A stretch of DNA of 64,000 bases from a virus (Duplodnaviria > Caudoviricetes): positions 400 to 64,399 of the IMG/VR virus record IMGVR_UViG_3300033069_000592, one strand, 5' to 3'. The position numbers and the translations under genes are program-made. The notes beneath the pieces are model-generated. The model was not told where the DNA came from, searched no databases, and saw only the letters and a program-made list of their open reading frames with translations. Below, piece by piece: positions 1 to 64,000 of this stretch (positions are counted from its first letter, which is position 1; every line of letters begins with the position of its first letter).

Positions 1-380
1 CCGATACCCTTGTAGGCAGCGGTATAGTCGGCGGTGGAAATCGCCATCACAGCGCCGCGGTTGCCCCCGGAAACACCGATCTGGATGCCGCTGGTATTGA
101 TCCCGGTGACAGCGCGCCAGTTGGCCTGGATGCCGCCCTTGCCCGAAACGCGCGGAATCTCGTTGCGCAGCGGGGTGAGGACCGGGTAGAGGAACTTGGC
201 GCCCGCTTCCAGGTCGTAGTAGGTGAGGCCGGAGGTAGCCGATCCCGACTGCGCGAAGGTGCTCTTGGCGAGAGCCTCAGGCAGCGAGGGGTTGGCGATC
301 TGCGGGGCAGTGGCAAGAGCCTTCATGAGGGCATCGAGCGAAGCACCCGCAACGAGGCCCTGTTCTTGGACGATAGACAT
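1..380 (-). CDS. Major capsid protein, N-terminal part (runs off window start)
   Basis: ATG at 380 with upstream AAAGAGG; translates MSIVQEQGLVAGASLDALMKALATAPQIANPSLPEALAKSTFAQSGSATSGLTYYDLEAGAKFLYPVLTPLRNEIPRVSGKGGIQANWRAVTGIN; directly downstream of the protease/scaffold gene; not in the ORF track. Confidence 0.85.
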   Translation of the reverse strand, partial: MSIVQEQGLVAGASLDALMKALATAPQIANPSLPEALAKSTFAQSGSATSGLTYYDLEAGAKFLYPVLTPLRNEIPRVSGKGGIQANWRAVTGINTSGIQIGVSGGNRGAVMAISTADYTAAYKGI

Positions 381-469
381 GGTAATAACCTCTTTCTTCA
401 GGTTGGCGAAAACCTCATCGTCCCCGATGAGGGCAGTTTAGGCTTCCGTCCCCGGTCGCCTCGTTGCAA

Positions 470-2314
470 CTAGCGGTTCAGTGACAGGGGAGTACCCTGC
501 GACTGAGCCGCCTTAATCATCATGACGGCGAGAGCATCAGGCCCTTCCGTCTTGATAAGGTTGTGGAGCTCGGTACGGAGCTCTTCTTCGTTCTGGAACC
601 GCTTGCCCATGAACTGGACATCACCTTCACGGAAAGCGATGTTCTGTGGGGCGCGCGGCAGCGGAGTGTCCTCGATGGTCTGGATCCGCTTGGCGAGTTC
701 CTCGACCTTCTCGACGGCTTCACCGGCGATCTTCTTCAGGTCGGCGTTCTCGGCCTCGAGGGCATCGAAGCGCTTCTGCATCGGCGGGGACAGCTCATCG
801 CTGACTTCCACTTCAGCACTGAAGCCCACAGACTTGGCCAGCTTCTCGATGTTCTCAATGGCTTCGTCCTTGAGCGGCTCGACTTCTTCGATCATTTCGA
901 CCACGTGCTTGGCAAGGTCATTGCCTTCGCTGGCCGAACGATAGTAGTAGTCATAGGCGCACCGCGGCGACAGGTCAGTGTCGAGACCCGCGACGAGCTC
1001 GGCGACCTGGTTCTTGGCGTAGTCCATGAAGCTGTCACCGAACGCCGAGAGCTGACCCTGCAGCGTCTTCCACACCGCCTGGTCTTCGCTGTCGCCTTCG
1101 AGCGTCCCTTCCGCCTTGATCGTGCGGGCGAGACCGGCAACGTCACCGATCATGTTGGCGAAGCGGGAAACGGTATACATTCCCTTCTCCAGCTTCGGCG
1201 AGCCATCCTGTTCACGCGGCTGCTCCAGTTCGAGCACCGCCTTGTGGAGGTCGTCGAGACGGCCAACCGAGAAGATCGACTCTTCGGTGACTTCTTCCTT
1301 AGGCTCGGTGGCCTTCGCGAGACGATCCCGAAGCTTGTCGGCCTCGGTCGGTTCCACAGCAGCCTTGGCGAGACTGAGCTCGTGGGCTTCGGCGTCGGAC
1401 TTCTTCTCGAACGTCGAACCGTCGCTGGCGGTCCAGACCTGACGAATACCCGGAGGGGTAACCTTCACGGCTTTTTCGGCAGCTTCTTCGGCATCGTTGT
1501 CCTGGCCGCTTGCTTCTTCGGCGGCCTCATCTTCGTCGTCGCTTCCCTTTTTCTTCTTGCTCGGCTTCTTGGCGTCCTTTCCTTCATCGCCTTCCTCGCC
1601 CTTCTCAGCCATCGCCTTGATGAGTTCGTTCCGAGCAGCTTCGACGTGCTGCATCCAGGTGGTGCCGTCCGAGGCATCCTTGGCCATCTGTTCGGCCCTG
1701 GCAACCACGTCTTCGTTCGAAGGCTCGAGACCCGGGATCACCGGCTCTTCCTCGGTCTTCGACTCTTCAGCATCATCGGCCTTCGTCAGATCACCGGCGG
1801 CCTGGAACTGGATCAGCTCTTCGGCGCCGTCAGCCTTGACGAGCGAAAAGGTTGCCGATTTGACGCAGGGGTTGTCAACCAGGCTGACTTCGTTCGGCAC
1901 GGCGGTGAACTTCTGGATGACGGTATCGCCGACCTTGTCCTTCCACTTCTTGCCGTAACGACCGCCCACACTGAAGCCGGTGTAGCAGCCTTCGAGGACC
2001 TTGCCCCACTCGGCTTCATCGACAACCTTGGCGCAGACTTCGATGGACTGCGACTCGTCATCGAAGGCGATGTCGGTCAGCTTGCCGGCGACTTGCAGCC
2101 CGTGCATCACGCGAAGGTTGCCCTTCGAGAGACCGCCCGAGGCTTCCTCGATCTGCGACGACCACTTCTCGAAGTTCGGCTTGGACGTTTCATAGTCCAT
2201 CACCTCACCCGACTGGTCGATCTCTTCTGCCGTGATACGACCATAGACGAGGCGCTGGTCCTCGTCCACTTTCGTGAGCGGTACGAATACGCTCGGCGCC
2301 TTCATCTTACTCAT
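470..2314 (-). CDS. Prohead protease with long acidic/coiled-coil scaffold C-terminus
   Basis: N-terminal caudovirus prohead protease motifs (LRVMHG, YTGFSVGG, EVSLVDNPC); lies between portal and capsid genes. Confidence 0.85.
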   Translation of the reverse strand: MSKMKAPSVFVPLTKVDEDQRLVYGRITAEEIDQSGEVMDYETSKPNFEKWSSQIEEASGGLSKGNLRVMHGLQVAGKLTDIAFDDESQSIEVCAKVVDEAEWGKVLEGCYTGFSVGGRYGKKWKDKVGDTVIQKFTAVPNEVSLVDNPCVKSATFSLVKADGAEELIQFQAAGDLTKADDAEESKTEEEPVIPGLEPSNEDVVARAEQMAKDASDGTTWMQHVEAARNELIKAMAEKGEEGDEGKDAKKPSKKKKGSDDEDEAAEEASGQDNDAEEAAEKAVKVTPPGIRQVWTASDGSTFEKKSDAEAHELSLAKAAVEPTEADKLRDRLAKATEPKEEVTEESIFSVGRLDDLHKAVLELEQPREQDGSPKLEKGMYTVSRFANMIGDVAGLARTIKAEGTLEGDSEDQAVWKTLQGQLSAFGDSFMDYAKNQVAELVAGLDTDLSPRCAYDYYYRSASEGNDLAKHVVEMIEEVEPLKDEAIENIEKLAKSVGFSAEVEVSDELSPPMQKRFDALEAENADLKKIAGEAVEKVEELAKRIQTIEDTPLPRAPQNIAFREGDVQFMGKRFQNEEELRTELHNLIKTEGPDALAVMMIKAAQSQGTPLSLNR

Positions 2315-3902
2315 GGTTCTGTTGCTCCTTGCTCATCTTGCGGAGGTATTCAGCCAGGCCTTCCTCATCACCGCTGGCAACCAGCTGTTCGAGGGTCTTC
2401 ATAACCGAGTCATCCTTGAGGGCTGACTTCGGGTCCTTGGGTCTTCCCGCCACAGGCTGTTTCTTGCCGGGATTTCCGTTGGGATCCTGTTCGATCTGCG
2501 GATTGGCAGAGTGACCGCTGAAGTCCGTGGTGGGATCATGGTCCCCCTGAGCTTCAGCAGTCATGGTCAACGGCGCAAGGCCGTTCGAGGTCTGGAACAT
2601 TGGATCGTCAAACCGCGGATCATCATAAGGCTCACGCCCGTTGGCCACTCGGCCTTCATTGATGGTCAGCAGGCCGGCCTTGACGTCCGCTTCAGTAATT
2701 GCCTGGCGCTTAGCCGGGTCCAGTTCATCATCACCGCGCCACACAAACTCATAGTCCGAGGCGTCGAAGTCCTCGGCAAGGATCGTATCGACCAGTGACT
2801 TGACCCACGACTGGATCGGAGCGAGGCCCGTTGCTGCAGCCTCACGCTGCGAGGAGTCCGCGGTAGCGCGGTTCATCATCGCCATGAAGGGCTGCGGGCT
2901 GATGCTGAAGGCGAAGCAGCAGACTCGTGCGAGCCATTCTTCCGCCTTGCCGAACAGCTCAGTTTCCTGCGTGGGAATATACGTCTTGCCGACCGCATTC
3001 GGCACAAAGCGAGCACGACGGCGCTCAGCAAGGTTACCGGCAAGGATATTGTCGAACCACTCCTGGAAGGTGCGGATCTGGTCAGGAGTCCAGGTCTCCG
3101 GCACACCGATCAGCGCCGGTGGCATATTGCCTTCAGTGAAGAAGTTGAGCTGGAATATCTGACGACGGAGACCAATGTTGATGGTCATAAGGATCTGCTC
3201 GACCGGCGAGTAACCGTAGATCTTGTGGATCCGGACGTTACGCGGACGGTAGAGGATTTCCTTCTTCGTATAGTCCACAGCAGGCATCCCCTTGAGGATC
3301 TGCTGATAGGCGATTTCATTATCGCCCTCGGGAGTGCGGCCCCAATCGTCGAGGACACGGCGAACGGTGGCGCCGTCAATCGGGTCCAGCGCGATCAGCT
3401 TGCCACCGCGAGTACGACGGCGATGAAGCGTCGGAGCATCGACCACAAAGAGATCCTCGAGGAGCATACGGAGCCAGGTGCTCCAGTCATGCTCGCCGTC
3501 GGGCTTCATGAAGAACTTGGTCATGTCCTTGATCTTGTTCTTCTTCTGGGTGGTCAGTCGTTCCCGACCATCCCGAAGCTGAATGACCCACCGCAATCGC
3601 TCCATAGCATCCTTGCGAGTCTCAATGATGAGACGCAGCAAGTCATAGCTGTCGGCGAATGCGCGGAGAGTCTGATAAGTGACCGGCTCATAGGCGCGAG
3701 TGGTGGTAAGGAGGTTGACGCCTTGGGGAAAATCGAAGGCACGACCGGCGACTTCCTCCGGCGCCTGTGGCGTCATCGGCCGGCCAGGACCGAACCAGCT
3801 AGCACCAGACCCGTCGGTGCCATAGGTGACGCCGACTTGATAGTTCTGGGGGTTCAATGCGATCTGACGACCCCCACCGGCTGCGGCGCGCTGACTAACC
3901 AT
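2307..3902 (-). CDS. Portal protein
   Basis: 531 aa after TerL; portal-like motifs (LDPIDGATVRRVLDDWG, YGYSPVEQI, FFTEGNMP, LTINEGR). Confidence 0.9.
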   Translation of the reverse strand: MVSQRAAAGGGRQIALNPQNYQVGVTYGTDGSGASWFGPGRPMTPQAPEEVAGRAFDFPQGVNLLTTTRAYEPVTYQTLRAFADSYDLLRLIIETRKDAMERLRWVIQLRDGRERLTTQKKNKIKDMTKFFMKPDGEHDWSTWLRMLLEDLFVVDAPTLHRRRTRGGKLIALDPIDGATVRRVLDDWGRTPEGDNEIAYQQILKGMPAVDYTKKEILYRPRNVRIHKIYGYSPVEQILMTINIGLRRQIFQLNFFTEGNMPPALIGVPETWTPDQIRTFQEWFDNILAGNLAERRRARFVPNAVGKTYIPTQETELFGKAEEWLARVCCFAFSISPQPFMAMMNRATADSSQREAAATGLAPIQSWVKSLVDTILAEDFDASDYEFVWRGDDELDPAKRQAITEADVKAGLLTINEGRVANGREPYDDPRFDDPMFQTSNGLAPLTMTAEAQGDHDPTTDFSGHSANPQIEQDPNGNPGKKQPVAGRPKDPKSALKDDSVMKTLEQLVASGDEEGLAEYLRKMSKEQQNHE

Positions 3903-5520
3903 TTACCGACGAGTCCCCATCACTGGCTTCGGCGAAAAACCTACGAAAACCGGCACTTTCGAGTCCTCTCACATCGTCCTCCTTGACTTGGAAAAGGCCG
4001 TCGGTACCGATCATGTACTTATCACCGTTCTTACCGAATGCCGTATTTATACCCAATGGGCCTTGAAGAGAAACGATAGCACTGGGCAAGGCCCTCGTCT
4101 GACCAGAGAGCCGATCACCGATGGCCCGAGCTTCTTGGCGATAGTAATCCATCAGGCCTTCATAGGCGATTGATCCCACCATCAGTTCGGTGATGCCCCA
4201 CACCAGGGCGTCCATGCGGTCGGGTGAGTACCCCATCGAACCATCGGGAGTATATTCGCAGAGCTGATCTTCGAGCTCAGGGAAGTAGCCCACATGGTGA
4301 ACCTTTTTCTGCTCATAGAGCTGGGAGACCGGCTCGGCGCGAACGTACTTGCCACGAGTGGCGTGTACCGCTTTCACCGGAACGAAGTCGGCGGTACGCA
4401 TACCATCCTCCTTCATTGCACGAGCGGCAGCTCGAAGAACAGCGGCTACCATCTCGCCGCCTTGGTTAGCTTCATAGATCACCATGTCAGCAGCCCACTC
4501 ATCAAGAGCGAGAACAGCAGCCCGTCCCCATTCCTCCGGTGAGCCGTTCAGCGATAGATCTTCGAGCAGGTAGCCATGACCATTGCTGTCTTTGCCGACA
4601 ACCATAATGCCCGTTTCAGCCGCGGCCTCGCCCACTTCCTTCGCGGGATCGACTGCAACCACAACTCGCTCAAAGTGAGGGAGAGCAATTGGAGTCTGGC
4701 TATCCACAGGGCGGATGCGGCATTCATCGATCATCGGGCGAGACCACAGAGCGCCAGGAACATCATCCAGGATTTCTGCGTTCAGCTCCTGCCGACCGAT
4801 ACGAGTGCCCTCATACTTCTCGATAACGGCCTTGACGAACGGTGGCGCAAGGTTGACCAGGTTCTCTCGTGTATTGCCCTTTGTAATCGCGGTATCACTA
4901 CGAAGGATAATATCTTTGAGGAGTCGGATTGGACGCGGAGTCGTCGTGACAATGACTCGAGGATGATCGCCCAAGCGAAGGCCAAACATAAGATTGTCCC
5001 AGGCTTCCTGAGCGTAGCGCCACTTGCAAAGCTCGTCGCACCAGGCGCCGTCGAACTGAGGACCGCGGAGTGAGTCATAGTCTTCTGCCGAGAAAAGAGT
5101 TGCCTGAGCGCCATTAGGCCAAGTCAATCGACGCTTGGAAGGTTCGTACTTCGGGCGGAAGTCTCGGGGAGAGCAGGCCATGATGCCTGACTCACCTTCA
5201 ACCATAACGTCTCGGGCGTCCGCGCTATCCTCCGCAATCAAGGCGATGCGCTTACAGTGACCCTCCTTGGCCCACTTGATAACGGTCTCAGCACCGCACC
5301 GTGTCTTGCCAAACCCGCGTCCAGCAAGAATGAGCCAGATAGTCCAGAACTCGCCGTTGGATAGAACGCGCTCAGGCTCAAGCTGATTAGGACGAGCCCA
5401 CAGCTCCCAGGTGTGGAGCAGGTCGTCAGCTTCTTCATCCGTCAGATCGTCGAGCTTCGAAAGGTCGAGGGTCTTCAGGTGATGATTACGAAGAAGCTTC
5501 CCGTCGATTGTCTCCTGCAA
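3895..5520 (-). CDS. terL: Terminase large subunit (probable TTG start at 5520)
   Basis: Walker A AGRGFGKT, Walker B GAWCDE, nuclease VAVDP ... DRMDALVW; start uncertain because no in-frame ATG precedes Walker A downstream of 5727. Confidence 0.92.
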   Translation of the reverse strand: MQETIDGKLLRNHHLKTLDLSKLDDLTDEEADDLLHTWELWARPNQLEPERVLSNGEFWTIWLILAGRGFGKTRCGAETVIKWAKEGHCKRIALIAEDSADARDVMVEGESGIMACSPRDFRPKYEPSKRRLTWPNGAQATLFSAEDYDSLRGPQFDGAWCDELCKWRYAQEAWDNLMFGLRLGDHPRVIVTTTPRPIRLLKDIILRSDTAITKGNTRENLVNLAPPFVKAVIEKYEGTRIGRQELNAEILDDVPGALWSRPMIDECRIRPVDSQTPIALPHFERVVVAVDPAKEVGEAAAETGIMVVGKDSNGHGYLLEDLSLNGSPEEWGRAAVLALDEWAADMVIYEANQGGEMVAAVLRAAARAMKEDGMRTADFVPVKAVHATRGKYVRAEPVSQLYEQKKVHHVGYFPELEDQLCEYTPDGSMGYSPDRMDALVWGITELMVGSIAYEGLMDYYRQEARAIGDRLSGQTRALPSAIVSLQGPLGINTAFGKNGDKYMIGTDGLFQVKEDDVRGLESAGFRRFFAEASDGDSSVNG

Positions 5521-6025
5521 CTGCTCGGCGCTTCCTTCCCCGCTCAGGAACACTTCCAGGGGCCGGGAGGAGTGCGATGGGTTGGTCCTCGGGTTCGGAC
5601 CCATTCGACGACGCAGGTAGCGGCGTCCCCTCCTCACCTGGTCCTCCGAGAACCTGACCCGCAGCCTGGAGCCGCGCAATACGATTGAGAAGCTTTGCCT
5701 TTGAGCCTTCAACATTGATCTGTCCACTCAGTTCGAGTTTGCCACCGCGGTCATACTTCTCAGGACGCCGCGCCTTGAGGATCATCGCCATCAGCGGATC
5801 CGACTTCTTCATGGCCCGTTCAGTAGCCACGTCCTCGATGTAGTCGGTACCCTGCTCGATGGCGTCATCCCAGTCGGCGGCGAAGTCCGGGTCAGTCTCG
5901 CGCCACCGTCGAAAGTTCTGAGTGGTTCCTCCAGCTGCGTGAGCCGCAAATGAGATAGAGGATCCCACAGCCAGCTGATCAAGGAACAGCTTTCGTCGTT
6001 TGAAGGTTCGGACGAATTGGGACAT
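5486..6025 (-). CDS. terS: Terminase small subunit
   Basis: N-terminal HTH-like segment, WRETDPDFAADWDDA and LKARRPEKY motifs; immediately upstream of TerL. Confidence 0.85.
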   Translation of the reverse strand: MSQFVRTFKRRKLFLDQLAVGSSISFAAHAAGGTTQNFRRWRETDPDFAADWDDAIEQGTDYIEDVATERAMKKSDPLMAMILKARRPEKYDRGGKLELSGQINVEGSKAKLLNRIARLQAAGQVLGGPGEEGTPLPASSNGSEPEDQPIALLPAPGSVPERGRKRRAVAGDNRREASS

Positions 6026-6031
6026 GGTCAG

Positions 6032-6060
6032 TTGCTTCCGGGTTTCATTGAACGTATGAT
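6032..6060 (+). promoter_or_regulatory. sigma70-type promoter
   Basis: TTGCTT-17nt-TATGAT upstream of AGGAG and ATG 6094. Confidence 0.6.
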
Positions 6061-6093
6061 GTAACCGATCCCACTCATAGGAGCATATCGATC

Positions 6094-6756
6094 ATGGCAA
6101 GAAAATCCCATAGGACTGATGAAGAGAAATCGAAGGAACAGCGGGGACCGCTCCAATACCCCTACGTTGTCTATGCCTCCTATAATCCGGGCGAGACCTA
6201 CGAAACGATGCGGTGGCTGATCCTGAAGTTCATGAGTCCACAGGCCGCCAGGGGCCATATCAATGCCTTGATCGGCGATGACGAGTGGGAGTTCGGGGTT
6301 ACGACCGTGCTCGAATATCCCAGCGTTATCACGTCTCGCGGTGTTCAGATCACCTTCCGCAATCAAGCGATGCTCGATGAGGTTATGGGTCTTGACTTTG
6401 AGGATCAGCATATGTCCTCGGAGGTTTCCTACTTCAAGTTTCGACGCACCACCGAGCGCGTTGCACCGAAGGATGAGGATGATGACCTGCCGAAGACCGC
6501 CAAGGCCGCTCGTGTATCGCGCGCCGAAAAGCGTGAGCCCAAGGAACCGAAGGCTCCGCGCGAGAAAGTTGACCGTTCGGGTATGGTCTCCGCCAATGAC
6601 ATCGCCGCTGAGCTCAAGGTCGAGGGTCGCGAGGTCCGAGCTGTCCTTCGCGCAATGAAACTCGAGAAGCCCGCCGGCGGTTGGTGGTTCGACAAGAAGA
6701 CAGCTGAAGCAATCCGTGATAAGGTTCGCGCAGGACTGAAGGCGAAGAAGAAATGA
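6094..6756 (+). CDS. Putative DNA-binding protein, C-terminal HTH-like domain (paralogue family member 1)
   Basis: SD AGGAG; C-terminus SANDIAAELKVEGREVRAVLR...GWWF resembles domains in ORFs at 26026, 27653 and 42876. Confidence 0.7.
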   Translation: MARKSHRTDEEKSKEQRGPLQYPYVVYASYNPGETYETMRWLILKFMSPQAARGHINALIGDDEWEFGVTTVLEYPSVITSRGVQITFRNQAMLDEVMGLDFEDQHMSSEVSYFKFRRTTERVAPKDEDDDLPKTAKAARVSRAEKREPKEPKAPREKVDRSGMVSANDIAAELKVEGREVRAVLRAMKLEKPAGGWWFDKKTAEAIRDKVRAGLKAKKK

Positions 6757-7196
6757 CCTACCGGGTATTCGATGACTATCTCCAGCTCCGTGAGTTCATT
6801 CAAGCGGGAAAGGCGAAGATCACTATTAAGTCGAAGAAAACGGGCCAGCATTTCACCTATCAAATCCAATCAAGCCGGGACGGTCGGTGGTTCGTAAGAA
6901 CCCTGACCTCCGGGGAGGATCCTTGGCTTTACCTCGGTGTTATCTGGTCCAATCGCCGCTTCGGCACCACGAAGGCTAGCCCACACAATGCGCGAGAGCT
7001 GCCTGCGTATAAGGCCTTTGATTGGCTGTGGACCCACGAGCTCTGCTACAAGTTCCGCATCCATGACAGCCTCGAGGTATATCATGAGGGCGAGTGTGGA
7101 ATGTGTGGCGGACCACTCACCAACCCTGAGTCCATCGAACGGGGCTATGGCCCAGAGTGCTGGAAAAAGCGTATTCGCATGGGCTATAAAGAGTGA
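6753..7196 (+). CDS. Zn-finger protein (DUF6011-like C-terminus)
   Basis: CGMCGGPLTNPESIERGYGPEC; ATGA-type overlap with upstream gene. Confidence 0.7.
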   Translation: MTYRVFDDYLQLREFIQAGKAKITIKSKKTGQHFTYQIQSSRDGRWFVRTLTSGEDPWLYLGVIWSNRRFGTTKASPHNARELPAYKAFDWLWTHELCYKFRIHDSLEVYHEGECGMCGGPLTNPESIERGYGPECWKKRIRMGYKE

Positions 7197-7208
7197 TATG
7201 ATTGCATC

Positions 7209-7724
7209 ATGAATATCTTTTCTATCTCACGTCACCCGCGTATGTGCGCCAAAGCGCTCGATGACAAGCGCCTTAATAAGATGATCCTTGAGACTGCTCA
7301 GATCATTTGCACGGTCATTAACAAGACTGAAGGCTCACAGGTCACGCGATACCGAAGCAGTCACGTCAACCATCCCGCTACGATCTGGGCTGAGACCTTA
7401 CCCGCCGCATTGCCTTGGCTGTATGCGCTGGGCATCGCTTACGGCGATGAGATCCTGCATCGGCGCGGTCGACAGCACTCCTGCCACACAATGCTGCTTG
7501 AGCTCGTTGAGCAATACCCGTGGCTGCGTCGATACCGTCCGCTGCGCGAGGATCAGCTATTCAACGGCGCTCGACATAAGGGGCTTGACCTCGACTTCAC
7601 CTACCTGCCGACCACACAGGCCTATCGTGCCTATCTGTGTATGCGATGGCCGAACGACAAGCGGACGCCTGTATGGACTAACAGACGCCCGCCGTCATGG
7701 TTCTTTACTCCGGAGCCTCACTGA
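7209..7724 (+). CDS. Pyrimidine-dimer DNA glycosylase / endonuclease V-like protein
   Basis: MNIF...DKRLNKMILETAQII...HVNHPATIWA pattern of the DenV-like phage family. Confidence 0.7.
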   Translation: MNIFSISRHPRMCAKALDDKRLNKMILETAQIICTVINKTEGSQVTRYRSSHVNHPATIWAETLPAALPWLYALGIAYGDEILHRRGRQHSCHTMLLELVEQYPWLRRYRPLREDQLFNGARHKGLDLDFTYLPTTQAYRAYLCMRWPNDKRTPVWTNRRPPSWFFTPEPH

Positions 7725-7932
7725 TGTCCAGGTAGTAGTTCTTGTTGGGAACAAACTGACAGGAGGCTGCCGGATTGTCGATGGTCATCCAAAGCTCCCC
7801 GCTCGGGGTTGCCTTGGTGAAGTTCTTGTCTTCACCATTCGCATCGGGGGCATAGACCGCCGAAAGCTTTACCTTCTTGCTGAAGCCGTAGTCTTCGACC
7901 GCCACACAGCGGAACTTGGCACGAGTAGCCAT
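7705..7932 (-). CDS. Hypothetical protein (75 aa)
   Basis: SD AAGGA; phage-like codon usage; KATPSGELWMTIDNP. Confidence 0.7.
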   Translation of the reverse strand: MATRAKFRCVAVEDYGFSKKVKLSAVYAPDANGEDKNFTKATPSGELWMTIDNPAASCQFVPNKNYYLDISEAPE

Positions 7933-8075
7933 AACTCATCCTTCCTTTATTGATGTTGGGAGTATCGGGAACTTCAGCGATCAGGACGTGGTGGGCGGAG
8001 CAACTCAACGCGAGACCACAGCAAGGACCTGAAGAACAATCCGACGGTGATAGTCTAGCACCGCCCAGTGTAGAG

Positions 8076-8112
8076 AAACGAAAGGGCCGCCGAGCGTGAA
8101 CTCGACGACCCT
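8076..8112 (-). terminator. Rho-independent terminator after the acidic protein gene
   Basis: Minus strand AGGGTCGTCGAG-TTCACG-CTCGGCGGCCCT followed by TTCGTTT. Confidence 0.6.
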
Positions 8113-8132
8113 CCCCGCGACGAACTGAGGGA

Positions 8133-8414
8133 TCAGAGCTGGCCGGGCGGCGTGTAGCTGCCGGAAGCGTCGGTCTGCAGACCGTTCACCGCGGCATCAT
8201 GCGAACCATGCTTGGCAGCGCGCTCGTCCTCGACGGGCTCATCTTCGACCGTGACAGCATCGGCTTCATCGCTGGCGGCTTCAGCTTCATCAGTCGAGTC
8301 GTCATCGCCTTCCTGCTCATCACCGCCTTCGTCCTGCTCGACTTCGGCTTCCTGCTGCTCTTCCGCGGCAGCAGCCTGTTCGACTTCTTCCTGGGTCTGT
8401 TCATTGTCCGTCAT
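8133..8414 (-). CDS. Highly acidic small protein
   Basis: SD AGGAG; 93 aa dominated by D/E/A/Q; own promoter and terminator. Confidence 0.75.
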   Translation of the reverse strand: MTDNEQTQEEVEQAAAAEEQQEAEVEQDEGGDEQEGDDDSTDEAEAASDEADAVTVEDEPVEDERAAKHGSHDAAVNGLQTDASGSYTPPGQL

Positions 8415-8450
8415 GGTGTTCTCCTGTGCTCGAGCTCATTGAGCGAGCGC

Positions 8451-8479
8451 ATCATATGAGGAGGAGAGCCCAGTGTCAA
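8451..8479 (-). promoter_or_regulatory. sigma70-type promoter
   Basis: TTGACA-17nt-TATGAT on minus strand. Confidence 0.7.
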
Positions 8480-8611
8480 TGGGTGGAACACGGGCGGGAT
8501 CGTCGGTGCAATCAGGAGTCACGCCTGAGAGGGTTAGTGCGGCGGTGATCGATGCACGATCTCTTCCACCCGTGTTCCTCAATCAGTCTATCGAAGATCT
8601 GTTAAGAGGAG

Positions 8612-8941
8612 TCACGGGCGAGGATCGGTGGGGTTATGGAGAATGTGCATGAGCGTGTCGAGCAGCGGTCGCCAGCTGCGGCGCTTCATGAATTGAACCA
8701 CCTCGTTGGTCGAGACCGCGAGAATGGCAGTCGTCAAAGCACGAAGGTCGCTGTCAACCATCCCAAGCCGTTTGGTTAAGACCACTGACGTGAGGCCGAC
8801 TAGGCCCAACTGCATGATATAACCCATGGCTTGAAAGATAGTGGGCATTCTTCCCTCCGCGACTAGCCGGCCAAAATGGGCCAAGGACCCCACAACCAGA
8901 CCGCTCAGGATTGCCCCGTATTCCTGAATTAAGTCTCGCAT
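8612..8941 (-). CDS. Small membrane protein, holin-like
   Basis: 109 aa with two to three hydrophobic segments and a basic C-terminus. Confidence 0.5.
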   Translation of the reverse strand: MRDLIQEYGAILSGLVVGSLAHFGRLVAEGRMPTIFQAMGYIMQLGLVGLTSVVLTKRLGMVDSDLRALTTAILAVSTNEVVQFMKRRSWRPLLDTLMHILHNPTDPRP

Positions 8942-9171
8942 GGTGGGTAGTCCCTCGTACTAATGACGGGTCCCTTTATGGCGCGCGAAAAGTTGACGGA
9001 TAACATACAAATGGTGGGGTCGAAAAATCGACGTTTTTAGGTCGTTTCGTGTCGTTTTGCGTATCATGACGCATCGAACGACGAAAAACGCGCCTTGGGC
9101 GCATCCAGCGCGACATTTCACGCGCCTTAGGACATGATCGCAACGCACGATTGCGCGCACTACGTTCAACG

Positions 9172-9483
9172 TCAAAAATCGACCTGTAGATGTCTGTAAT
9201 CGTGAAGTGCCAGGATCAAAGGCGAGACGTATTGCTCAAACGTCGATTGATCGGGCACGACCACGAGGCTGCCCAACTGGAACTCAAATAAAGTACGCTT
9301 GCCACACCACAGTCCGAGGTATGACAGCTGGGTGCCCGGTAGCGTTGGGGAGTTTTGGGCTCGCTCGAAGGAAAGTTCGAAGCAAGGCTTGGGCGAGTTA
9401 AGCAGATAGCCCTTCACCCATCCACCCTTGAGTTCGGTTACGCCAGCAAGACGTCGAAGTCGAGAGTGGATGGGGTGGTACAT
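9172..9483 (-). CDS. Hypothetical protein
   Basis: ORF track; contiguous with upstream minus-strand genes. Confidence 0.5.
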   Translation of the reverse strand: MYHPIHSRLRRLAGVTELKGGWVKGYLLNSPKPCFELSFERAQNSPTLPGTQLSYLGLWCGKRTLFEFQLGSLVVVPDQSTFEQYVSPLILALHDYRHLQVDF

Positions 9484-9486
9484 AGC

Positions 9487-9882
9487 TTATACCAGGTGGG
9501 GGGCGATACGGCGAACGGTGTCCGTCAGCTCCTTCACCGCGTCATCAAGTCGATGGATCGCTTGATCCCGATGCTCTCGAAGAAGGAAGCCGTAGTAAGC
9601 TCGTTCGGTCGTCCTAAAAGTGGTGCAGGGGAAGAAGTCACAGACGGGAGGATTGCCTTCACCCTGCTCATGGGGGATAGACAACCAGTAGGGGCGTTCC
9701 TTGTGACGATTGACCACCCGCATTGCTGCACCGATGGACATATCCTTCAGAAGCCAGCTCGTGTCGAGGGGCATACCCTCATTAGCCTCATCCTTACGCT
9801 GACGCTTGCGCTCCTCTCGACGAATGCGACTCCGCTTGCGCTTGAAGTCGTCGCCTCGTTCCTCGCGCTTCTTCCGTGCCAT
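9487..9882 (-). CDS. Hypothetical protein with basic N-terminus
   Basis: TAATG overlap with upstream gene. Confidence 0.65.
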   Translation of the reverse strand: MARKKREERGDDFKRKRSRIRREERKRQRKDEANEGMPLDTSWLLKDMSIGAAMRVVNRHKERPYWLSIPHEQGEGNPPVCDFFPCTTFRTTERAYYGFLLREHRDQAIHRLDDAVKELTDTVRRIAPHLV

Positions 9883-10340
9883 TAGGCGGGAGCTCCCTCG
9901 AGCTCATCGATGCTCGCCAACCACAGGCGATAGTTGCGGGACTTGCTGTGGCCCTGATAGCCGCTCAGCATATCAGCGCCGGAAGCCTTCTGTTCCCAGA
10001 GTGAGACGTGAACCTCGACGCCTTCGTGGGACAAGCCGATCAGGCCATTCTTGATTGCGGGGATCGAAACGCCACAGACGGTGAAGTCGCCGAGGCCGAG
10101 CTTCGAGGAAGGGCCGATATTATCGATGGTGACATGGGCCCGGAACCGCGCAACGGGGATCGCCGTATTGAGCATCGCCTGGCCAATGGCGACGGCAACT
10201 TCATTCTGCTCAATCTCGGAAGCGACGATGCTGTCTTCCATATTGATCTGAGACTTGGCCTCGGCGATGGACAGGTCAGTCACCTGGATCAGTCGCGTCA
10301 ACGCTTCAACGGGTTGCATTGTATCTTCTCCTTCAAACAA
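9882..10340 (-). CDS. Hypothetical protein
   Basis: 152 aa ORF in tight minus-strand operon; start could be the second Met (MQPVE). Confidence 0.65.
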   Translation of the reverse strand: MFEGEDTMQPVEALTRLIQVTDLSIAEAKSQINMEDSIVASEIEQNEVAVAIGQAMLNTAIPVARFRAHVTIDNIGPSSKLGLGDFTVCGVSIPAIKNGLIGLSHEGVEVHVSLWEQKASGADMLSGYQGHSKSRNYRLWLASIDELEGAPA

Positions 10341-10563
10341 ACATTTCAGCTAGACGCTTCAGGTTGTCGGCGTCATCTTCGAACACCTCGACCTGATGCT
10401 TCAGCTCGTCGATCATCGCCTGCGCGTCGGGATCATCGCTCAGATCAGTGTTCAATCGACCGATGAGCGACAAGGAGTCATTGATACGCGAGTCCTGCAT
10501 TTCTGCGTGAGTCATCAGGATTGCGTGAACCTGTGACACGTCATCGGGCGAAAGGGTAATCAT
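10333..10563 (-). CDS. Hypothetical protein (76 aa, start at 10563)
   Basis: GGAG SD before ATG 10563 (MITLSPDD); promoter immediately upstream. Confidence 0.7.
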   Translation of the reverse strand: MITLSPDDVSQVHAILMTHAEMQDSRINDSLSLIGRLNTDLSDDPDAQAMIDELKHQVEVFEDDADNLKRLAEMFV

Positions 10564-10575
10564 GATTGCGTCTCC

Positions 10576-10625
10576 GTTGCGTTGTTTTGCGTTGTCATCA
10601 TACGATGGAGCATTACCAGACGCAA
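10576..10625 (-). promoter_or_regulatory. sigma70-type promoter with related +1 element
   Basis: TTGCGT-17nt-TATGAT then AACGCAAAACAACGCAAC before GGAG. Confidence 0.65.
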
Positions 10626-10636
10626 CTTCCCGCAAC

Positions 10637-11551
10637 TCACAAATCCCACTCAGGTCGGAAGTCGACAAACTCCTTGAAGTTAGGGTGTCGAGGCTTTTCC
10701 TTAGCACCCACCGCTTGAGACTTGTAGCGAACGAGCTTACCGAGCAGCGCTTTTGGGTCACGTTGAATTAGCTCCCAGAGCTTGTGTCGTTGGATCTTGG
10801 TAAACCCGCCGCCGACTCGAACCTCAGTGCCGTCCTTGATGTCGTCGAGGATAAAACCCCCAAGAGTACCTTTCGCTTTCTTTCCCGACTTAGCTGAGGA
10901 TCGCTTGAGCTTGCCGGTTGCTTCCCTCTTTGCTTCATTGGTGTTCTCCATTTCTTCATACCAGCCCTTGATGCGGCCTTCGCCATCCTTGAAGGGCTTG
11001 CACTTGAGCAACCAAGCCTGCTTGACCGTAGACTTGCCTTCCTTGTAGGGTCCTTTGGTATCTCGGACCATGATGCCTTCATAACCGAGCTCAAGTTTCT
11101 CGGTCAGATAATCCCGAAGCTCGAGGTGATCCCGAATGAGCCGATGCTTGAGCAGCTTGATGCGCTCGTGGGCCACAGAGCCGATCAAGTCGTGAGCCGC
11201 AAGGTATCGATCATACCAGTGATCGTCTAATCCTGGCCTGTCGAAGACCCATAGTGTAAAATCCGGCTCTCCATCTTCAGACGTAAGCCCTGAAGAAGTC
11301 CGTTGGAGAACGCCGGGACCCCGCCGACGACCAACAACTGCCTCCGCGTCGAGGAAACACCGAGGAGGAAGAATGTTGGATAGGGTTTCATGAAAGTGCC
11401 TGTTGGGAAACTTGGCCAATCGGCTGGTCATCGGGTGACTACCGAGCACACAGCGGAAGCCATCGATCTTTGGCGAGGCGTGAAGGGGGTAGATGAGGCG
11501 CTCGAAGTGATCTTCGTTAATCGCCTCACCTTTCATGGGACGCCTAATCAT
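10637..11551 (-). CDS. ATP-dependent DNA ligase (compact phage type)
   Basis: Adenylation motif ASPKIDGFR, EGIMVR, LLKCKP, C-terminal OB fold with VGGGFT and RHP. Confidence 0.92.
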   Translation of the reverse strand: MIRRPMKGEAINEDHFERLIYPLHASPKIDGFRCVLGSHPMTSRLAKFPNRHFHETLSNILPPRCFLDAEAVVGRRRGPGVLQRTSSGLTSEDGEPDFTLWVFDRPGLDDHWYDRYLAAHDLIGSVAHERIKLLKHRLIRDHLELRDYLTEKLELGYEGIMVRDTKGPYKEGKSTVKQAWLLKCKPFKDGEGRIKGWYEEMENTNEAKREATGKLKRSSAKSGKKAKGTLGGFILDDIKDGTEVRVGGGFTKIQRHKLWELIQRDPKALLGKLVRYKSQAVGAKEKPRHPNFKEFVDFRPEWDL

Positions 11552-11931
11552 TTCTTACGAGCCTTCAGTCGGTCACGAGCTTCCTTCTTTGGATCTTTCG
11601 CTTTGAAGCCCTTCTTTTCGATGGGATCCTTAGAATGATCGACCTTACTCGTCGGCTTTTTGGCCACTCGACGGGGCGGAAGCATGACGGTGATAAGCTC
11701 TTCATCCAGCGGAAGGTAAACAATCTGCGGTCGATAGCCCAAGGCTTCAGGGATTTTGAGACCCGCACCCTGTCGCTTGCGAAGGAAGGCGGAAACTTGC
11801 TGAGCAGTGATGCCGTTTTCCACAGCCCAATCACTGACGGATGACTTCTCATCCTTTGCCGCATCTCTTAGGAGCTTGCGAAGCCCCTTTTCAGTGATAG
11901 CGGTCTTGGGAACTCGATATTTCTTGTCCAT
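11548..11931 (-). CDS. Cro/C1-type HTH protein
   Basis: SSVSDWAVENGITAQQVSAFLRKRQGAGLKIPEALG. Confidence 0.6.
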   Translation of the reverse strand: MDKKYRVPKTAITEKGLRKLLRDAAKDEKSSVSDWAVENGITAQQVSAFLRKRQGAGLKIPEALGYRPQIVYLPLDEELITVMLPPRRVAKKPTSKVDHSKDPIEKKGFKAKDPKKEARDRLKARKK

Positions 11932-12038
11932 GATACTCTCCGAAGGTCGGGGCGCACTGCTAAGCCGTGGCGTTTAAGCTTTCCAGCGTTGAAAGGAAAG
12001 ACCCCCGCTGATCCAACGATGCCGTCCCTTGCTCGTTG

Positions 12039-12305
12039 TCAGCTGTCCTTCGACTTCTTGTCGGCCTTGGAAGGCTTTTCGTCGTCGAGTGCCGCGGCAG
12101 CCTTTGCCTCTTCCTTCTCGAAGAGCTCGGACAGCGGCTGGGGCTCGGGACCCTGCTCGACTTCGAGGACGTGGTTGGCTTCGATATGGAACTCGCGTTC
12201 TTCGAAAGGGGCGAGGTTGAAGGTGTTTCCTTCACCGCCCTCCTTCGGGCGAAGGGACACAACGGCGCCCCATGCGCGAGCCTTGACCTTCACAGTGGTA
12301 GTCAT
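12039..12305 (-). CDS. Hypothetical protein (88 aa, start at 12305)
   Basis: GGAG SD and promoter upstream of MTTTVKVK. Confidence 0.75.
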   Translation of the reverse strand: MTTTVKVKARAWGAVVSLRPKEGGEGNTFNLAPFEEREFHIEANHVLEVEQGPEPQPLSELFEKEEAKAAAALDDEKPSKADKKSKDS

Positions 12306-12317
12306 GACTGTTCTCCA

Positions 12318-12368
12318 GTTGCGACATTGCAACGGAGACACAATAACGAATTGACGTTAAGAAGTCAA
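12318..12368 (-). promoter_or_regulatory. sigma70-type promoter with +1 hairpin
   Basis: TTGACT-17nt-TATTGT-6nt-GTTGC AATGTC GCAAC-TGGAG. Confidence 0.75.
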
Positions 12369-12668
12369 CCCGACAATTCTCAGATTAAGAGGGTAGTCAT
12401 CCGCCGGCGGATATGATAGCCAGGGTCGCGGGTAAGGTGTTCCATGGGGAACCACAGGGATCATAGTAAAGAAAGGGACGCCTAGTCGAGTATTGATCGC
12501 AACCTCACCTGCTGCCATGCGTTGCTCAAAGGCCATGACAAGCTCAAACCCAACGGCTTGACTTACGGGACAAGCTAGGCCGGGATAGACTACAAAATAA
12601 AGGCCGAGCGCCGAACGGTACTCGACCTCCACTTCTTGGCCAACCAGCTCAAGCTTAAGAATTCCCAT
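12357..12668 (-). CDS. Hypothetical protein
   Basis: ORF track; purine-rich SD-like run upstream; atypical codon usage. Confidence 0.45.
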   Translation of the reverse strand: MGILKLELVGQEVEVEYRSALGLYFVVYPGLACPVSQAVGFELVMAFEQRMAAGEVAINTRLGVPFFTMIPVVPHGTPYPRPWLSYPPADDYPLNLRIVGLTS

Positions 12669-12756
12669 CCCCTTGTCCCTTCAGCCACTTGCCCAACAAG
12701 ATGCCGGCAGGGATGGCAGCCACCCAATACAAAGCGAACCATCCCCGCCCGGACAT
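12655..12756 (-). CDS. 33-aa single-pass membrane peptide (not in ORF track)
   Basis: TGATG overlap with upstream gene; MSGRGWFALYWVAAIPAGILLGKWLKGQGDGNS. Confidence 0.55.
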   Translation of the reverse strand: MSGRGWFALYWVAAIPAGILLGKWLKGQGDGNS

Positions 12757-12998
12757 CACTCTGGATCCTCGTCCAGCTCATCCCGGTTTTCGATCTTGGA
12801 CTTCTTGAGCAGTCGGTTGTGAAGCTTGGCAATCTGCTTGGCAACCTTGCGCTGCTTGGCGGGAGTCGGGAAGTCGGCATCATCATCGGCTTCGCCCGCA
12901 CAGTAGTCGTCGTAGCGCAGCTCGATAGCATCGAGTGCGACTTCATAGGCCTTGCGGCCCGGCGTCATCTTGACGACGGCTTTCGGCTTCTTCGCCAT
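12756..12998 (-). CDS. Hypothetical protein
   Basis: TAATG overlap; typical codon usage. Confidence 0.7.
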   Translation of the reverse strand: MAKKPKAVVKMTPGRKAYEVALDAIELRYDDYCAGEADDDADFPTPAKQRKVAKQIAKLHNRLLKKSKIENRDELDEDPE

Positions 12999-13156
12999 TA
13001 CTTCGCTTCCTTCACTTCGACGGTAATGGCCTTCGGAGCCCCGTCCTTGAACGCCGATTTCTTGATGTAGAGCGACGGGATCGGCGCGTTGTCCTCGTCG
13101 TTCTTGAAGACGAAGGTGCCCTTCGTTTCACGTTCGATCTTCAGGGTGGTCTTCAT
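12998..13156 (-). CDS. 52-aa hypothetical protein (not in ORF track)
   Basis: GAGGG SD; MKTTLKIERETKGTFVFKNDEDNAPIPSLYIKKSAFKDGAPKAITVEVKEAK; highly biased codons. Confidence 0.75.
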   Translation of the reverse strand: MKTTLKIERETKGTFVFKNDEDNAPIPSLYIKKSAFKDGAPKAITVEVKEAK

Positions 13157-13185
13157 CGTATGTCCCTCGTTGTTTAGACAGAGGC

Positions 13186-13214
13186 ATTATCAATCATTCA
13201 TTGCCACCTGTCAA
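13186..13214 (-). promoter_or_regulatory. sigma70-type promoter
   Basis: TTGACA-17nt-GATAAT. Confidence 0.65.
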
Positions 13215-14044
13215 CGCACCACTTCCGCGGGTAGCATTTTGCGGTACTGGATCCACCCATCGAAGTTCCCGTGGAGGTGGGGCTCATACCAATGATGAAC
13301 CTTATGAACCTTAGCAATCAGCCGGTCCGGCGTTGCCTGGTGCTCGGCCGGCGAAGCGTGAACCGGGCGACTGACAACCAGCTTCTCATACCGAGCAATC
13401 TCAGCGTTGACGTCCGCCTCACCGTCGAACGGCTTGTAGCTGAGTCGGGCGCATCGGGCCACAGACATCATCTGGAGGGTATTCAAGCCCCAACGCCCGT
13501 CGGCTTCCCAGTCGCTGATGTAGGGCAGGTGCCACTCACCGTGGTGCAGCAGCTTCGGGGTGCTCGAGTCCATGGCGTTCTTCATCGCCGTCGCCAGCTG
13601 GTCGAACTCAGGCTGAGCATACGGACTGATCCGAAGCTCAAAAAAGTTCTTCCATCGGGTAGCCGTCACCAGAACGTCAATCCACCCAAACCACTCGAGC
13701 GGCCGATTGGCCCATTGCTTGTGCATACCCTCGGCCTGCCAGTGTTCGACCTGATCGCGGCAGATCTGGGCTAGGCGTTCCCACTCATCCGCCCACTTCC
13801 GCTGAAGATGGTCGGGCGCCCGAATTTCGGATTGCATACCCGGCTTGTTCATGCCGAACTCGGGCACGAAGATCTGCTCGGTCAACAAGACCTTGCTCGG
13901 TACTGCACGACTGCTGCGAGCATTACGGCTGAAGTCTCGATGAGTCATCAGCTCCGAGTGGATCGCTCGCCAATAGCGAAGGTGAAAGGTGGTCAGCCGG
14001 ATGCCTTCGGGGCTGATGCTGTCGAGAATGATGTTGGCGAACAC
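13211..14044 (-). CDS. thyX: Flavin-dependent thymidylate synthase (ThyX-like), GTG start at 14044
   Basis: HSELMTHRDFSRNARSSRAVP, HKQWANRPLE, NFFELR...AQPE; SD AAGGAAG. Confidence 0.85.
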   Translation of the reverse strand: MFANIILDSISPEGIRLTTFHLRYWRAIHSELMTHRDFSRNARSSRAVPSKVLLTEQIFVPEFGMNKPGMQSEIRAPDHLQRKWADEWERLAQICRDQVEHWQAEGMHKQWANRPLEWFGWIDVLVTATRWKNFFELRISPYAQPEFDQLATAMKNAMDSSTPKLLHHGEWHLPYISDWEADGRWGLNTLQMMSVARCARLSYKPFDGEADVNAEIARYEKLVVSRPVHASPAEHQATPDRLIAKVHKVHHWYEPHLHGNFDGWIQYRKMLPAEVVR

Positions 14045-14045
14045 T

Positions 14046-14150
14046 CTACTTCCTTTCTGCGGCTCGTGCCGCCATGCCGATGAGATAACCGGCGACAATC
14101 GAGATGGCCTGCCATAGGGCAACCTCCCGGACGGTATACTCACCCGTCAT
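14046..14150 (-). CDS. 34-aa single-pass membrane peptide (not in ORF track)
   Basis: MTGEYTVREVALWQAISIVAGYLIGMAARAAERK fills the gap between the MazG-like gene and thyX. Confidence 0.5.
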   Translation of the reverse strand: MTGEYTVREVALWQAISIVAGYLIGMAARAAERK

Positions 14151-14454
14151 CGCGAGGGTGCCGCCCGGCCTGAATGTTGTTGTGCCAGCGGCTGAACTTC
14201 TTGAACTTCTTCTCCGCCCGATTGACCATCTTGCCTCGGTTGAGCTTGTTGTGCTGGATCACGAAGTCCATCGCGGCCATTACATCGGCCAGCTCTTCTT
14301 CAAGGAGCAGCTTCAGGTTCAGACCATCCCAGCTGGTGAAGCCATGAGCACCCATGATCTTGCCGATGACCTGGTGAGTCTCCCCCATTTCTTCGATGAG
14401 CTTGCTGAAGCCGGGCAGGGTGTCGCTGCCGATACAGTGTGGGATATTCTTCAT
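14140..14454 (-). CDS. MazG-like nucleotide pyrophosphohydrolase
   Basis: KLIEEMGE ... EEELADV all-alpha NTP-PPase motif. Confidence 0.75.
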   Translation of the reverse strand: MKNIPHCIGSDTLPGFSKLIEEMGETHQVIGKIMGAHGFTSWDGLNLKLLLEEELADVMAAMDFVIQHNKLNRGKMVNRAEKKFKKFSRWHNNIQAGRHPRDDG

Positions 14455-14702
14455 GACAGGGGATCCTTACAGGGTTTGGCTTCGTGGGTATGGCGGTACT
14501 GGTTGACGAACCGGTCTCGATTGGCCTGGCCTTCGAAGACATAGACCCGAGTCCCGCGCTCAAAGACCATACTCATCCAGTGACCGTAGGAGTCGTGGCT
14601 GATATACTCCTGCTTCAGCGGTGTAGAGGCTTGAGCGTAGTGCGGGTCTTGGTACTTCTTGACCTTCTGACGCCACAGGTTCACCTGGTCTCGGTAGCTC
14701 AT
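14451..14702 (-). CDS. Hypothetical protein
   Basis: ATGA overlaps at both ends. Confidence 0.65.
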   Translation of the reverse strand: MSYRDQVNLWRQKVKKYQDPHYAQASTPLKQEYISHDSYGHWMSMVFERGTRVYVFEGQANRDRFVNQYRHTHEAKPCKDPLS

Positions 14703-14992
14703 GGCTTTTCTCCTCGACAACGGTTAGGGGTCTTGGTCCACCGAGGGTCTTTCACGCAGACCTTGACGGATTGATCGCACACGGAGTCATAGCGGATAAC
14801 CGGGTAAGCACCGCCCGGAGCACCGCCACCGCTCGGACTTGTCTCCATCGAGACGTAGGGCTCCTCATGGCTCTTGATGCACCTGCTCTCCCAACGGGGA
14901 GGTTGAGGGATTGAGGCCACATAGACCATCAGGGCGAAGGCCCCCAGGGGTATCCCAATGAAGATCAGGGTATCGGGCCTAGGAAGTCTCAT
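14699..14992 (-). CDS. Membrane-anchored hypothetical protein
   Basis: N-terminal hydrophobic helix LIFIGIPLGAFALMVYVASI; Cys-containing C-terminus. Confidence 0.6.
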   Translation of the reverse strand: MRLPRPDTLIFIGIPLGAFALMVYVASIPQPPRWESRCIKSHEEPYVSMETSPSGGGAPGGAYPVIRYDSVCDQSVKVCVKDPRWTKTPNRCRGEKP

Positions 14993-15180
14993 CTTTTCCT
15001 CGCATACTTGATGACCAGAGTGTAGAGCTCGAAGTCATCGGGCTTCCTTCGGTTGTTGCCAGTGACCTGAGTGATATGGGCGTTGCCCTTCTCTACGTCA
15101 TCCGCAAGTCGGCGGAGCTGACGGATAACCTCGGCCGGCTCAATGCCAACGCGGAAAGTCTTAGCGGCTGGCTTTCTCAC
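14989..15180 (-). CDS. Hypothetical protein
   Basis: 4-nt overlaps with both neighbours. Confidence 0.6.
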   Translation of the reverse strand: MRKPAAKTFRVGIEPAEVIRQLRRLADDVEKGNAHITQVTGNNRRKPDDFELYTLVIKYARKR

Positions 15181-15455
15181 ACCAGATACCTTTCCAAAAA
15201 GTACAAAGCTGCCCCGTTCATAAGGCAGCGCCGAAAATCGACGGGCAATAGGCGCCGGTTCAGTCGCCGCTCGGTGCAGCCGATACAGAGCACCTCATCC
15301 TTGCGAGCGATGCTAAGCCACACTGGGTCCTTGAGCATGGGAGCGTCAGCGCCCCAGCCACAGTCAGCGCATCGGTAGCGATGGCTCTTGGGCTCGATCT
15401 TGCTGTAGATTTCCTGTGGAGTAGCGAGCATCGGCTTCTTCACGCGATCCTCCAT
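15177..15455 (-). CDS. Small Zn-binding protein
   Basis: CADC ... LCIGCTERRLNRRL. Confidence 0.65.
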   Translation of the reverse strand: MEDRVKKPMLATPQEIYSKIEPKSHRYRCADCGWGADAPMLKDPVWLSIARKDEVLCIGCTERRLNRRLLPVDFRRCLMNGAALYFLERYLV

Positions 15456-15640
15456 ACCATAAGAATGCCGCCTTCATACAGAGTGCGGTAGCGTCTGCCG
15501 GCAGCGTTGTTCTTGTTGATCGAGTAGATACGGCCCCTGATGGTCTTACACTCCTTCAGGTTGACCTCGTACTCGGTGGCCTTGCTCAGCGAGATATTGA
15601 GCAGGTCATGATCTGTGGGGATAGTGCGTATCGCTGCCAT
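15440..15640 (-). CDS. Hypothetical protein
   Basis: TGATG overlap. Confidence 0.65.
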   Translation of the reverse strand: MAAIRTIPTDHDLLNISLSKATEYEVNLKECKTIRGRIYSINKNNAAGRRYRTLYEGGILMVWRIA

Positions 15641-15912
15641 CAGTTGAGGTCCTTCTTGTCGAGCGGCTTGTCCTCGGTCATCTTGAGGTTGTAGCCGTGA
15701 AGGATATTCGCGCTGGCGGTCATCATGCCGTCAGTCAGCTCGAGGGTGGACGAAGCGATCACCACGCCGATCATACGGCCGAGCATCGCAAGGTGAACGA
15801 GCGGGCCAAGCTCCATATGCTCGGACAGGGCGGTAGCCATCGCGTGCTCCAGCTTTTCCATCTCAGGCGAAGCTTCGACAAACGCGGCCATGATCTGAGG
15901 GTCGTCAGACAT
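15640..15912 (-). CDS. Hypothetical protein
   Basis: SD AAGGA; promoter upstream. Confidence 0.7.
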   Translation of the reverse strand: MSDDPQIMAAFVEASPEMEKLEHAMATALSEHMELGPLVHLAMLGRMIGVVIASSTLELTDGMMTASANILHGYNLKMTEDKPLDKKDLN

Positions 15913-15938
15913 AACGTGTTCCTTGTTGTGGTGATGTC

Positions 15939-15967
15939 ATTATATGACGACGAGGAGTGGGACGCAA
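15939..15967 (-). promoter_or_regulatory. sigma70-type promoter
   Basis: TTGCGT-17nt-TATAAT. Confidence 0.75.
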
Positions 15968-15972
15968 CTCTC

Positions 15973-16179
15973 TTATGCTTCGAAGTAGTTGCCGTCGGGA
16001 TCGAACAGAACATCGTCGTGGATAAAGGCCACAGGGCTCAGGTCAAGTGTAGAGTCTTTGCGGGGGTCGAACTTGCACAGGCCGAACGTCGGAGGATTGA
16101 CAGGCCACTTGTCCATCTCAGTGGGTGTGAGAGGACGCAGGATCAGCGGGGTATTCATGATAGTAGAAAGCTTGGTCAT
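15973..16179 (-). CDS. Hypothetical protein (start uncertain)
   Basis: ORF track frame; Met candidates at 16179 and 16158. Confidence 0.5.
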   Translation of the reverse strand: MTKLSTIMNTPLILRPLTPTEMDKWPVNPPTFGLCKFDPRKDSTLDLSPVAFIHDDVLFDPDGNYFEA

Positions 16180-16241
16180 TGATAGCGCTCCGGCAGTGGT
16201 GGAAGTGTATTGTCGCACTGCCGGAGCTGGTGTTCAACTGC

Positions 16242-16667
16242 TCAATGCCGGCGCTTGGTACGCGGCAGCTGAACGAGCCAGGATCCTTTGCCGTTCTGGA
16301 CCGCGCAGGTATCAGCAAGCATCATGCTGAACTCCCGGATCCCGCGGAACTCCTTGTGGGATCGAGTGCTGAACTTGAAGTACTGGAAGCCATCCAGCTG
16401 TAGCTGAGGGAAGATGATCAGCTCGGGCTTGTCCCGGCGCTCAGGCGGAATGTCCTCTTCCATATGCTGAGGAGTGATAATCCGGACGTGCGGCCAGGGG
16501 AGAACCTTCGACTCACGATGGAATGACCACAGGATCGCGCCGGAAGGTGAGAGGGTCTCGGAGAGCGAGGAGAGTGGGGAGACCTTGAGAGTTAGGATGC
16601 CATTGTTATGGGAGAGGGCGTAGGGAGAGACCTGGTTAGGGGTTGGAAGAAGGGTCTGGTTCATCAT
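16242..16667 (-). CDS. Hypothetical protein
   Basis: SD AGGAG and promoter upstream. Confidence 0.65.
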   Translation of the reverse strand: MMNQTLLPTPNQVSPYALSHNNGILTLKVSPLSSLSETLSPSGAILWSFHRESKVLPWPHVRIITPQHMEEDIPPERRDKPELIIFPQLQLDGFQYFKFSTRSHKEFRGIREFSMMLADTCAVQNGKGSWLVQLPRTKRRH

Positions 16668-16691
16668 CGTTCTCCTAGGTTAGGATCGGTG

Positions 16692-16720
16692 ATGATCGCA
16701 TCGGTGGACTAGTCTGTCAA
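16692..16720 (-). promoter_or_regulatory. sigma70-type promoter
   Basis: TTGACA-17nt-GATCAT. Confidence 0.55.
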
Positions 16721-16848
16721 CTCGATTAGCCTTTCAATCAATTACGTGACTCCATAAACCTTAGAAATATGGATATGGACCAGGTCAGTGATACATACAA
16801 AAATCGCGGAATTTTATTACGTCGGTGTTTAATGAAATTACATTAATA

Positions 16849-16886
16849 AAACGTTGCGATTGTATGTTTACATTATCGCAACGTTT
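16849..16886 (-). terminator. Terminator-like hairpin after the 99-aa gene
   Basis: Perfect 12-bp inverted repeat AAACGTTGCGAT (16849-16860) / ATCGCAACGTTT (16875-16886), followed on the minus strand by a T/A-rich run. Confidence 0.65.
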
Positions 16887-16900
16887 CATGTCATCGCGCG

Positions 16901-17200
16901 TTATTCCGCATCGACGTTTTCGCGCGTTGTCGCGTCATTCTTTTTCGTCGTGCGCTTTTTCGCGTTTTCGATGCGTTGCGCGTAACGCGCGTCGAATGCG
17001 CAACGAATTGCGTCGTATTCACGCGAATTGTTTGCAATCCATGACGTGTTTTTGACATGCGATTGCGCAAACGCGACGCGCAATTTCGCGCGAATCTTTT
17101 TCGCGTTGTCGTCGATGATCGTTTTTTCACGCATCGCGTCATCGATGATCGTTTTCAAAACGATTGGAAACGCGCGCGTTTTCGTGTTTGACTTCGACAT
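16901..17200 (-). CDS. 99-aa basic protein encoded almost without CC/CT/GG/AG (probable family member 5)
   Basis: SD AAGGAA before ATG 17200 (MSKSNTKT); KKIRAKLR...SW resembles KIARAKLR...SW of the 27653 protein. Confidence 0.75.
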   Translation of the reverse strand: MSKSNTKTRAFPIVLKTIIDDAMREKTIIDDNAKKIRAKLRVAFAQSHVKNTSWIANNSREYDAIRCAFDARYAQRIENAKKRTTKKNDATTRENVDAE

Positions 17201-17224
17201 TTCGTTTATTCCTTTTTTCATCGA

Positions 17225-17281
17225 ATCGCGTGATTGCGTTTTCGATGTCATGAATATGCGCGCAAACGTTTAATAAATCAA
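17225..17281 (-). promoter_or_regulatory. sigma70-type promoter with leader motif
   Basis: TTGATT-17nt-CATATT; leader contains AACGC AATCAC GCGAT. Confidence 0.6.
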
Positions 17282-17347
17282 TAACGTGATGAAAAATTAT
17301 TTGTTTCATTTTGACACAACCCATAATTAACAAACAAGGTTAACAAA

Positions 17348-17446
17348 TTAACCATATTTCTTAACCATATTTCTTAACCCTATTTCTTAACCATACTTGT
17401 TAACCATTAATGTTAATGATTAATTCTTTAACCATATTTGTTAACC
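17348..17446. repeat. AT-rich tandem array of 13-bp TTAACCATATTTC-type units
   Basis: Units start at 17348, 17361, 17374, 17387, 17400, 17428 and (partial) 17441; five contain exact TTAACCAT. Confidence 0.95.
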
Positions 17447-17628
17447 AAGAGTTTCTCCAGCCATGGCCCAACCACGGACGGCCCAACCAAAGCCGACCCA
17501 ATTACTGCTACCCATCCATACAGTCTCTACCTATGCGAGGCTGGCCAGCCCACCCTTGCGCTATGCCGTAAGCCCCTGAGGACCTACGGCTTCGTATTAA
17601 GGGTTCATCATCGGGCATGGTCAGTTCC

Positions 17629-17832
17629 TCAGTTGGCACGGGCGTGATCGAAACGCATCATCCAATTGGCCACACGGGCATTGTCGGCCAGGATCGCACG
17701 ATCATGGGCACGGCGAACGGCATTGCGTTGGTCGGCGATTGCACGGACGCACTCGGAGACACGCTTGCGGCGTTCGAGACCCATGCGACGGCAGAGCTCG
17801 CGGCGATCACGTTCGAGGTTGGCTTCAATCAT
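17629..17832 (-). CDS. 67-aa Arg-rich hypothetical protein
   Basis: Promoter and GGAA SD upstream; helical R-rich sequence. Confidence 0.6.
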   Translation of the reverse strand: MIEANLERDRRELCRRMGLERRKRVSECVRAIADQRNAVRRAHDRAILADNARVANWMMRFDHARAN

Positions 17833-17864
17833 CGTTCATTTCCGTTCGTCGTTTCGATGAATAC

Positions 17865-17892
17865 ATAATAACGCAAACGAATTATGGTACAA
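17865..17892 (-). promoter_or_regulatory. sigma70-type promoter
   Basis: TTGTAC-16nt-TATTAT. Confidence 0.55.
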
Positions 17893-17923
17893 CCGTTTCA
17901 ATCCGTCTCGCTTCGCGAGTTTT

Positions 17924-18006
17924 CTGGCTTGGCCACTCCAGGGTTCTTACGATTAGATCTCTGGCTTGGCCATGGTCCATGGGTGGACCAACCCCTGGCT
18001 TGGCCA
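17924..18006. repeat. Three direct copies of CTGGCTTGGCCA
   Basis: Exact 12-mers at 17924, 17961 and 17995 in non-coding DNA. Confidence 0.9.
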
Positions 18007-18157
18007 GACTTTGGCTGGACCAGCTTTCCGCAGAAAATCTTCAGCGCTCTTCTCCGCGAAAGACAGCATGGCTCCGCAACTCTCTGGATGGTCCACCCAT
18101 CTACGCAGTACCAGATAGCGCCTGTAAGCCCACATGAGCCCACAGACGCTTCTAGTG

Positions 18158-18412
18158 TCAGAGACGCTCGACTCCGTGAAGGTCCTCGTGGACGCGATCA
18201 TAGGGAGCCTCGAAATAAATATCCACGTCATCCCCATCGAGATGGTAACGGACCAGATTTACATGGTCCCGGTTGCAGTCGAGCTCGTCGCGCATATCAT
18301 TGAGCAGCTCGCCCCAAGTAAACCTCACGGCCGCGTCAATATCCGTGGTTTCGGCCAGGTCGATTGCATCGGAGACGTCGAAGGCTCCCCGCATAACATA
18401 TTGCGTCATCAT
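18158..18412 (-). CDS. Acidic hypothetical protein
   Basis: SD GGAGG; typical codon usage. Confidence 0.65.
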   Translation of the reverse strand: MMTQYVMRGAFDVSDAIDLAETTDIDAAVRFTWGELLNDMRDELDCNRDHVNLVRYHLDGDDVDIYFEAPYDRVHEDLHGVERL

Positions 18413-18486
18413 GGCTCAATCCTCCGTTTCGTCGTCATCGAGATCGGCTGCATCGAGCCAGGTTACGATATTATCAATGTTAATAA

Positions 18487-18633
18487 TCATGAGAAGAACT
18501 CCTTGATTGCGGTCAGCGCCTCGATCAGCGATCCCGCAAATTCATCGCGGTCAGGGTGGCTTTCGATTATTTCAATGGCGTCGCTCAGGGCAAGAGGCAC
18601 ATCGTAGAGAGCCTTGAGTTCGGAGAGAGTCAT
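18487..18633 (-). CDS. 48-aa hypothetical protein
   Basis: GAGG SD before MTLSELKALY; promoter upstream. Confidence 0.6.
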   Translation of the reverse strand: MTLSELKALYDVPLALSDAIEIIESHPDRDEFAGSLIEALTAIKEFFS

Positions 18634-18653
18634 GGTAAGCCTCGATTCATGTG

Positions 18654-18706
18654 ATCGCGTAATTGCATCACGTAAAAACATTACGACATGAGCCTCTCGG
18701 AGACAA
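18654..18706 (-). promoter_or_regulatory. sigma70-type promoter with +1 hairpin variant
   Basis: TTGTCT-17nt-TAATGT then GATGC AATTAC GCGATC. Confidence 0.55.
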
Positions 18707-18934
18707 CACCCAAATTCTGCTCTAACTCTCTGGACCGGCCAGTCTCTTAGCTATTTACGGTAGATCTAAATCTTTAACGTAATTGAGTGTATCTACTAGT
18801 CTATCCGCATACCCTCCTACGCGGTCTCTAGTCTCATGTAATTACGTCAGACTCTTAGAGCGTGGCTCTGAGCTGGTCCGGCTGGCCCTTTCCTCCCCTT
18901 TTTCCGGATCCTCACCACCCAAAATCAAGGCTCG

Positions 18935-19110
18935 CGCGCGTGAATACAAAAAACATCATCATTATTGGTATTTTTTACCATTTATTCTGTTGGTATTGAC
19001 ATTAGCGCTATATCCGCATACAATTGCGCTCATCACCCCACCCGGTCTCAATACCGACAGCATATTCGGTATTTTTTACCCATTATGACATTGTTTTGAA
19101 TACACGCGCG
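18935..19110 (+). promoter_or_regulatory. Strong promoter bracketed by two operator-like repeats and an outer inverted repeat
   Basis: TTGACA(18996)-17nt-TACAAT; GGTATTTTTTACC at 18967 and 19068; 17-bp imperfect inverted repeat at 18935-18951 / 19094-19110. Confidence 0.75.
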
Positions 19111-19127
19111 AACCAAAGGATACCCAC

Positions 19128-19748
19128 ATGACCAAACGGACCAAGAAAAGGATCAACACTCTCTTCGGCTACGAGGAGCTTGACATGAAGACATTCAAGC
19201 AGCTCTTCCGCGCGGTGATGCGCTACGGGCTCAATGATAATGCAACCCTCGCAGGCAGGCTCTTAGGCGTCAGCCCTCGTAAGATCCGCGCATGGATTAA
19301 CGCAATCGACGACGACCTCCCTCTCACCGTCAAAGGCATCTGGTGGAATGACATTCTCCAGAAGCTCGCGGCTGACATGGCTAACACTCTCAGCCAACAC
19401 AGCCGTAAGGCATACCGAGAGCGAGCATACCGCCTGCGCTCAGAGCTCCACGGACTAAAGCTGGCGAAAACCAAGTATACCCCCGAGGGCAAGCCTCAAG
19501 AGCTGCCTGATCCCACGGCTGACGCAGAAGCTCCACGCCTCCTTCTTGCAACTCTCAACGAAGCCCCCGGTCAGACGATGACCCTCACTCAGCTCATGCG
19601 GTCCACAGCCCTCAGCAAGGTAACTATCCAGCGAGCTGCAGATCGTCTATGCCTAACACGAGACGTCAGGGGCTTCGGCGAGGATAAGCAGGCCTACTAC
19701 AGCATCCCCCTGCCATCAGACGACTACACAGACGACGAGGACGATTAG
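19128..19748 (+). CDS. Putative DNA-binding protein with N-terminal HTH and C-terminal winged-helix
   Basis: NATLAGRLLGVSPRKIRAW; MTLTQLMRSTALSKVTIQRAADRL; SD AAGGA. Confidence 0.65.
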   Translation: MTKRTKKRINTLFGYEELDMKTFKQLFRAVMRYGLNDNATLAGRLLGVSPRKIRAWINAIDDDLPLTVKGIWWNDILQKLAADMANTLSQHSRKAYRERAYRLRSELHGLKLAKTKYTPEGKPQELPDPTADAEAPRLLLATLNEAPGQTMTLTQLMRSTALSKVTIQRAADRLCLTRDVRGFGEDKQAYYSIPLPSDDYTDDEDD

Positions 19749-19965
19749 GCGGTCGATTTTAACGCGCCCAGCAATGCGTTCAATCGTCGCGCGCATCATT
19801 GATCGCACAAAACCTAATCGACGTTCCTGGCGCGCTCCAGGACGACGATGGACGATACCGCAAATATCGCGTCATATGACGATTGTAACGCGCGCAAACG
19901 ATACGCGCCAAAAGACCGGCAGAGCACTATACCCGCCGGTCTATGACCTGTTCAGTCTTTGGGGC

Positions 19966-20214
19966 TTAAGGCCAGTGGCCCAGCTTTTTCAGGATCTCGA
20001 TAGCTTCAATGCCTCCGTGCTGCGCACAGTAAGGCTTGCCGTCGATCAGGTACTTCGCAGACTTCTGGCAGCAGTCCACGTTCTTGCCTGTCTTCGCGGC
20101 TCTCTTCTTGCGGTACTCTGTGTAGAACTGAGACGACGGGCTGAGCATCTGCTCAACGGTCTTGCTGCACTGGATCAACGTCTGACCCGGTCGAAGATCA
20201 ACTACTCGGCTCAT
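19966..20214 (-). CDS. Cys/His-containing hypothetical protein
   Basis: SD GGAGG before MSRVVDL; CSK...CCQK...YCAQHG. Confidence 0.6.
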   Translation of the reverse strand: MSRVVDLRPGQTLIQCSKTVEQMLSPSSQFYTEYRKKRAAKTGKNVDCCQKSAKYLIDGKPYCAQHGGIEAIEILKKLGHWP

Positions 20215-20455
20215 TGCATACCTCCAGAAGCTCATCGCACAGGTGAGACAAGCAATCGTTCCAGGACTTGTGGAACCACACGGTCTCCCGGTCGAGGTGA
20301 TCGAAGCTCATGGTTACATAAGCTTCATGAAAGGCTTGAGCATCATCGCCCTGGATAAAAGCTCGACGGTTGCCTGAGGTAATCTCATAAGCAATGCCGT
20401 TGCCGTGCGAACGGATCCTGTAGCGGTCCGTGACTTCGAGGTCGACTACTCTCAT
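20198..20455 (-). CDS. Hypothetical protein
   Basis: Overlapping early operon. Confidence 0.65.
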   Translation of the reverse strand: MRVVDLEVTDRYRIRSHGNGIAYEITSGNRRAFIQGDDAQAFHEAYVTMSFDHLDRETVWFHKSWNDCLSHLCDELLEVCNEPSS

Positions 20456-20883
20456 GACGCTTCAGCCATCTTGTCGCAGATCTCTCCCATGCGCTTACGG
20501 ATGGTGTTGACCCGTGAGAGCTGACAAGCGTCCAGCGGGTCGAAGTCGAAGTGATCGACCTGGCCGGTGAGCCGGTTGATTTCTTCGCGGATGAGGCCGA
20601 GTTCATATTGAATACGGTTCTCATTGGCCTGGATCTGTGCGCAGTCACCCAGCACGGTGCTGATCTCGCTGTAGGCCGTAGCCATTGCGCGGTTGAAGAA
20701 CGGCTCATCATGCTCGCCCTCGCCGCGCAGGACCTCGAAGGTGTTATCCCCGCGGTACGGATCGGTCAGCGTAAGAACATAACGGTCGCGGTCGCCGTTG
20801 TAGGCCACGGTGATGCTGACGTCCATCGACTCTTCCCACAGGCGGGCGGTGCAGTCGGTGCTGCTTTCATGGTTAATCTTCAT
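20452..20883 (-). CDS. Hypothetical protein
   Basis: ATGA overlaps. Confidence 0.7.
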   Translation of the reverse strand: MKINHESSTDCTARLWEESMDVSITVAYNGDRDRYVLTLTDPYRGDNTFEVLRGEGEHDEPFFNRAMATAYSEISTVLGDCAQIQANENRIQYELGLIREEINRLTGQVDHFDFDPLDACQLSRVNTIRKRMGEICDKMAEAS

Positions 20884-21200
20884 GGCAGTTCATCCTCATT
20901 AGTTTCGGCTTCGATTGCGGCGATCAGCTCCGCGGTCGTAGCGTAGCTGTCGCACTTGTCCAGCGGCCAGGAGCCGGGAACATCATAGAACCGTTCGGTC
21001 AAGCTGTCGTAGATGACCGCACAGTCGAGCAGGGCATCCCACGTGTAATAGACGCAGTGGTGCTGCTTCGTGCCGCCGGCCATGTGAATGATCGCGGCAT
21101 GGTAATGAAGGCGGCTGACGTAGCGACTGTTGCGAGCCCACAGGATGAAGGGCAGGAAGAACAGAGGCGCAGGGCCGCCGGCGTTACGTTCGTTGGTCAT
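20880..21200 (-). CDS. Hypothetical protein, paralogue of 21668-21964
   Basis: YTWDALLDCAVIYD...FYDV motif. Confidence 0.7.
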   Translation of the reverse strand: MTNERNAGGPAPLFFLPFILWARNSRYVSRLHYHAAIIHMAGGTKQHHCVYYTWDALLDCAVIYDSLTERFYDVPGSWPLDKCDSYATTAELIAAIEAETNEDELP

Positions 21201-21340
21201 ACAGGCTCCACGATGATGAAACGGGTTTTGGGATCGATGGCGACGGGTCGGTAGAAGTCCGTCGGTGTGGCGATGAGGATCTCGTCGATGTCTTCGAGTT
21301 CAGAGGCTTCGAGCAGCTCGATGAGTTCACGCTTGGTCAT
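21197..21340 (-). CDS. 47-aa hypothetical protein (not in ORF track)
   Basis: MTKRELIELLEASELEDIDEILIATPTDFYRPVAIDPKTRFIIVEPV; ATGA overlaps on both sides. Confidence 0.65.
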   Translation of the reverse strand: MTKRELIELLEASELEDIDEILIATPTDFYRPVAIDPKTRFIIVEPV

Positions 21341-21681
21341 TGGCCATATTCCTCATGACCGGGGATCGTGAAGGTGTCGCAGTGCTTATCAAGCTTCACC
21401 CGTTCCCAGTCCTCCTCCGTGATAGGCTCCATGCCGTCATTCAGCATATTGTAGCCGTAGTGGGCCATCGATGAGCCGTCGCGGTAGTCGCGGCCACCGC
21501 GGTCGGGCGACTGGGACAGGTCGAGCATCTCGATGAGGCCGGAGCTGTTTTTCCACCCGACCAAGCAGTAATGGTAATTTTCCTTGATGCGGTCAATGGC
21601 GTTGATGACGCGGGTATCGAGGCCGTAAGCTTCAAGATAAGCAAACAGCTTCGGGTGAGTTTCTTGATTACACCTGGTCAT
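21337..21681 (-). CDS. Hypothetical protein (start at 21681)
   Basis: GGGAGGG SD before MTRCNQET. Confidence 0.65.
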   Translation of the reverse strand: MTRCNQETHPKLFAYLEAYGLDTRVINAIDRIKENYHYCLVGWKNSSGLIEMLDLSQSPDRGGRDYRDGSSMAHYGYNMLNDGMEPITEEDWERVKLDKHCDTFTIPGHEEYGQ

Positions 21682-21964
21682 GAACCCTCCCCATTTCTTC
21701 GACGAGTGCCTCGAGCGACTCGTAGCTGTTGAACGTATACCAGGGCTCATTACATACCCCGTTGAAGTTCCCCTCGCCGATATTGATGTCTTGAACATCG
21801 AAGTACCGATGGCCGTCAAAGACCACAGCGCAGTCGAGGTAGCCATCGAAGAGATAGCCGAGGGTGGGATGACCGCGCGGCCCGTCGACCAGTCGGACGT
21901 TATTAATCATGCGGTCGAGGCAGCGGTGCTGAGAGGTCAGCTCGATGAAGCGATCAGGCGTCAT
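21668..21964 (-). CDS. Hypothetical protein, paralogue of 20880-21200
   Basis: YLFDGYLDCAVVFD...YFDV motif. Confidence 0.7.
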   Translation of the reverse strand: MTPDRFIELTSQHRCLDRMINNVRLVDGPRGHPTLGYLFDGYLDCAVVFDGHRYFDVQDINIGEGNFNGVCNEPWYTFNSYESLEALVEEMGRVHDQV

Positions 21965-22223
21965 AGCTCAGCGGCTCCTGTGCGATGTCGGCTTTGGCGA
22001 TGATCGAGTGCCTGACGGACGAGCGCTTCTTGTTGTAGGCTTCGATGCCCTTGGCTTCGGTGTTGCAGTACCGACCCCAGAAATACTCGGTCGGCTTGGT
22101 CGAACGGGGAGCGCGGACGAAGTGATGAGCGACAAACTCGCCGTTGTCATATTGGCGGAGGATGACTCCTCCCGGCCGTGTCGCAGCGTCACCGCGCGTG
22201 TAGGTGATTTTGAGAATGGTCAT
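21954..22223 (-). CDS. Hypothetical protein
   Basis: Overlapping early operon. Confidence 0.7.
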   Translation of the reverse strand: MTILKITYTRGDAATRPGGVILRQYDNGEFVAHHFVRAPRSTKPTEYFWGRYCNTEAKGIEAYNKKRSSVRHSIIAKADIAQEPLSYDA

Positions 22224-22486
22224 TCGGTCTCTCCCGGGAAAGGAAGGGTGAGGACGCGGCCGGTATCGAAGCTTTCAAACACGAACCATTCAGCATCGCT
22301 GTCGCCCATGTTGTCCTCGGTCTGCCAGAACTCAAGGTCGTCATTACCGAGTTGAAAGCTCAGAGTCAGGCAGTCGGCGTCATTCGATCCCACCCAAAAG
22401 TCGGCCAGGTCGGGAAAATACCGACGCATTTCAGCTTCAAGGTGAGCTTCGAGAACATCGTCCAATTCAAGGTCGGCTTTTTTCAT
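22220..22486 (-). CDS. Acidic hypothetical protein
   Basis: SD GGAGG before MKKADLE. Confidence 0.7.
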   Translation of the reverse strand: MKKADLELDDVLEAHLEAEMRRYFPDLADFWVGSNDADCLTLSFQLGNDDLEFWQTEDNMGDSDAEWFVFESFDTGRVLTLPFPGETE

Positions 22487-22496
22487 GATTTCCTCC

Positions 22497-22547
22497 ATCG
22501 CGTCATTGCGATGTTATGACAATACGATGATGGTTGCCGCGAGTCAA
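22497..22547 (-). promoter_or_regulatory. sigma70-type promoter with +1 hairpin
   Basis: TTGACT-17nt-TATTGT-6nt-ATCGC AATGAC GCGAT-GGAGG. Confidence 0.8.
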
Positions 22548-22568
22548 CGACCCGCGACTTCCATATTC

Positions 22569-23135
22569 TCAAAGATCAATCGGCTGGTTGTCGGCCAGGC
22601 AATCGAGAAGAGCATTGCTCAGGGTAACCTGACCCGACTTGGCCAGTGCCTCAACGAGCTCGCGGACCTGCTTGCGAGTGCCTCGCAGCTGAACGACCAT
22701 CTGTTCGGCCTCCCGCAGGCTGTCAAGGTGCTTCGCGCCGTGCTCGGTCAGCACGAAACGCTTGGCCTTGGTGCGAGCCACGAGCTCATCAGCCAGCAGG
22801 TCGATCAAGAATACGGTCGAAGCCTTGCTGGCCAGTGTGGGATCCCAGCCGTTCGGGTTGGCGTTGGCGATCTCACGGAGGAGATCATCGGCCGATGAGA
22901 TACGGTGCTGGCGTTCCTTGAAGGGATAGTCGAGCTCGAAGACTCGAAAGATCTCCTTGACCGTTGCCGCGCCCGTATTGGGCAGACGGGAGAAATGGTC
23001 ATAGACGACATCGGGATTGGCCTTGAAAGCCTTCTTGAGTTCCTCGACGCCAGTGTAGCTCGAATTGACCATCGCCGTAACGGCGCGGGTGGAAAGGTTG
23101 TAGCCCTTCAGGTCGGATCGTGCGATGCCCGTCAT
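22569..23135 (-). CDS. Protein with N-terminal RNA polymerase alpha-CTD-like (HhH) domain
   Basis: NLSTRAVTAMVNSSYTGVEEL...RLPNTGAATVKEI parallels the alpha-CTD LSVRSANCL...KTPNLGKKSLTEI pattern. Confidence 0.6.
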   Translation of the reverse strand: MTGIARSDLKGYNLSTRAVTAMVNSSYTGVEELKKAFKANPDVVYDHFSRLPNTGAATVKEIFRVFELDYPFKERQHRISSADDLLREIANANPNGWDPTLASKASTVFLIDLLADELVARTKAKRFVLTEHGAKHLDSLREAEQMVVQLRGTRKQVRELVEALAKSGQVTLSNALLDCLADNQPIDL

Positions 23136-23530
23136 GCCTTGTCTCCCCAGGAACGAACCCAGACGATTGCAACGCCCGGTTCAAGCTCAGAGACAGCAAG
23201 ACCGTCATCGCCATCGCCGATCAGCCACTTGTAACCTCCGCAGACGAAGTCGCACTGACCCTCGGGCTCATGGGTGCAGTAATGGTCGAGGATGCGAGCC
23301 ATATAGCCGTAACGGCCGTATTCGCCGCCGCGCCCGATCATCGAGATGCTGTTGGCGTTGTCATGCACCCAACGATAGCCCTCGTAGGTCAGGGCTACGA
23401 CGAGGTTGATGCCCATGACATGGGGGGTGATGTCAAAGGCGGTGTAATCGAAGACGACGCGGCCGGCCAGTTCGGGATGGCGTTCGAGGATCGCGGCGGC
23501 TGCGGCGTCACGGAGTTCAGCGTTTCGCAT
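23132..23530 (-). CDS. Hypothetical protein
   Basis: GGAG SD; promoter upstream. Confidence 0.7.
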   Translation of the reverse strand: MRNAELRDAAAAAILERHPELAGRVVFDYTAFDITPHVMGINLVVALTYEGYRWVHDNANSISMIGRGGEYGRYGYMARILDHYCTHEPEGQCDFVCGGYKWLIGDGDDGLAVSELEPGVAIVWVRSWGDKA

Positions 23531-23542
23531 TGTTCATTCTCC

Positions 23543-23593
23543 ATCGCGTTATTGCGATGACATATAAATACGCGCTGGCATTTCCGCAATCAA
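23543..23593 (-). promoter_or_regulatory. sigma70-type promoter with +1 hairpin
   Basis: TTGATT-17nt-TATTTA-6nt-ATCGC AATAAC GCGAT-GGAG. Confidence 0.75.
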
Positions 23594-23606
23594 CCGAAAC
23601 GGTCTA

Positions 23607-23768
23607 TCAAAAACCGATAGAGTTTTCGAGGGGCTTGCGCTCATGCTCAATCACCATGGATCGGTCGAGAACCTTAACGCTGATGACCTCCCGGTGTGCG
23701 AGCTCACGCTCGAGGAAAGCTTGAGCCTGCTTGGTGGGAAGGTGGAGTGGAACAAAGAGCTGCGTCAT
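23607..23768 (-). CDS. 53-aa hypothetical protein (not in ORF track)
   Basis: MTQLFVPLHLPTKQAQAFLERELAHREVISVKVLDRSMVIEHERKPLENSIGF directly after the 23772 stop. Confidence 0.55.
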   Translation of the reverse strand: MTQLFVPLHLPTKQAQAFLERELAHREVISVKVLDRSMVIEHERKPLENSIGF

Positions 23769-23771
23769 GGT

Positions 23772-24092
23772 TCAGGCCTTCATGTGGCTGATGTCTGCGG
23801 CGATGATCGTCCGCAGCCATTCGTTGTGGGAGTATTGTGCGGCGAAGGCTTCGAGGCCGGCTTCCTGGATCTGTCGTTCCCAGCTCTGTGCTTCTTCGCC
23901 GAACATGGTCTCATGCTCATCGGACTCGATGATGCCGCTGGCCAGGTTACAGACCTCGGAGTAAGCGTCGGTCGACCAGCCCCAGCGGGTGCTGATAACC
24001 TGCTCCACAGATACGTTAAGGCCGAGCTGGCCATAGTTGCTGATCGCCATTGCCGCGGCTGCGCGGGCTACCTTGCGTGGATCGTCGGTCAT
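23772..24092 (-). CDS. Hypothetical protein
   Basis: ATGA overlap. Confidence 0.7.
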   Translation of the reverse strand: MTDDPRKVARAAAAMAISNYGQLGLNVSVEQVISTRWGWSTDAYSEVCNLASGIIESDEHETMFGEEAQSWERQIQEAGLEAFAAQYSHNEWLRTIIAADISHMKA

Positions 24093-24304
24093 AGGGAAAC
24101 TACCTCATAGGTATATTGGCCATACATTCGGCACATGCCGGTCTTGAAACGGCTGGCGTCATTTCGGCTGCGGAACAAAGCCTCCACAGAGCCGGGGAGG
24201 CGGACGGAAACATCGCGGGCGACGATCACGGCGTAGCTGAAGCCCATTTTCTTCAGCGCCTTGATCTGGTCGGGTGTCATACGGATTGCGGGAAGGTTGT
24301 TCAT
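24089..24304 (-). CDS. Hypothetical protein
   Basis: ATGA overlaps. Confidence 0.65.
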   Translation of the reverse strand: MNNLPAIRMTPDQIKALKKMGFSYAVIVARDVSVRLPGSVEALFRSRNDASRFKTGMCRMYGQYTYEVVSL

Positions 24305-24489
24305 GCGGCTACGAGCTCCTCGAGGTCACGGGACTCCTCAGCGCAGCCCATCAAGAAGAACACTTCCTCCTGGCGGGTGTCACAGAACTTGAGAGCCTCG
24401 TCAAGGTTTTGGGGAAGGCCGCCGGCAATGACGTATTCCTTGCCGCACTCAAAGGCGCTGCGACAGCCATCGTTCGGAAAGATCCTCAT
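24301..24489 (-). CDS. Cys-containing hypothetical protein
   Basis: Fills the operon gap; ATGA overlap downstream. Confidence 0.55.
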   Translation of the reverse strand: MRIFPNDGCRSAFECGKEYVIAGGLPQNLDEALKFCDTRQEEVFFLMGCAEESRDLEELVAA

Positions 24490-24492
24490 CGT

Positions 24493-24702
24493 TCAGCCCT
24501 CCACCTTGTGGAACTTGCCGTCATCCTTCAGCTGATAGCGCTGACCGAAGCCGGTTCCATAGCGCACACCTTCGGACTTGGCGCAGTCGAGGCAGACGTT
24601 GCCCCAGCGAGCGAAGCGCGGGATTTTCGCATCGGCGAAGTCGGTGTCGAGATTGGCATGGCAGAGGTCACACTCGGCCGGCGGATTGAGGTAGGTCGTC
24701 AT
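24493..24702 (-). CDS. Small Zn-finger protein
   Basis: CDLC ... WGNVCLDC ... GTGFGQRY; GGAG SD. Confidence 0.75.
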   Translation of the reverse strand: MTTYLNPPAECDLCHANLDTDFADAKIPRFARWGNVCLDCAKSEGVRYGTGFGQRYQLKDDGKFHKVEG

Positions 24703-24712
24703 CGTTGTCTCC

Positions 24713-24763
24713 ATCGCGTTGTTGCGATACGGGCATTATATGATGATGGGTGCTATGACGCAA
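24713..24763 (-). promoter_or_regulatory. sigma70-type promoter with +1 hairpin
   Basis: TTGCGT-17nt-TATAAT-6nt-ATCGC AACAAC GCGAT-GGAG. Confidence 0.85.
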
Positions 24764-24784
24764 CACCCATCATCTTGATTGTTC

Positions 24785-25309
24785 TTAGAGCCAGCGGTCC
24801 ATGTATTCCCGGCCGCGTTCAGTAACACCGCGCTCATCCAGAAGAGCGAAGCGCAAGGCGTACTTGACGTGGTCTTCAATATCGACGCCGGCTGCACCCA
24901 TGTTAGCCTTGAGCTCTTCAAGCTCAACTGCGTTACCCCAGTGAAGCAACACTCGGCAGGTGTCTTCGGGGTCAGTGTCAGCGTAGCCGATAAGCTCGAG
25001 GAGGTCTTCGCCGTCCAGCATATCGTGGGCGTGTTCTTTGGCGGAGTCGCGGACTTCCTCGATCATCATTTCGACCATACGGTTCTGCTCATCCACGGTG
25101 AACAGCTCAGACCGCCACAGAGGTGTGGGCCGGTCACCTGGGGCCCGTTCAAGGTTTTCTTGAACGAAATCAACCAGACGGCTAAGCACCTCTGTGGGAT
25201 AAGGACCACCGAACTCATCCTCAAGGAACTGCGTAACAAGGTCCAGCATTTCTTTGTCGCTGGTATCGGTTGCTTCCTGGTGAAGCTTAAGTGTTTCTGC
25301 AATGGTCAT
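24785..25309 (-). CDS. Acidic hypothetical protein
   Basis: 174 aa; ATGA overlap. Confidence 0.7.
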   Translation of the reverse strand: MTIAETLKLHQEATDTSDKEMLDLVTQFLEDEFGGPYPTEVLSRLVDFVQENLERAPGDRPTPLWRSELFTVDEQNRMVEMMIEEVRDSAKEHAHDMLDGEDLLELIGYADTDPEDTCRVLLHWGNAVELEELKANMGAAGVDIEDHVKYALRFALLDERGVTERGREYMDRWL

Positions 25310-25530
25310 GCTTCGGTCTCCTGAAGCTTGGCGTCGATGGCTTCGATCATGCCGTCATAGTCGCGAGCTTTGAACTTGCGGCCGGTGAACTGTTCGGCAA
25401 CGCGACGGCAATTGGCCGGGGTGTAGGCGCGGTTCAGTCGCATACCAAGCTTGATGGCCTTGAGTCCTTGCTTGGCAGCAACAGCGGCGATGCGGCCGGG
25501 ATCGGGATTGATGATCGTGAAACCGGTCAT
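25306..25530 (-). CDS. Hypothetical protein (74 aa)
   Basis: GGAG SD before MTGFTIINP. Confidence 0.7.
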   Translation of the reverse strand: MTGFTIINPDPGRIAAVAAKQGLKAIKLGMRLNRAYTPANCRRVAEQFTGRKFKARDYDGMIEAIDAKLQETEA

Positions 25531-25721
25531 TCGTAGTCTCCCAGGATCGAGTTGATAAACTCGTCCGCCTCTTCGGACGATGCGCCCCACGAGCACAGCT
25601 CATCATAGAAGGCGTGCTGATTTTCGCGGCTCATGTTGGAATTGGTGAAAGCTTCATAGGCGGCCGAGAAGGCATCGCCATGGCCATTCGAGTGGATCTT
25701 GTCTTCAAGACTCATTGACAT
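25527..25721 (-). CDS. Hypothetical protein
   Basis: AGGAG SD; promoter upstream. Confidence 0.7.
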   Translation of the reverse strand: MSMSLEDKIHSNGHGDAFSAAYEAFTNSNMSRENQHAFYDELCSWGASSEEADEFINSILGDYE

Positions 25722-25728
25722 TCTCCTG

Positions 25729-25779
25729 GATGCGTCATTGCATCGTCATCATATTGCAACTTGGTTATTCTTAATTCAA
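25729..25779 (-). promoter_or_regulatory. sigma70-type promoter with +1 hairpin
   Basis: TTGAAT-17nt-CAATAT-6nt-GATGC AATGAC GCATC-CAGGAG. Confidence 0.65.
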
Positions 25780-26025
25780 CCGCCTCAGTCTCATGAAACG
25801 CGCCTTTTTGCCATGGAGGTTGGTGAAGAACGCGTGGACAACCACCGGCTCATCGCGGTCATCGAGCTCATACTTAAAAGAAAGCTCACCGATTGCAGGT
25901 CGGTCAGGACGGACAGCTTTGTTGTCGGCGATTTGCTGAACCTGCCCACGCAGTTCTGGCAGGTCGTCGGCCTCAATCGACTGGGGGACTGCGACCATAT
26001 GACTGGTCTCTACATTCCATTTCAT
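25771..26025 (-). CDS. Hypothetical protein
   Basis: Starts immediately after the stop of the 26026 gene. Confidence 0.55.
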   Translation of the reverse strand: MKWNVETSHMVAVPQSIEADDLPELRGQVQQIADNKAVRPDRPAIGELSFKYELDDRDEPVVVHAFFTNLHGKKARFMRLRRLN

Positions 26026-26574
26026 TTAATTGACTCCACAGAGCTTCTTGATAGCATCGACTTCATTTGGCGCGAATGCCCAGCCGTATTCGGGCTTCGG
26101 TCGACCAGACGCGCGCAGTGCTGCTCGTGCGATCATCGGCGGGAGGTCCCAGGCGGTGCACAGCTCGGTGATCGTTCGATAACCGTCAGGACGCTCGGCG
26201 CGCTTCGTGCGCTCGGCCTTGGGGGCTCGTTTTTCAACGGTGGTGCCATCACTGGTGGCACGTTCGCGCGGCGCTTCGTCCCAGGTGCCATATTTGAACT
26301 GAAGGATCCATCGCCGATACTGGTCGGGTAGCTGCCAGTCGTCTTCAGTGACATCGAAGACCTCGTCATATCGGGAACACTTGAGCTGGAAAGGGCCAAC
26401 GTCAATAGCGTCCCGCACGGGGATCAGAGGCTCATTGCCCGCGAAGGTTCGAAGCCAGGTAAGCGCTTTGTAGGCTTGATCGAAGATCACGATATGGACA
26501 CGGTCGTAGGTGTCTGTCGGTCGACGCCCGCGAGCGTAGATCACGAAGCTGTCTTTTGGTGTTTTGTTTCTCAT
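26026..26574 (-). CDS. Putative DNA-binding protein (family member 2; full-length paralogue of 6094-6756)
   Basis: N-terminal FVIYAR...TYD; C-terminal RTITELCTAWDLPPMIARAALRASGRPKPEYGWAF. Confidence 0.7.
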   Translation of the reverse strand: MRNKTPKDSFVIYARGRRPTDTYDRVHIVIFDQAYKALTWLRTFAGNEPLIPVRDAIDVGPFQLKCSRYDEVFDVTEDDWQLPDQYRRWILQFKYGTWDEAPRERATSDGTTVEKRAPKAERTKRAERPDGYRTITELCTAWDLPPMIARAALRASGRPKPEYGWAFAPNEVDAIKKLCGVN

Positions 26575-26580
26575 TGGTTC

Positions 26581-26630
26581 CTCGCGTTGTTGCGATACGT
26601 GAACAATAAACGATTGGACGATGGCGTCAA
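26581..26630 (-). promoter_or_regulatory. sigma70-type promoter with +1 hairpin
   Basis: TTGACG-16nt-TATTGT-6nt-ATCGC AACAAC GCGAG-GA. Confidence 0.75.
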
Positions 26631-26857
26631 CCGCTCCGGGCTTTCATGTCCTTGCGGATTTCCTTGGCGAGCGGTTCCATGAGCATGGACAGGTCCCCGG
26701 TCCGTTCGATCACCTTCTGAGCCAGGGCGTCATTGCATCCCTGCTCAATCAGGATCTTGACGAGGCCAAGGGTGACCTCGTGGTAGATCGCATCCATGCG
26801 GTTGGTGAACATACGGCCGTCGGCCTCGCAGACGTAGGCGGTGATAGCTTTTACCAT
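26627..26857 (-). CDS. Hypothetical protein
   Basis: YVCEADGRMFTNRMDAIYHE. Confidence 0.65.
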   Translation of the reverse strand: MVKAITAYVCEADGRMFTNRMDAIYHEVTLGLVKILIEQGCNDALAQKVIERTGDLSMLMEPLAKEIRKDMKARSG

Positions 26858-26862
26858 GGCGG

Positions 26863-27549
26863 TTACCTCAGCAGATTGTTACGAAGGGGTACCGACTGCC
26901 CGAAGGCTTTGCCGGCGGTGAAGGCGCTTGAACTGTTGACCTTCGCGGATGACTTGCGCGCCTGTCCCAGGTTGAGTCCCAGGTTGGTGCGAATGTAGTC
27001 GAGGTTGCCCTGAGCCTCGTTGTTCCCGAGAACTGCAAGCGCCGTCGACTGTGTGCCGGTCAGCTTCAGGATGGGATCCTTGGAGGCAAGCTGATTGCTG
27101 GGAGCCATCTCCATGCAACGTTGGTAGATCGACTGTGCAGCCCCGGTCATGAACGACCGACCACCCGCGGTGGTGCGGGCTTCCTGCTGAACGGCGCGAA
27201 GCACCATGACCGCGATAGCATGGCAGACCGCCACGTTGCTTTCCTCGCCGACGATGGTGATAGTGTCCGTTCGGCCGTTACGGGTGAAGAACCACTTGCA
27301 GTAGTAGAGGTTCGTGATACCATGAAGGATCATTGAGGACCAAGGCCGCTTGAGCACCTGCAGCGTCTTGTGGGTTCGCCTAACGTCCTTCTCGACGTGT
27401 TCGACTTCGGCTCGTTCGAGATTGTAGCGCTGCATGAGCTCGAGCGCTTTTGCGTTGAAGGCTTCCGCCTCTGCCACAGAGCAGGCGGTATTGTCGGCCT
27501 TCGCAAGGAGCTTCGCAATGCGGTCCTTGATCTTCGCCATGTCTTCCAT
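26863..27549 (-). CDS. DUF2786-type protein
   Basis: KIKDRIAKLLAKA...EAEAFNAKALELMQRYNL; GGAG SD before ATG 27549. Confidence 0.75.
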   Translation of the reverse strand: MEDMAKIKDRIAKLLAKADNTACSVAEAEAFNAKALELMQRYNLERAEVEHVEKDVRRTHKTLQVLKRPWSSMILHGITNLYYCKWFFTRNGRTDTITIVGEESNVAVCHAIAVMVLRAVQQEARTTAGGRSFMTGAAQSIYQRCMEMAPSNQLASKDPILKLTGTQSTALAVLGNNEAQGNLDYIRTNLGLNLGQARKSSAKVNSSSAFTAGKAFGQSVPLRNNLLR

Positions 27550-27561
27550 GCGTATTCTCCA

Positions 27562-27613
27562 GTCGCGTGATTGCGACAATTCATCTTGTAATGAAAAAGG
27601 CACCGGCGATCAA
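27562..27613 (-). promoter_or_regulatory. sigma70-type promoter with +1 hairpin, overlapping a terminator
   Basis: TTGATC-17nt-TACAAG-7nt-GTCGC AATCAC GCGAC-TGGAG. Confidence 0.65.
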
Positions 27614-27625
27614 CTCGCCGATGCC
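27594..27625 (-). terminator. Rho-independent terminator
   Basis: GGCATCGGCGA-GTTGA-TCGCCGGTGCC-TTTTT on minus strand. Confidence 0.8.
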
Positions 27626-27652
27626 ATTTCATCCTTCAGTCGGGATTGAGCT

Positions 27653-28336
27653 TTACTTGTCACCCTTGAGGATCTTCTTGATTTCGGCTTCGGCAGCCTT
27701 GGGAAACTCCCAGCTACCGTCCCACTTGGGGAAAGCCTTCTTGATGCGGTCAGTGTGGCGTCGCAGCTTGGCCCGAGCGATCTTCGGATCCATACCAACG
27801 TCCCGAGCGATGTCGGCGGCGCTGACCTTGTTGGGATCCTTTTCCTTCGCCGGCTTCAGCTTACCTTCGGCAGCGCGCTTGGCCCGCTTCTCCTCGATAT
27901 GCTTCTTCTGGCGTTCGGCCTTGTCATCGACCTTCTTGACCGGCTCAGGCTTGGCGGCCTTCTTGGCTTCCTTGCGATCAGCCTTTTCCTTGGCCTTTTC
28001 CTTCTGCCGGTGATCCTGCACAGCCTTGCGCGAGTGCTCGGTGAAGAGGCCATTGTCAGCACCGCGAGCAAGCGCGGGCTTGATCTTCCTCGTTTCGGGA
28101 TCTTTCTTGACGGGAGGTTCGTCGGCGGGTGGTTCCGGTTCGGGGCGAGCCTTCGCCAGCGCGGGATCATCGGTCACCGGAGCGGCATTGATATTCGCGC
28201 CCGGGAGCGTGTCGAGAAAACCTTCTTCACGGAGTTTCGTGATCGCTTCCTCGAGCTTGGCCTTCGAAGCCTTCCAGGAGCGGAGTTCGGGTTTGCCTGC
28301 ATTGACTCGCAGGCGATTGAGCATCGCAAGATCCAT
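27653..28336 (-). CDS. Lys/Ala-rich putative DNA-binding protein (family member 3)
   Basis: SD AAGGAA before MDLAMLNRL; C-terminal SAADIARDVGMDPKIARAKLRR...GSWEF. Confidence 0.75.
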   Translation of the reverse strand: MDLAMLNRLRVNAGKPELRSWKASKAKLEEAITKLREEGFLDTLPGANINAAPVTDDPALAKARPEPEPPADEPPVKKDPETRKIKPALARGADNGLFTEHSRKAVQDHRQKEKAKEKADRKEAKKAAKPEPVKKVDDKAERQKKHIEEKRAKRAAEGKLKPAKEKDPNKVSAADIARDVGMDPKIARAKLRRHTDRIKKAFPKWDGSWEFPKAAEAEIKKILKGDK

Positions 28337-28383
28337 GTGGACGAGTTCCTTCGTGTCGGATGCGTCATTATCGACGCAACGCA

Positions 28384-28412
28384 ACACTACCACTAGCGGA
28401 TGATGGTGTCAA
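28384..28412 (-). promoter_or_regulatory. sigma70-type promoter
   Basis: TTGACA-17nt-TAGTGT, followed by a GCGTC-GATAAT-GACGC hairpin. Confidence 0.65.
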
Positions 28413-28429
28413 TCGCCTACTTGCCATCA

Positions 28430-30337
28430 TTATTCTTCGTCGGATGATGAGTCTTCAATCTTCCAGTACTCAACACCCTTGCGGGTCTTTCTGGTGACTC
28501 CCATCTTTGAAGCTGCTCGTTCGATCATCTGGACATTGATGCTGCGCTTCTCGGCCATGCGGAACAGCTTCGACATTTCAACAGCGGCGCCGGTGATCGT
28601 AGCCTCAAGGAACTCCATAGCATCTTGCATATGAGTACCCTGCTTACCTTCGGCCCGAGCATTAGAGGCTGCGTCGAGAACCTCCTGTGCGGAGTAGTTA
28701 ACGAACCCTCCCCAAACGAAGGCCGACTTGCCCTTGGGCTTTTCGTCAATGCGAAACGCAAGTCCTGGGGGTGCTTTAGCGAAGTTGATCTTGGTAACGC
28801 ACATGACGCGGGTCTCAGTATCGTTGGGGTCAACACCCACAGACATAACAACACGGGCCGAGCCTGAGAACGCGATAGAACCTTGACCACGATACATTGC
28901 AGAGCCGGTTCCCTTGGTCAAGTGACGCAGAACCAACACCGCACAGTTAAAGTCCTTGGCCAGCTTCTTGAATACACCCATCGCCTGCGTAACCTCCGCA
29001 GCTTTATGGGCGTCTGCGCGGCCAATATAGGTATTCAGGGTATCGAACACCAAGAGCGAAGGCTTGATAACCTCAAGGTGCTCGTAGATTTCCGCGATAG
29101 CATCCTCATCATCGATGCTAAAGCCTTCCTCAATTGGATAGTAGTCGTTCAGGTCAGTGAAGCCATTGTCTTCGAGTCGCGGCTTGGTGACTGACCCCGC
29201 GCTGTTTTCCAAGTCGAAATAGACCACGCTTCCCTGAGAGACCGGCAAACCCCGCTTGAATGTTGGGATCCTCTGACCTGTGGAAATCATGGCTGAAACC
29301 ATCATGGCGAGATAGGATTTACCAAGGCCCGGGTCACCCTCAAGGATCGACACTTCGCCGCGAGCCAGATAAGGCTCCCACAGGAAGTCGAGGTTAACCC
29401 GTTGAACCTTCGCCATGGGAATGAAATTGAAGCGCGACTCATATTCTTCCTCGCGTTCTTCCTCATCCGACTTTCGTTTGAGCTTTTCTTTTCCCTTGCC
29501 CTTATCACGGAACTGATTGTTGACGACCTTCTCAATCTCACGGCGAAGTTGAGCGTCCTCGTTGCGACGGCCCGCGAACTTGTTCCAGGCGCTGCGCTTG
29601 ATAACTGCAAGTGCTTCGTCTGTGGTCATCCCCGCTTCAAGGCAGGCGTTCTCCAGCTTCCAAAGCATTTCGCTTCGGTCAGCAGTGCCGGTGATTTTCT
29701 TCGCGAGCAATTCACGACGAACCCAGCGCGGCAGCTTCCCCTCATACTCGGAGAATACCTCCGCAGCAGAAAGGATCTGGCCTTCTTCCTCCTCGTCCTC
29801 CTCGGGAAGCTTCGACTCGATGTTCTTACGCTTATAGACCTTGCCGTCGTCCCACATAACGCGGACACGCGGCTGCGATTTATATTTGTAGTTCTTCGTG
29901 CCGGGGAACCGGAGAACCTGAGTCAAGTCCCAGCCGCCGTGGTCCGCTTCGACGTGATAGGTCAGCCGGCGGTTGATGTCTTCGGTCATCGGCTTATCAA
30001 GTTCCCACAGGCCGACGTAGCGGCCCGGCGACGACTCAATAGCAATGGTCGGCTTCAACCCCTTGAACAGCTTTTCGTTACGCGGGTCCGAATAGTCAAG
30101 GTCTGCCCAGAGCAGGTTCGGGATAACGGCCTCTTCCTTCTGACGCACTCGACGATTGAAGCCGTGCGGGCAGAAGTAAATGTCATGGTCGTCATAGTCG
30201 CGGAGGAACTGCTTGATCGAGCCGAAGTCATCGGGCGAGAAGAAGTGATCCTTCCACTTACCCGCGGGTGACTTGGTAGAAATGCAGAAATACTTACCGG
30301 GCTGTCTCTTCCATAGCTCAATGATTACGTTCTTCAC
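28430..30337 (-). CDS. Primase-helicase (RepB-type primase N-terminus + AAA_25/RecA-like ATPase)
   Basis: LWADLD, ESSPGR, LRFPGTKN; Walker A GDPGLGKS, Walker B LLVFDT; GTG start overlaps the HNH stop. Confidence 0.9.
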   Translation of the reverse strand: MKNVIIELWKRQPGKYFCISTKSPAGKWKDHFFSPDDFGSIKQFLRDYDDHDIYFCPHGFNRRVRQKEEAVIPNLLWADLDYSDPRNEKLFKGLKPTIAIESSPGRYVGLWELDKPMTEDINRRLTYHVEADHGGWDLTQVLRFPGTKNYKYKSQPRVRVMWDDGKVYKRKNIESKLPEEDEEEEGQILSAAEVFSEYEGKLPRWVRRELLAKKITGTADRSEMLWKLENACLEAGMTTDEALAVIKRSAWNKFAGRRNEDAQLRREIEKVVNNQFRDKGKGKEKLKRKSDEEEREEEYESRFNFIPMAKVQRVNLDFLWEPYLARGEVSILEGDPGLGKSYLAMMVSAMISTGQRIPTFKRGLPVSQGSVVYFDLENSAGSVTKPRLEDNGFTDLNDYYPIEEGFSIDDEDAIAEIYEHLEVIKPSLLVFDTLNTYIGRADAHKAAEVTQAMGVFKKLAKDFNCAVLVLRHLTKGTGSAMYRGQGSIAFSGSARVVMSVGVDPNDTETRVMCVTKINFAKAPPGLAFRIDEKPKGKSAFVWGGFVNYSAQEVLDAASNARAEGKQGTHMQDAMEFLEATITGAAVEMSKLFRMAEKRSINVQMIERAASKMGVTRKTRKGVEYWKIEDSSSDEE

Positions 30338-30840
30338 TTGGGCTTCCTTCCCGACACTGAGCCCCAAGGCCGCTTGTTCTTGTTTTGCTCAGACCACGTA
30401 GCCCACTTACAGTTAGAAGGCTCGTAGTTGCCAGCATTATCAATTCGTTCGAGCGTTAATCCCGGCGGCCTATCTCCCATATCGGTAAGAAACTCCTCGA
30501 AAGATTTCCACCGATCACAGAAAGTTACACCCCTACCGCCGTGAGTTGGATAGGCACGGTCTTTAGGATTAGAGCATCGAGAAATCATACTTCGCCAGGA
30601 GGAATAAGCACCTTTATGCTGCTCAATAAAAAGGGCCCTCTCGGTTTTCTCCCGGGGTTTCACCTTATTAAATCTAATCTCGCTTTTAATTCGGTCATAC
30701 TCCCGGCGGTCGATCAGACGAAGTCTACCAAAAGAATGAGTCTGGATTTGTCCTCGTTGAACCCTCGCATATAGGGTCTTGTAGGCTACACCCAATTCCT
30801 GGGATACACTTTCAAGAGTATAGAAATCGGAGAGAAGCAC
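30334..30840 (-). CDS. HNH-type homing endonuclease with N-terminal HTH
   Basis: SWRSMISRC...YPTHGGRGVTFCDRWKSFEEFLTDMG.RP.G.TLERIDNAGNYEPSNCKWAT; lower GC than neighbours. Confidence 0.85.
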   Translation of the reverse strand: MLLSDFYTLESVSQELGVAYKTLYARVQRGQIQTHSFGRLRLIDRREYDRIKSEIRFNKVKPREKTERALFIEQHKGAYSSWRSMISRCSNPKDRAYPTHGGRGVTFCDRWKSFEEFLTDMGDRPPGLTLERIDNAGNYEPSNCKWATWSEQNKNKRPWGSVSGRKPK

Positions 30841-30858
30841 GACAGAAATACCCCCGGG

Positions 30859-30909
30859 TTGACAATGGCGTGAGTTCTAGAGTATATTCCTCAAAGTCAA
30901 CAAAGTCAA
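30859..30909. promoter_or_regulatory. Overlapping divergent sigma70-type promoters
   Basis: Plus: TTGACA(30859)-18nt-TATATT; minus: TTGACT(30909)-17nt-TATACT; the two -10 boxes overlap. Confidence 0.75.
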
Positions 30910-30933
30910 CTGCGGCAAAAACGGGAGTAACTC

Positions 30934-31428
30934 ATGGCCATCATCGTCGAAGGTATGGATAATTCGGGCAAGTCTACGTTGGGACAGGCGCTCGCCGATT
31001 ACATGGACCTGATCGTGCAGGAGAGCGAGGGCCCGCCTATCGACGCGGACGAGATTAATGCTCGCGTTGATCGCTACGAAGGAATGACGGATAGGCTGTT
31101 CGTTCGGCATCCCGTTATCTCCAATGCGATTTACGGACAAGTCCGCGAAGAAGGCGACATTATCTCCGAAGGTCGCCGTATGCTCTTCTACGAAAACAAG
31201 CATACGATCATCTACTGCGATGCGGGGACCCGCGGTCTCGGTGCTCATGTCCAGAAGGCTCATGATACTGAGAAGCACCTGGAAGACATCACCAACAACT
31301 ACAACAAGCTGCTCTACCTTTACCGTCAATGGGCGGCCGAGCATGCTCACTTCGTCTATCGCATCGGCGATGATATGGACCAGCTGATTGCTACGGTCTA
31401 CTTCTACCATATGTATCAGAACAGCTAA
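30934..31428 (+). CDS. P-loop nucleoside monophosphate kinase
   Basis: IIVEGMDNSGKST; 164 aa; first gene of the nucleotide-metabolism operon. Confidence 0.75.
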   Translation: MAIIVEGMDNSGKSTLGQALADYMDLIVQESEGPPIDADEINARVDRYEGMTDRLFVRHPVISNAIYGQVREEGDIISEGRRMLFYENKHTIIYCDAGTRGLGAHVQKAHDTEKHLEDITNNYNKLLYLYRQWAAEHAHFVYRIGDDMDQLIATVYFYHMYQNS

Positions 31429-31437
31429 GGAGAACGA

Positions 31438-32316
31438 GTGATGTTTATTCCAACTCACCGACACGTGGATGGCGGCCTTTATCAGCATATCGGCCCTATG
31501 AGAGGTAAGCATCCTTCGAACGACCTATGGTTCGAGGGCATCGCCTATCGCAATGAAGAAGGCATGATGTTCTGGACCACCGAAGAACGGTGGAATGATC
31601 GCTTCGAAGCCCTCGAGCCCTCATCCTTCCGCGATGTCCTGTTGTGGGACGATCAGAACGAAGCGGTGGCTTCTTTCCGCATCGAGGCTCACCACGCTAC
31701 CGACGCTTACTATATGATTACCCGCGCGGGCCCGGGAAACAGCCACAAGGTCAGCCGCGAGTTCTTGGACTGGATGCGTCGGGTTCTCAAGGTTCAAGCG
31801 GAAATGATCGCCGAGGGTCTTCATATCCGTGAGCACGACTTTCCCGATCTTATCGGTGATGTCAACGCTTTCCACGCCAAGTTCGGTCAGGAATACACCG
31901 GCAAGCCCCGGCTACTGCCACGGGATCTCCATGAGTTTCGCACCAAATTCCATGACGAGGAAACCGGCGAGTATACTGAGGAGTATGAGAAGCTCTTGGA
32001 TGCGATTGAGCGCCGCGACCGGCGGGACATCATTACCGCGATGGAGAAGCAGCTGGACTCGCTGGCCGACGCTGCCTGGGTTATTCTCGGGACTGCAGAT
32101 CTTCAGTTCGGTCGGAAGGCGTTCATCGAAGCATGGCGCCGAGTCGTGAAAGCCAATATGGCGAAAGTCTTGGCGACGGAGGATCCCAACGCCGAGGACA
32201 GCGGCCGGGAAGTCAAATATGACATTCGCAAGCCCGCCGGCTGGCTGCCGCCCGATCACCGTGACCTGGTCGAGGACAACGCCATCTTCGATGAACTCTT
32301 TGGACAGGAAGCCTAA
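31438..32316 (+). CDS. DUF1653-like N-terminus fused to MazG-like (all-alpha) dNTP pyrophosphatase
   Basis: HRHVDGGLY...YRNEEG...RF; DVNAFHAKFG...DEETGEY...LDSLADAAWV...VVKANMAK. Confidence 0.75.
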   Translation: MMFIPTHRHVDGGLYQHIGPMRGKHPSNDLWFEGIAYRNEEGMMFWTTEERWNDRFEALEPSSFRDVLLWDDQNEAVASFRIEAHHATDAYYMITRAGPGNSHKVSREFLDWMRRVLKVQAEMIAEGLHIREHDFPDLIGDVNAFHAKFGQEYTGKPRLLPRDLHEFRTKFHDEETGEYTEEYEKLLDAIERRDRRDIITAMEKQLDSLADAAWVILGTADLQFGRKAFIEAWRRVVKANMAKVLATEDPNAEDSGREVKYDIRKPAGWLPPDHRDLVEDNAIFDELFGQEA

Positions 32317-32319
32317 GCC

Positions 32320-33156
32320 ATGAAGGATGAGTGGATCAAAGAGATCTTGAGGCTTTCGCGTCAAGAAGCCGACTTCTATTCGGGATGCCGAAAGATCATT
32401 CGTAACCACATGGTCACTTTCGATGACCTGTGGGAGGACGAAGATCCACTCATCCTCGAGGACGCCGGTTATACCAAGTCCAAGATGTCCCACCTGGTAA
32501 GGCTCTATCATCACGAGGAGTCTATCGAAAAAGCCATAGAGCTTTGGAAGCTTCGCCGCTCCAAGACTTCCTATGGCTCTGTGGGCTTCACCTGCTACAA
32601 CCACTTGGTGAAGAATGATGCCGAGAAAAAATCGAAGCGGGCCTCGGTCATGGGTCCATGTATTCAGGCTGTTACGATTACGCAGGTTAAGGGCGGTAAA
32701 AACGGGCAGTACTACATCGACGCCTTCTACCGAACCACGGAAATCCTGAAGAAGTTTCCCGCGGATCTGGTCTTTATCCGTGATGTCTTGTTGAAAGACT
32801 TTGACTTCTCCGGCATGGAATTTACGGGGCTGACTTGTCATTTCGCAAATGTTACAGTGCATCCGCAGTACTTCGTGACGGCAATCCCCCATATGGAGGA
32901 TCCCATCAAGGAGCTCGAACGCATCAAGAAGAAGGACCGCTACTTCTATGACTGGATCATCAAGTGGACGGCTCGATACTTGTGTGAAGAGCACTACCGA
33001 GGAATTGCCAAGTTCGCGCAGGCTCTCCGTGTTAAAATGGATGCTGACAAGCGGATCAAGGGACGCCGACGCCGCGAGCTTACTGACTACCTCCGGGCTA
33101 ATCATCCCGGCCATCGCCACGACTACACCGCTCCCGAAGAGGAAGATGAAGAATGA
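32320..33156 (+). CDS. Divergent thymidylate-synthase-fold protein
   Basis: GPCIQ ... YRTTEILKKFPADL aligns register-for-register with APCTI ... IRSCDFVKHFRNDL of the next gene. Confidence 0.65.
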   Translation: MKDEWIKEILRLSRQEADFYSGCRKIIRNHMVTFDDLWEDEDPLILEDAGYTKSKMSHLVRLYHHEESIEKAIELWKLRRSKTSYGSVGFTCYNHLVKNDAEKKSKRASVMGPCIQAVTITQVKGGKNGQYYIDAFYRTTEILKKFPADLVFIRDVLLKDFDFSGMEFTGLTCHFANVTVHPQYFVTAIPHMEDPIKELERIKKKDRYFYDWIIKWTARYLCEEHYRGIAKFAQALRVKMDADKRIKGRRRRELTDYLRANHPGHRHDYTAPEEEDEE

Positions 33157-33995
33157 TGTATAACCGCTTTGATGCCGTCATCCAGGAATATCGGGATAGG
33201 CTGAGGAACGAAGGCGAGCTGGTTCACAGCCGCCGTTGGCAGGGTGTCGAAATTGCGAACAACCCCAATATGGCGTGTCTTGAATTGACTCACGTCCACT
33301 TCGAAGTGCAGATGGATGGTTATGAGGAAGACCTCGAAGTATACGCCAAGTGCATTCAGCCCGACCTCCCATGGGCGGACAACCACTTCGAGGAGCGAGT
33401 TTGCGGCTATCCGATCAATCCCGGTACCGAGTTCAAGAACTGGCCATGGAACAGGGGGCGTGGCGCTGAGTCGTTCCTTGATCGCCGGGGCAAGTTCAAT
33501 CACAACTACATGGAGCGGTACTGGCCGAAGCATGCCCACGTGGTTCAAGAGCCCACAGCCGGTTCGGCGGATTATCGGTCGCGCTTCAAGGACTACTTCC
33601 AGACCGGCAAGGTCTCGACCATGCAGGGCATCATGTATGAGTATGGTGACCTGAAGGACGTGGTGGACCTGATGATCGATGATCCCCTGACCCGCCAGGC
33701 CTATTTGCCTGTGTGGTTCCCCGAGGACACCGGCGGCGGTGACAAGCGAGCACCCTGCACCATTGGTTACCACTTCCTGATGCGGAATGATCGACTGTCG
33801 GTCAACTACCATATTCGCAGCTGCGACTTCGTCAAGCACTTCCGCAATGATCTTTATCTTACGGCTCGATTGGTGATCTGGGTGCTTCGTCAGCTACAGT
33901 CTCGCGATGCTCGCTGGAAGGAAGTGTCCGTCGGTGATTTCATCATGCAGATTGGTTCGCTGCACTCATTCCGTCCGGACTGGGAGCTGATCTGA
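33153..33995 (+). CDS. Thymidylate synthase/dCMP hydroxymethylase-family enzyme, predicted dCMP-specific
   Basis: TRQAYLPVW, catalytic PC, RSCD, Asp at the E. coli ThyA Asn177 position (FRND as in T4 gp42), GSLH. Confidence 0.85.
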   Translation: MMYNRFDAVIQEYRDRLRNEGELVHSRRWQGVEIANNPNMACLELTHVHFEVQMDGYEEDLEVYAKCIQPDLPWADNHFEERVCGYPINPGTEFKNWPWNRGRGAESFLDRRGKFNHNYMERYWPKHAHVVQEPTAGSADYRSRFKDYFQTGKVSTMQGIMYEYGDLKDVVDLMIDDPLTRQAYLPVWFPEDTGGGDKRAPCTIGYHFLMRNDRLSVNYHIRSCDFVKHFRNDLYLTARLVIWVLRQLQSRDARWKEVSVGDFIMQIGSLHSFRPDWELI

Positions 33996-34213
33996 TGTCG
34001 GCTTTTCACACCGACTTCAACACCGGCGAGCGTGTTATCGTGGATGGTGACACCTCCCTGGTGGGAATAGTCACCGCGATCTTGGTAAGGGGTAAAGACT
34101 TCGGGGGAGAACGGTACACCTTTATCTTTCAGTATGAGGTGTCCTGGTTCCACAATGGTGAGTCGAAGTCCTCTTGGATTGAAGAATACCGCCTGAGCAG
34201 ACCGGAGAAGTAG
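33995..34213 (+). CDS. 72-aa hypothetical beta-barrel-like protein
   Basis: TGATG overlap; GERVIVDGD...GIVTAI...YEVSWF. Confidence 0.6.
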   Translation: MSAFHTDFNTGERVIVDGDTSLVGIVTAILVRGKDFGGERYTFIFQYEVSWFHNGESKSSWIEEYRLSRPEK

Positions 34214-34214
34214 A

Positions 34215-34724
34215 ATGGCTCGTATCTCTCGACAGCAAATGTTTATGGGAATTGCAAGGCTCGCTTCACAGCGGGCCACTTGCTTTCGACTGAACGTTGG
34301 GGCGCTGGTTGTTCATGAGAACAATCCCATCGCCATCGGCTACAATGGCCAAGAACCTGGAGCTCGTCACTGCGCCGGCAATGACTGCCCGGGGATTGTG
34401 CCCGGCAAGTGTGGAACGCTTCATGCCGAACACAACGCGCTGACCAAGGCGGACAAGCTCATCGATGACCTGGCGGAGGTTGACCTCTACGTTACCCACA
34501 GTCCCTGCGTCGATTGCTGTTTACTTATCATCAACCAGGACCTCTACGTCCGCAGGATTTTCTTCGAGGTTCCCTATCGATCCACACAGCACCTGAGTAT
34601 GCTTCAAGAGTACCGGGACGTTACCTCACTCGAAGGCGGCGTCCGGCATACGGAAGTTTACGAGGTGACGCCGGCGGGCTACGTCGTGGAATACTTCTCC
34701 CGAAGGGTAGTTGAATTGCCATGA
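34215..34724 (+). CDS. dCMP deaminase
   Basis: RATC.RLNVGA, GYNG, HAE, SPCVDC zinc-binding motifs. Confidence 0.92.
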   Translation: MARISRQQMFMGIARLASQRATCFRLNVGALVVHENNPIAIGYNGQEPGARHCAGNDCPGIVPGKCGTLHAEHNALTKADKLIDDLAEVDLYVTHSPCVDCCLLIINQDLYVRRIFFEVPYRSTQHLSMLQEYRDVTSLEGGVRHTEVYEVTPAGYVVEYFSRRVVELP

Positions 34725-35020
34725 GGTGTCGTCCTTACCAATGGCATGGTAAGAGCATGTCTCCCACCTACGTCAGCTGGTTGGCGATGAAGCAGAGGTG
34801 CTATAACCCACGACGGACAGGATATGAGAACTACGGTGGTCGAGGCATCACCGTATGCGATAGATGGAAGGATAGCTTTGTGGCTTTTCTGGAGGACATG
34901 GGGGAACGCCCCGAAGGTCTTACCCTTGAAAGAAAAGATAACGAGGGTAATTATGAGCCGGATAACTGTGAGTGGGCAACCAAATCCCAACAGAGCAAAA
35001 ACCAACGCCGAAAGCGTTGA
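34721..35020 (+). CDS. HNH-type homing endonuclease
   Basis: SWLAMKQRC...YGGRGITVCDRW...TLERKDNEGNYEPDNCEWAT; same family as 30334-30840. Confidence 0.85.
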   Translation: MRCRPYQWHGKSMSPTYVSWLAMKQRCYNPRRTGYENYGGRGITVCDRWKDSFVAFLEDMGERPEGLTLERKDNEGNYEPDNCEWATKSQQSKNQRRKR

Positions 35021-35045
35021 CTTTGGTCCAGTTTTCTTATATTGT
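35017..35045 (+). promoter_or_regulatory. sigma70-type promoter for the polymerase gene
   Basis: TTGACT-17nt-TATTGT. Confidence 0.65.
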
Positions 35046-35081
35046 CGAGTACTTCACGCGCAAGGTAGTTGAGCTTCCCTG

Positions 35082-37586
35082 ATGGCTAAGAAAAAGGTAA
35101 TGGTGATCGGGGAGCATCCTCGAATTAACCCCCGCGCAAAAGCAATCCTCATGGACGCCATGCTGGCAATCGGCATTGAGGAGGATGAGTTCGATTGGGT
35201 TAACGTTCTCGAGGAAGCTCCCCCGGAAGGAAAGAACGTCACCAAAACCATGATTAAGAATGCGAAGCCGGCGCTGCTTCGTAAGATCGAAAAGAAAAAC
35301 CCAAAGTATATCGTGCCTCTCGGCAACACGCCCTGCATGGCACTGATGGATCAGTCTGGTATCAAGAAGCTTCGCGGTAAGCCGGTGCTTCATGACAACC
35401 GAGTCGTTCTCCCGATCCTGCATCCCAACCAAGCTCTCCATGATGATAAGTGGATTGACATCATCGAGGGGGACATTCGACGTCTTCGGGAGTGCATCCA
35501 GTATAGAGGCATCCCGGAGGAAAAAGCGCTCGACTTTCATATCGTCGATGACTGGGACAAAGTCAAGGCGATGCTCAAGGATCTCGACGGCACTGTGGCG
35601 GTCGACCTTGAAACAACAAGGCTATACCCCTTTACCACCTTACAAGACGAGCAGATCGAGATTGGTCGAGCCTCAAAAGCCCTGCTCGATCAGCACAAAG
35701 CGACTCATGGGAGCAACAACCTTCCTCGGGTCGTTGCTATGCAGTTCGGCTGTCGCAAGCGTCAATGGGTCGTTCCCATGGAAACGGCGGGCATCTGGAC
35801 GCGCGAGGAACTTGAGAAGATCGTCAAGCTGGCGACTCGCAAGTTGAAGGAGTGCAAGACGGTATTCCACAACGGCAAGTTCGACTGCCTGTGGATGCGT
35901 GTTCGATTTGGCGTTAAGTGGCGAGTCGACTTCGATACCATGTTGGCTCACTACCTACTGGATGAGAACGATTTCCACGGGCTGAAGTACTTGGCGCAGC
36001 GTTTCCTCGGTGCTCCCGATTGGGACGTTGAAGGTAAGGAAAAAACCGAATGGTCGCCGAAGAACGCCAAGTATGCCGCGCATGACGTTTTCTATACCCG
36101 TAAGCTAAAGCCGATCCTAGCGAAGCAGCTTCGCGAAGACTGGGACGTTAAGCGCGTCTTCGACTTGGTCATGATGCCCTGCGTTAAGCTTTTCATCGAA
36201 GCCGAATACAATGGCGTTTATATTGACCTCGACAAGATGGACGATGCGGAGGTATTCCTTCGCGAGCAACTTGCCGAAGCTCAAGCGAACCTCGAGGTGT
36301 GGGGTAACAAAGCCAAGAAGGTTGATACCAAGAAGCGTTCGCCAACCTATGGCAAAATCAACTGGGGTAGCGCTGACCAGCTGGGTGACTTGCTGTTCAA
36401 TGTTCTGAAAATCAAGCCCCTTGAAAAAACGAAAGCGGGGAAAAACAGTGTTAGCGAGTCAGTCCTCCTCCGTCTCGACCATCCCATGGTCAGCGACCTT
36501 CTCAAATATCGAGCTGCTCAAAAACAACTCAGCAGCTTCATTGAAGGCTGGAAGCCTTACCTTGATACCTCTGGGCGCCTCCATCCAGTTTTCAAACTGC
36601 ATGGTACTGTTACCGGCCGACTCAGTTGCGAGCATCCTAACCTCCAACAAGTCCCTCGCGATCCTCGGATCCGCAGTCTTATCACAGCTCCTCCAGGATG
36701 GACGCTTATGGAGATGGACCTCAGCCAGATTGAGCTGCGGATTGCAGCAGAGCTGGCAAGCGAACACAACCTCCTTGGGGTCTTCCAAAGCGGAGGTGAC
36801 CCTCACTGGACTACTGCAATTCGAGAAATTGAACGCGGAGCCGGTTATGCCAAGGAGGTGAAGAAAACCGCAAGGCTTCACCATGAAAAGCTTGGCAAAG
36901 AATATGTCAAGATGAATTACAGCGAAGCTATCGAATATATCCTCAGCATCGGCGGTAAGGCCTGCGAAGAGCTGATGGATATGTGGAAGGAAGTTCGTAA
37001 AAAGGCCAAGGCTATTAACTTCGGCTACCTGTATGGTATGTGGTGGAAGAAGTTTAAGATCTACGCCCGTGACAACTACGGCGTTGACGTGACCGACGAG
37101 GAAGCACAAGCCAGCCGCGAAGCCTTCTTTGAGCTGTATTCAAAGTTCCCCGCATGGCACGAAAAGCAAAGGCGCTTTGCACAGGTCAATGGCTACGTCC
37201 GATCACTGTCCGGTCGCAAACGTCGATTGCCCGCCGCCACAGCAGGCCGAGACTCGCCCGAGAGGCGTGAAGCGCAGCGTCAAGCGATCAACTCCCCGGT
37301 GCAGTCGTTTGCCAATGAACTGAACCTCATGGCGGCGCTTCAGATGCGCAAGGAGTTCAGCTGGAATTGGTTCCGTATCTGCGGTACCGTTCATGACGCT
37401 ATCCTTATGTGGGTCCGTAATGACAAGATCGAACACGTCCATGATAGGGGCTTGCGGATTATGTCTGGACCCGAGTTGTTGACAGACTTTGAAATCGACC
37501 TTAGTGTTCCTATTGAAGCTGACGCGAAGGTAGGTCCCTGGGGACTTGGAAAGGATTTAGACAAATGGCTCGCCGCACAAAAGTAA
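35082..37586 (+). CDS. polA: Family A DNA polymerase with N-terminal UDG-like domain and 3'-5' exonuclease
   Basis: GEHP...LHP UDG-like motifs; DLETT, HNGKFD, YAAHD exonuclease; DLSQIELR, KAINFGYLYG, VHD polymerase motifs. Confidence 0.95.
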   Translation: MAKKKVMVIGEHPRINPRAKAILMDAMLAIGIEEDEFDWVNVLEEAPPEGKNVTKTMIKNAKPALLRKIEKKNPKYIVPLGNTPCMALMDQSGIKKLRGKPVLHDNRVVLPILHPNQALHDDKWIDIIEGDIRRLRECIQYRGIPEEKALDFHIVDDWDKVKAMLKDLDGTVAVDLETTRLYPFTTLQDEQIEIGRASKALLDQHKATHGSNNLPRVVAMQFGCRKRQWVVPMETAGIWTREELEKIVKLATRKLKECKTVFHNGKFDCLWMRVRFGVKWRVDFDTMLAHYLLDENDFHGLKYLAQRFLGAPDWDVEGKEKTEWSPKNAKYAAHDVFYTRKLKPILAKQLREDWDVKRVFDLVMMPCVKLFIEAEYNGVYIDLDKMDDAEVFLREQLAEAQANLEVWGNKAKKVDTKKRSPTYGKINWGSADQLGDLLFNVLKIKPLEKTKAGKNSVSESVLLRLDHPMVSDLLKYRAAQKQLSSFIEGWKPYLDTSGRLHPVFKLHGTVTGRLSCEHPNLQQVPRDPRIRSLITAPPGWTLMEMDLSQIELRIAAELASEHNLLGVFQSGGDPHWTTAIREIERGAGYAKEVKKTARLHHEKLGKEYVKMNYSEAIEYILSIGGKACEELMDMWKEVRKKAKAINFGYLYGMWWKKFKIYARDNYGVDVTDEEAQASREAFFELYSKFPAWHEKQRRFAQVNGYVRSLSGRKRRLPAATAGRDSPERREAQRQAINSPVQSFANELNLMAALQMRKEFSWNWFRICGTVHDAILMWVRNDKIEHVHDRGLRIMSGPELLTDFEIDLSVPIEADAKVGPWGLGKDLDKWLAAQK

Positions 37587-38620
37587 AAGCCGCTCCCGCG
37601 CATGACCACAGCACGGTCTTGACGAAGGATGGTCAGATCAACATCAGCCAATCGAAGATCAAGGCGTGGCGTCAGTGCCGTCGGCAATATCACTGGAAGT
37701 TTGTCGAGCTGATCCAGAAGAAGATGCGTAAGCGTCCCTTCATGTTCGGCGGTATCGTTCACCAGATCTGCGAAGCCGAGTTCGAGCGCGAAGACTGGGA
37801 AGAAGTCCTCAGCCAGATTGAGCTTGACAACAAGAAGCTGTTCCGCAAGGAACGGGAAATGTATGGCAACATCATCGAAGATATCCGGGACATCATGACG
37901 GACTACTTCGATTACTGGGATGGTCACCCTTCGGCAGTCAAGCCCCTGAAGCATGACGGCCGCCGGTCCGAGTTTGAGTTCCGCATCGAGCTGGCCGACG
38001 ATCTATGGTTTACCGGACGCATCGACTCGGTCGTCAAGTCGAAGGGTATGCGCTGGGTCATGGAGCACAAAACGTTCAGCCGTATGCCGTCCGAGGATGA
38101 GCGTTGGCGGTCGGTGCAGGCCGCAGTGTATTTCCGCGCGCTCGAGGAAATGGGCTTCCCTCCCATTGACGGCGTTCTGTGGGATTACATCAGCAGCAAG
38201 GCCCCCAATGTCCCGGGTGAGCTGACCGCTACTGGAAAGGTATCGCAGAAGAAGCTGGACACTGTTCCGAGCAGGATTACGCGCTGGATCAAGGAAAATG
38301 GCCACAGTAAGAAGGAGTTCGCCAAGCTCCTTGAGTCATCCAAGGCTAACCTCCCTAACCGGTTCATTCGACTCTTCAGTCCCGTGAAGCGCCCGGTGGT
38401 CGATATGATCTGGGAGGATTTTGTCGATACTGCTCGTGAAGTGCAGGAGTTCCACGGCCGAAAGAAAGATATGAATATCGGCCGGCACTGCACCTGGTGC
38501 GATTATCAGCCTCTGTGCAAAGCGATGATGACCGGGGCAGACGTCGACTGGTTGATCGAACGCGAGTTTGAACAAGAGGACGTCTCACACAAGAGGGATA
38601 ACAATGGCGAGGAGGACTAA
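37565..38620 (+). CDS. PD-(D/E)XK exonuclease (Cas4/RecB-like)
   Basis: CRRQY, GRIDSVV...MEHKT, QAAVY, C-terminal HCTWCDYQPLC. Confidence 0.85.
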   Translation: MARRTKVKAAPAHDHSTVLTKDGQINISQSKIKAWRQCRRQYHWKFVELIQKKMRKRPFMFGGIVHQICEAEFEREDWEEVLSQIELDNKKLFRKEREMYGNIIEDIRDIMTDYFDYWDGHPSAVKPLKHDGRRSEFEFRIELADDLWFTGRIDSVVKSKGMRWVMEHKTFSRMPSEDERWRSVQAAVYFRALEEMGFPPIDGVLWDYISSKAPNVPGELTATGKVSQKKLDTVPSRITRWIKENGHSKKEFAKLLESSKANLPNRFIRLFSPVKRPVVDMIWEDFVDTAREVQEFHGRKKDMNIGRHCTWCDYQPLCKAMMTGADVDWLIEREFEQEDVSHKRDNNGEED

Positions 38621-39035
38621 GGAGTACCGAGAGCGGAAAGCTCGCCAGTCTAAGGAGTGGAGGGAGGCCTTGACACCCGAAGAAGCGGAGGCTTTTCGTC
38701 AGCGTAAGAACGCAACCATGCGTCAGGGACGCCGGGATCGAAAAGAGCTCTATATGTGGCGAGCAGCGAAGAAGAGGGCCCTGGCTCAGGGGCTTCCCTT
38801 CAACATCGAGGTGAGTGACATCAAGATCCCAAGCCATTGTCCCGTGCTTGGCATTGAATTGAAAGTAAGCGACTCCGGTAGGCAGGGCCCTTCCTCTCCC
38901 TCATTGGATAGAATCAAGCCTCACTGGGGGTATGTCAAGGGTAACATCATCGTGGTAAGCTTTCGAGTTAACCAGATCAAGCGGGATGCTACTCTTGCGG
39001 AAATCGCTGCCATCCATCGCTTCTACTCACTGTGA
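38604..39035 (+). CDS. HNH-type endonuclease (second family)
   Basis: AKKRA...PFNI...IP.HCPVLG...SPSLDRIKPHWGYVKGNIIVVS.RVNQIK. Confidence 0.8.
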   Translation: MARRTKEYRERKARQSKEWREALTPEEAEAFRQRKNATMRQGRRDRKELYMWRAAKKRALAQGLPFNIEVSDIKIPSHCPVLGIELKVSDSGRQGPSSPSLDRIKPHWGYVKGNIIVVSFRVNQIKRDATLAEIAAIHRFYSL

Positions 39036-39053
39036 CTACCGGGAATATCGGGG

Positions 39054-39082
39054 TTGCACGGCAGTCAGCGCCGTGATATAAC
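39054..39082 (+). promoter_or_regulatory. sigma70-type promoter
   Basis: TTGCAC-17nt-TATAAC. Confidence 0.65.
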
Positions 39083-39110
39083 GCTGCTCGCTTTCACTGA
39101 AAGGACTCAC

Positions 39111-39944
39111 ATGGCAACCGAGGTTCGCAAGAAAGACCGGGAAAAAGCCGGTCGCTATCCCGGCGCTGAGCCGGTAGCAAAGAAGAAGTACCACACTTCG
39201 ACTGCACTCTACGGCCGAAGCGGTACCGGCAAAACAACGCTCTCCGCCACTTGGCCGAAGCCCATCCTGTATCTCAATATCCGGGACAATGGCACCGACT
39301 CAATCTCCGACGTTGAGGACGTGGACGTTAAGGACATTGACTCCGGCGACGAGCTGAAGGAAGTGATCCTCTGGCTCCACAAACAGTCTGAGCGGGGCAA
39401 GCTGGTTTACCGGACTGTGGTACTCGATACAATGTCCCAGCTCCAGGGGATCCTGGTCGAAGAGCTCGGCGAGAAGAAGGGGCTTGCAAAGACCAAGAAG
39501 CGCGCCGGTGACTTCGGTACGCTGACCAAGCAGGACTGGGGGCAGATCGCTGGTGACTTGAAGTCGGTCATCATGGACATTCGTAACCTGCCGGTCGAGT
39601 CGGTGTTCATCTGCCAAGAGCGTATCTTCGGCATGAGCGATGAGGAAGACGACGGCCTCGGCATGATCGAACCCGAAGTCGGCCCCAAGCTGATGCCCTC
39701 CGTCAAGAATGACCTCAACGCCTCCGTCTCCATCATCGGCAACACTTTTATCCGGCTGAAGTTGACAAAGGAAAAAGTTGACGGTAAGATCAAAAAATCT
39801 GCTGAGAAGCAGTACTGTTTGCGTGTCGGACCCAATCAGGTCTATACGACAAAGATCCGGAAGCCCAAGGGGATCGAGGCTCCGGATTTCATTGTAGATC
39901 CCACCTTCCGTAAGATCAAAGCCATCATGAAAGGTACCGAATAA
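39111..39944 (+). CDS. AAA-family ATPase (AAA_24/Sak4-like)
   Basis: LYGRSGTGKT, VVLDTMSQLQ; SD AAGGA before ATG 39111. Confidence 0.85.
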   Translation: MATEVRKKDREKAGRYPGAEPVAKKKYHTSTALYGRSGTGKTTLSATWPKPILYLNIRDNGTDSISDVEDVDVKDIDSGDELKEVILWLHKQSERGKLVYRTVVLDTMSQLQGILVEELGEKKGLAKTKKRAGDFGTLTKQDWGQIAGDLKSVIMDIRNLPVESVFICQERIFGMSDEEDDGLGMIEPEVGPKLMPSVKNDLNASVSIIGNTFIRLKLTKEKVDGKIKKSAEKQYCLRVGPNQVYTTKIRKPKGIEAPDFIVDPTFRKIKAIMKGTE

Positions 39945-40735
39945 TGGCTCGTGCAAAGAAATCGAAGAAGACTTCCTCGGTGAAGGTCAACTTCAAGAAC
40001 GTCGAGTCGCGGCGCACTCCGCCCGAAGGCGATTATATCCTGAAGGTCCTCGAAGCTGAGGCCGGCACTTCCTCGAGCAGCGGCGGCGACCAGATCGTCT
40101 TCACGCTCGAAATCGCCAAGGGCGAATACAAGGGCCAGAAGGTCTGGTTCTACTGCCCGCTCGCCGAGAACAGCCTGTGGAAGCTTCACGCCTTCCTGAC
40201 CGCGCTGGGCGTCGATGTCCCTGAAGACGAAACCGAAATCGACCTCGAAGAACTGGTCGATCTGGAAGTCGTCGGCGTCCTGACGCATGAAACCTACCAG
40301 GGCAAGAAGCGCGCCAAGATGACCGACTTCGACTCGGTCGAGAACTACAAGGGCGACGACTCCGACGACTCGGATGACGACGACGATGAAGACGAAAAGC
40401 CCGCCAAGAAGGGCAAGTCGAAGAAGTCGAAGGACGACGATGACGATGAAGACGAGGCCCCGAAGAAGGGCCGCGGCAAGAAGTCGAAGAAGCCGGCCGA
40501 CGATGAAGACGACGAGGACGATGAAGACGAAGCTCCCAAGAAGTCCAAGGGCAAGAAGGCCAAGAAGCCGGCCAAGGTCGAGCGCGATGATGTCGATGAA
40601 ATGGATGAAGACGAGCTCCAGGAGCTCATCGACGCCCATGACCTGGACGTTGACCTTGACGACTACAAGAAGATCGCCAAGAAGCGCGAAGCTGTGATCG
40701 ACGCCCTCGAGGAAGAAGATCTGCTCGAAGACTGA
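39944..40735 (+). CDS. DUF669-like single-stranded DNA-binding protein with acidic/Lys-rich tail
   Basis: PEGDY.LKV...IVFTLEI..GEYKGQK...LWKL..FL.ALG; long D/E/K low-complexity region. Confidence 0.75.
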   Translation: MARAKKSKKTSSVKVNFKNVESRRTPPEGDYILKVLEAEAGTSSSSGGDQIVFTLEIAKGEYKGQKVWFYCPLAENSLWKLHAFLTALGVDVPEDETEIDLEELVDLEVVGVLTHETYQGKKRAKMTDFDSVENYKGDDSDDSDDDDDEDEKPAKKGKSKKSKDDDDDEDEAPKKGRGKKSKKPADDEDDEDDEDEAPKKSKGKKAKKPAKVERDDVDEMDEDELQELIDAHDLDVDLDDYKKIAKKREAVIDALEEEDLLED

Positions 40736-40759
40736 TCGGCTCCTTCGGGTCGGAAGGGG

Positions 40760-40794
40760 AGGGCGGCATCCTAACGGGTGTCGCCCTTTTTCTT
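40760..40794 (+). terminator. Rho-independent terminator
   Basis: GGGCGGCATCC-TAAC-GGGTGTCGCCC-TTTTTCTT. Confidence 0.75.
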
Positions 40795-40808
40795 AGGAGT
40801 AAAAAACC

Positions 40809-41219
40809 ATGAAGAAGCATCGAACTAGGGACAAGGACCCACAGGGCTATCAACGGAGCCTTCGTAGGGCCAATCCTTCTCGGTACCTATGGAGAAGTGC
40901 TAAGGGCCGAGCATCCCGTCAGGGTATAGAGTTCGACCTCCTCCCCGAGGACGTGGTGATACCCCTTCACTGTCCAGTCTTTGGTATACCTCTACTGATT
41001 AGCGAGGGACGGCATACTGATAACTCACCAAGTGTTGATCGGGTGGATAGTTCAAGGGGCTATGTTAGGGGGAATGTTGAGGTCATCAGCTGGAAAGCTA
41101 ACCGGCTGAAGAGCAATGCCACCCCTCAGGAGCTTAGGAGGCTAGCTGACTACTATGGCAAAGAAAACCGAAAGTCGTCTTCAGCAAAAGATAAGAAAAG
41201 ACCTACAGAGAAGGTTTGA
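40809..41219 (+). CDS. HNH-type endonuclease (same family as 38604)
   Basis: AKGRA...IEFDL...IP.HCPVFG...SPSVDRVDSSRGYVRGNVEVIS.KANRLK. Confidence 0.8.
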   Translation: MKKHRTRDKDPQGYQRSLRRANPSRYLWRSAKGRASRQGIEFDLLPEDVVIPLHCPVFGIPLLISEGRHTDNSPSVDRVDSSRGYVRGNVEVISWKANRLKSNATPQELRRLADYYGKENRKSSSAKDKKRPTEKV

Positions 41220-41523
41220 GTGCAAGTTCTTTAAGGTTCATGGCAGCAGTTTTCAAGAGGCGGGTCAACCCGACCTGATAGGGTGTGTCGATGGGTTCTT
41301 CTTCGGTTTTGAAGTCAAGGTTCCGGGAAAAGGAAAGCCCTCTATACTCCAGATTGAAACACTACGGGAGTGGAGAGCCGTCGGCGGAATCGCTTGTATT
41401 GTGGAAAGCAGCGAAGAAGCGATCCGGGTGGTTGAAGCAATTACGGCCACACCAGGTAAGAGGAGCAAAGGCCGCGCTCTCATCCGACGGCTTCGCGGCC
41501 TTGTTTGCTCAGAGGACTGGTAA
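41155..41523 (+). CDS. VRR-NUC / Holliday junction resolvase-like nuclease
   Basis: ESRLQQKI, GQPDLIGC, FEVK, LQ..TL...GG. Confidence 0.85.
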   Translation: MAKKTESRLQQKIRKDLQRRFECKFFKVHGSSFQEAGQPDLIGCVDGFFFGFEVKVPGKGKPSILQIETLREWRAVGGIACIVESSEEAIRVVEAITATPGKRSKGRALIRRLRGLVCSEDW

Positions 41524-42862
41524 GACATGGGTTACGGGCGCGGTGCTCGAGGCCGAACGGTGTCTAAGTCTCGACGTACTCCTCGTTGGGCCGTTGACCA
41601 ACTTGGAGTCAACATGGCTAAAGTTTTTCTCAGAGAAGCTGGTACACTATACGGTGTTCCGTGACTTCAACGACTACGTAGCCCACAGGAAGAAGGTCGG
41701 TGCGCAGTCGATCCCGAATGACCACTGTGTCCTTCTGCTCAACTATGAGGCGGTCACTCCCATCCTTAAGAAGCTGAGGAAGGTGAAGTGGGACCGCGTG
41801 ATTTATGATGAGGCTCAGCGGCTAAAAAACCGCAGCAGCCGGTCGTCGCGTGATGCAGGACTGCTCGCTAAGAGCGCTAAGCGTCGCCTAGCGCTGACAG
41901 GAACCCCGATGGACCTGGATCCCAAGGATCTGTGGGCAATCATGCGCTTCGTGGATCCGGGAGCGTTCGGTGACAAGTGGAAGGACTTCGAGGAGGAGTT
42001 CCTCGTCAAGCCGACGATTGACCTCAAGAAAGCTCGCGGTGCAGTCGAACGTAAGAAGATGATGCTCGCTCACCAGATCGCCAAGAAGAAGGCACCCCTC
42101 CGAGACGACATGATCGCCGAGTTTGTGGATCGCATTGCTCCTCATGCTATGCGTATCTCGAAGGAGGATGCCGGGATCGAGCCGGCGGTTGTTCACAAGA
42201 TCAAGTTCGACCTGGACCCCCATGAGGACAAGCTATACCGGAAGCTAGAGAAAACGATGGTCTTGAAGACTGGCGGCGTTACGATCAAGGCACCACTCAA
42301 GATCACACAGATCGGCAAGCTGCAGCAGATCACGGGAGGCTTCATCAAGGATGAGCTCGGCGAGCTTCACGAGGTTGGGACCACGAAGCGTCGAGTGCTG
42401 AAGCGATTGATCCGCGAGCAAGTCGATGGCGAACCCTTCGTGGTGTTCTGTAAGTACGTCTGGGAAGTTCACATGATCGCCGCGATGCTTAAGCGAATGG
42501 GCATGGGACGGGGTGCCAAGTTGTGGGGTAAGGTCAAGGACCTCAAGAAGGACAAGCGGCGCACAAAGATGCTGCTCAACTTCCAGCGTGGCAAATACGA
42601 CTGGATGGTATGCCAACAGAAAACTGGCGGTGTGGGCGTCGACTTGTATCGTGCCCGCAAGTTTTTTGTATATTCGATGGGCCACTCCTTCATCGACTAT
42701 GACCAGATGCTGAGCCGAGGCGACTTCCTGGAACAAAACGAGCAGGCGGAATTTTTCTTGTTAGTGGTACGATCATCTATTGACACTGACATCATAGCTT
42801 GTCATAAGAAGAAAAGATCGATCAGCGAACAGTTCTATGATCGGTTGCAACGCAAGTCATAG
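41432..42862 (+). CDS. SNF2-like helicase (probable TTG start at 41432)
   Basis: LRPHQ, QRTGKT, DEAQ, LTGTP, GGVGVDL...QMLSRG. Confidence 0.88.
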   Translation: MKQLRPHQVRGAKAALSSDGFAALFAQRTGKTWVTGAVLEAERCLSLDVLLVGPLTNLESTWLKFFSEKLVHYTVFRDFNDYVAHRKKVGAQSIPNDHCVLLLNYEAVTPILKKLRKVKWDRVIYDEAQRLKNRSSRSSRDAGLLAKSAKRRLALTGTPMDLDPKDLWAIMRFVDPGAFGDKWKDFEEEFLVKPTIDLKKARGAVERKKMMLAHQIAKKKAPLRDDMIAEFVDRIAPHAMRISKEDAGIEPAVVHKIKFDLDPHEDKLYRKLEKTMVLKTGGVTIKAPLKITQIGKLQQITGGFIKDELGELHEVGTTKRRVLKRLIREQVDGEPFVVFCKYVWEVHMIAAMLKRMGMGRGAKLWGKVKDLKKDKRRTKMLLNFQRGKYDWMVCQQKTGGVGVDLYRARKFFVYSMGHSFIDYDQMLSRGDFLEQNEQAEFFLLVVRSSIDTDIIACHKKKRSISEQFYDRLQRKS

Positions 42863-42875
42863 AAGGGACAGTACG

Positions 42876-43253
42876 ATGGCAAAGAAGGAAAAGGAAGCCC
42901 CGAAGGCTTCGAAGAAGGACAAGGCCGAAACCAAGGCCGCGGCACCGGAATTCAAGTACGGCGTTGCTGACCTGGCCGACAAGCTCAACATCAAGGAAGC
43001 TTCGGTCCGCGTTCAGCTGCGCAACAAGGGCATCGAGAAGGCCGGCAAGAGCTACGGCTGGAACACCAAGGCCGAGCTCGAAGAAGTCATCGATGAGCTG
43101 AAGGCTGAAAAGCCCGCCAAGGCTTCGAAGAAGTCGAAGGGCGATGACGCCGACAAGAAGTCGCCGAAGAAGGCTGCCAAGGCCGAGAAGGCTGCGAAGC
43201 CGGCCAAGAAGGCCAAGAAGCCGCGCGACGAAGACGACGAAGACGACGACTAA
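42876..43253 (+). CDS. Lys-rich putative DNA-binding protein (family member 4)
   Basis: GVADLADKLNIKEASVRVQLRNKGIEKAGKSYGW flanked by histone-H1-like K/A repeats. Confidence 0.75.
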   Translation: MAKKEKEAPKASKKDKAETKAAAPEFKYGVADLADKLNIKEASVRVQLRNKGIEKAGKSYGWNTKAELEEVIDELKAEKPAKASKKSKGDDADKKSPKKAAKAEKAAKPAKKAKKPRDEDDEDDD

Positions 43254-43281
43254 TCGTCTCGCCATCAATCGGCACCCTCGA

Positions 43282-43315
43282 AAAGCCCCTGTTGCCACCG
43301 CGCAATGGGGGCTTT
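43282..43315. terminator. Rho-independent terminator-like hairpin
   Basis: AAAGCCCC-TGTTGC-CACCGC-GCAAT-GGGGGCTTT. Confidence 0.65.
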
Positions 43316-43473
43316 AGAGTAGCAGCGAAATACGCGCACTAGGCGATGATCGCTAGGCGATGCGCAGTGCGACACGTCACGCGCTCGCGATACACCTCAG
43401 CACTGACCCAGCGCTTCGCTGGCATGCCACGAATGATCGATAAACCGAGCGATTATCAATCACAAGGTGCCCG

Positions 43474-43502
43474 TTGACCATAAGGTTAATAGGAAATATG
43501 AT
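43474..43502 (+). promoter_or_regulatory. sigma70-type promoter with GGTTAA in the spacer
   Basis: TTGACC-17nt-TATGAT. Confidence 0.7.
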
Positions 43503-43529
43503 GGCCAGGCATCGAACGAGGGTTGGGCC

Positions 43530-43925
43530 ATGAATGAACAAGTGCTAAAATTGGAAGAGGAGGTGGAGTTGCTTAGACAGCAGCTCGAGTCAGTGACGGG
43601 ATCGGAAAAGGAACTGGGTGTCCTGATGTCGATACGCCATGGCATGACAAAGCGCCTCGCCACCATGCTGTTCATCCTGGCAAAGCGATCTCCGGCTGTG
43701 GTATCGACCCAGGCCTTTCACTCTCTATTCTATGGCGGTAGGGATGATGGTGGTCCTGAGCCGAAGATCTTTACCATACATATCGCCCGCCTCCGTGGTG
43801 TGCTGAAGAGGGTCGATTGCCCTGGCAAGATCGACACGGTGTGGAACGCTGGCTATCGAGCCAGCCCCGAGCTGGTCCGGTGGGTCAAGGAGCTTTACAA
43901 GAACCATATCCCACAGGAGGACTGA
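43530..43925 (+). CDS. Receiver-less OmpR/PhoB-type winged-helix regulator, CtrA DNA-binding-domain-like
   Basis: FYGGRDDGGPEPKIFTIHIARLRGVL...IDTVWNAGY resembles CtrA [24 protein letters not shown]...IETVWGRGY; N-terminal coiled coil in place of a receiver domain. Confidence 0.75.
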   Translation: MNEQVLKLEEEVELLRQQLESVTGSEKELGVLMSIRHGMTKRLATMLFILAKRSPAVVSTQAFHSLFYGGRDDGGPEPKIFTIHIARLRGVLKRVDCPGKIDTVWNAGYRASPELVRWVKELYKNHIPQED

Positions 43926-43927
43926 TT

Positions 43928-44350
43928 ATGGGTGCAGTGCTATTCAAGGTATTCGGCTTCGACGTTACTGGCCGTCTACTCTCCCGCGTGGTCTTGGGCA
44001 TCGTCGGTGCCGGGATCCTCTTCCTGGCTTATAGCAAGATCAATGGCCACTTCGAGTATATCGAAGGGCTCGAGAAAGACAACAAGACGTTACAGTCTGA
44101 CCTGACCTACGCCCAAGGTCAGCTCGACATCTCCATCGAAGTCAACAAGCAGAACCAAGCCACGCAGAAGGCGAAGGATGACATCGATGCCCAGAACCGG
44201 GCAACCGCCCAAGCGGAAAAGGCTGCAGCCACCGCTCGTGCTCAAACCTACAAGGAGATCCGCAATGCAATCGATCAAGCTCCGCCGTCCGATCCTCGCC
44301 CTGTCGCTCCTGTCATCACTGACACTCTTGACCGCCTGTGGCGGCAATGA
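43928..44350 (+). CDS. i-spanin (Rz-like)
   Basis: N-terminal TM helix then periplasmic coiled coil; C-terminal PVAPVITDTL. Confidence 0.75.
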   Translation: MGAVLFKVFGFDVTGRLLSRVVLGIVGAGILFLAYSKINGHFEYIEGLEKDNKTLQSDLTYAQGQLDISIEVNKQNQATQKAKDDIDAQNRATAQAEKAAATARAQTYKEIRNAIDQAPPSDPRPVAPVITDTLDRLWRQ

Positions 44351-44606
44351 GCCCCGGATCCAGACAAAGATCGTCATTCGCGAGAAGATGGTTTTTGCTG
44401 AACCCGATCCTGCTCTTCGTTCTTGCATGGATCGCCTTGAACGTCGGCCGGTAAACAGTGATGCGGATATCGCCAAGCTGATTACCGACTCCTTCGAGGT
44501 AGGCGATGACTGCCGAGCCAAGCTCGACGCAACATGGAAGTCCATCGATGATACGCGCGCCCGGGTAGAGGCGTTCAACCGCGCACAGGAGGCGCAGCAG
44601 CCGTGA
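44265..44606 (+). CDS. o-spanin (Rz1-like lipoprotein)
   Basis: AAGGAG SD, ATG 44265, signal peptide with lipobox LTA-C; overlaps the i-spanin 3' end in another frame. Confidence 0.8.
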   Translation: MQSIKLRRPILALSLLSSLTLLTACGGNEPRIQTKIVIREKMVFAEPDPALRSCMDRLERRPVNSDADIAKLITDSFEVGDDCRAKLDATWKSIDDTRARVEAFNRAQEAQQP

Positions 44607-45247
44607 ACCCTTATGAAGTCCTGGGCGTAGCGAAGGGCGCAAGCGCTGATACGATCAAGCGAGCATATCAGTCGAGAGCTCGAACCGCTCACCCGGACAG
44701 CGGGGGTACTGAGGAAGAAATGATCTGGGTCTCAGAGGCTTACCATATCCTCTCGGACCCGGATCGCCGCAAGCGTTATGATGCGACGGGGAAGACCAAG
44801 CCTTCGCCTTGCACTCCCGAAGCGGTGGAGGAATATCTCGCCGGCCTGATGGTCATAGTCGTAACGGCAAAGCGGCCCGACGGTACACGCGACGACCCGA
44901 CGCGCGAGAACATACGTGATAAGCTGCTGCTCAGTATACGTCAGGCGCGCAATGAGGCGAAGAACAATCGCTTCGAAGTGCAACGCATGATCGAGCGAAC
45001 GCAACGCCTGCTGGAGCGCTTTAAGCCTCAGGAGGACTTCGACCCTGTGGGCAATTCATTGCGGCGGGAGAAGGACAAGCTTCAGTCCGAGATGGATCGG
45101 ATCGATGATCTGATGGAAATGATGGACGAAGCTACGAAGGTTCTCAAGACTTACAAATATGAAATGGGCCCCGGACCGGAGGGACAGCACAGTCCGGGAC
45201 CCACCCTCCGCTTGGCGCGGAACTCCACTACTCCTCTTTGGGAGTAG
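44603..45247 (+). CDS. J-domain (DnaJ-like) protein
   Basis: PYEVLGV...IKRAY...HPDSGG...AY.ILSDP..RKRYD. Confidence 0.9.
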   Translation: MNPYEVLGVAKGASADTIKRAYQSRARTAHPDSGGTEEEMIWVSEAYHILSDPDRRKRYDATGKTKPSPCTPEAVEEYLAGLMVIVVTAKRPDGTRDDPTRENIRDKLLLSIRQARNEAKNNRFEVQRMIERTQRLLERFKPQEDFDPVGNSLRREKDKLQSEMDRIDDLMEMMDEATKVLKTYKYEMGPGPEGQHSPGPTLRLARNSTTPLWE

Positions 45248-45602
45248 AGTCATCACCCTGAGCGTTAAGGTCGATGCTACCGAGCTTGGTATCGACCTTT
45301 GCCTGGGTCTTGCCAATCGGACCACCAATGGTCAAGGCAACAATAACCATCAGCATTCCACAGAAGGCGCCGATGAGCGCCCATCCCAAAAGCTCAAGCT
45401 GTTGACTGCGGAGAGCTTCAGGCCATGAGACGTCCTTAATCTCGAACACCAGCCACACAGCGAGCAGGCCGCAGAAGATGCCGGCACCCGACATCAGCTT
45501 GACCATCAGGGCGCGTTGACCCTCGCGAAAGGTCGTAGCGGGAGGACGGCTATTGAAGATCCCGTGGATCCAGCTTTTCAGCTCGGTGAAGAACCACTTC
45601 AT
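45228..45602 (-). CDS. Two-TM membrane protein, holin candidate
   Basis: Two hydrophobic helices; ATGA overlap directly downstream of the endolysin. Confidence 0.55.
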   Translation of the reverse strand: MKWFFTELKSWIHGIFNSRPPATTFREGQRALMVKLMSGAGIFCGLLAVWLVFEIKDVSWPEALRSQQLELLGWALIGAFCGMLMVIVALTIGGPIGKTQAKVDTKLGSIDLNAQGDDSTPKEE

Positions 45603-46105
45603 GCTTCGCTCCCGCGATTAGCAGCACCGACCTGGTCGGCAGTCAAGACCGGCAAGGGCATCTGAACCCCGTTCGGCCAGCGGATAGAGTCAACCTCATC
45701 GATATGGAACGGGACGATGTTGACCATGTTGCTCTGGTTGCCGCCGAGGCCGAAGAGCGTTCGACCATCGGCAGTCCGGCCGACGATAAAGAACACGTGG
45801 CCGCCGCCCTTTCGTGACTTCACGCCGATAGCACCGAAGGGGATCATCCCGGTCTTGGGAACAATCGTCCCGTAGTCAGCGTAAGCCTTCGCGCGGTACC
45901 AGTGCTGTGGAATACCGAGTCCGGCAGCGACCAGGCAGTGGGCAACGAAAGTCCCACACCAAGGAGTCTCATCCTCCTTCCACCAAGCCTTCAGGGTATT
46001 CAGCCACTTGATAATCGTCGGATTGTGCTGCTTGCCGGGGATCTCCCGCATACCGCGGTAGCGCATTGCCTCCTCGATCCAGGCGGGTAGGGGCTTTGGA
46101 AACAT
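45599..46105 (-). CDS. Endolysin, NlpC/P60-CHAP (TIGR02594-like) cysteine peptidase
   Basis: DETPWCGTFV, GGGHVFF, LGGNQ. Confidence 0.85.
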   Translation of the reverse strand: MFPKPLPAWIEEAMRYRGMREIPGKQHNPTIIKWLNTLKAWWKEDETPWCGTFVAHCLVAAGLGIPQHWYRAKAYADYGTIVPKTGMIPFGAIGVKSRKGGGHVFFIVGRTADGRTLFGLGGNQSNMVNIVPFHIDEVDSIRWPNGVQMPLPVLTADQVGAANRGSEA

Positions 46106-46116
46106 AGTTCTTCTCC

Positions 46117-46875
46117 TTATCCAAGATATTCGACCATGAGGCCGCGGCAGACAATATCATTTGCGACAGCACCGGTGCCTACCTGACCGGTAGCCTTAAT
46201 TTCTACGGTGGCGGTCAGGTCCTGCGTGGAGGTCAGTGTCCCAAAGGCGTTGCCCGCACTGGTGCTGCTGTTGTTGGTGCTCCACTGGGCCACGATGTCC
46301 ATGATCCTTTGTGTGGCCGATCCCGTCCGTATGATGGTCCCCGATACACGAAGAAAAGTGTGGGCCGCCGTGGTGGAAGTCAGGAAGCCGATCACCGTGC
46401 TACCAAAATACAGCCTCCCAGTGCGCGAGCGAGTGGTGCCCGCAAAGTTAAAGTTTGCGCTGATGCGAAGTGCCTTGTAGTCCCGGTTCAAGAAGTTGGC
46501 GGGCATGGTGAAGGTTGCCAGCGTCTTCTCGGTCGTTGCCGCGTCGGTGCCAACCCCCGAGTCGGTGAGATACATCAAGCCGGGCATTGCTTCTCGAGGT
46601 GCCACACAGGCGACTGTCGCCGATCCCGTCAGGTTCAGCAGCGACCCAGTGGAGGAGGCTACTAGGGTTCGAGTCAGCGTGGTGCCGGAAGCAGTGTAGG
46701 TACCATAACCAATTTCCCAGGCCGTCCCATCCTCGATCAGGTAGTCATAGACGAAGCCATCCACCGCACCTGCCGCCGACCATGACTGATAGGGCGTAAC
46801 CGAGCTGCCGAGGGTGACAGTCCCGGTTCCGGTCGTCGAGGTATTGACCTTAGCGCGATTGAGAAGGATAGACAT
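46117..46875 (-). CDS. Tail fibre / receptor-binding-type protein
   Basis: N-terminal [17 protein letters not shown]...[17 protein letters not shown]; T/G/S/A-rich beta C-terminus. Confidence 0.65.
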
Positions 46876-46883
46876 AGATCACC

Positions 46884-47264
46884 TTACCATAGAATTGAGA
46901 TTGAGCCACCCTGTGGGGTAAGCGGATAACCCTGACGTAGGACCTCTCGGACAACCGAGTAGGCCTGGACTGCGATAACCTCGGGATCTCGAAGGACTTC
47001 TCGGACAACAGAGTACTCGAAGATGGAAGTGGTCTGGGGGTCGCGAAGAACCTCTCGAACCACGGTGGTTGAGATTACGGTACCCGGTGTGTCAAGAAGG
47101 ACTTCACGGTTTATCGAAGCAATCTGAGCGGGATCGGTGCCAGTGAGGGTAGGAGTAAATCCTGCGACAGTTACAGATCCGACAAGCGGAGTGATGATGG
47201 TACCACTCAGTGACCCCCCAAGGGAGGCAACGGGGGCTGAGCCTACAGGACCAAAGCCGGCCAT
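46884..47264 (-). CDS. Small virion protein with VVREVLR repeats
   Basis: Four imperfect ~16-17 aa repeats (INREVLL, VVREVLRD x2, VVREVLRQ). Confidence 0.7.
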   Translation of the reverse strand: MAGFGPVGSAPVASLGGSLSGTIITPLVGSVTVAGFTPTLTGTDPAQIASINREVLLDTPGTVISTTVVREVLRDPQTTSIFEYSVVREVLRDPEVIAVQAYSVVREVLRQGYPLTPQGGSISILW

Positions 47265-47719
47265 CAGCTGGTGATCGTAAAGATGCCGCTGGAGAGCGGG
47301 ATGATGAGCGGACTAACGGAGGCCGTCACCGTGGACGATCCGCCGGCGGTGTTCGCGTCGAAGAAGCACAGCAGGTCTTTGTTGGCGTTGGTGTTATCGT
47401 AGATAACCCCATACTTGAAGACCAATGAGCCAGACAGGGACCAGGAGGCATCCGTCGCAAGCCAGGTGACCGCGTTGGCCGCTTGGCTGAGCGAGAGGGA
47501 CGATAGCGATAGGCCTCCTGCGGTATAACCACTTGCAGTCGTCAGCTCATTGGTCAAGTCGGCGTATCGACAGTCGGTCGAGGATCCCGCGAAGGTTCGA
47601 TCCAAGGCCTGGGTCGAGCCACACAGCGCCAACTTGAAGGCGTGACTATCGAGGTCGATAACCGCCTGTGCGAGTTTAAGCTCGCCTTTGTTAAACAGAG
47701 TCCAGGGACCGGCGGCCAT
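47264..47719 (-). CDS. Virion structural protein
   Basis: IDLDSHAFKLAL...ELTTASGYTAGG...YGVIYD...LLCFFD; in tail operon. Confidence 0.7.
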   Translation of the reverse strand: MAAGPWTLFNKGELKLAQAVIDLDSHAFKLALCGSTQALDRTFAGSSTDCRYADLTNELTTASGYTAGGLSLSSLSLSQAANAVTWLATDASWSLSGSLVFKYGVIYDNTNANKDLLCFFDANTAGGSSTVTASVSPLIIPLSSGIFTITS

Positions 47720-47730
47720 TATCTAACTCC

Positions 47731-49284
47731 TTACGAAACGATCTTGACGCCGTGGGTGGCGGCGTTAACCCCCGAGTAGCCCCAAGCGGCGGAGGTGTTG
47801 GGATCGACATTGAAGTAGGAAGCGTATTCAGTAAGCGAAGCCGGCACAGACTGAGCGGACATCGAACCGGTGGCATCTGTCGCCCCCGATTTGGTATGAA
47901 GATCCACAGTTCGGACACCCGAGCCGACTCGCTGAACCAGCGCCTTTACCGCAACGGTATAGATATTCGTTGGCACGGAGCTAAGGTTGTCGAAGGTGTA
48001 AAGATCCTCCTGTCCCACGGTGGCCGAGTAGTTGTAAGCCACGTCCGAGGCATACTGACCATCATTCTCCTGAGACCAGTTAACCGTAATCCCCGTCATA
48101 TTACCCCACATTACCAGACTTGCCTGGCTCGCAGTCATAGTGGGAGCGGGAGAGGGAGCCCCGGAAGTATACGTATTGGAAGCTCGATAGCCGCTGGCCA
48201 GTGTGTCAAGCCTACCCATATTCACTGAGGTATCAACAATATAGCCAATCCAGTAATCCGTACCGGCCGTCAGCGACTGTGGAGTTACCAGCGGTAGGGT
48301 TAGTGTGGTCCCGGTGGTAGTTCCCACAACCTCTGTGCCGCTGGACATCAGGGTCCCGGGAGCGCCCGAGCTATCCGCATAAACTACGCCCTTTAGCTTA
48401 GCGGTAGCGGAGGTAGTGTAAGTTAGCAGGCCGATGCTGTTAAGAGTACCGGAGGCTTCGCATCGGTACTTCATCAGGTAAAGCTGGTTAGCCCCCGGCG
48501 AGGCCGTCGTTCCGGAAGCGCTGATCTTCTTACCGATGATACCGGGACCCGTCGTCCACTGCTTCTGGGCGTCACCCGTGGTGAAGTGAGTTTCCACGAT
48601 AGGATTGGTGAGGCAGGGGGTTTCTGTACCGCCCGATGAGGTGTAGCACCACAGGTAAAGGTGATCCCAGGAGGTTACCACGGCGTTACCCGAGCGAAGT
48701 GCCATGCCGTCGAAACGGTTGTTACCCGAAGGCGCGGTATTAGCTCCCGTGAGAGTAAGCGCGGTCTCTTGAACCCCATTGATCCAGATCTTGACGATAC
48801 CCGCACTGCCGTGGAAGGTGATGTCCCATTCGAGGCAGTAGATATTACCAGCGCTGAAGATCGTAGTGGCGGTTGCCAGCAGAGTACCGCCATTGGTCGA
48901 TCCCCGGTAGATCTGCAACTTGCCGAGCGAGCTTTGGCTGATGCTCAGCTGTGCAGTTGTGCTATCGAAGAAAACGATCCCGCCCTTCTGAGAACCACTG
49001 TCCGAAAAGGGCAGGTCCTTGATAGTAGCTCCGCCGACGCACCGAGCGTAGGTGGAGGGAAGGTTCTTGCGAAGATCGAAGGTACCGCCGGCACCGGTGT
49101 TCCCCCATCCCATCGCTACACCGCCTGCACTCAATGAGGTGACAGGGCCAGCGGCACCAGCGTTATCAGCCGAAGACCATTCGCCGGTAATAAGCGCCGC
49201 GCGATAAGCCCCCGCGGTGATGTCGGAGGTAGCAGCCCCGTACTTGTCGAAGCCGTCAATGAACGTGTAGTCGGGGAGGGCCAT
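47731..49284 (-). CDS. Lectin/ConA-like tail-tip protein with central insertion (paralogue of 54435-55508)
   Basis: FIDGFDKY start; LEWDITF, WDHLY; C-terminal DPNTSAAW...VN. Confidence 0.65.
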   Translation of the reverse strand: MALPDYTFIDGFDKYGAATSDITAGAYRAALITGEWSSADNAGAAGPVTSLSAGGVAMGWGNTGAGGTFDLRKNLPSTYARCVGGATIKDLPFSDSGSQKGGIVFFDSTTAQLSISQSSLGKLQIYRGSTNGGTLLATATTIFSAGNIYCLEWDITFHGSAGIVKIWINGVQETALTLTGANTAPSGNNRFDGMALRSGNAVVTSWDHLYLWCYTSSGGTETPCLTNPIVETHFTTGDAQKQWTTGPGIIGKKISASGTTASPGANQLYLMKYRCEASGTLNSIGLLTYTTSATAKLKGVVYADSSGAPGTLMSSGTEVVGTTTGTTLTLPLVTPQSLTAGTDYWIGYIVDTSVNMGRLDTLASGYRASNTYTSGAPSPAPTMTASQASLVMWGNMTGITVNWSQENDGQYASDVAYNYSATVGQEDLYTFDNLSSVPTNIYTVAVKALVQRVGSGVRTVDLHTKSGATDATGSMSAQSVPASLTEYASYFNVDPNTSAAWGYSGVNAATHGVKIVS

Positions 49285-51986
49285 TAGCGAGTTCCCTTGA
49301 TTGAGCCGTAGATCAAGCCGGCCATGCCGTTGAGGTTAGCGGGTGCCACGATAATAACGGGCTGACCCAGCGGAATTGAAGAAGCGGCAGCCTTGATGAA
49401 AGTACCGGTCGTTGCCGAAGCAGCAAAGCGCATGGTTCCGATGGACGTTCCCGGCGGCGACTGAATGTCAAAGTCCGTCTGAGCGGACGGCGCCACAGCA
49501 GTCTGTGTGGGGCTATCCGTGAGGGTCGCCTGGCTGTCTGTCAGGCTGGCGGGGATGGTCCAGGCAATCGGCGTATCGAACCAAGCGATCGCCTTATTGA
49601 CCTGAGGACTCGGCCAGCTGAAGGCAAACCCAAAGGGCTGACCCGTTCCCGACGCACTAGACGTAAGATTGATCCCCGCGGTATTCGTGCTATCCCCAAT
49701 CGCATTGCTCGCAACCAGGAAATAGGTGTAGCCCGTTCCGGGACCAATCGCCGCGTCATCATAGGACGTAGCCGCAGCGGGAGTCGTAGCAATCAGCGAT
49801 GCAGTGCCGAACGCCGCGCCAGTACCTGAAGCTCGATAGACCTTGTAACCTGTGACGTTATCGTTGGTCGAGTTGGCGGTCCAGGTCAGGCGATTGATGT
49901 TACCGCTTGCGGATCCGGCCAGCCCCGTCGGCATCGAGGGGACACCACCCGCGCCCGTACCAAAGCCACCCCCGGCGGGAGTGATCGTATAAGCCGTCAC
50001 AGTCGATAGATCTTCGACCATAATGTCAAACATATTGATGGACTGGAACTTCAGGTAAAGCGTCTTGCCGATGTAGTCCGCGGGAAGCGTGTACTTGAAG
50101 ACCGCATCGTCGAGGAAGGCGAACTGAGTTCCCGACAGGTGAGCGCCAATCGTCGAGCCGTTCATTCCCCGCCACAGGCGGGTCAGGTTATACTGATAGG
50201 TGGAGGTCAGCGTTGGCACCTCGAAGGAAATGAACTCACCGTCCACATAGGCGAGGTTCTGGCCCGCGGCGGCGTCAACGGCTGATGCTTCCGAAGCGAG
50301 TTCACCCGCGCTCATGGTCAAGTTGACGGAGAGCGTATGGGCGGTATCGGGATTGGTGCCAACGTAGGTTGCGAGAGTAGCGCTCAGCTTACCCATCCGA
50401 GCGTTCGCGTCAATCTCGCCGATCTGGACATAGTGAATATCATCCGTGGAGATCCAGACGTAAGCACCGCCCCAGTTGACATCATTGGTAGTTCCGTCAC
50501 CGCCGGAGACTGCCGCCCAGATCTGCGCAACGCCACCCGTCAGCGAGGAGGGCGGCTCGAACAGGATCGGCGGATTGACCGGGCCCGGCTCAACGGCGGT
50601 GTTCTTTGGGGTGTTGGTAACCGTGCCGCTGGTGTTGGCCGTCAGCTGAGAAATGCTCGAGGGATATTCCTCCGCGGTGATTTCCAGCGTGTCGTCCTCG
50701 GTCTCTGAGATTTCTCGGATCAAGACGTTGAACGTGCCGAGCTGTGAGTCGACTAGCGTCAGAATGTCCATGGGCTCAAGCAAGCAGTACTTGATCGGTA
50801 GCACGAACTCATAGGTATTACGGATATAGGCTCGCCGCTGACCAATCAGCCCCACAACCTTTTCGGCCATGGAGAGCTCGGTGATTTCCTTTGCCTCGAG
50901 GTTCTCATCCTTTCGAAGCCCATACTGATCGACCAAGCCCTGATCGCGCCACGGCACAGGGAGCTCGTTGTAGTCATTCGCCCGGTTGGCGATAATCATG
51001 GACAACGAGTTGTAAGCATCCGCGGGGTCCGAGCGGTTCATCTTCACGGGATCGTCACCCGTGTAGTAGAAGTCATTGTCAGTCAGAACATACCGAACGG
51101 GAAAGTCGGGAATATAGGTAACCCCGTTGCCCGTCACGGTGTCCGGACCATAGGGGTGGAACTTCATCGAGTAGCCATTCCACACAATCGCGGTATTGCA
51201 GAGCATCGCCCAGCGCTCAATCGTATCGCCGGCGGGGTTCTGCGCGACCAGACAGGGGGACAACGCAAACCCCATCGCACGGCAATAGGTCTGGAAAGCG
51301 CTATCGCCTGTGGTCGTAGCAGCGGGAGTGGAATACATGCCGGTGATAACCGACATATCAAAGCCAACCCCGAAGCTATCGTTGGTGAGGAAGTCTTCAA
51401 TGATGAGTGCGGGATCCGCGTCCTTAGCGCCAGCTCCACCGCCGAGACCCGTGTCCCAGCGAAGACCCTGAACCTCGAAGCTATGTTGGCCGAGAGAGTT
51501 CGACTGGCCGAGGTCGTAGTTCGAGACGTCCACGTGGGCAATGCCGGAATAGCCGAGGGCCTCGGCCGGGTGAGCGGTCGTCATGTAACCCCAGGGGGCT
51601 TGAGGAGTGGTGCCGAGGAAAAAGCTAAAGGCAACTGGAAGGCCTGCACCACCACCGCCACCTTTCTTGGTCTTCGAACCGCTACCACCCGTAGTCGTGT
51701 AGTTGATCTTCGACTGATCCTTCCACACAGTGACGATGCCATGGATCTCGCCCCAGCACAGGCCAAGTTGGAAGGAGGCGGTATAGGTGTAGGTCGTCAT
51801 CGACTTACCACCGCCCTTACCCTGCTTGTGCTTGTGGGCCTTGAAGTCACCTTGCCAGATGATGTTGGGTGCCAGTCGGTTCTGGCCCCAGCAGATCGGT
51901 ATCGGCAGCGCACTTGAAGACGTCTGGGTCTGCAGCCCAGTGAACTGGGGCTTTGCCTTCTGACCGCCGCCAAAGAAAAAGCTCAT
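49284..51986 (-). CDS. Central tail-tip / host-specificity protein (GTA-like) with FN3 domain
   Basis: PIPICWGQNRLAPNIIW, LEPMDILTL, LTRLWRG; FN3-like LTW...VTGYKVYR; TGATG overlap at start. Confidence 0.8.
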   Translation of the reverse strand: MSFFFGGGQKAKPQFTGLQTQTSSSALPIPICWGQNRLAPNIIWQGDFKAHKHKQGKGGGKSMTTYTYTASFQLGLCWGEIHGIVTVWKDQSKINYTTTGGSGSKTKKGGGGGAGLPVAFSFFLGTTPQAPWGYMTTAHPAEALGYSGIAHVDVSNYDLGQSNSLGQHSFEVQGLRWDTGLGGGAGAKDADPALIIEDFLTNDSFGVGFDMSVITGMYSTPAATTTGDSAFQTYCRAMGFALSPCLVAQNPAGDTIERWAMLCNTAIVWNGYSMKFHPYGPDTVTGNGVTYIPDFPVRYVLTDNDFYYTGDDPVKMNRSDPADAYNSLSMIIANRANDYNELPVPWRDQGLVDQYGLRKDENLEAKEITELSMAEKVVGLIGQRRAYIRNTYEFVLPIKYCLLEPMDILTLVDSQLGTFNVLIREISETEDDTLEITAEEYPSSISQLTANTSGTVTNTPKNTAVEPGPVNPPILFEPPSSLTGGVAQIWAAVSGGDGTTNDVNWGGAYVWISTDDIHYVQIGEIDANARMGKLSATLATYVGTNPDTAHTLSVNLTMSAGELASEASAVDAAAGQNLAYVDGEFISFEVPTLTSTYQYNLTRLWRGMNGSTIGAHLSGTQFAFLDDAVFKYTLPADYIGKTLYLKFQSINMFDIMVEDLSTVTAYTITPAGGGFGTGAGGVPSMPTGLAGSASGNINRLTWTANSTNDNVTGYKVYRASGTGAAFGTASLIATTPAAATSYDDAAIGPGTGYTYFLVASNAIGDSTNTAGINLTSSASGTGQPFGFAFSWPSPQVNKAIAWFDTPIAWTIPASLTDSQATLTDSPTQTAVAPSAQTDFDIQSPPGTSIGTMRFAASATTGTFIKAAASSIPLGQPVIIVAPANLNGMAGLIYGSIKGTR

Positions 51987-52459
51987 CAGTCCCTCCAGTA
52001 GGTGTAGACACGCATGGGACGAAGCGCTAGCGGTGTCCCTCGCATATCGCATTCTTCAACAATCTGAGACATGGCATACGCATGGATTACATAGGGCCAC
52101 TGCGTCACCAGCGCCGAGTGCGAATATGTGCGCCCCAGGCGGAACATTAGAACATCGCCAGATTGCACCTGGAAGTCCTGAGGCCGCTCAATCAGTGATG
52201 ACTCGTCATCATCCACCAGTTGCAAGCGCTGCTCGATCTCAGCTAGGTATTTTTCCTCGCCGCGATGCAAGTGCCAGTCCATCGAATAAACGGCTGGCTC
52301 GAAGAAGTCGAGAAGGCCAGCGCCGGAGAAGGCGTTGACCAGGAGCTGGGCGCAATCACAGCCATGGCCCTTGACGCTGGCACGATGGTGGTACGGAGTA
52401 CCGAGCCATTCACGAGCGGCAGCCACCACGCGGGCGCGTTCTTCTTGTTCCTTATCCAC
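51986..52459 (-). CDS. Tail-associated NlpC/P60 protein
   Basis: AREWLGTPYHH...GCDCAQL...GDVLMF...HSA...IHA. Confidence 0.9.
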   Translation of the reverse strand: MDKEQEERARVVAAAREWLGTPYHHRASVKGHGCDCAQLLVNAFSGAGLLDFFEPAVYSMDWHLHRGEEKYLAEIEQRLQLVDDDESSLIERPQDFQVQSGDVLMFRLGRTYSHSALVTQWPYVIHAYAMSQIVEECDMRGTPLALRPMRVYTYWRD

Positions 52460-53354
52460 CGACTGCTGTCTCCGCTACTGGAATGAATGGGAAGCCCTTA
52501 AAGTAATTCCGCCAATCCGAGGGGTGGAAGTGTGGGCATCGATCCTTGGTGCGATTGCATCCCGGATAGGCGGTGAAGCCCATACCCGCGGTGGGATCAA
52601 AGTCCAAGGGATAGGACAGGTAAAGCCCCGACCCATCCGCTCGCGAGATTGTGCGGACCCGGGTCGTGCCGTCGCCGTTATCAATGTGGACCTTGCCAAG
52701 CGAATACTCCGAGGAGGATGAGGTCCAAGGAATATAGGTTCGAGTGGGAGTACCCGACACGGTACCGATAGCAGCCCACACAGACTGATCGACTGCACAG
52801 ATCGGATCGCCCCAGGTGTTCTTGCAGTTTGCTTCCCACAGGTCACGAGGGCTATCGACGTTAAGAAAGACCAGGTCAGACTTCACGTTCATGGTTGCTG
52901 ACATTCGACCGACTGCGGAGAGCGTCGAGACAAAGCCGCTGAATAGCGGGAAGCCGCCGAGCCAAGGATGACCAGGCGCAGCAGCTATGTATCGATCCCT
53001 CTTGACACGAGCACCATCGAGACGTCCGCGAAGGAGTGCTTGAGGCCATGTCAGTTGTCCTTGGTAGAGGATCTCCGCGGGATAATCAAGCTGGAGCTGC
53101 TGCTCGTCAACCTCAACCCCCACACTATTCTTTACCCGAAGCCCTTTGATAAGGACCACGTTGCCGAGGTAAGTCTCGCGAGTCACGCCGCCGACGGGAA
53201 CCACAGACACGTCGGTCTGATAGTTGGTGTAGCGAAGAGGCATGCCGACCTTCGGGATAACGGTAAAGCAATCCGCATAGGCAAATTGGCCACTCGCGAG
53301 AACAGCCGTAGTATCAGCTTCAACATAGCCGGGCTGGGGAGTGATCGTTCTCAC
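52452..53354 (-). CDS. DUF2163-like baseplate hub / minor tail protein
   Basis: CKNTWGDPICAVD ... YPGCNRTKDRC ... FKGFPFIP; GTG start overlaps upstream TGA. Confidence 0.85.
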   Translation of the reverse strand: MRTITPQPGYVEADTTAVLASGQFAYADCFTVIPKVGMPLRYTNYQTDVSVVPVGGVTRETYLGNVVLIKGLRVKNSVGVEVDEQQLQLDYPAEILYQGQLTWPQALLRGRLDGARVKRDRYIAAAPGHPWLGGFPLFSGFVSTLSAVGRMSATMNVKSDLVFLNVDSPRDLWEANCKNTWGDPICAVDQSVWAAIGTVSGTPTRTYIPWTSSSSEYSLGKVHIDNGDGTTRVRTISRADGSGLYLSYPLDFDPTAGMGFTAYPGCNRTKDRCPHFHPSDWRNYFKGFPFIPVAETAVGG

Positions 53355-54442
53355 TGGATGATGCTCCGGAAGTTGCAGGACTGGAGACTCCACAGCTGAT
53401 CCATGAACTTCTCGTAGTCTTGCTGGTCGTCGATGAAACGGCAGGCGAAGTAGAACTGGAAGTCCGCGTAGATCTTCCCTGTGGAAGGAGCAACGCCGAA
53501 TACCAGCAGATTGGGCATCGTCACCGTGTAAGCAGCGGGGGCTACGGTATAGGCGTAGGTGATAACCACCGCGTCACCGAAGTCGGCTGCATTGAACGTG
53601 TAGACGCCTGCTGCAACGGCGTATTCGCCGGGGGCCGGAGCACCGGTCACTTTCGTCATGCCGACGCCGCCCTTGGTAACGCTCACGTCCTTGTAGAAGG
53701 CCGCGGCGTGAGTCACCGTGATCGTATAGGGGCCGACCGCAGGAATGGTGTCAGCCTGGGCAAGCTGGTGATAGACCGTAATGGTGTTGGTCGGGTCAAC
53801 CTGATTGACCCTTTCGATAAACCCGCCCAGCGTCCGGCAGAACGGGAATTGGGTAGTACCGCCATCCGCATCACCACAGAAGCCATAGCTGACCAGATAG
53901 TCGTCGGGATCCTTCAGCAGGAAAGAGTCATAGGATCCGCGGCGCTGGAGGAAGAAGCCCATGATCGTTTTGAGCGAAGACTCGGCACCGCTTCGATCCT
54001 CAAGGAACTCATAGGAGAACTCGAAATCCCAGCGGGGATATTCCATGAAGGAAGTACGAACTTCGCCGCCGGCTGCCGACTCGACAACGCGCGTTTTGAA
54101 GTAAGGCTTCTTGTGGATTGAGTACGCGAGACCGGGCAGCGCCGTGTTGAACGGATCCGCGGCCGCCGGAATGGACGGCGTGGTCGTGCTGTTGCCGAAG
54201 CCGGGGAAAGGATCAGTGCTCATGGGTAACTCCGGTGGGACGTTGAACAGGGCTTGACAGAACATTTGATCGAGACGGACTGTCGAGTAGCCGTCGATCA
54301 GCGGCTGGGTAAGTTGGAGGTTGGTTCGGATCTTCGAGTAGCCCTCAATGAGGGGCTGGGAAAACGTCAGGTTAAGCCGAACGCTGGAGTACCCCGCAAC
54401 CAGGGGCTGAGAGAAAGAATAGTTGAGGCGGATCTCAGACAT
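53351..54442 (-). CDS. DUF2460-like distal tail protein with N-terminal 17-aa repeats and an inserted beta domain
   Basis: GGEVRTSF.EYPRWDFE, GFFLQRRG...FLLKDPDD, FYFACRF; ATG at 54442. Confidence 0.85.
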   Translation of the reverse strand: MSEIRLNYSFSQPLVAGYSSVRLNLTFSQPLIEGYSKIRTNLQLTQPLIDGYSTVRLDQMFCQALFNVPPELPMSTDPFPGFGNSTTTPSIPAAADPFNTALPGLAYSIHKKPYFKTRVVESAAGGEVRTSFMEYPRWDFEFSYEFLEDRSGAESSLKTIMGFFLQRRGSYDSFLLKDPDDYLVSYGFCGDADGGTTQFPFCRTLGGFIERVNQVDPTNTITVYHQLAQADTIPAVGPYTITVTHAAAFYKDVSVTKGGVGMTKVTGAPAPGEYAVAAGVYTFNAADFGDAVVITYAYTVAPAAYTVTMPNLLVFGVAPSTGKIYADFQFYFACRFIDDQQDYEKFMDQLWSLQSCNFRSIIQ

Positions 54443-55508
54443 CGACCCTCGGACCAATCTGCAGCGTGTTAACTTCGGCACCGGTGAAAGCAACGCCCGT
54501 ATCGGGGTTGAGTTCGTAGATATCCGGATAGAACGTGTAGCTCTGGTTGATCGCGTGGCTGGTGCCATACGAGCTGAACCCGGTGGCGGTCTTCAGGGAG
54601 TTGGAGACAAACCGCTGAGTGGCATCGTCCTGTCGGTAGGAGCCAGTAATCTCGATCCCGCGGACGCCCGGGGTATTCAAGATAGGATTGATGTTGTAGA
54701 GATCCCTATCATTGACCACGGAGTCGTAGACATACTTGGTGTCATCCAAGGCGGTGTTAAGCACGGACTGCCAGTTCGTAGCGGCAGGCGAAGTACCACC
54801 AATTGCCCACTGGATCGTACCGTTGGACACGGGAGCAAGATACTGAACCCGGACGTTGCCGAGATAGTCGTTGTTTACCGTGCCCGCGTCATCGAGGAAG
54901 TAGAAGTCGTCCCACGCCCAGGAGTTCAGTGCTCCGCTGATGGAAGACTTCCAGAATTCCACAAGGTCGCAGCCTCGAGTCGTTACCCCGACGAGGGTAC
55001 CGTAAGCAGTCTGAACCGAGGGGAGTGACAGGATGGGAACGGTATTGATCTTGACTTCAAACGTCCCGCCGGTGATAGCAGAAGTCCATTTGATTTCGAG
55101 ATAGAACCACTTGCCCGGCGTGTAGGAACCAACATCGGTCCGAGCGGTCAAGACGTTGTTGCCCGTGTAGAGGTCGATGTTCCCCGTCTCAAGGAAGTGC
55201 AGACGCCATTGACGGTTGGGTCCGGTGGTCAGTGAGTCGACCACAGACAACGAGTAACCAGGACCATTCGAGGGGACATACATACGCATACCCATAACGC
55301 AGGTGCCGGTGTATCGACCGCGGAGGGACCGTTGGATAACGTCATTGTTATTATTGCTGGACATGCCCATCGAGTAGCCGTAGCCGAAGGCATTATTCGT
55401 GGACCGGACAATGCTACCCGTGCTACCCGTCCACCCCTGAGCTGCCACAATGGAGGACAGCCCGGAGGAGGGGTAGTAGTCGAAGCCGTCAATTACTCGC
55501 AGTGTCAT
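54435..55508 (-). CDS. Lectin/ConA-like tail-tip protein
   Basis: VIDGFDYY, WFYLEIK, WDDFY, NPDTGVAFT..EVN. Confidence 0.7.
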   Translation of the reverse strand: MTLRVIDGFDYYPSSGLSSIVAAQGWTGSTGSIVRSTNNAFGYGYSMGMSSNNNNDVIQRSLRGRYTGTCVMGMRMYVPSNGPGYSLSVVDSLTTGPNRQWRLHFLETGNIDLYTGNNVLTARTDVGSYTPGKWFYLEIKWTSAITGGTFEVKINTVPILSLPSVQTAYGTLVGVTTRGCDLVEFWKSSISGALNSWAWDDFYFLDDAGTVNNDYLGNVRVQYLAPVSNGTIQWAIGGTSPAATNWQSVLNTALDDTKYVYDSVVNDRDLYNINPILNTPGVRGIEITGSYRQDDATQRFVSNSLKTATGFSSYGTSHAINQSYTFYPDIYELNPDTGVAFTGAEVNTLQIGPRVDV

Positions 55509-58500
55509 CGTTTGCCACCCATCTTAAGGTTACCATTCCGATGCTCATTCTTGATCCACTTCCGAAGCGACTGACCGTCACGACGAAGAAGAGCTTCAAG
55601 ATCGGTGTCCTGGTTGTTATGCGTCGGCTGGTAGTTGAAGTTGACATTCCCGCCGGAGTTGTTATTCACCTCGCTTCGAGCTGAAGCACCCGCCATAGAC
55701 GCGGCGCCGAACATACCTCCGGAGGATCCTGCCTTCAGCTGCTGACGCATGGGCTCAGCGATCCAGGCCGGAAGAATCATTTCCTTCTTATGGACCATCG
55801 CCAGCTGATCGCCCGGCACCTCATCCATACCGCCCTTAGCGGAGATAAGCGCGCCAAACCCAAGCACCGCAGCCAACGCGAGGGCGGCAGCGGCAGGCGC
55901 AGCAATGGGACCGATAAACGGGATAACCACAGTCGACTTGTATGCGCCCGCAGCGGCGACTGCCGCGCTCGTGCCGATTTCCGTAGTACCCGCGGCAGCA
56001 GCAACGCCCGTCTGGGTGGCAGCACCCGTGACAGCAGCACCTGTCTTGATGCCTTCCGCAGCAACGGCAGCCGCGGTAGTCGCGGTGGTCACCGTCTGCT
56101 TGGTTGCTTCAGCTGTGGCGACAACGCCCGTTCGAGCAGCCTCACCGCCAGCGACAACGGCAGTCTTGGCCGCCTGATGCGCCTGCTCCTGAACCAGCTC
56201 CCCGGCATCCATCGCCTTCTTGGCGGTTTTCATCCCCAGCCAGACCATCATCTGTTGGCCGGCAGCCTGGATGGCCATATCGACAACCTTGTAGACCATC
56301 TGATCCGCAAGGTTAATCAACCCCTCCTGCAACGACTGCGAGTGAGTCCACAGTCCCTGGAACGTCGAGGACATTCCGGAGGTGAAGGTATTGGTGATCG
56401 ACGCCCACTGCTGAAGAGTCTGCTGCGCCGCTTGGCGATTGACGTCCGCCACGCGCTGAGCATAACCCGTCTGCATCTGAGTCATCTGTGCAAGATGGTC
56501 AGCTTCAGCGGCCCGGATTTCCGCATTAATCTCAGCCTTGCGATCTGCGCTTTGGCCGGGGAGCGAGAGTTCCTGATTGAGATAAGAGAGCTTCATCTGC
56601 CACATAGCCTGCTCGTGAGCCTGCTGCATGGCGTATTCTTCTTGAAGGATCTGGGCCTTCATCGACAAAGCTTGACGGTCATTGATGAGACCGTTCTGTT
56701 GCATGAAGTCGACATTGGCCGACTTATTGCCCATCTGAGAAGACTCGGCGTCCTGGACTGCGCGAGCCCGAGTCTGGGCAATCTGCTCTTCCTGATGAAG
56801 CCTCTGAACCTCGCGGCTGAGGATCATCTTGTTGTAGCGGTCAACCGTCTCGAGCTCGTGACGCTTGGCGTCTTCAGCTTCCTTCGACTGTTTGCCGTAA
56901 GCCGCTTCGATGATCGCCACCCGAGAAGCCTCGAAGGATCGAACCTTCTCAAGCTTCTGGTCCATGGACAGGGAGTCGTCCTGGCTGAGCGCGGTCTCCT
57001 GAAGGTCAATGGCAGCAACCGCTTCCTTAGCGGCCTTCTGAGCAGCTGTCTCGAGATCCTTCATTCCCTGAGCTTCGGCCTTCAGGGTATCAATCGGGAA
57101 CACGCCCTTACGAGGATCAACGGGCTTACCGTTGATGCGGACTTCGTAATGAAGGTGTGGCTTAACGCCGCCGGTGTCGCCCGACTTGGCGAAGACCTGA
57201 CCCTGCTCAATCCGCTGCCCCTTCTCAAGCCCGGAGGTATCGGATAGATGAAGGTAGCGAGTCGTGACGCCGGCGCCATGGTTCAGGATAACGTACTTGC
57301 CCATCGTGGGACTATAACCCACGGACTCCACTGTGCCGACCTGGGGTGCCCGAACCGCGGTGCCGACCGGTACCCCGATGTCGATCCCCATGTGATTGGT
57401 GGAGCCTCGAGTACCATCCGCCTTGACTGGAGCACTGCGAGCACCGAAGCCCGAAGTAATCCGGCCATTAACCGGCATCAGGTACTGAGCATTCTCCTGC
57501 TTCATTGCGTTGGTATTATCGCGGTGAGCATCCGCCTCAGCTTTGATCCGAGCTTCATGCCGCTCACGCGCAGCGGTCAGGTCTTTCTGGAGCTGTAGGC
57601 TCGCCTCCTCAATCGGTAATCCCTTCTGAGAAAGGATGGCCGCCTGGAGACGATAGTTCTCAATGATGTTCTGCTGTTCTTGCTCGTACTTCTGATCTTC
57701 TGCAGTCTTGGAAGCAGTCGATTTAGCAATCTCGATATTGCTTTCTGCCACGGCGGTGTTAGCCACCACGACTGCCTGACGGGCCCGAGCAACCTGAGCC
57801 TCGGCGCCGCGGACCTGTGCTTGAGCACCGGACAGCTGAGACCAGTAAGCCTCGCCGGAACCCCCGCGAGACTCAAGATCCTGAAGCGCCTTTTTCTTCT
57901 GAGCAAGGTCGGCATTCGCATCCGCCAGGGCCTTCGTGGCCTTAGTCTGCGCGTCCAGCAAGGCAACATGGGTTAGTCGTTGGTTCTCCGAGTCTACGTT
58001 ATTCTTTTCTCGAGCTGCCTTGATGTAATCCCACAGGGCGGCGGTGAGTTCCCTGACGGTGGCGGTACGACGGAACTCCGCATCCCGAACATCATTGGTC
58101 TTCTTCTCACCTTTGTCGTTGGCCGTCCACAGGAAGCCGAGGACGGTGATAGCACCGAGGATCGCCGCACCCCAGTGACCCGCGAAGAACGCAGCAACTC
58201 GACCGGCGGTACCGCCAAGCCCCGACAACGCCGAGGCGGTCTGACCGCCCTGCTGAGCGAGGATGACCAGCGGATTGATGCCTGATGCCCAAGACGCGAC
58301 CACGTCCTGCATCTGATAACCTATCTGGACGCTCATCGCATTCATCCGGCCCATCGACCGGACGTTGATGTCCATCTGGGTTTTGGCTTGCTTCTGGATG
58401 GCGATCCACTCACCCTCCTGAAGCTTGTTAGCCATCAACAGAGACGTTGCCTTCTGCATGGTATCATTGTACCGCTGCTGGGCAGCAAACGTCGGATTGA

Positions 58501-59491
58501 TCGACGCACGGATCTCAGCTACTGCGTCTGCTTCACGCTTCGCCGCACGAGCGGCCTCCTCTGACGCACGAGCAGTCTCGCGAGTAGCTGCAGTAGCCTG
58601 ACGCTCCGCGTTGACTCGATCCTTAGCCGCCGCCGTGGCGACAGCTGAAGCTTCCCGCGCAGCCTGGATCTCCTCGCGTCGAACTGCCTTTTCCACCGCA
58701 GCTTGAGCCTCGATGATCGCGGTCTCCGCAGTTTTACGCTGCTGGGCAGCAGCAACGGCGGAAGCGGCAGCTTCTTCGACGAGGGCCTTTGCGGTAGCGT
58801 AGGTCTGGCGATAGCTCGCGACAATTTCCTGGTCGGCCTGGTGTTCAGCGGTGAAGCGTTCACGCGCTGCTTGCTTAGCGGCTGCTGCCGCATCGCGGAT
58901 CATCGAGGTCTCAGCGGTCTTCGTTACCGTGGTCCCGCCCTGACGCATCGCTGCAGCCTGAGCGGCAGCCGCTTGCTTTGCTACTGTTACCGCCTCGAGG
59001 ATATAGGCCTTCTCGGCAGTCTTGCGTTGCTCAAGCTCTTGACGAAGGGCAGCGGTGTTGCGCTTCTCCTGTGCAAGCCAAGCCGCAGCGATCTGTCGTT
59101 GCTGTGCAGCCGAAGCCTCTCGGGCCTTAACCTCCGCAAGGATGGCCTGCTTCTTTTCGAGGTCTGCCTGCTTGGCAACCGAGCTATTCTTCTGGATCGA
59201 AGCAATCTGGCTATCGTAAGCCTTCTTGACAAGCTCGATGCCCTTGGCATATGTTGCCTGGTCTACCGTCCCCTTCTTGAGGAGCTGGTCATACTCGGCC
59301 AGGGCTTGATTGTATTTTTCCGTTGCCGCGAAGGTGGGATCGATGGCCGACTTCAACCTACGAAAGGCAGCATCGAGTTGCTTCGACTCATTGACCACAG
59401 AGCCGACGGCGGATACCGTCTTCCGTGCTCCCGCCTCGGCCTGAGACGGGTTAATGCCTATGTTAATCTCGAGGTTGTTTTCGTCGGCCAT
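55505..59491 (-). CDS. Tape measure protein with embedded M23 peptidase domain
   Basis: 1328 aa Ala/Gln-rich helical protein; QMQDVVAS...QQGGQ motif; HMGID and HLH M23 zinc ligands. Confidence 0.95.
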   Translation of the reverse strand: MADENNLEINIGINPSQAEAGARKTVSAVGSVVNESKQLDAAFRRLKSAIDPTFAATEKYNQALAEYDQLLKKGTVDQATYAKGIELVKKAYDSQIASIQKNSSVAKQADLEKKQAILAEVKAREASAAQQRQIAAAWLAQEKRNTAALRQELEQRKTAEKAYILEAVTVAKQAAAAQAAAMRQGGTTVTKTAETSMIRDAAAAAKQAARERFTAEHQADQEIVASYRQTYATAKALVEEAAASAVAAAQQRKTAETAIIEAQAAVEKAVRREEIQAAREASAVATAAAKDRVNAERQATAATRETARASEEAARAAKREADAVAEIRASINPTFAAQQRYNDTMQKATSLLMANKLQEGEWIAIQKQAKTQMDINVRSMGRMNAMSVQIGYQMQDVVASWASGINPLVILAQQGGQTASALSGLGGTAGRVAAFFAGHWGAAILGAITVLGFLWTANDKGEKKTNDVRDAEFRRTATVRELTAALWDYIKAAREKNNVDSENQRLTHVALLDAQTKATKALADANADLAQKKKALQDLESRGGSGEAYWSQLSGAQAQVRGAEAQVARARQAVVVANTAVAESNIEIAKSTASKTAEDQKYEQEQQNIIENYRLQAAILSQKGLPIEEASLQLQKDLTAARERHEARIKAEADAHRDNTNAMKQENAQYLMPVNGRITSGFGARSAPVKADGTRGSTNHMGIDIGVPVGTAVRAPQVGTVESVGYSPTMGKYVILNHGAGVTTRYLHLSDTSGLEKGQRIEQGQVFAKSGDTGGVKPHLHYEVRINGKPVDPRKGVFPIDTLKAEAQGMKDLETAAQKAAKEAVAAIDLQETALSQDDSLSMDQKLEKVRSFEASRVAIIEAAYGKQSKEAEDAKRHELETVDRYNKMILSREVQRLHQEEQIAQTRARAVQDAESSQMGNKSANVDFMQQNGLINDRQALSMKAQILQEEYAMQQAHEQAMWQMKLSYLNQELSLPGQSADRKAEINAEIRAAEADHLAQMTQMQTGYAQRVADVNRQAAQQTLQQWASITNTFTSGMSSTFQGLWTHSQSLQEGLINLADQMVYKVVDMAIQAAGQQMMVWLGMKTAKKAMDAGELVQEQAHQAAKTAVVAGGEAARTGVVATAEATKQTVTTATTAAAVAAEGIKTGAAVTGAATQTGVAAAAGTTEIGTSAAVAAAGAYKSTVVIPFIGPIAAPAAAALALAAVLGFGALISAKGGMDEVPGDQLAMVHKKEMILPAWIAEPMRQQLKAGSSGGMFGAASMAGASARSEVNNNSGGNVNFNYQPTHNNQDTDLEALLRRDGQSLRKWIKNEHRNGNLKMGGKR

Positions 59492-59793
59492 CAGTTTATC
59501 ATCCCACCTGGACCAGCTAGCTTCAAGAGTTCGTTCAAGTCACCGGTACCCTTGGACTTGGACTTCCTCGGTTTAATCAATCCAAGGTAGCTGGCGACGG
59601 AGACGTAGACAGGCGGACCATTCTCGGACCACCAAGCAACCATGGCTCGGTACTTCCTCATGGACCACTTCTTCCTTACTCCGTCCCAGCTTCCTCCTTC
59701 GCATCCGGCTGCGACGAGCTCAGCGATGTATCTTGTGCAGTCGCCGTGGAAGGGCTCATCATCTGCGTCCCCAGCGCTGCCAGTGCTTCCCCC
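59491..59793 (-). CDS. Tail assembly chaperone C-terminal extension (gpGT-like, reached by -1 frameshift)
   Basis: -1 frame open from G-GGG-GAA (59793-59787) to TGA 59491: GSTGSAGDADDEPFHGDCTRYIAELVAAGCEGGSWDGVRKKW...; stop overlaps the TMP start. Confidence 0.75.
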   Translation of the reverse strand, partial: GGSTGSAGDADDEPFHGDCTRYIAELVAAGCEGGSWDGVRKKWSMRKYRAMVAWWSENGPPVYVSVASYLGLIKPRKSKSKGTGDLNELLKLAGPGGMIN

Positions 59794-60167
59794 GACGCGG
59801 GATCTCTCATTTCGAAGCCGGCCTCGTCGAGAATATCGAACAAGCAGACCTTGACAGCGCCAATTTCCTTTGCCTTCAGTCGACGCTTGAGCGTGGTCGC
59901 CAGGTCAACGAAGATGTCGTTTTCGCTGCGCGGACGGGGCAATCCGGTTTCGGCATCCTGCTCGAAAGCCTCGATACCAAAAGAGGCCGGATCGAAGTCC
60001 GGTCCTTCCATCATCGTCGCGGCAATCACGCTAAGGGCAGCGGAAGCCCCGTGCATTGGGTGAACGGTCTCCATCGCGAGTTCCACAAAGGGCCAAGCCC
60101 GTTCGACTGCAATGAAGTTCATTTCCGGTAGGGAATACTCATTCCCACCTATCGTAATCTTGGCCAT
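59676..60167 (-). CDS. Tail assembly chaperone (gpG-like)
   Basis: Between major tail and TMP; GGAGGG SD before MAKITIGG. Confidence 0.8.
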   Translation of the reverse strand: MAKITIGGNEYSLPEMNFIAVERAWPFVELAMETVHPMHGASAALSVIAATMMEGPDFDPASFGIEAFEQDAETGLPRPRSENDIFVDLATTLKRRLKAKEIGAVKVCLFDILDEAGFEMRDPASGEALAALGTQMMSPSTATAQDTSLSSSQPDAKEEAGTE

Positions 60168-60258
60168 TGGTTGTCCCTCCATTTGGCATTTGAAAGACTC
60201 CTGTGGGCGACACGTTTGGGAGAGGACCATTCATGCCGCCCACAGGTACCGTCAGGGC

Positions 60259-61011
60259 TTAAGCGCCGCCGCCGGTGATCGAGGTCGTGGTGATGCGACC
60301 AACGCGGTTCTGCGAGTCCGCCATCGCCTGGCCCGAAAGTTCGGCAACCAGATAGTCATCCTGCTTGAGGGGCAGCGACAGCTTGTCCGCCACGTTGCTG
60401 TAGAGCAGCATGGTGAACGTCTTGCTGTCGTAGACCTGAGACAGGACCAGCTGGAACTTCGGGGTCGAGCCCATGAGCTGGTTGTTGATCGCCAGCGAGC
60501 CACCGGTCGAAGCCGACTCGTAGAGGTAGTTGAACAGCATCGCGGTGGATGCCTGGGCGACGTTGAAGGTGTAGACGCCGGCCGAGACCGAGTATTCACC
60601 CGCTGCGGGAGCGCCCGAGACCTGCTTGAGGCCCACACCGGTTGCCGCATTGTAGACCCCCAGATCCATGTAGAAGTCGGCAGCGTTGGCGACAGTCACC
60701 GTGTAGGTGGACATCGCGGGAACGGTGCCGGTCTCATTGATGACCTGCTTCAGCTCGTCATTGGAAGCGACGGTCTGGCCGAAGAAGATCGTATTGAAGG
60801 CCGTCACGTCGATGTTGCCAGTCGACGCCTTCCATTCGATCTTGGTCTTGCCGCGGGCCGTGTCCAGTGCGAACTGGTACTGACCGAACAGCTGCTTGAT
60901 GTCGCCCGAGAAATCGACCGACACGTCCTGCAGAGCACCGAAGCGAAGCGGGGCACCGCCGCCAACGGGCGTTGCAAAGAGCTGCCCGGTGCCGAACATA
61001 TACTGACTCAT
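60259..61011 (-). CDS. Major tail (tube) protein
   Basis: FGTGQLF...FGALQDVSVDFS..IKQLFGQYQF; strongly biased codon usage; precedes the chaperone. Confidence 0.85.
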   Translation of the reverse strand: MSQYMFGTGQLFATPVGGGAPLRFGALQDVSVDFSGDIKQLFGQYQFALDTARGKTKIEWKASTGNIDVTAFNTIFFGQTVASNDELKQVINETGTVPAMSTYTVTVANAADFYMDLGVYNAATGVGLKQVSGAPAAGEYSVSAGVYTFNVAQASTAMLFNYLYESASTGGSLAINNQLMGSTPKFQLVLSQVYDSKTFTMLLYSNVADKLSLPLKQDDYLVAELSGQAMADSQNRVGRITTTSITGGGA

Positions 61012-61091
61012 TGTTCAAGCTCCTTACCTTACCCGACGGGACTATCCCGCTTTCACAGCCATAAAGGTTGGGTGTCGTGAAACCTTGTATA

Positions 61092-61568
61092 TTATGGGAC
61101 CAAAAGTTTAATGGGAACGACCAGCATGCCTTGGCCATCGATGTCGCCCGGATCTTTGAAGATACGGCCGCTGATGAAACAGTGGTATACCAACCCTCCC
61201 AAAGTGTTGCGGCGATCATGAAAGCCCGGATCTGCCGGCTTTGGTCGAATTGCTTGACGGATGCCACGGATGATGGCATTGTTCTCACGCGCTGGCACCG
61301 CTTTGTCGTCACGGCCCACAGACTGGTAGATAATCCAGTTCGCTTCGAGGATCGTTTTGTAGGGCAAGTTCGTCACCTGCCCCTCGGTCGTGCCATGCTC
61401 AGCCTGGAAGCATGCTGGCTGCTCCTCGGCGCTCACGTCCGAGAACAACTTCACGCGGCGGCTCATGGTGACAAACCGGCGCGTATCGGGAGCGGTATCA
61501 CCCGGGCTGGTCCACCGCACTTCGCCCACAATGGCGAACAGCGCGGCGAGGATCGTTTCTTCATCCAT
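61092..61568 (-). CDS. Tail terminator / completion protein
   Basis: Position before major tail gene; SRRVKLFSDV...QPA, TLGGLVYHC. Confidence 0.7.
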   Translation of the reverse strand: MDEETILAALFAIVGEVRWTSPGDTAPDTRRFVTMSRRVKLFSDVSAEEQPACFQAEHGTTEGQVTNLPYKTILEANWIIYQSVGRDDKAVPARENNAIIRGIRQAIRPKPADPGFHDRRNTLGGLVYHCFISGRIFKDPGDIDGQGMLVVPIKLLVP

Positions 61569-61572
61569 TGAC

Positions 61573-62076
61573 TTAGCCCTTCAGTCGAGTCTTCAGTTTG
61601 CGGACAAGGTAGTAATAGAGGCCATTGGTAATCTTGGGGCTGATTTCCCGGTAAGCATCCCGCATGAAGTTCTTGGGGGCGATGGTGCCGCCGGGGTGGA
61701 ATACCTTGGTGGCAAACACCTTGTCGCCCGTTGCTGCCATGAAGGCTAGCACCTTACCATTCTTCGGGAAGATCATATGGGCAGGAGTAACGCCACCCTT
61801 TTCTTGGATGCGAGCATAAGGAACGCCGGCAATGTAGACGCTGCCATTGATCTTCAAGCCTTCTTCGAGGATCTCCACCTCAACGGAGTCCTCGAGCCTT
61901 CCCGATACGCGGTTCAGGCGGTCGGCAATGTTGTTCTCGACCAGGTCACGAAGCCGATAGACCCACTCCTCGAACTTGTCCCGCAGGATCATCCTTATGT
62001 CATCGGGGATAGCCTCGATGTCTTGAAGGAGCTTCCTGTGGCCAAAGAGCTCAACGGAGAGGAAGTCGTCGCTCAT
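61573..62076 (-). CDS. Neck/tail-completion protein (HK97 gp10-like)
   Basis: ATGA overlap at 62076; YARIQEKGG, VFHPG, NFMRDA. Confidence 0.7.
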   Translation of the reverse strand: MSDDFLSVELFGHRKLLQDIEAIPDDIRMILRDKFEEWVYRLRDLVENNIADRLNRVSGRLEDSVEVEILEEGLKINGSVYIAGVPYARIQEKGGVTPAHMIFPKNGKVLAFMAATGDKVFATKVFHPGGTIAPKNFMRDAYREISPKITNGLYYYLVRKLKTRLKG

Positions 62077-62888
62077 ACGGGGATCACGTTCCGGTAGGGT
62101 TGCAGCATTCCACGGATGGAGTCGTTCATATCCTGACGGCTGTAGGAGATAGTTTCCTGACCGCCGAGGGTCTTCGACAGCTGACCAATGCGCTCCTTGC
62201 GGCGATACCACTCACCGATGAGTTCGGTCACGCCTTGGGAAACGTCCCAGGGAGCATAGGAGTAAGACATGATTGCGGTCTTGCTGGCGTCAGCGGCGGC
62301 AAAGGAATAGACGCCCCATTCATCCACCGCATACTCACCGGTCGCGGGATCGCCCGTCACCAGCGTGGCAGCATTGCCGTCAATCGTCACCCCAAGGTCA
62401 GCGGTCCACTGACCGCCGGCGACGGGAGTAAGCGTTACCACGGTCGGAAGTGGGTTACCCGCCGCTGCGGGGATAAGCGAAGCCTGAGACGTCTCGAAGC
62501 CCGCGCGATAGATAACCTGGCAAGAGGTGCGAAACTCAAACTGGTAGCCGTGAAGCTCGACAGCCTGGGGAGCAGAACGAGGATCGTTGAGGGTGTAGCC
62601 GTCGGTCGGCTTGCCCCCCGTCCCAAAGGTGGAAGCGGGAATAATCTTGCCGTTGATGCCCACAGAAGACACGGAGATAACCGGCCAGTTGCGCAGCAGC
62701 TCGGACGTCTTCCCATTGCCATAGAAGTTCTGGGTGTAGTCCTGGGCCGCGAGACTGTCGCGGTTCATGTAGTTCAAGGCGAACTGAGAGGCTGACTCAA
62801 TCACGCGGATAAGCTGAGCATCGCTCGCGTCCGTCGTAATCCCAAGCCAGTCCTTGACCGCCTGAAGAGTAGTCAGCCTCTCAGTCAT
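62073..62888 (-). CDS. Head-tail adaptor with inserted beta domain
   Basis: LTTLQAVKDWLG...D..L..VI..AS; VIYRAGF; ELIGEWYRRKERIG...L.PYR. Confidence 0.85.
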   Translation of the reverse strand: MTERLTTLQAVKDWLGITTDASDAQLIRVIESASQFALNYMNRDSLAAQDYTQNFYGNGKTSELLRNWPVISVSSVGINGKIIPASTFGTGGKPTDGYTLNDPRSAPQAVELHGYQFEFRTSCQVIYRAGFETSQASLIPAAAGNPLPTVVTLTPVAGGQWTADLGVTIDGNAATLVTGDPATGEYAVDEWGVYSFAAADASKTAIMSYSYAPWDVSQGVTELIGEWYRRKERIGQLSKTLGGQETISYSRQDMNDSIRGMLQPYRNVIPV

Positions 62889-62893
62889 TGCCC

Positions 62894-63184
62894 TTATTCC
62901 TCGATCAGACGGCGAGCTTCAGCGCGAAGCTGCTTCTTGGTCATGCCGTCAGTGTCACCGCCACGTTCTTCGATGAACTGGATCAGTTCTTCCTTGTCCA
63001 TGGCGTCCACGTCGATGTCCTCTTCCTCGACGGGATCGAAGTGCTCGGTAAAGCCGTGACGGGTAAGCGTCGAAACGTGGGCTTCATTCACCACGGTGAT
63101 AAGGCCGTCCTCGACCTCATAAGCGTGGCCTTCGATGTTGGCGGAAGTGGTCCCCTTGGGGGCCTTCATTCGGATCTTGGTCAT
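62894..63184 (-). CDS. Small acidic virion-associated protein with C-terminal helical motif
   Basis: MDKEELIQFIEERG...MTKKQLR; between capsid and adaptor genes. Confidence 0.7.
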   Translation of the reverse strand: MTKIRMKAPKGTTSANIEGHAYEVEDGLITVVNEAHVSTLTRHGFTEHFDPVEEEDIDVDAMDKEELIQFIEERGGDTDGMTKKQLRAEARRLIEE

Positions 63185-63218
63185 TGCATTGTCCCTCGCG
63201 CAAGAGATACTAGAAGGA

Positions 63219-63250
63219 ATGGGTGAGAGCCCTGCGCGAGACTCCCACCC
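63219..63250 (-). terminator. Hairpin after the capsid gene (weak terminator)
   Basis: GGGTGGGAGTC...GCTCTCACCC followed by ATTCCTTCT. Confidence 0.4.
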
Positions 63251-63267
63251 ACCCTTGCGACTCGGCT

Positions 63268-64000
63268 TTAGCCGATGTTGCAGATCACGCCCATGGCGGG
63301 CGGGAAGTAGTGCTGGAGCACTTCATCCGCGTAGACGCCATATTCGTACTTGCGGGTCCTCAGCGGCCACTCGATCTGGTAGTATTCCTGACGAGTGCGA
63401 ACCTGGCGGACATTGCCCACACCCGAGACCGGGTAAGGGATGCGCGACGAGTCGAAGAAGACCATGCCCGCCGGCATGTTCGGATGGATGCGAACCTTCA
63501 GAATGTTGGCGCCCGACATCGAGAACCGGTTCAGGTAGGTCGCAACCATGACGCCGCCCATCATCGCGCCCTGCTCGGGGCTGATGACGATACGATAGGC
63601 GCCGTTCGCGTTGCCCTGCAGGATCTTCTGCGAGATGGACAGCGCGAGGTCGGAGCTCACCCACATGGTGTCCGGCGACAGCTTGTAGTTGTCCCAGAAC
63701 GCCTTGAGGGCAGCGTCGACTTCGACGATACCGCCCGCGCCGTCAGCGGTCAGAGCCACACCATCGAGCGATTTGTAGTAGGCATTGCTGCCCGAACGCA
63801 TCGCCTGGGTGAGGAGGCCGTCGAAGACGAGGTTGTTGGTCGAGTTGTCGGCCGAAGGCAGGGTGCTGTAGGCCTGGGTACCGGCACCCGCGTCGGTGGT
63901 CAGCACCGTAGTGTTGACCGTGGTGATCGCACCCAGCGTGGAAGCAGCAGCCGAGGCACCCCAGAACCAGGCATAGGCGACAGCGCCACGGACGGCAGCA
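63268..64000 (-). CDS. Major capsid protein, C-terminal part (open to window end)
   Basis: Frame open from 63999: AAVRGAVAYAWFWG...FDGLLTQA...YYQIEWPLRTRKYEYGVYADEVL; same gene as 1-380. Confidence 0.88.
   Translation of the reverse strand, partial: AAVRGAVAYAWFWGASAAASTLGAITTVNTTVLTTDAGAGTQAYSTLPSADNSTNNLVFDGLLTQAMRSGSNAYYKSLDGVALTADGAGGIVEVDAALKAFWDNYKLSPDTMWVSSDLALSISQKILQGNANGAYRIVISPEQGAMMGGVMVATYLNRFSMSGANILKVRIHPNMPAGMVFFDSSRIPYPVSGVGNVRQVRTRQEYYQIEWPLRTRKYEYGVYADEVLQHYFPPAMGVICNIG

Follow-up and report, generated by a model that had tools for sequence, protein, structure and literature searches.

The window, meaning the whole 64,000-nucleotide stretch that was analyzed, belongs to an IMG/VR source record that is a complete 64.4-kb uncultivated phage genome related to the Brevundimonas phages Strzyga and Polewnik. 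This analysis concerns the open reading frame at 32320-33156 on the plus strand, here called gene X, and the thymidylate synthase (TS) homologue that follows it at 33153-33995 on the plus strand, here called TS-N. Both sit in a module with the order primase/helicase (minus strand), dNMP-kinase-like gene, NTP pyrophosphatase, X, TS-N, a 72-aa ORF, dCMP deaminase, HNH, and a uracil-DNA-glycosylase (UDG)-PolA fusion. Using 20 closer sequences, 57 IMG/VR loci containing X were recovered, and these are the loci counted below. The features of the window discussed here are as follows.

13211-14143, minus strand: divergent ThyX, a flavin-dependent thymidylate synthase (PF02511, 9e-9; TIGR02170, 41.6 bits, below cut-off)
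30934-31428, plus strand: P-loop dNMP (thymidylate)-kinase-like gene, the first of the module (phrog_761 thymidylate kinase, 1.8e-9; 50/57 loci)
31438-32316, plus strand: NTP pyrophosphohydrolase with a MazG/dUTPase_2-like C-terminal domain, directly upstream of X (phrog_671, 7.7e-16)
32320-33156, plus strand: gene X, encoding a 278-aa divergent protein with a predicted thymidylate-synthase fold (ORF, homologues, AlphaFold2 model, TS-family fold)
32482-32508, plus strand: helix of X with invariant Lys55 and Tyr63, plus Leu59 (conservation; low-confidence hhalign)
32653-32766, plus strand: putative catalytic core of X, residues 112-149, comprising G-P-Cys114, a beta-hairpin, Tyr137-Arg138-Thr-Thr-Glu141, and Lys144-Lys145-Phe-Pro-Ala-Asp149 (conservation, hhalign)
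32860-33153, plus strand: C-terminal helical region of X, residues 181-278, with a basic stretch at 244-253 and an acidic tail (predicted helices 182-261)
33153-33156, plus strand: ATGA stop/start overlap joining the TGA of X to the ATG of TS-N (read from the sequence)
33153-33995, plus strand: TS-N, a 280-aa gp42-like TS homologue (phrog_160, 4e-28; PDB match; alignment; model)
34215-34724, plus strand: dCMP deaminase (PF00383, 3.3e-18; 54/57 loci)
35082-37586, plus strand: family-A DNA polymerase with an N-terminal uracil-DNA-glycosylase domain (PF03167, 28.5 bits, over cut-off; PF01612; PF00476)

A sequence-only reading of this DNA had proposed that X is a second, highly divergent TS-fold paralogue coupled to the first. 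The ORF lies exactly where it was claimed, with the strand and the length of 278 aa given above. All of the motifs quoted in that reading were found, both in X (P113-C114-I-Q, R138-T-T-E141-x7-D149, ANVTVH at 176-181, and KRIKGRRRRE at 244-253) and in TS-N (P201-C202-T-I, R222-S-C-D225-x7-D233, and GSLHSF). Clustering at 90% left 936 homologues of X, and clustering at 50% left 230 representatives. When X was compared with eight relatives, mismatches fell at codon positions 1, 2, and 3 of the plus frame in the ratio 405:261:1161. Gene X is a real, strongly conserved gene. A 402-aa antisense ORF overlapping X (31912-33120, minus strand) was rejected as spurious because these mismatches follow the plus frame of X. 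A search for X in fusions or in longer proteins of 488-2000 aa found none, which counts as weak evidence, and the slightly longer relatives P0124, P0167, P0270, and P0166 had no Pfam domain. No description of the X family was found in the literature on the cultured carriers, on TS paralogues and heterodimers, on Muddy, or on AfhB. The X family is a new, uncharacterized clade within a known superfamily. Automated annotation has labeled X homologues in two GenBank records as "pyrimidine hmase synthase".

X had no Pfam and no NCBIfam match, and none of 71 X-family members matched PF00303 at an E-value of 0.1 or better. Searches of the PDB with X, both by phmmer and by profile, did not find a TS, and the only PHROGs match was phrog_34294, a family of unknown function. 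BLASTP of X against TS-N gave an E-value of 4.7. Profile-profile alignment of the two families with hhalign gave an E-value of 0.014 and a probability of 3% over 48 columns, which place exactly the P-C...Y-R-T-T-E...A-D-L of X on the P-C...I-R-S-C-D...D-D-L of TS-N. Judged on sequence alone, the resemblance between X and TS-N is not above chance.

The predicted structure was more informative. The AlphaFold2 model of X, built from the 71-sequence alignment, had a pLDDT of 93.7 and a pTM of 0.90, and its top Foldseek matches were all members of the TS family. A VIA search, independent of Foldseek, of 48,161 PDB representatives placed TS-family structures at ranks 1-7 with Z scores of 9.3-12.8; they aligned over 159-181 residues at an rmsd of 3.6-4.7, within X residues 1-195, and the first non-TS chain scored Z 5.4. 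Altogether, 396 TS-family chains matched the X model at Z 8 or more. Two enzymes of cytosine nucleotides led this list, the dCMP hydroxylase AfhB at Z 13.2 and MilA at Z 12.9, whereas the uracil TS enzymes scored 10.9 or less. For scale, the lower-confidence TS-N model (pLDDT 74.8) scored Z 12.7-15.4 on the same TS representatives. By its model, X has the TS/dCMP hydroxymethylase (ThyA) alpha/beta fold, built around a large central sheet. The TS resemblance of X is real because the fold evidence supports it, although sequence alone does not. The proposal of a very divergent TS-fold paralogue was therefore upheld by the model and by both structural searches, including the Foldseek comparison that had been suggested as a check.

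Conservation was assessed over 71 X sequences, reaching down to 23% identity. Lys55, Tyr63, Cys114, Arg138, and Asp149 were invariant in 71/71, and L59, S87, K98, E141, and F146 were at least 90% conserved. The cysteine opens a core strand; P113, which precedes it, was present in 62%, and position 139 was Thr or Ser in 86%. Position 141 was Glu in 94% and Asp in 6% and was never Asn; none of these 71 sequences carries the D169N signature that marks 5-hydroxy-dCMP synthases. The catalytic core is the only stretch of X that hhalign aligns to the TS-N family, and its Cys, Arg, and Asp each fall on the matching residue there. With the register set by an alignment of E. coli ThyA, T4 gp42, and the TS-N clade, C114 of X corresponds to C146 of ThyA, R138 to R166, T139 to S167, E141 to D169, and D149 to N177. 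Asp149 lies 11 residues after Arg138, the same distance as ThyA N177 from R166, and the spacing from Cys to Arg is 24 residues in X vs 20 in TS-N and E. coli ThyA. An Asp at the ThyA N177 position is an established dCMP-specificity switch (PMC13326640). X carries this cytosine-type mark of the T4 gp42, MilA, and AfhB branch, with an invariant Asp, not Asn, at that position. Three residues are thus retained in X, as had been suggested from the motifs: the nucleophilic Cys, the Arg for the phosphate, and the Asp at the pyrimidine-reading position. All three are invariant.

The comparison with ThyA is less certain outside this core. A relaxed, low-confidence hhalign alignment sets Y63 of X on Y94 of E. 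coli ThyA, and the invariant Tyr63 was tentatively equated with ThyA Tyr94 on this basis. In ThyA, the Arg126'-Arg127' pair is donated across the dimer to the 5'-phosphate. X has no conserved Arg-Arg at that place, where the alignment is of low confidence; the loop before the strand at 86-91 is rich in Lys and Arg but variable (R79 in 63%, K84 in 59%). The methylene-tetrahydrofolate site of ThyA involves E58, W80, W83, L172/G173, and a C-terminal lid. By register from D149, Lys144-Lys145 of X fall at the folate contacts L172/G173. Only 29 residues link the strand at 24-34 of X to Y63, vs about 58 in ThyA, and thus the helix with E58 and the W80/W83 segment seem to be missing. X therefore seems to be without the canonical folate pocket, with the proviso that the alignment is of low confidence outside the Cys...Arg...Asp core.

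The C-terminal third of X differs from the TS enzymes. Residues 181-265 found no convincing structural match in the VIA search of the PDB, which returned only weak helical matches at Z 3.4-4.6. In the model, the C-terminal helical region is without a counterpart in solved TS enzymes. The sequence-only reading had described an added basic C-terminal helix; the basic stretch is present and spans the junction of two predicted helices (233-245 and 248-261). The sequence of this stretch is not conserved in the family, and the C-termini are mostly net positive. The median pI is 9.4 for the X family vs 6.1 for the TS-N family and 5.6-5.8 for ThyA and gp42. The basic charge and the lack of a conserved Arg-Arg pair would be just as compatible with binding to a nucleic acid or to another protein.

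X is tightly packed between its neighbors. Its ATG lies 3 nt past the stop of the NTP pyrophosphatase, a gene whose counterparts in related phages carry the annotation dUTPase or NTP-PPase, and its own stop overlaps the start of TS-N. In roughly half of the 57 viral loci, no more than 33 nt separate X from TS-N. TS-N lies downstream of X on the same strand in 56/56 testable IMG/VR loci (the 57th stops 254 nt past X) and follows X in every cultured-phage and metagenome neighborhood inspected. Metagenomic phages share this gene order with phages that infect Brevundimonas, Serratia, Pseudomonas, Yersinia, and Desulfofustis. These observations bear out the earlier claim that X is coupled to the first TS homologue, both physically through the ATGA overlap and evolutionarily across the loci. 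The best PDB sequence match of TS-N is T4 dCMP hydroxymethylase (E 0.006), and homologues of TS-N carry PF00303, although TS-N itself gave no Pfam match. Its gp42-like traits are an invariant Asp at N177, Arg at L143, Asn/Asp at E58, Gln at R127, and Phe at Y209, and its chain is short, ending soon after the H207 motif.

The UDG-PolA fusion is also found in distant carriers of X, and PolA is present in 54/57 loci. Farther away in the window, the ThyX motif reads T-H-R-x2-S-x-N-x2-S-x-R. ThyX is a separate dTMP route in the source phage; it is also found in Strzyga and some other carriers, whereas neither G006 nor G009, both complete carrier genomes, has one. In the subset of the window's other ORFs that was scanned, no enzyme that modifies bases at the DNA level, such as a glycosyltransferase or a methyltransferase, was recognized.

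Mean identity within the module was highest for X (58-60%), followed by PolA (56%), TS-N (49%), the kinase (48%), and the deaminase (47%), so that no other member is as well conserved as X. In close relatives, the identity of TS-N has a bimodal distribution, at about 80% or at about 56%, and that of X remains at 75-85%; X and TS-N therefore reassort. In Gordonia phage Yakult, the gene upstream of the TS keeps G-S-C and R-x10-D and aligns weakly to the X profile (E 2e-4), and by this sequence evidence the X/TS pair may extend to actinophages. Prediction of an X and TS-N heterodimer, with each protein supplied as an alignment, gave a score of 0.00; it was run without controls and counts neither way.

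A further proposal had been that X, acting on DNA, supplies a context-specific mark implied by a CY-free island in the window. The island is real, containing 11 CC/CT/GG/AG dinucleotides of 528 vs 111 expected, which is more than 7 SD below the window mean. Twelve X-carrying genomes were compared for it, and a strong copy was defined as 2% or less CY/RG dinucleotides. Only 3/12 had a strong island, all of the ~65-kb lineage: equally strong copies occur in two related ~65-kb phages, and weaker copies occur in three more. In five more distant X-carrying genomes, the island scan gave nothing past scan noise. The X family is thus far wider than the island, and the tie between them is unsupported. 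The idea that X is the source of the island's context mark was rejected as unsupported, since the island belongs to a particular lineage and does not point to X specifically.

The sequence-only reading had put forward three candidate roles for X: a heterodimer partner, an enzyme for a second step, and a form that acts on DNA. Our leading reading, to which we give somewhat less than an even chance, is that X is a putative catalytic cytosine-nucleotide C5 enzyme of a pre-replicative pathway that works with the gp42-like TS-N. X would probably carry out a so far undescribed reaction on the way to a modified cytosine of phage DNA. Several observations argue for an active cytosine-nucleotide enzyme: the invariance of the nucleophile, of the phosphate clamp, and of the cytosine-type Asp, the strongest purifying selection in the module, and the mononucleotide neighbors. 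The fixed neighbors of X are all mononucleotide-pool enzymes and are arranged like the T4 dC-replacement set.

From the observed fold, invariant residues, gene coupling, and module, we infer the substrate, cofactor, order of steps, and product of X as follows. Cys114 would add to C6 of the pyrimidine, while Asp149, at the position of ThyA Asn177 and T4 gp42 Asp179, would read and protonate the N3/N4 edge of cytosine. Arg138, Thr139, and Arg24/Lys25 would hold the 5'-phosphate, and Tyr63 would handle the C5 proton. The folate pocket appears to have been rebuilt, with Lys144-Lys145 in place of L172/G173, the E58/W80/W83 segment gone, and a new helical C-terminus. This rebuilt folate side suggests a different co-substrate for X, and TS-type exocyclic-methylene chemistry with such a co-substrate is the most likely reaction. 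One option is that X would convert the product of TS-N, 5-hydroxymethyl-dCMP or a related intermediate, to another 5-substituted dCMP. An exocyclic-methylene route on the product of TS-N would be the most economical chemistry for X. The phage kinase would then phosphorylate the product of X, and the phage polymerase would incorporate it.

As a point against the leading reading, Serratia phage Serbin, a carrier of X, was Illumina-sequenced with no difficulty reported. The Serbin paper contains nothing on DNA modification, and neither restriction nor modification comes up in the P744 paper. The window sequence is present in Illumina-labeled public runs from riverine, sludge, and wastewater metagenomes and from one 2025 study; these runs store the region as contigs only and thus hold no base-modification signal.

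X might instead act on polymeric DNA (or RNA), flipping out a cytosine or 5-substituted cytosine after replication and changing its C5 group, possibly in a context-dependent manner. The median pI of the family (9.4 vs 6.1 for TS-N) and the many conserved basic positions (R24/K25, K55, R61, K84, K98, K144/K145, R154, K215, and R237) would suit such a substrate. So would the Lys-Lys where ThyA binds folate and the lack of a conserved Arg-Arg pair for a free 5'-phosphate, although the phosphate clamp R138 and T139 is kept. The additional C-terminal helical domain, mostly net positive, also fits, but no DNA-binding fold was detected in the VIA search of the PDB. The CY/RG-free island does show some context-dependent pressure on this genome's DNA; yet it does not track the gene, being strong in a quarter of the carriers compared and absent from distant ones. 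To our knowledge, characterized TS-fold enzymes all act on mononucleotides, as do all of those compared here, and the fixed neighbors of X are all nucleotide-pool enzymes, which also speaks against a polymeric substrate. We consider action on DNA quite unlikely.

TS enzymes function as obligate dimers, with residues of one subunit contributing to the active site of the other. X could accordingly be a non-catalytic or half-site partner of TS-N, forming a TS-like heterodimer or a dNTP-complex scaffold that tunes or completes the TS-N site. The two genes overlap and always travel together, their products are of opposite charge (pI 9.4 vs 6.1), and TS-N is without the ThyA C-terminal lid and has Gln at R127, all of which would fit a partnership. 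However, the invariant Cys/Arg/Asp/Tyr/Lys set and the top conservation in the module argue for catalysis by X itself, and the pairing of ~80% and ~56% TS-N alleles with near-identical X looks like free reassortment rather than a co-evolved interface. We give this partnership a low probability. It is very improbable that X is an ordinary, fast-evolving thymidylate synthase or dUMP hydroxymethylase supplying dTMP or 5hm-dUMP. The dCMP deaminase and the UDG-fused polymerase of the module would agree with that role, as would G006 and G009, the complete carrier genomes without ThyX; but the source phage and several relatives do carry ThyX for dTMP. The invariant Asp, not Asn, at the N177 position, the apparently missing folate-binding elements, and the score of 0/71 members against PF00303 also oppose it.

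A bolder form of the proposal is that X is the first TS-fold enzyme whose substrate is DNA, or else a nucleotide that it modifies with a co-substrate other than folate or flavin, and that it installs an undescribed C5-substituted cytosine in a widespread set of phages of Proteobacteria and perhaps Actinobacteria; we regard this as unlikely. TS-superfamily enzymes make the starting bases of most known phage pyrimidine hypermodifications (5hmC, 5hmU, 5mC, and 5hoC). X represents a further clade of this superfamily that is invisible to Pfam and NCBIfam and is mostly annotated as hypothetical. Hundreds of metagenomic phages carry the module, as do cultured phages that infect Brevundimonas, Serratia, Pseudomonas, and Yersinia. 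Several carrier phages can be grown, so that LC-MS and an already published in vivo assay for TS homologues could show directly which base X and TS-N make. If true, either a novel cytosine modification or the use of a new co-substrate or a polymer substrate by a TS fold would broaden both phage anti-restriction biology and TS enzymology.

The best structural match of X is AfhB of E. coli phage HY126 (PDB 9iqu, 9iqc; Z 13.2 over 180 residues, rmsd 3.9). AfhB, RB69 gp48, and DLP3 gp80 are flavin-dependent 5-hydroxy-dCMP synthases with the D169N signature (PMC13326640). X and AfhB are both phage-encoded, with a small TS fold and the cytosine-type Asp at N177. AfhB also performs non-folate chemistry on a TS scaffold (PMC13326640), which is what is proposed for X. 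Unlike AfhB, with which it shares only 12-14% identity, X has Glu141 (94%) or Asp and no D169N, has a different C-terminal domain, has no arabinosyl- or glycosyltransferases nearby, and is always beside a second TS homologue. MilA, the CMP 5-hydroxymethylase of mildiomycin biosynthesis (PDB 5b6d, 5b6e, 5jnh), is the second-best match (Z 10.8-12.9) and, like the class proposed for X, is a cytosine-nucleotide-specific TS homologue. In contrast to X, it is a 318-aa, folate-dependent enzyme of a bacterial antibiotic pathway that prefers a ribonucleotide, and the two share 7% identity.

The chemistry proposed for X has a parallel in the clade 2 aGPT-Pplases of thymidine hypermodification in phages M6 and ViI. 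In these enzymes, a Cys adds to C6, an exocyclic C5 methylene is formed from an installed hydroxymethyl, and a new nucleophile then adds, without folate (PMC8989533). The likeness is in the proposed mechanism only, with no homology: the aGPT-Pplases have a helix-hairpin-helix, glycosylase-like fold and act on 5-hmdU in DNA after phosphorylation.

The closest parallel for the module as a whole is the T4 dC-replacement pathway (gp56, gp42, gp1, and cd), which has the same logic of NTP-PPase, TS homologue, dNMP kinase, and dCMP deaminase. The T4 dCMP hydroxymethylase gp42 (PDB 1b5d, 6a9a, 6l18) matches the fold of X at Z 9.9-10.3 and has in common with it the Cys, the Arg, and the Asp179-type cytosine reader. 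However, gp42 is recognized by PF00303 and relies on E60 and a folate pocket for its use of methylene-tetrahydrofolate, whereas X matches no profile and apparently lacks these elements. Since TS-N already fills the gp42-like role, X would be an additional enzyme without a T4 counterpart.

The sequence-only reading had pointed to an island free of CY/RG dinucleotides, and this island is real. Between positions 16791 and 17319 of the window, 11 of the 528 dinucleotides are CC, CT, GG or AG, compared to 111 expected from the island's own base composition; across the window, these dinucleotides average 26.6% (standard deviation about 3%). Islands as strong as this one were found in related IMG/VR phages, near position 21201 of the L018 record and near 33701 of the L032 record, and weaker ones were seen in three further relatives, including the Brevundimonas phage Strzyga. 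No such island is present in five less closely related phages possessing this TS pair, that is, the divergent thymidylate-synthase-fold protein X and the gp42-like homologue TS-N encoded directly downstream.

Several other genes of the window are listed here:

13211-14143, minus strand: ThyX, divergent and long (310 aa)
30334-30840, minus strand: HNH endonuclease
31438-32316, plus strand: NTP pyrophosphatase
34721-35020, plus strand: HNH endonuclease of the same type as 30334-30840
35082-37586, plus strand: family-A DNA polymerase with a predicted N-terminal UDG domain (PF03167, residues 5-120)
38568-39035: endonuclease VII/HNH-like gene
40809-41219: endonuclease VII/HNH-like gene

The two HNH genes flank or interrupt the module. 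Matches of the NTP pyrophosphatase to known families are confined to its C-terminal 150 residues or so, and no family match was found for the N-terminal 130 or so; in the Strzyga annotation, its orthologue is some 90 residues shorter. ThyX matches Pfam Thy1 above the cut-off, but with TIGR02170 it reaches only 41.6 bits, well below that model's cut-off of 87.9. Its ThyX motif reads T-H-R-D-F-S-R-N-A-R-S-S-R, with the first Arg replaced by Thr.

Among the close relatives (L015-L030), identity of TS-N to the window copy (33153-33995) is bimodal, at either about 80% or 52-63%, and that of the adjacent X is steady at 71-85%. This pattern suggests that TS-N alleles were exchanged within an otherwise collinear module. 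In the Gordonia phage Yakult, gene 50 (L007:2559-3458) encodes a hypothetical protein directly 5' of the TS homologue. Since this protein retains G-S-C followed 20 residues on by R-x10-D (the +3 position is Tyr), and aligns weakly with the X profile (hhalign E 2e-4, 70 columns), gene 50 and its TS are probably an actinophage version of the X/TS-N pair.

The UDG-PolA fusion is also present in the distant module carriers L009 and L010, and phages with T-modified genomes were recently linked to UDG-fused PolA enzymes (PMC13697223). The Serratia phage Serbin (L003) is reportedly kin of the 9g/CAjan group without their queuosine (7-deazaguanine) cluster (PMC6509536). Serbin instead has the X/TS-N module, adjoining its polymerase, a pattern compatible with exchangeable DNA-modification modules.
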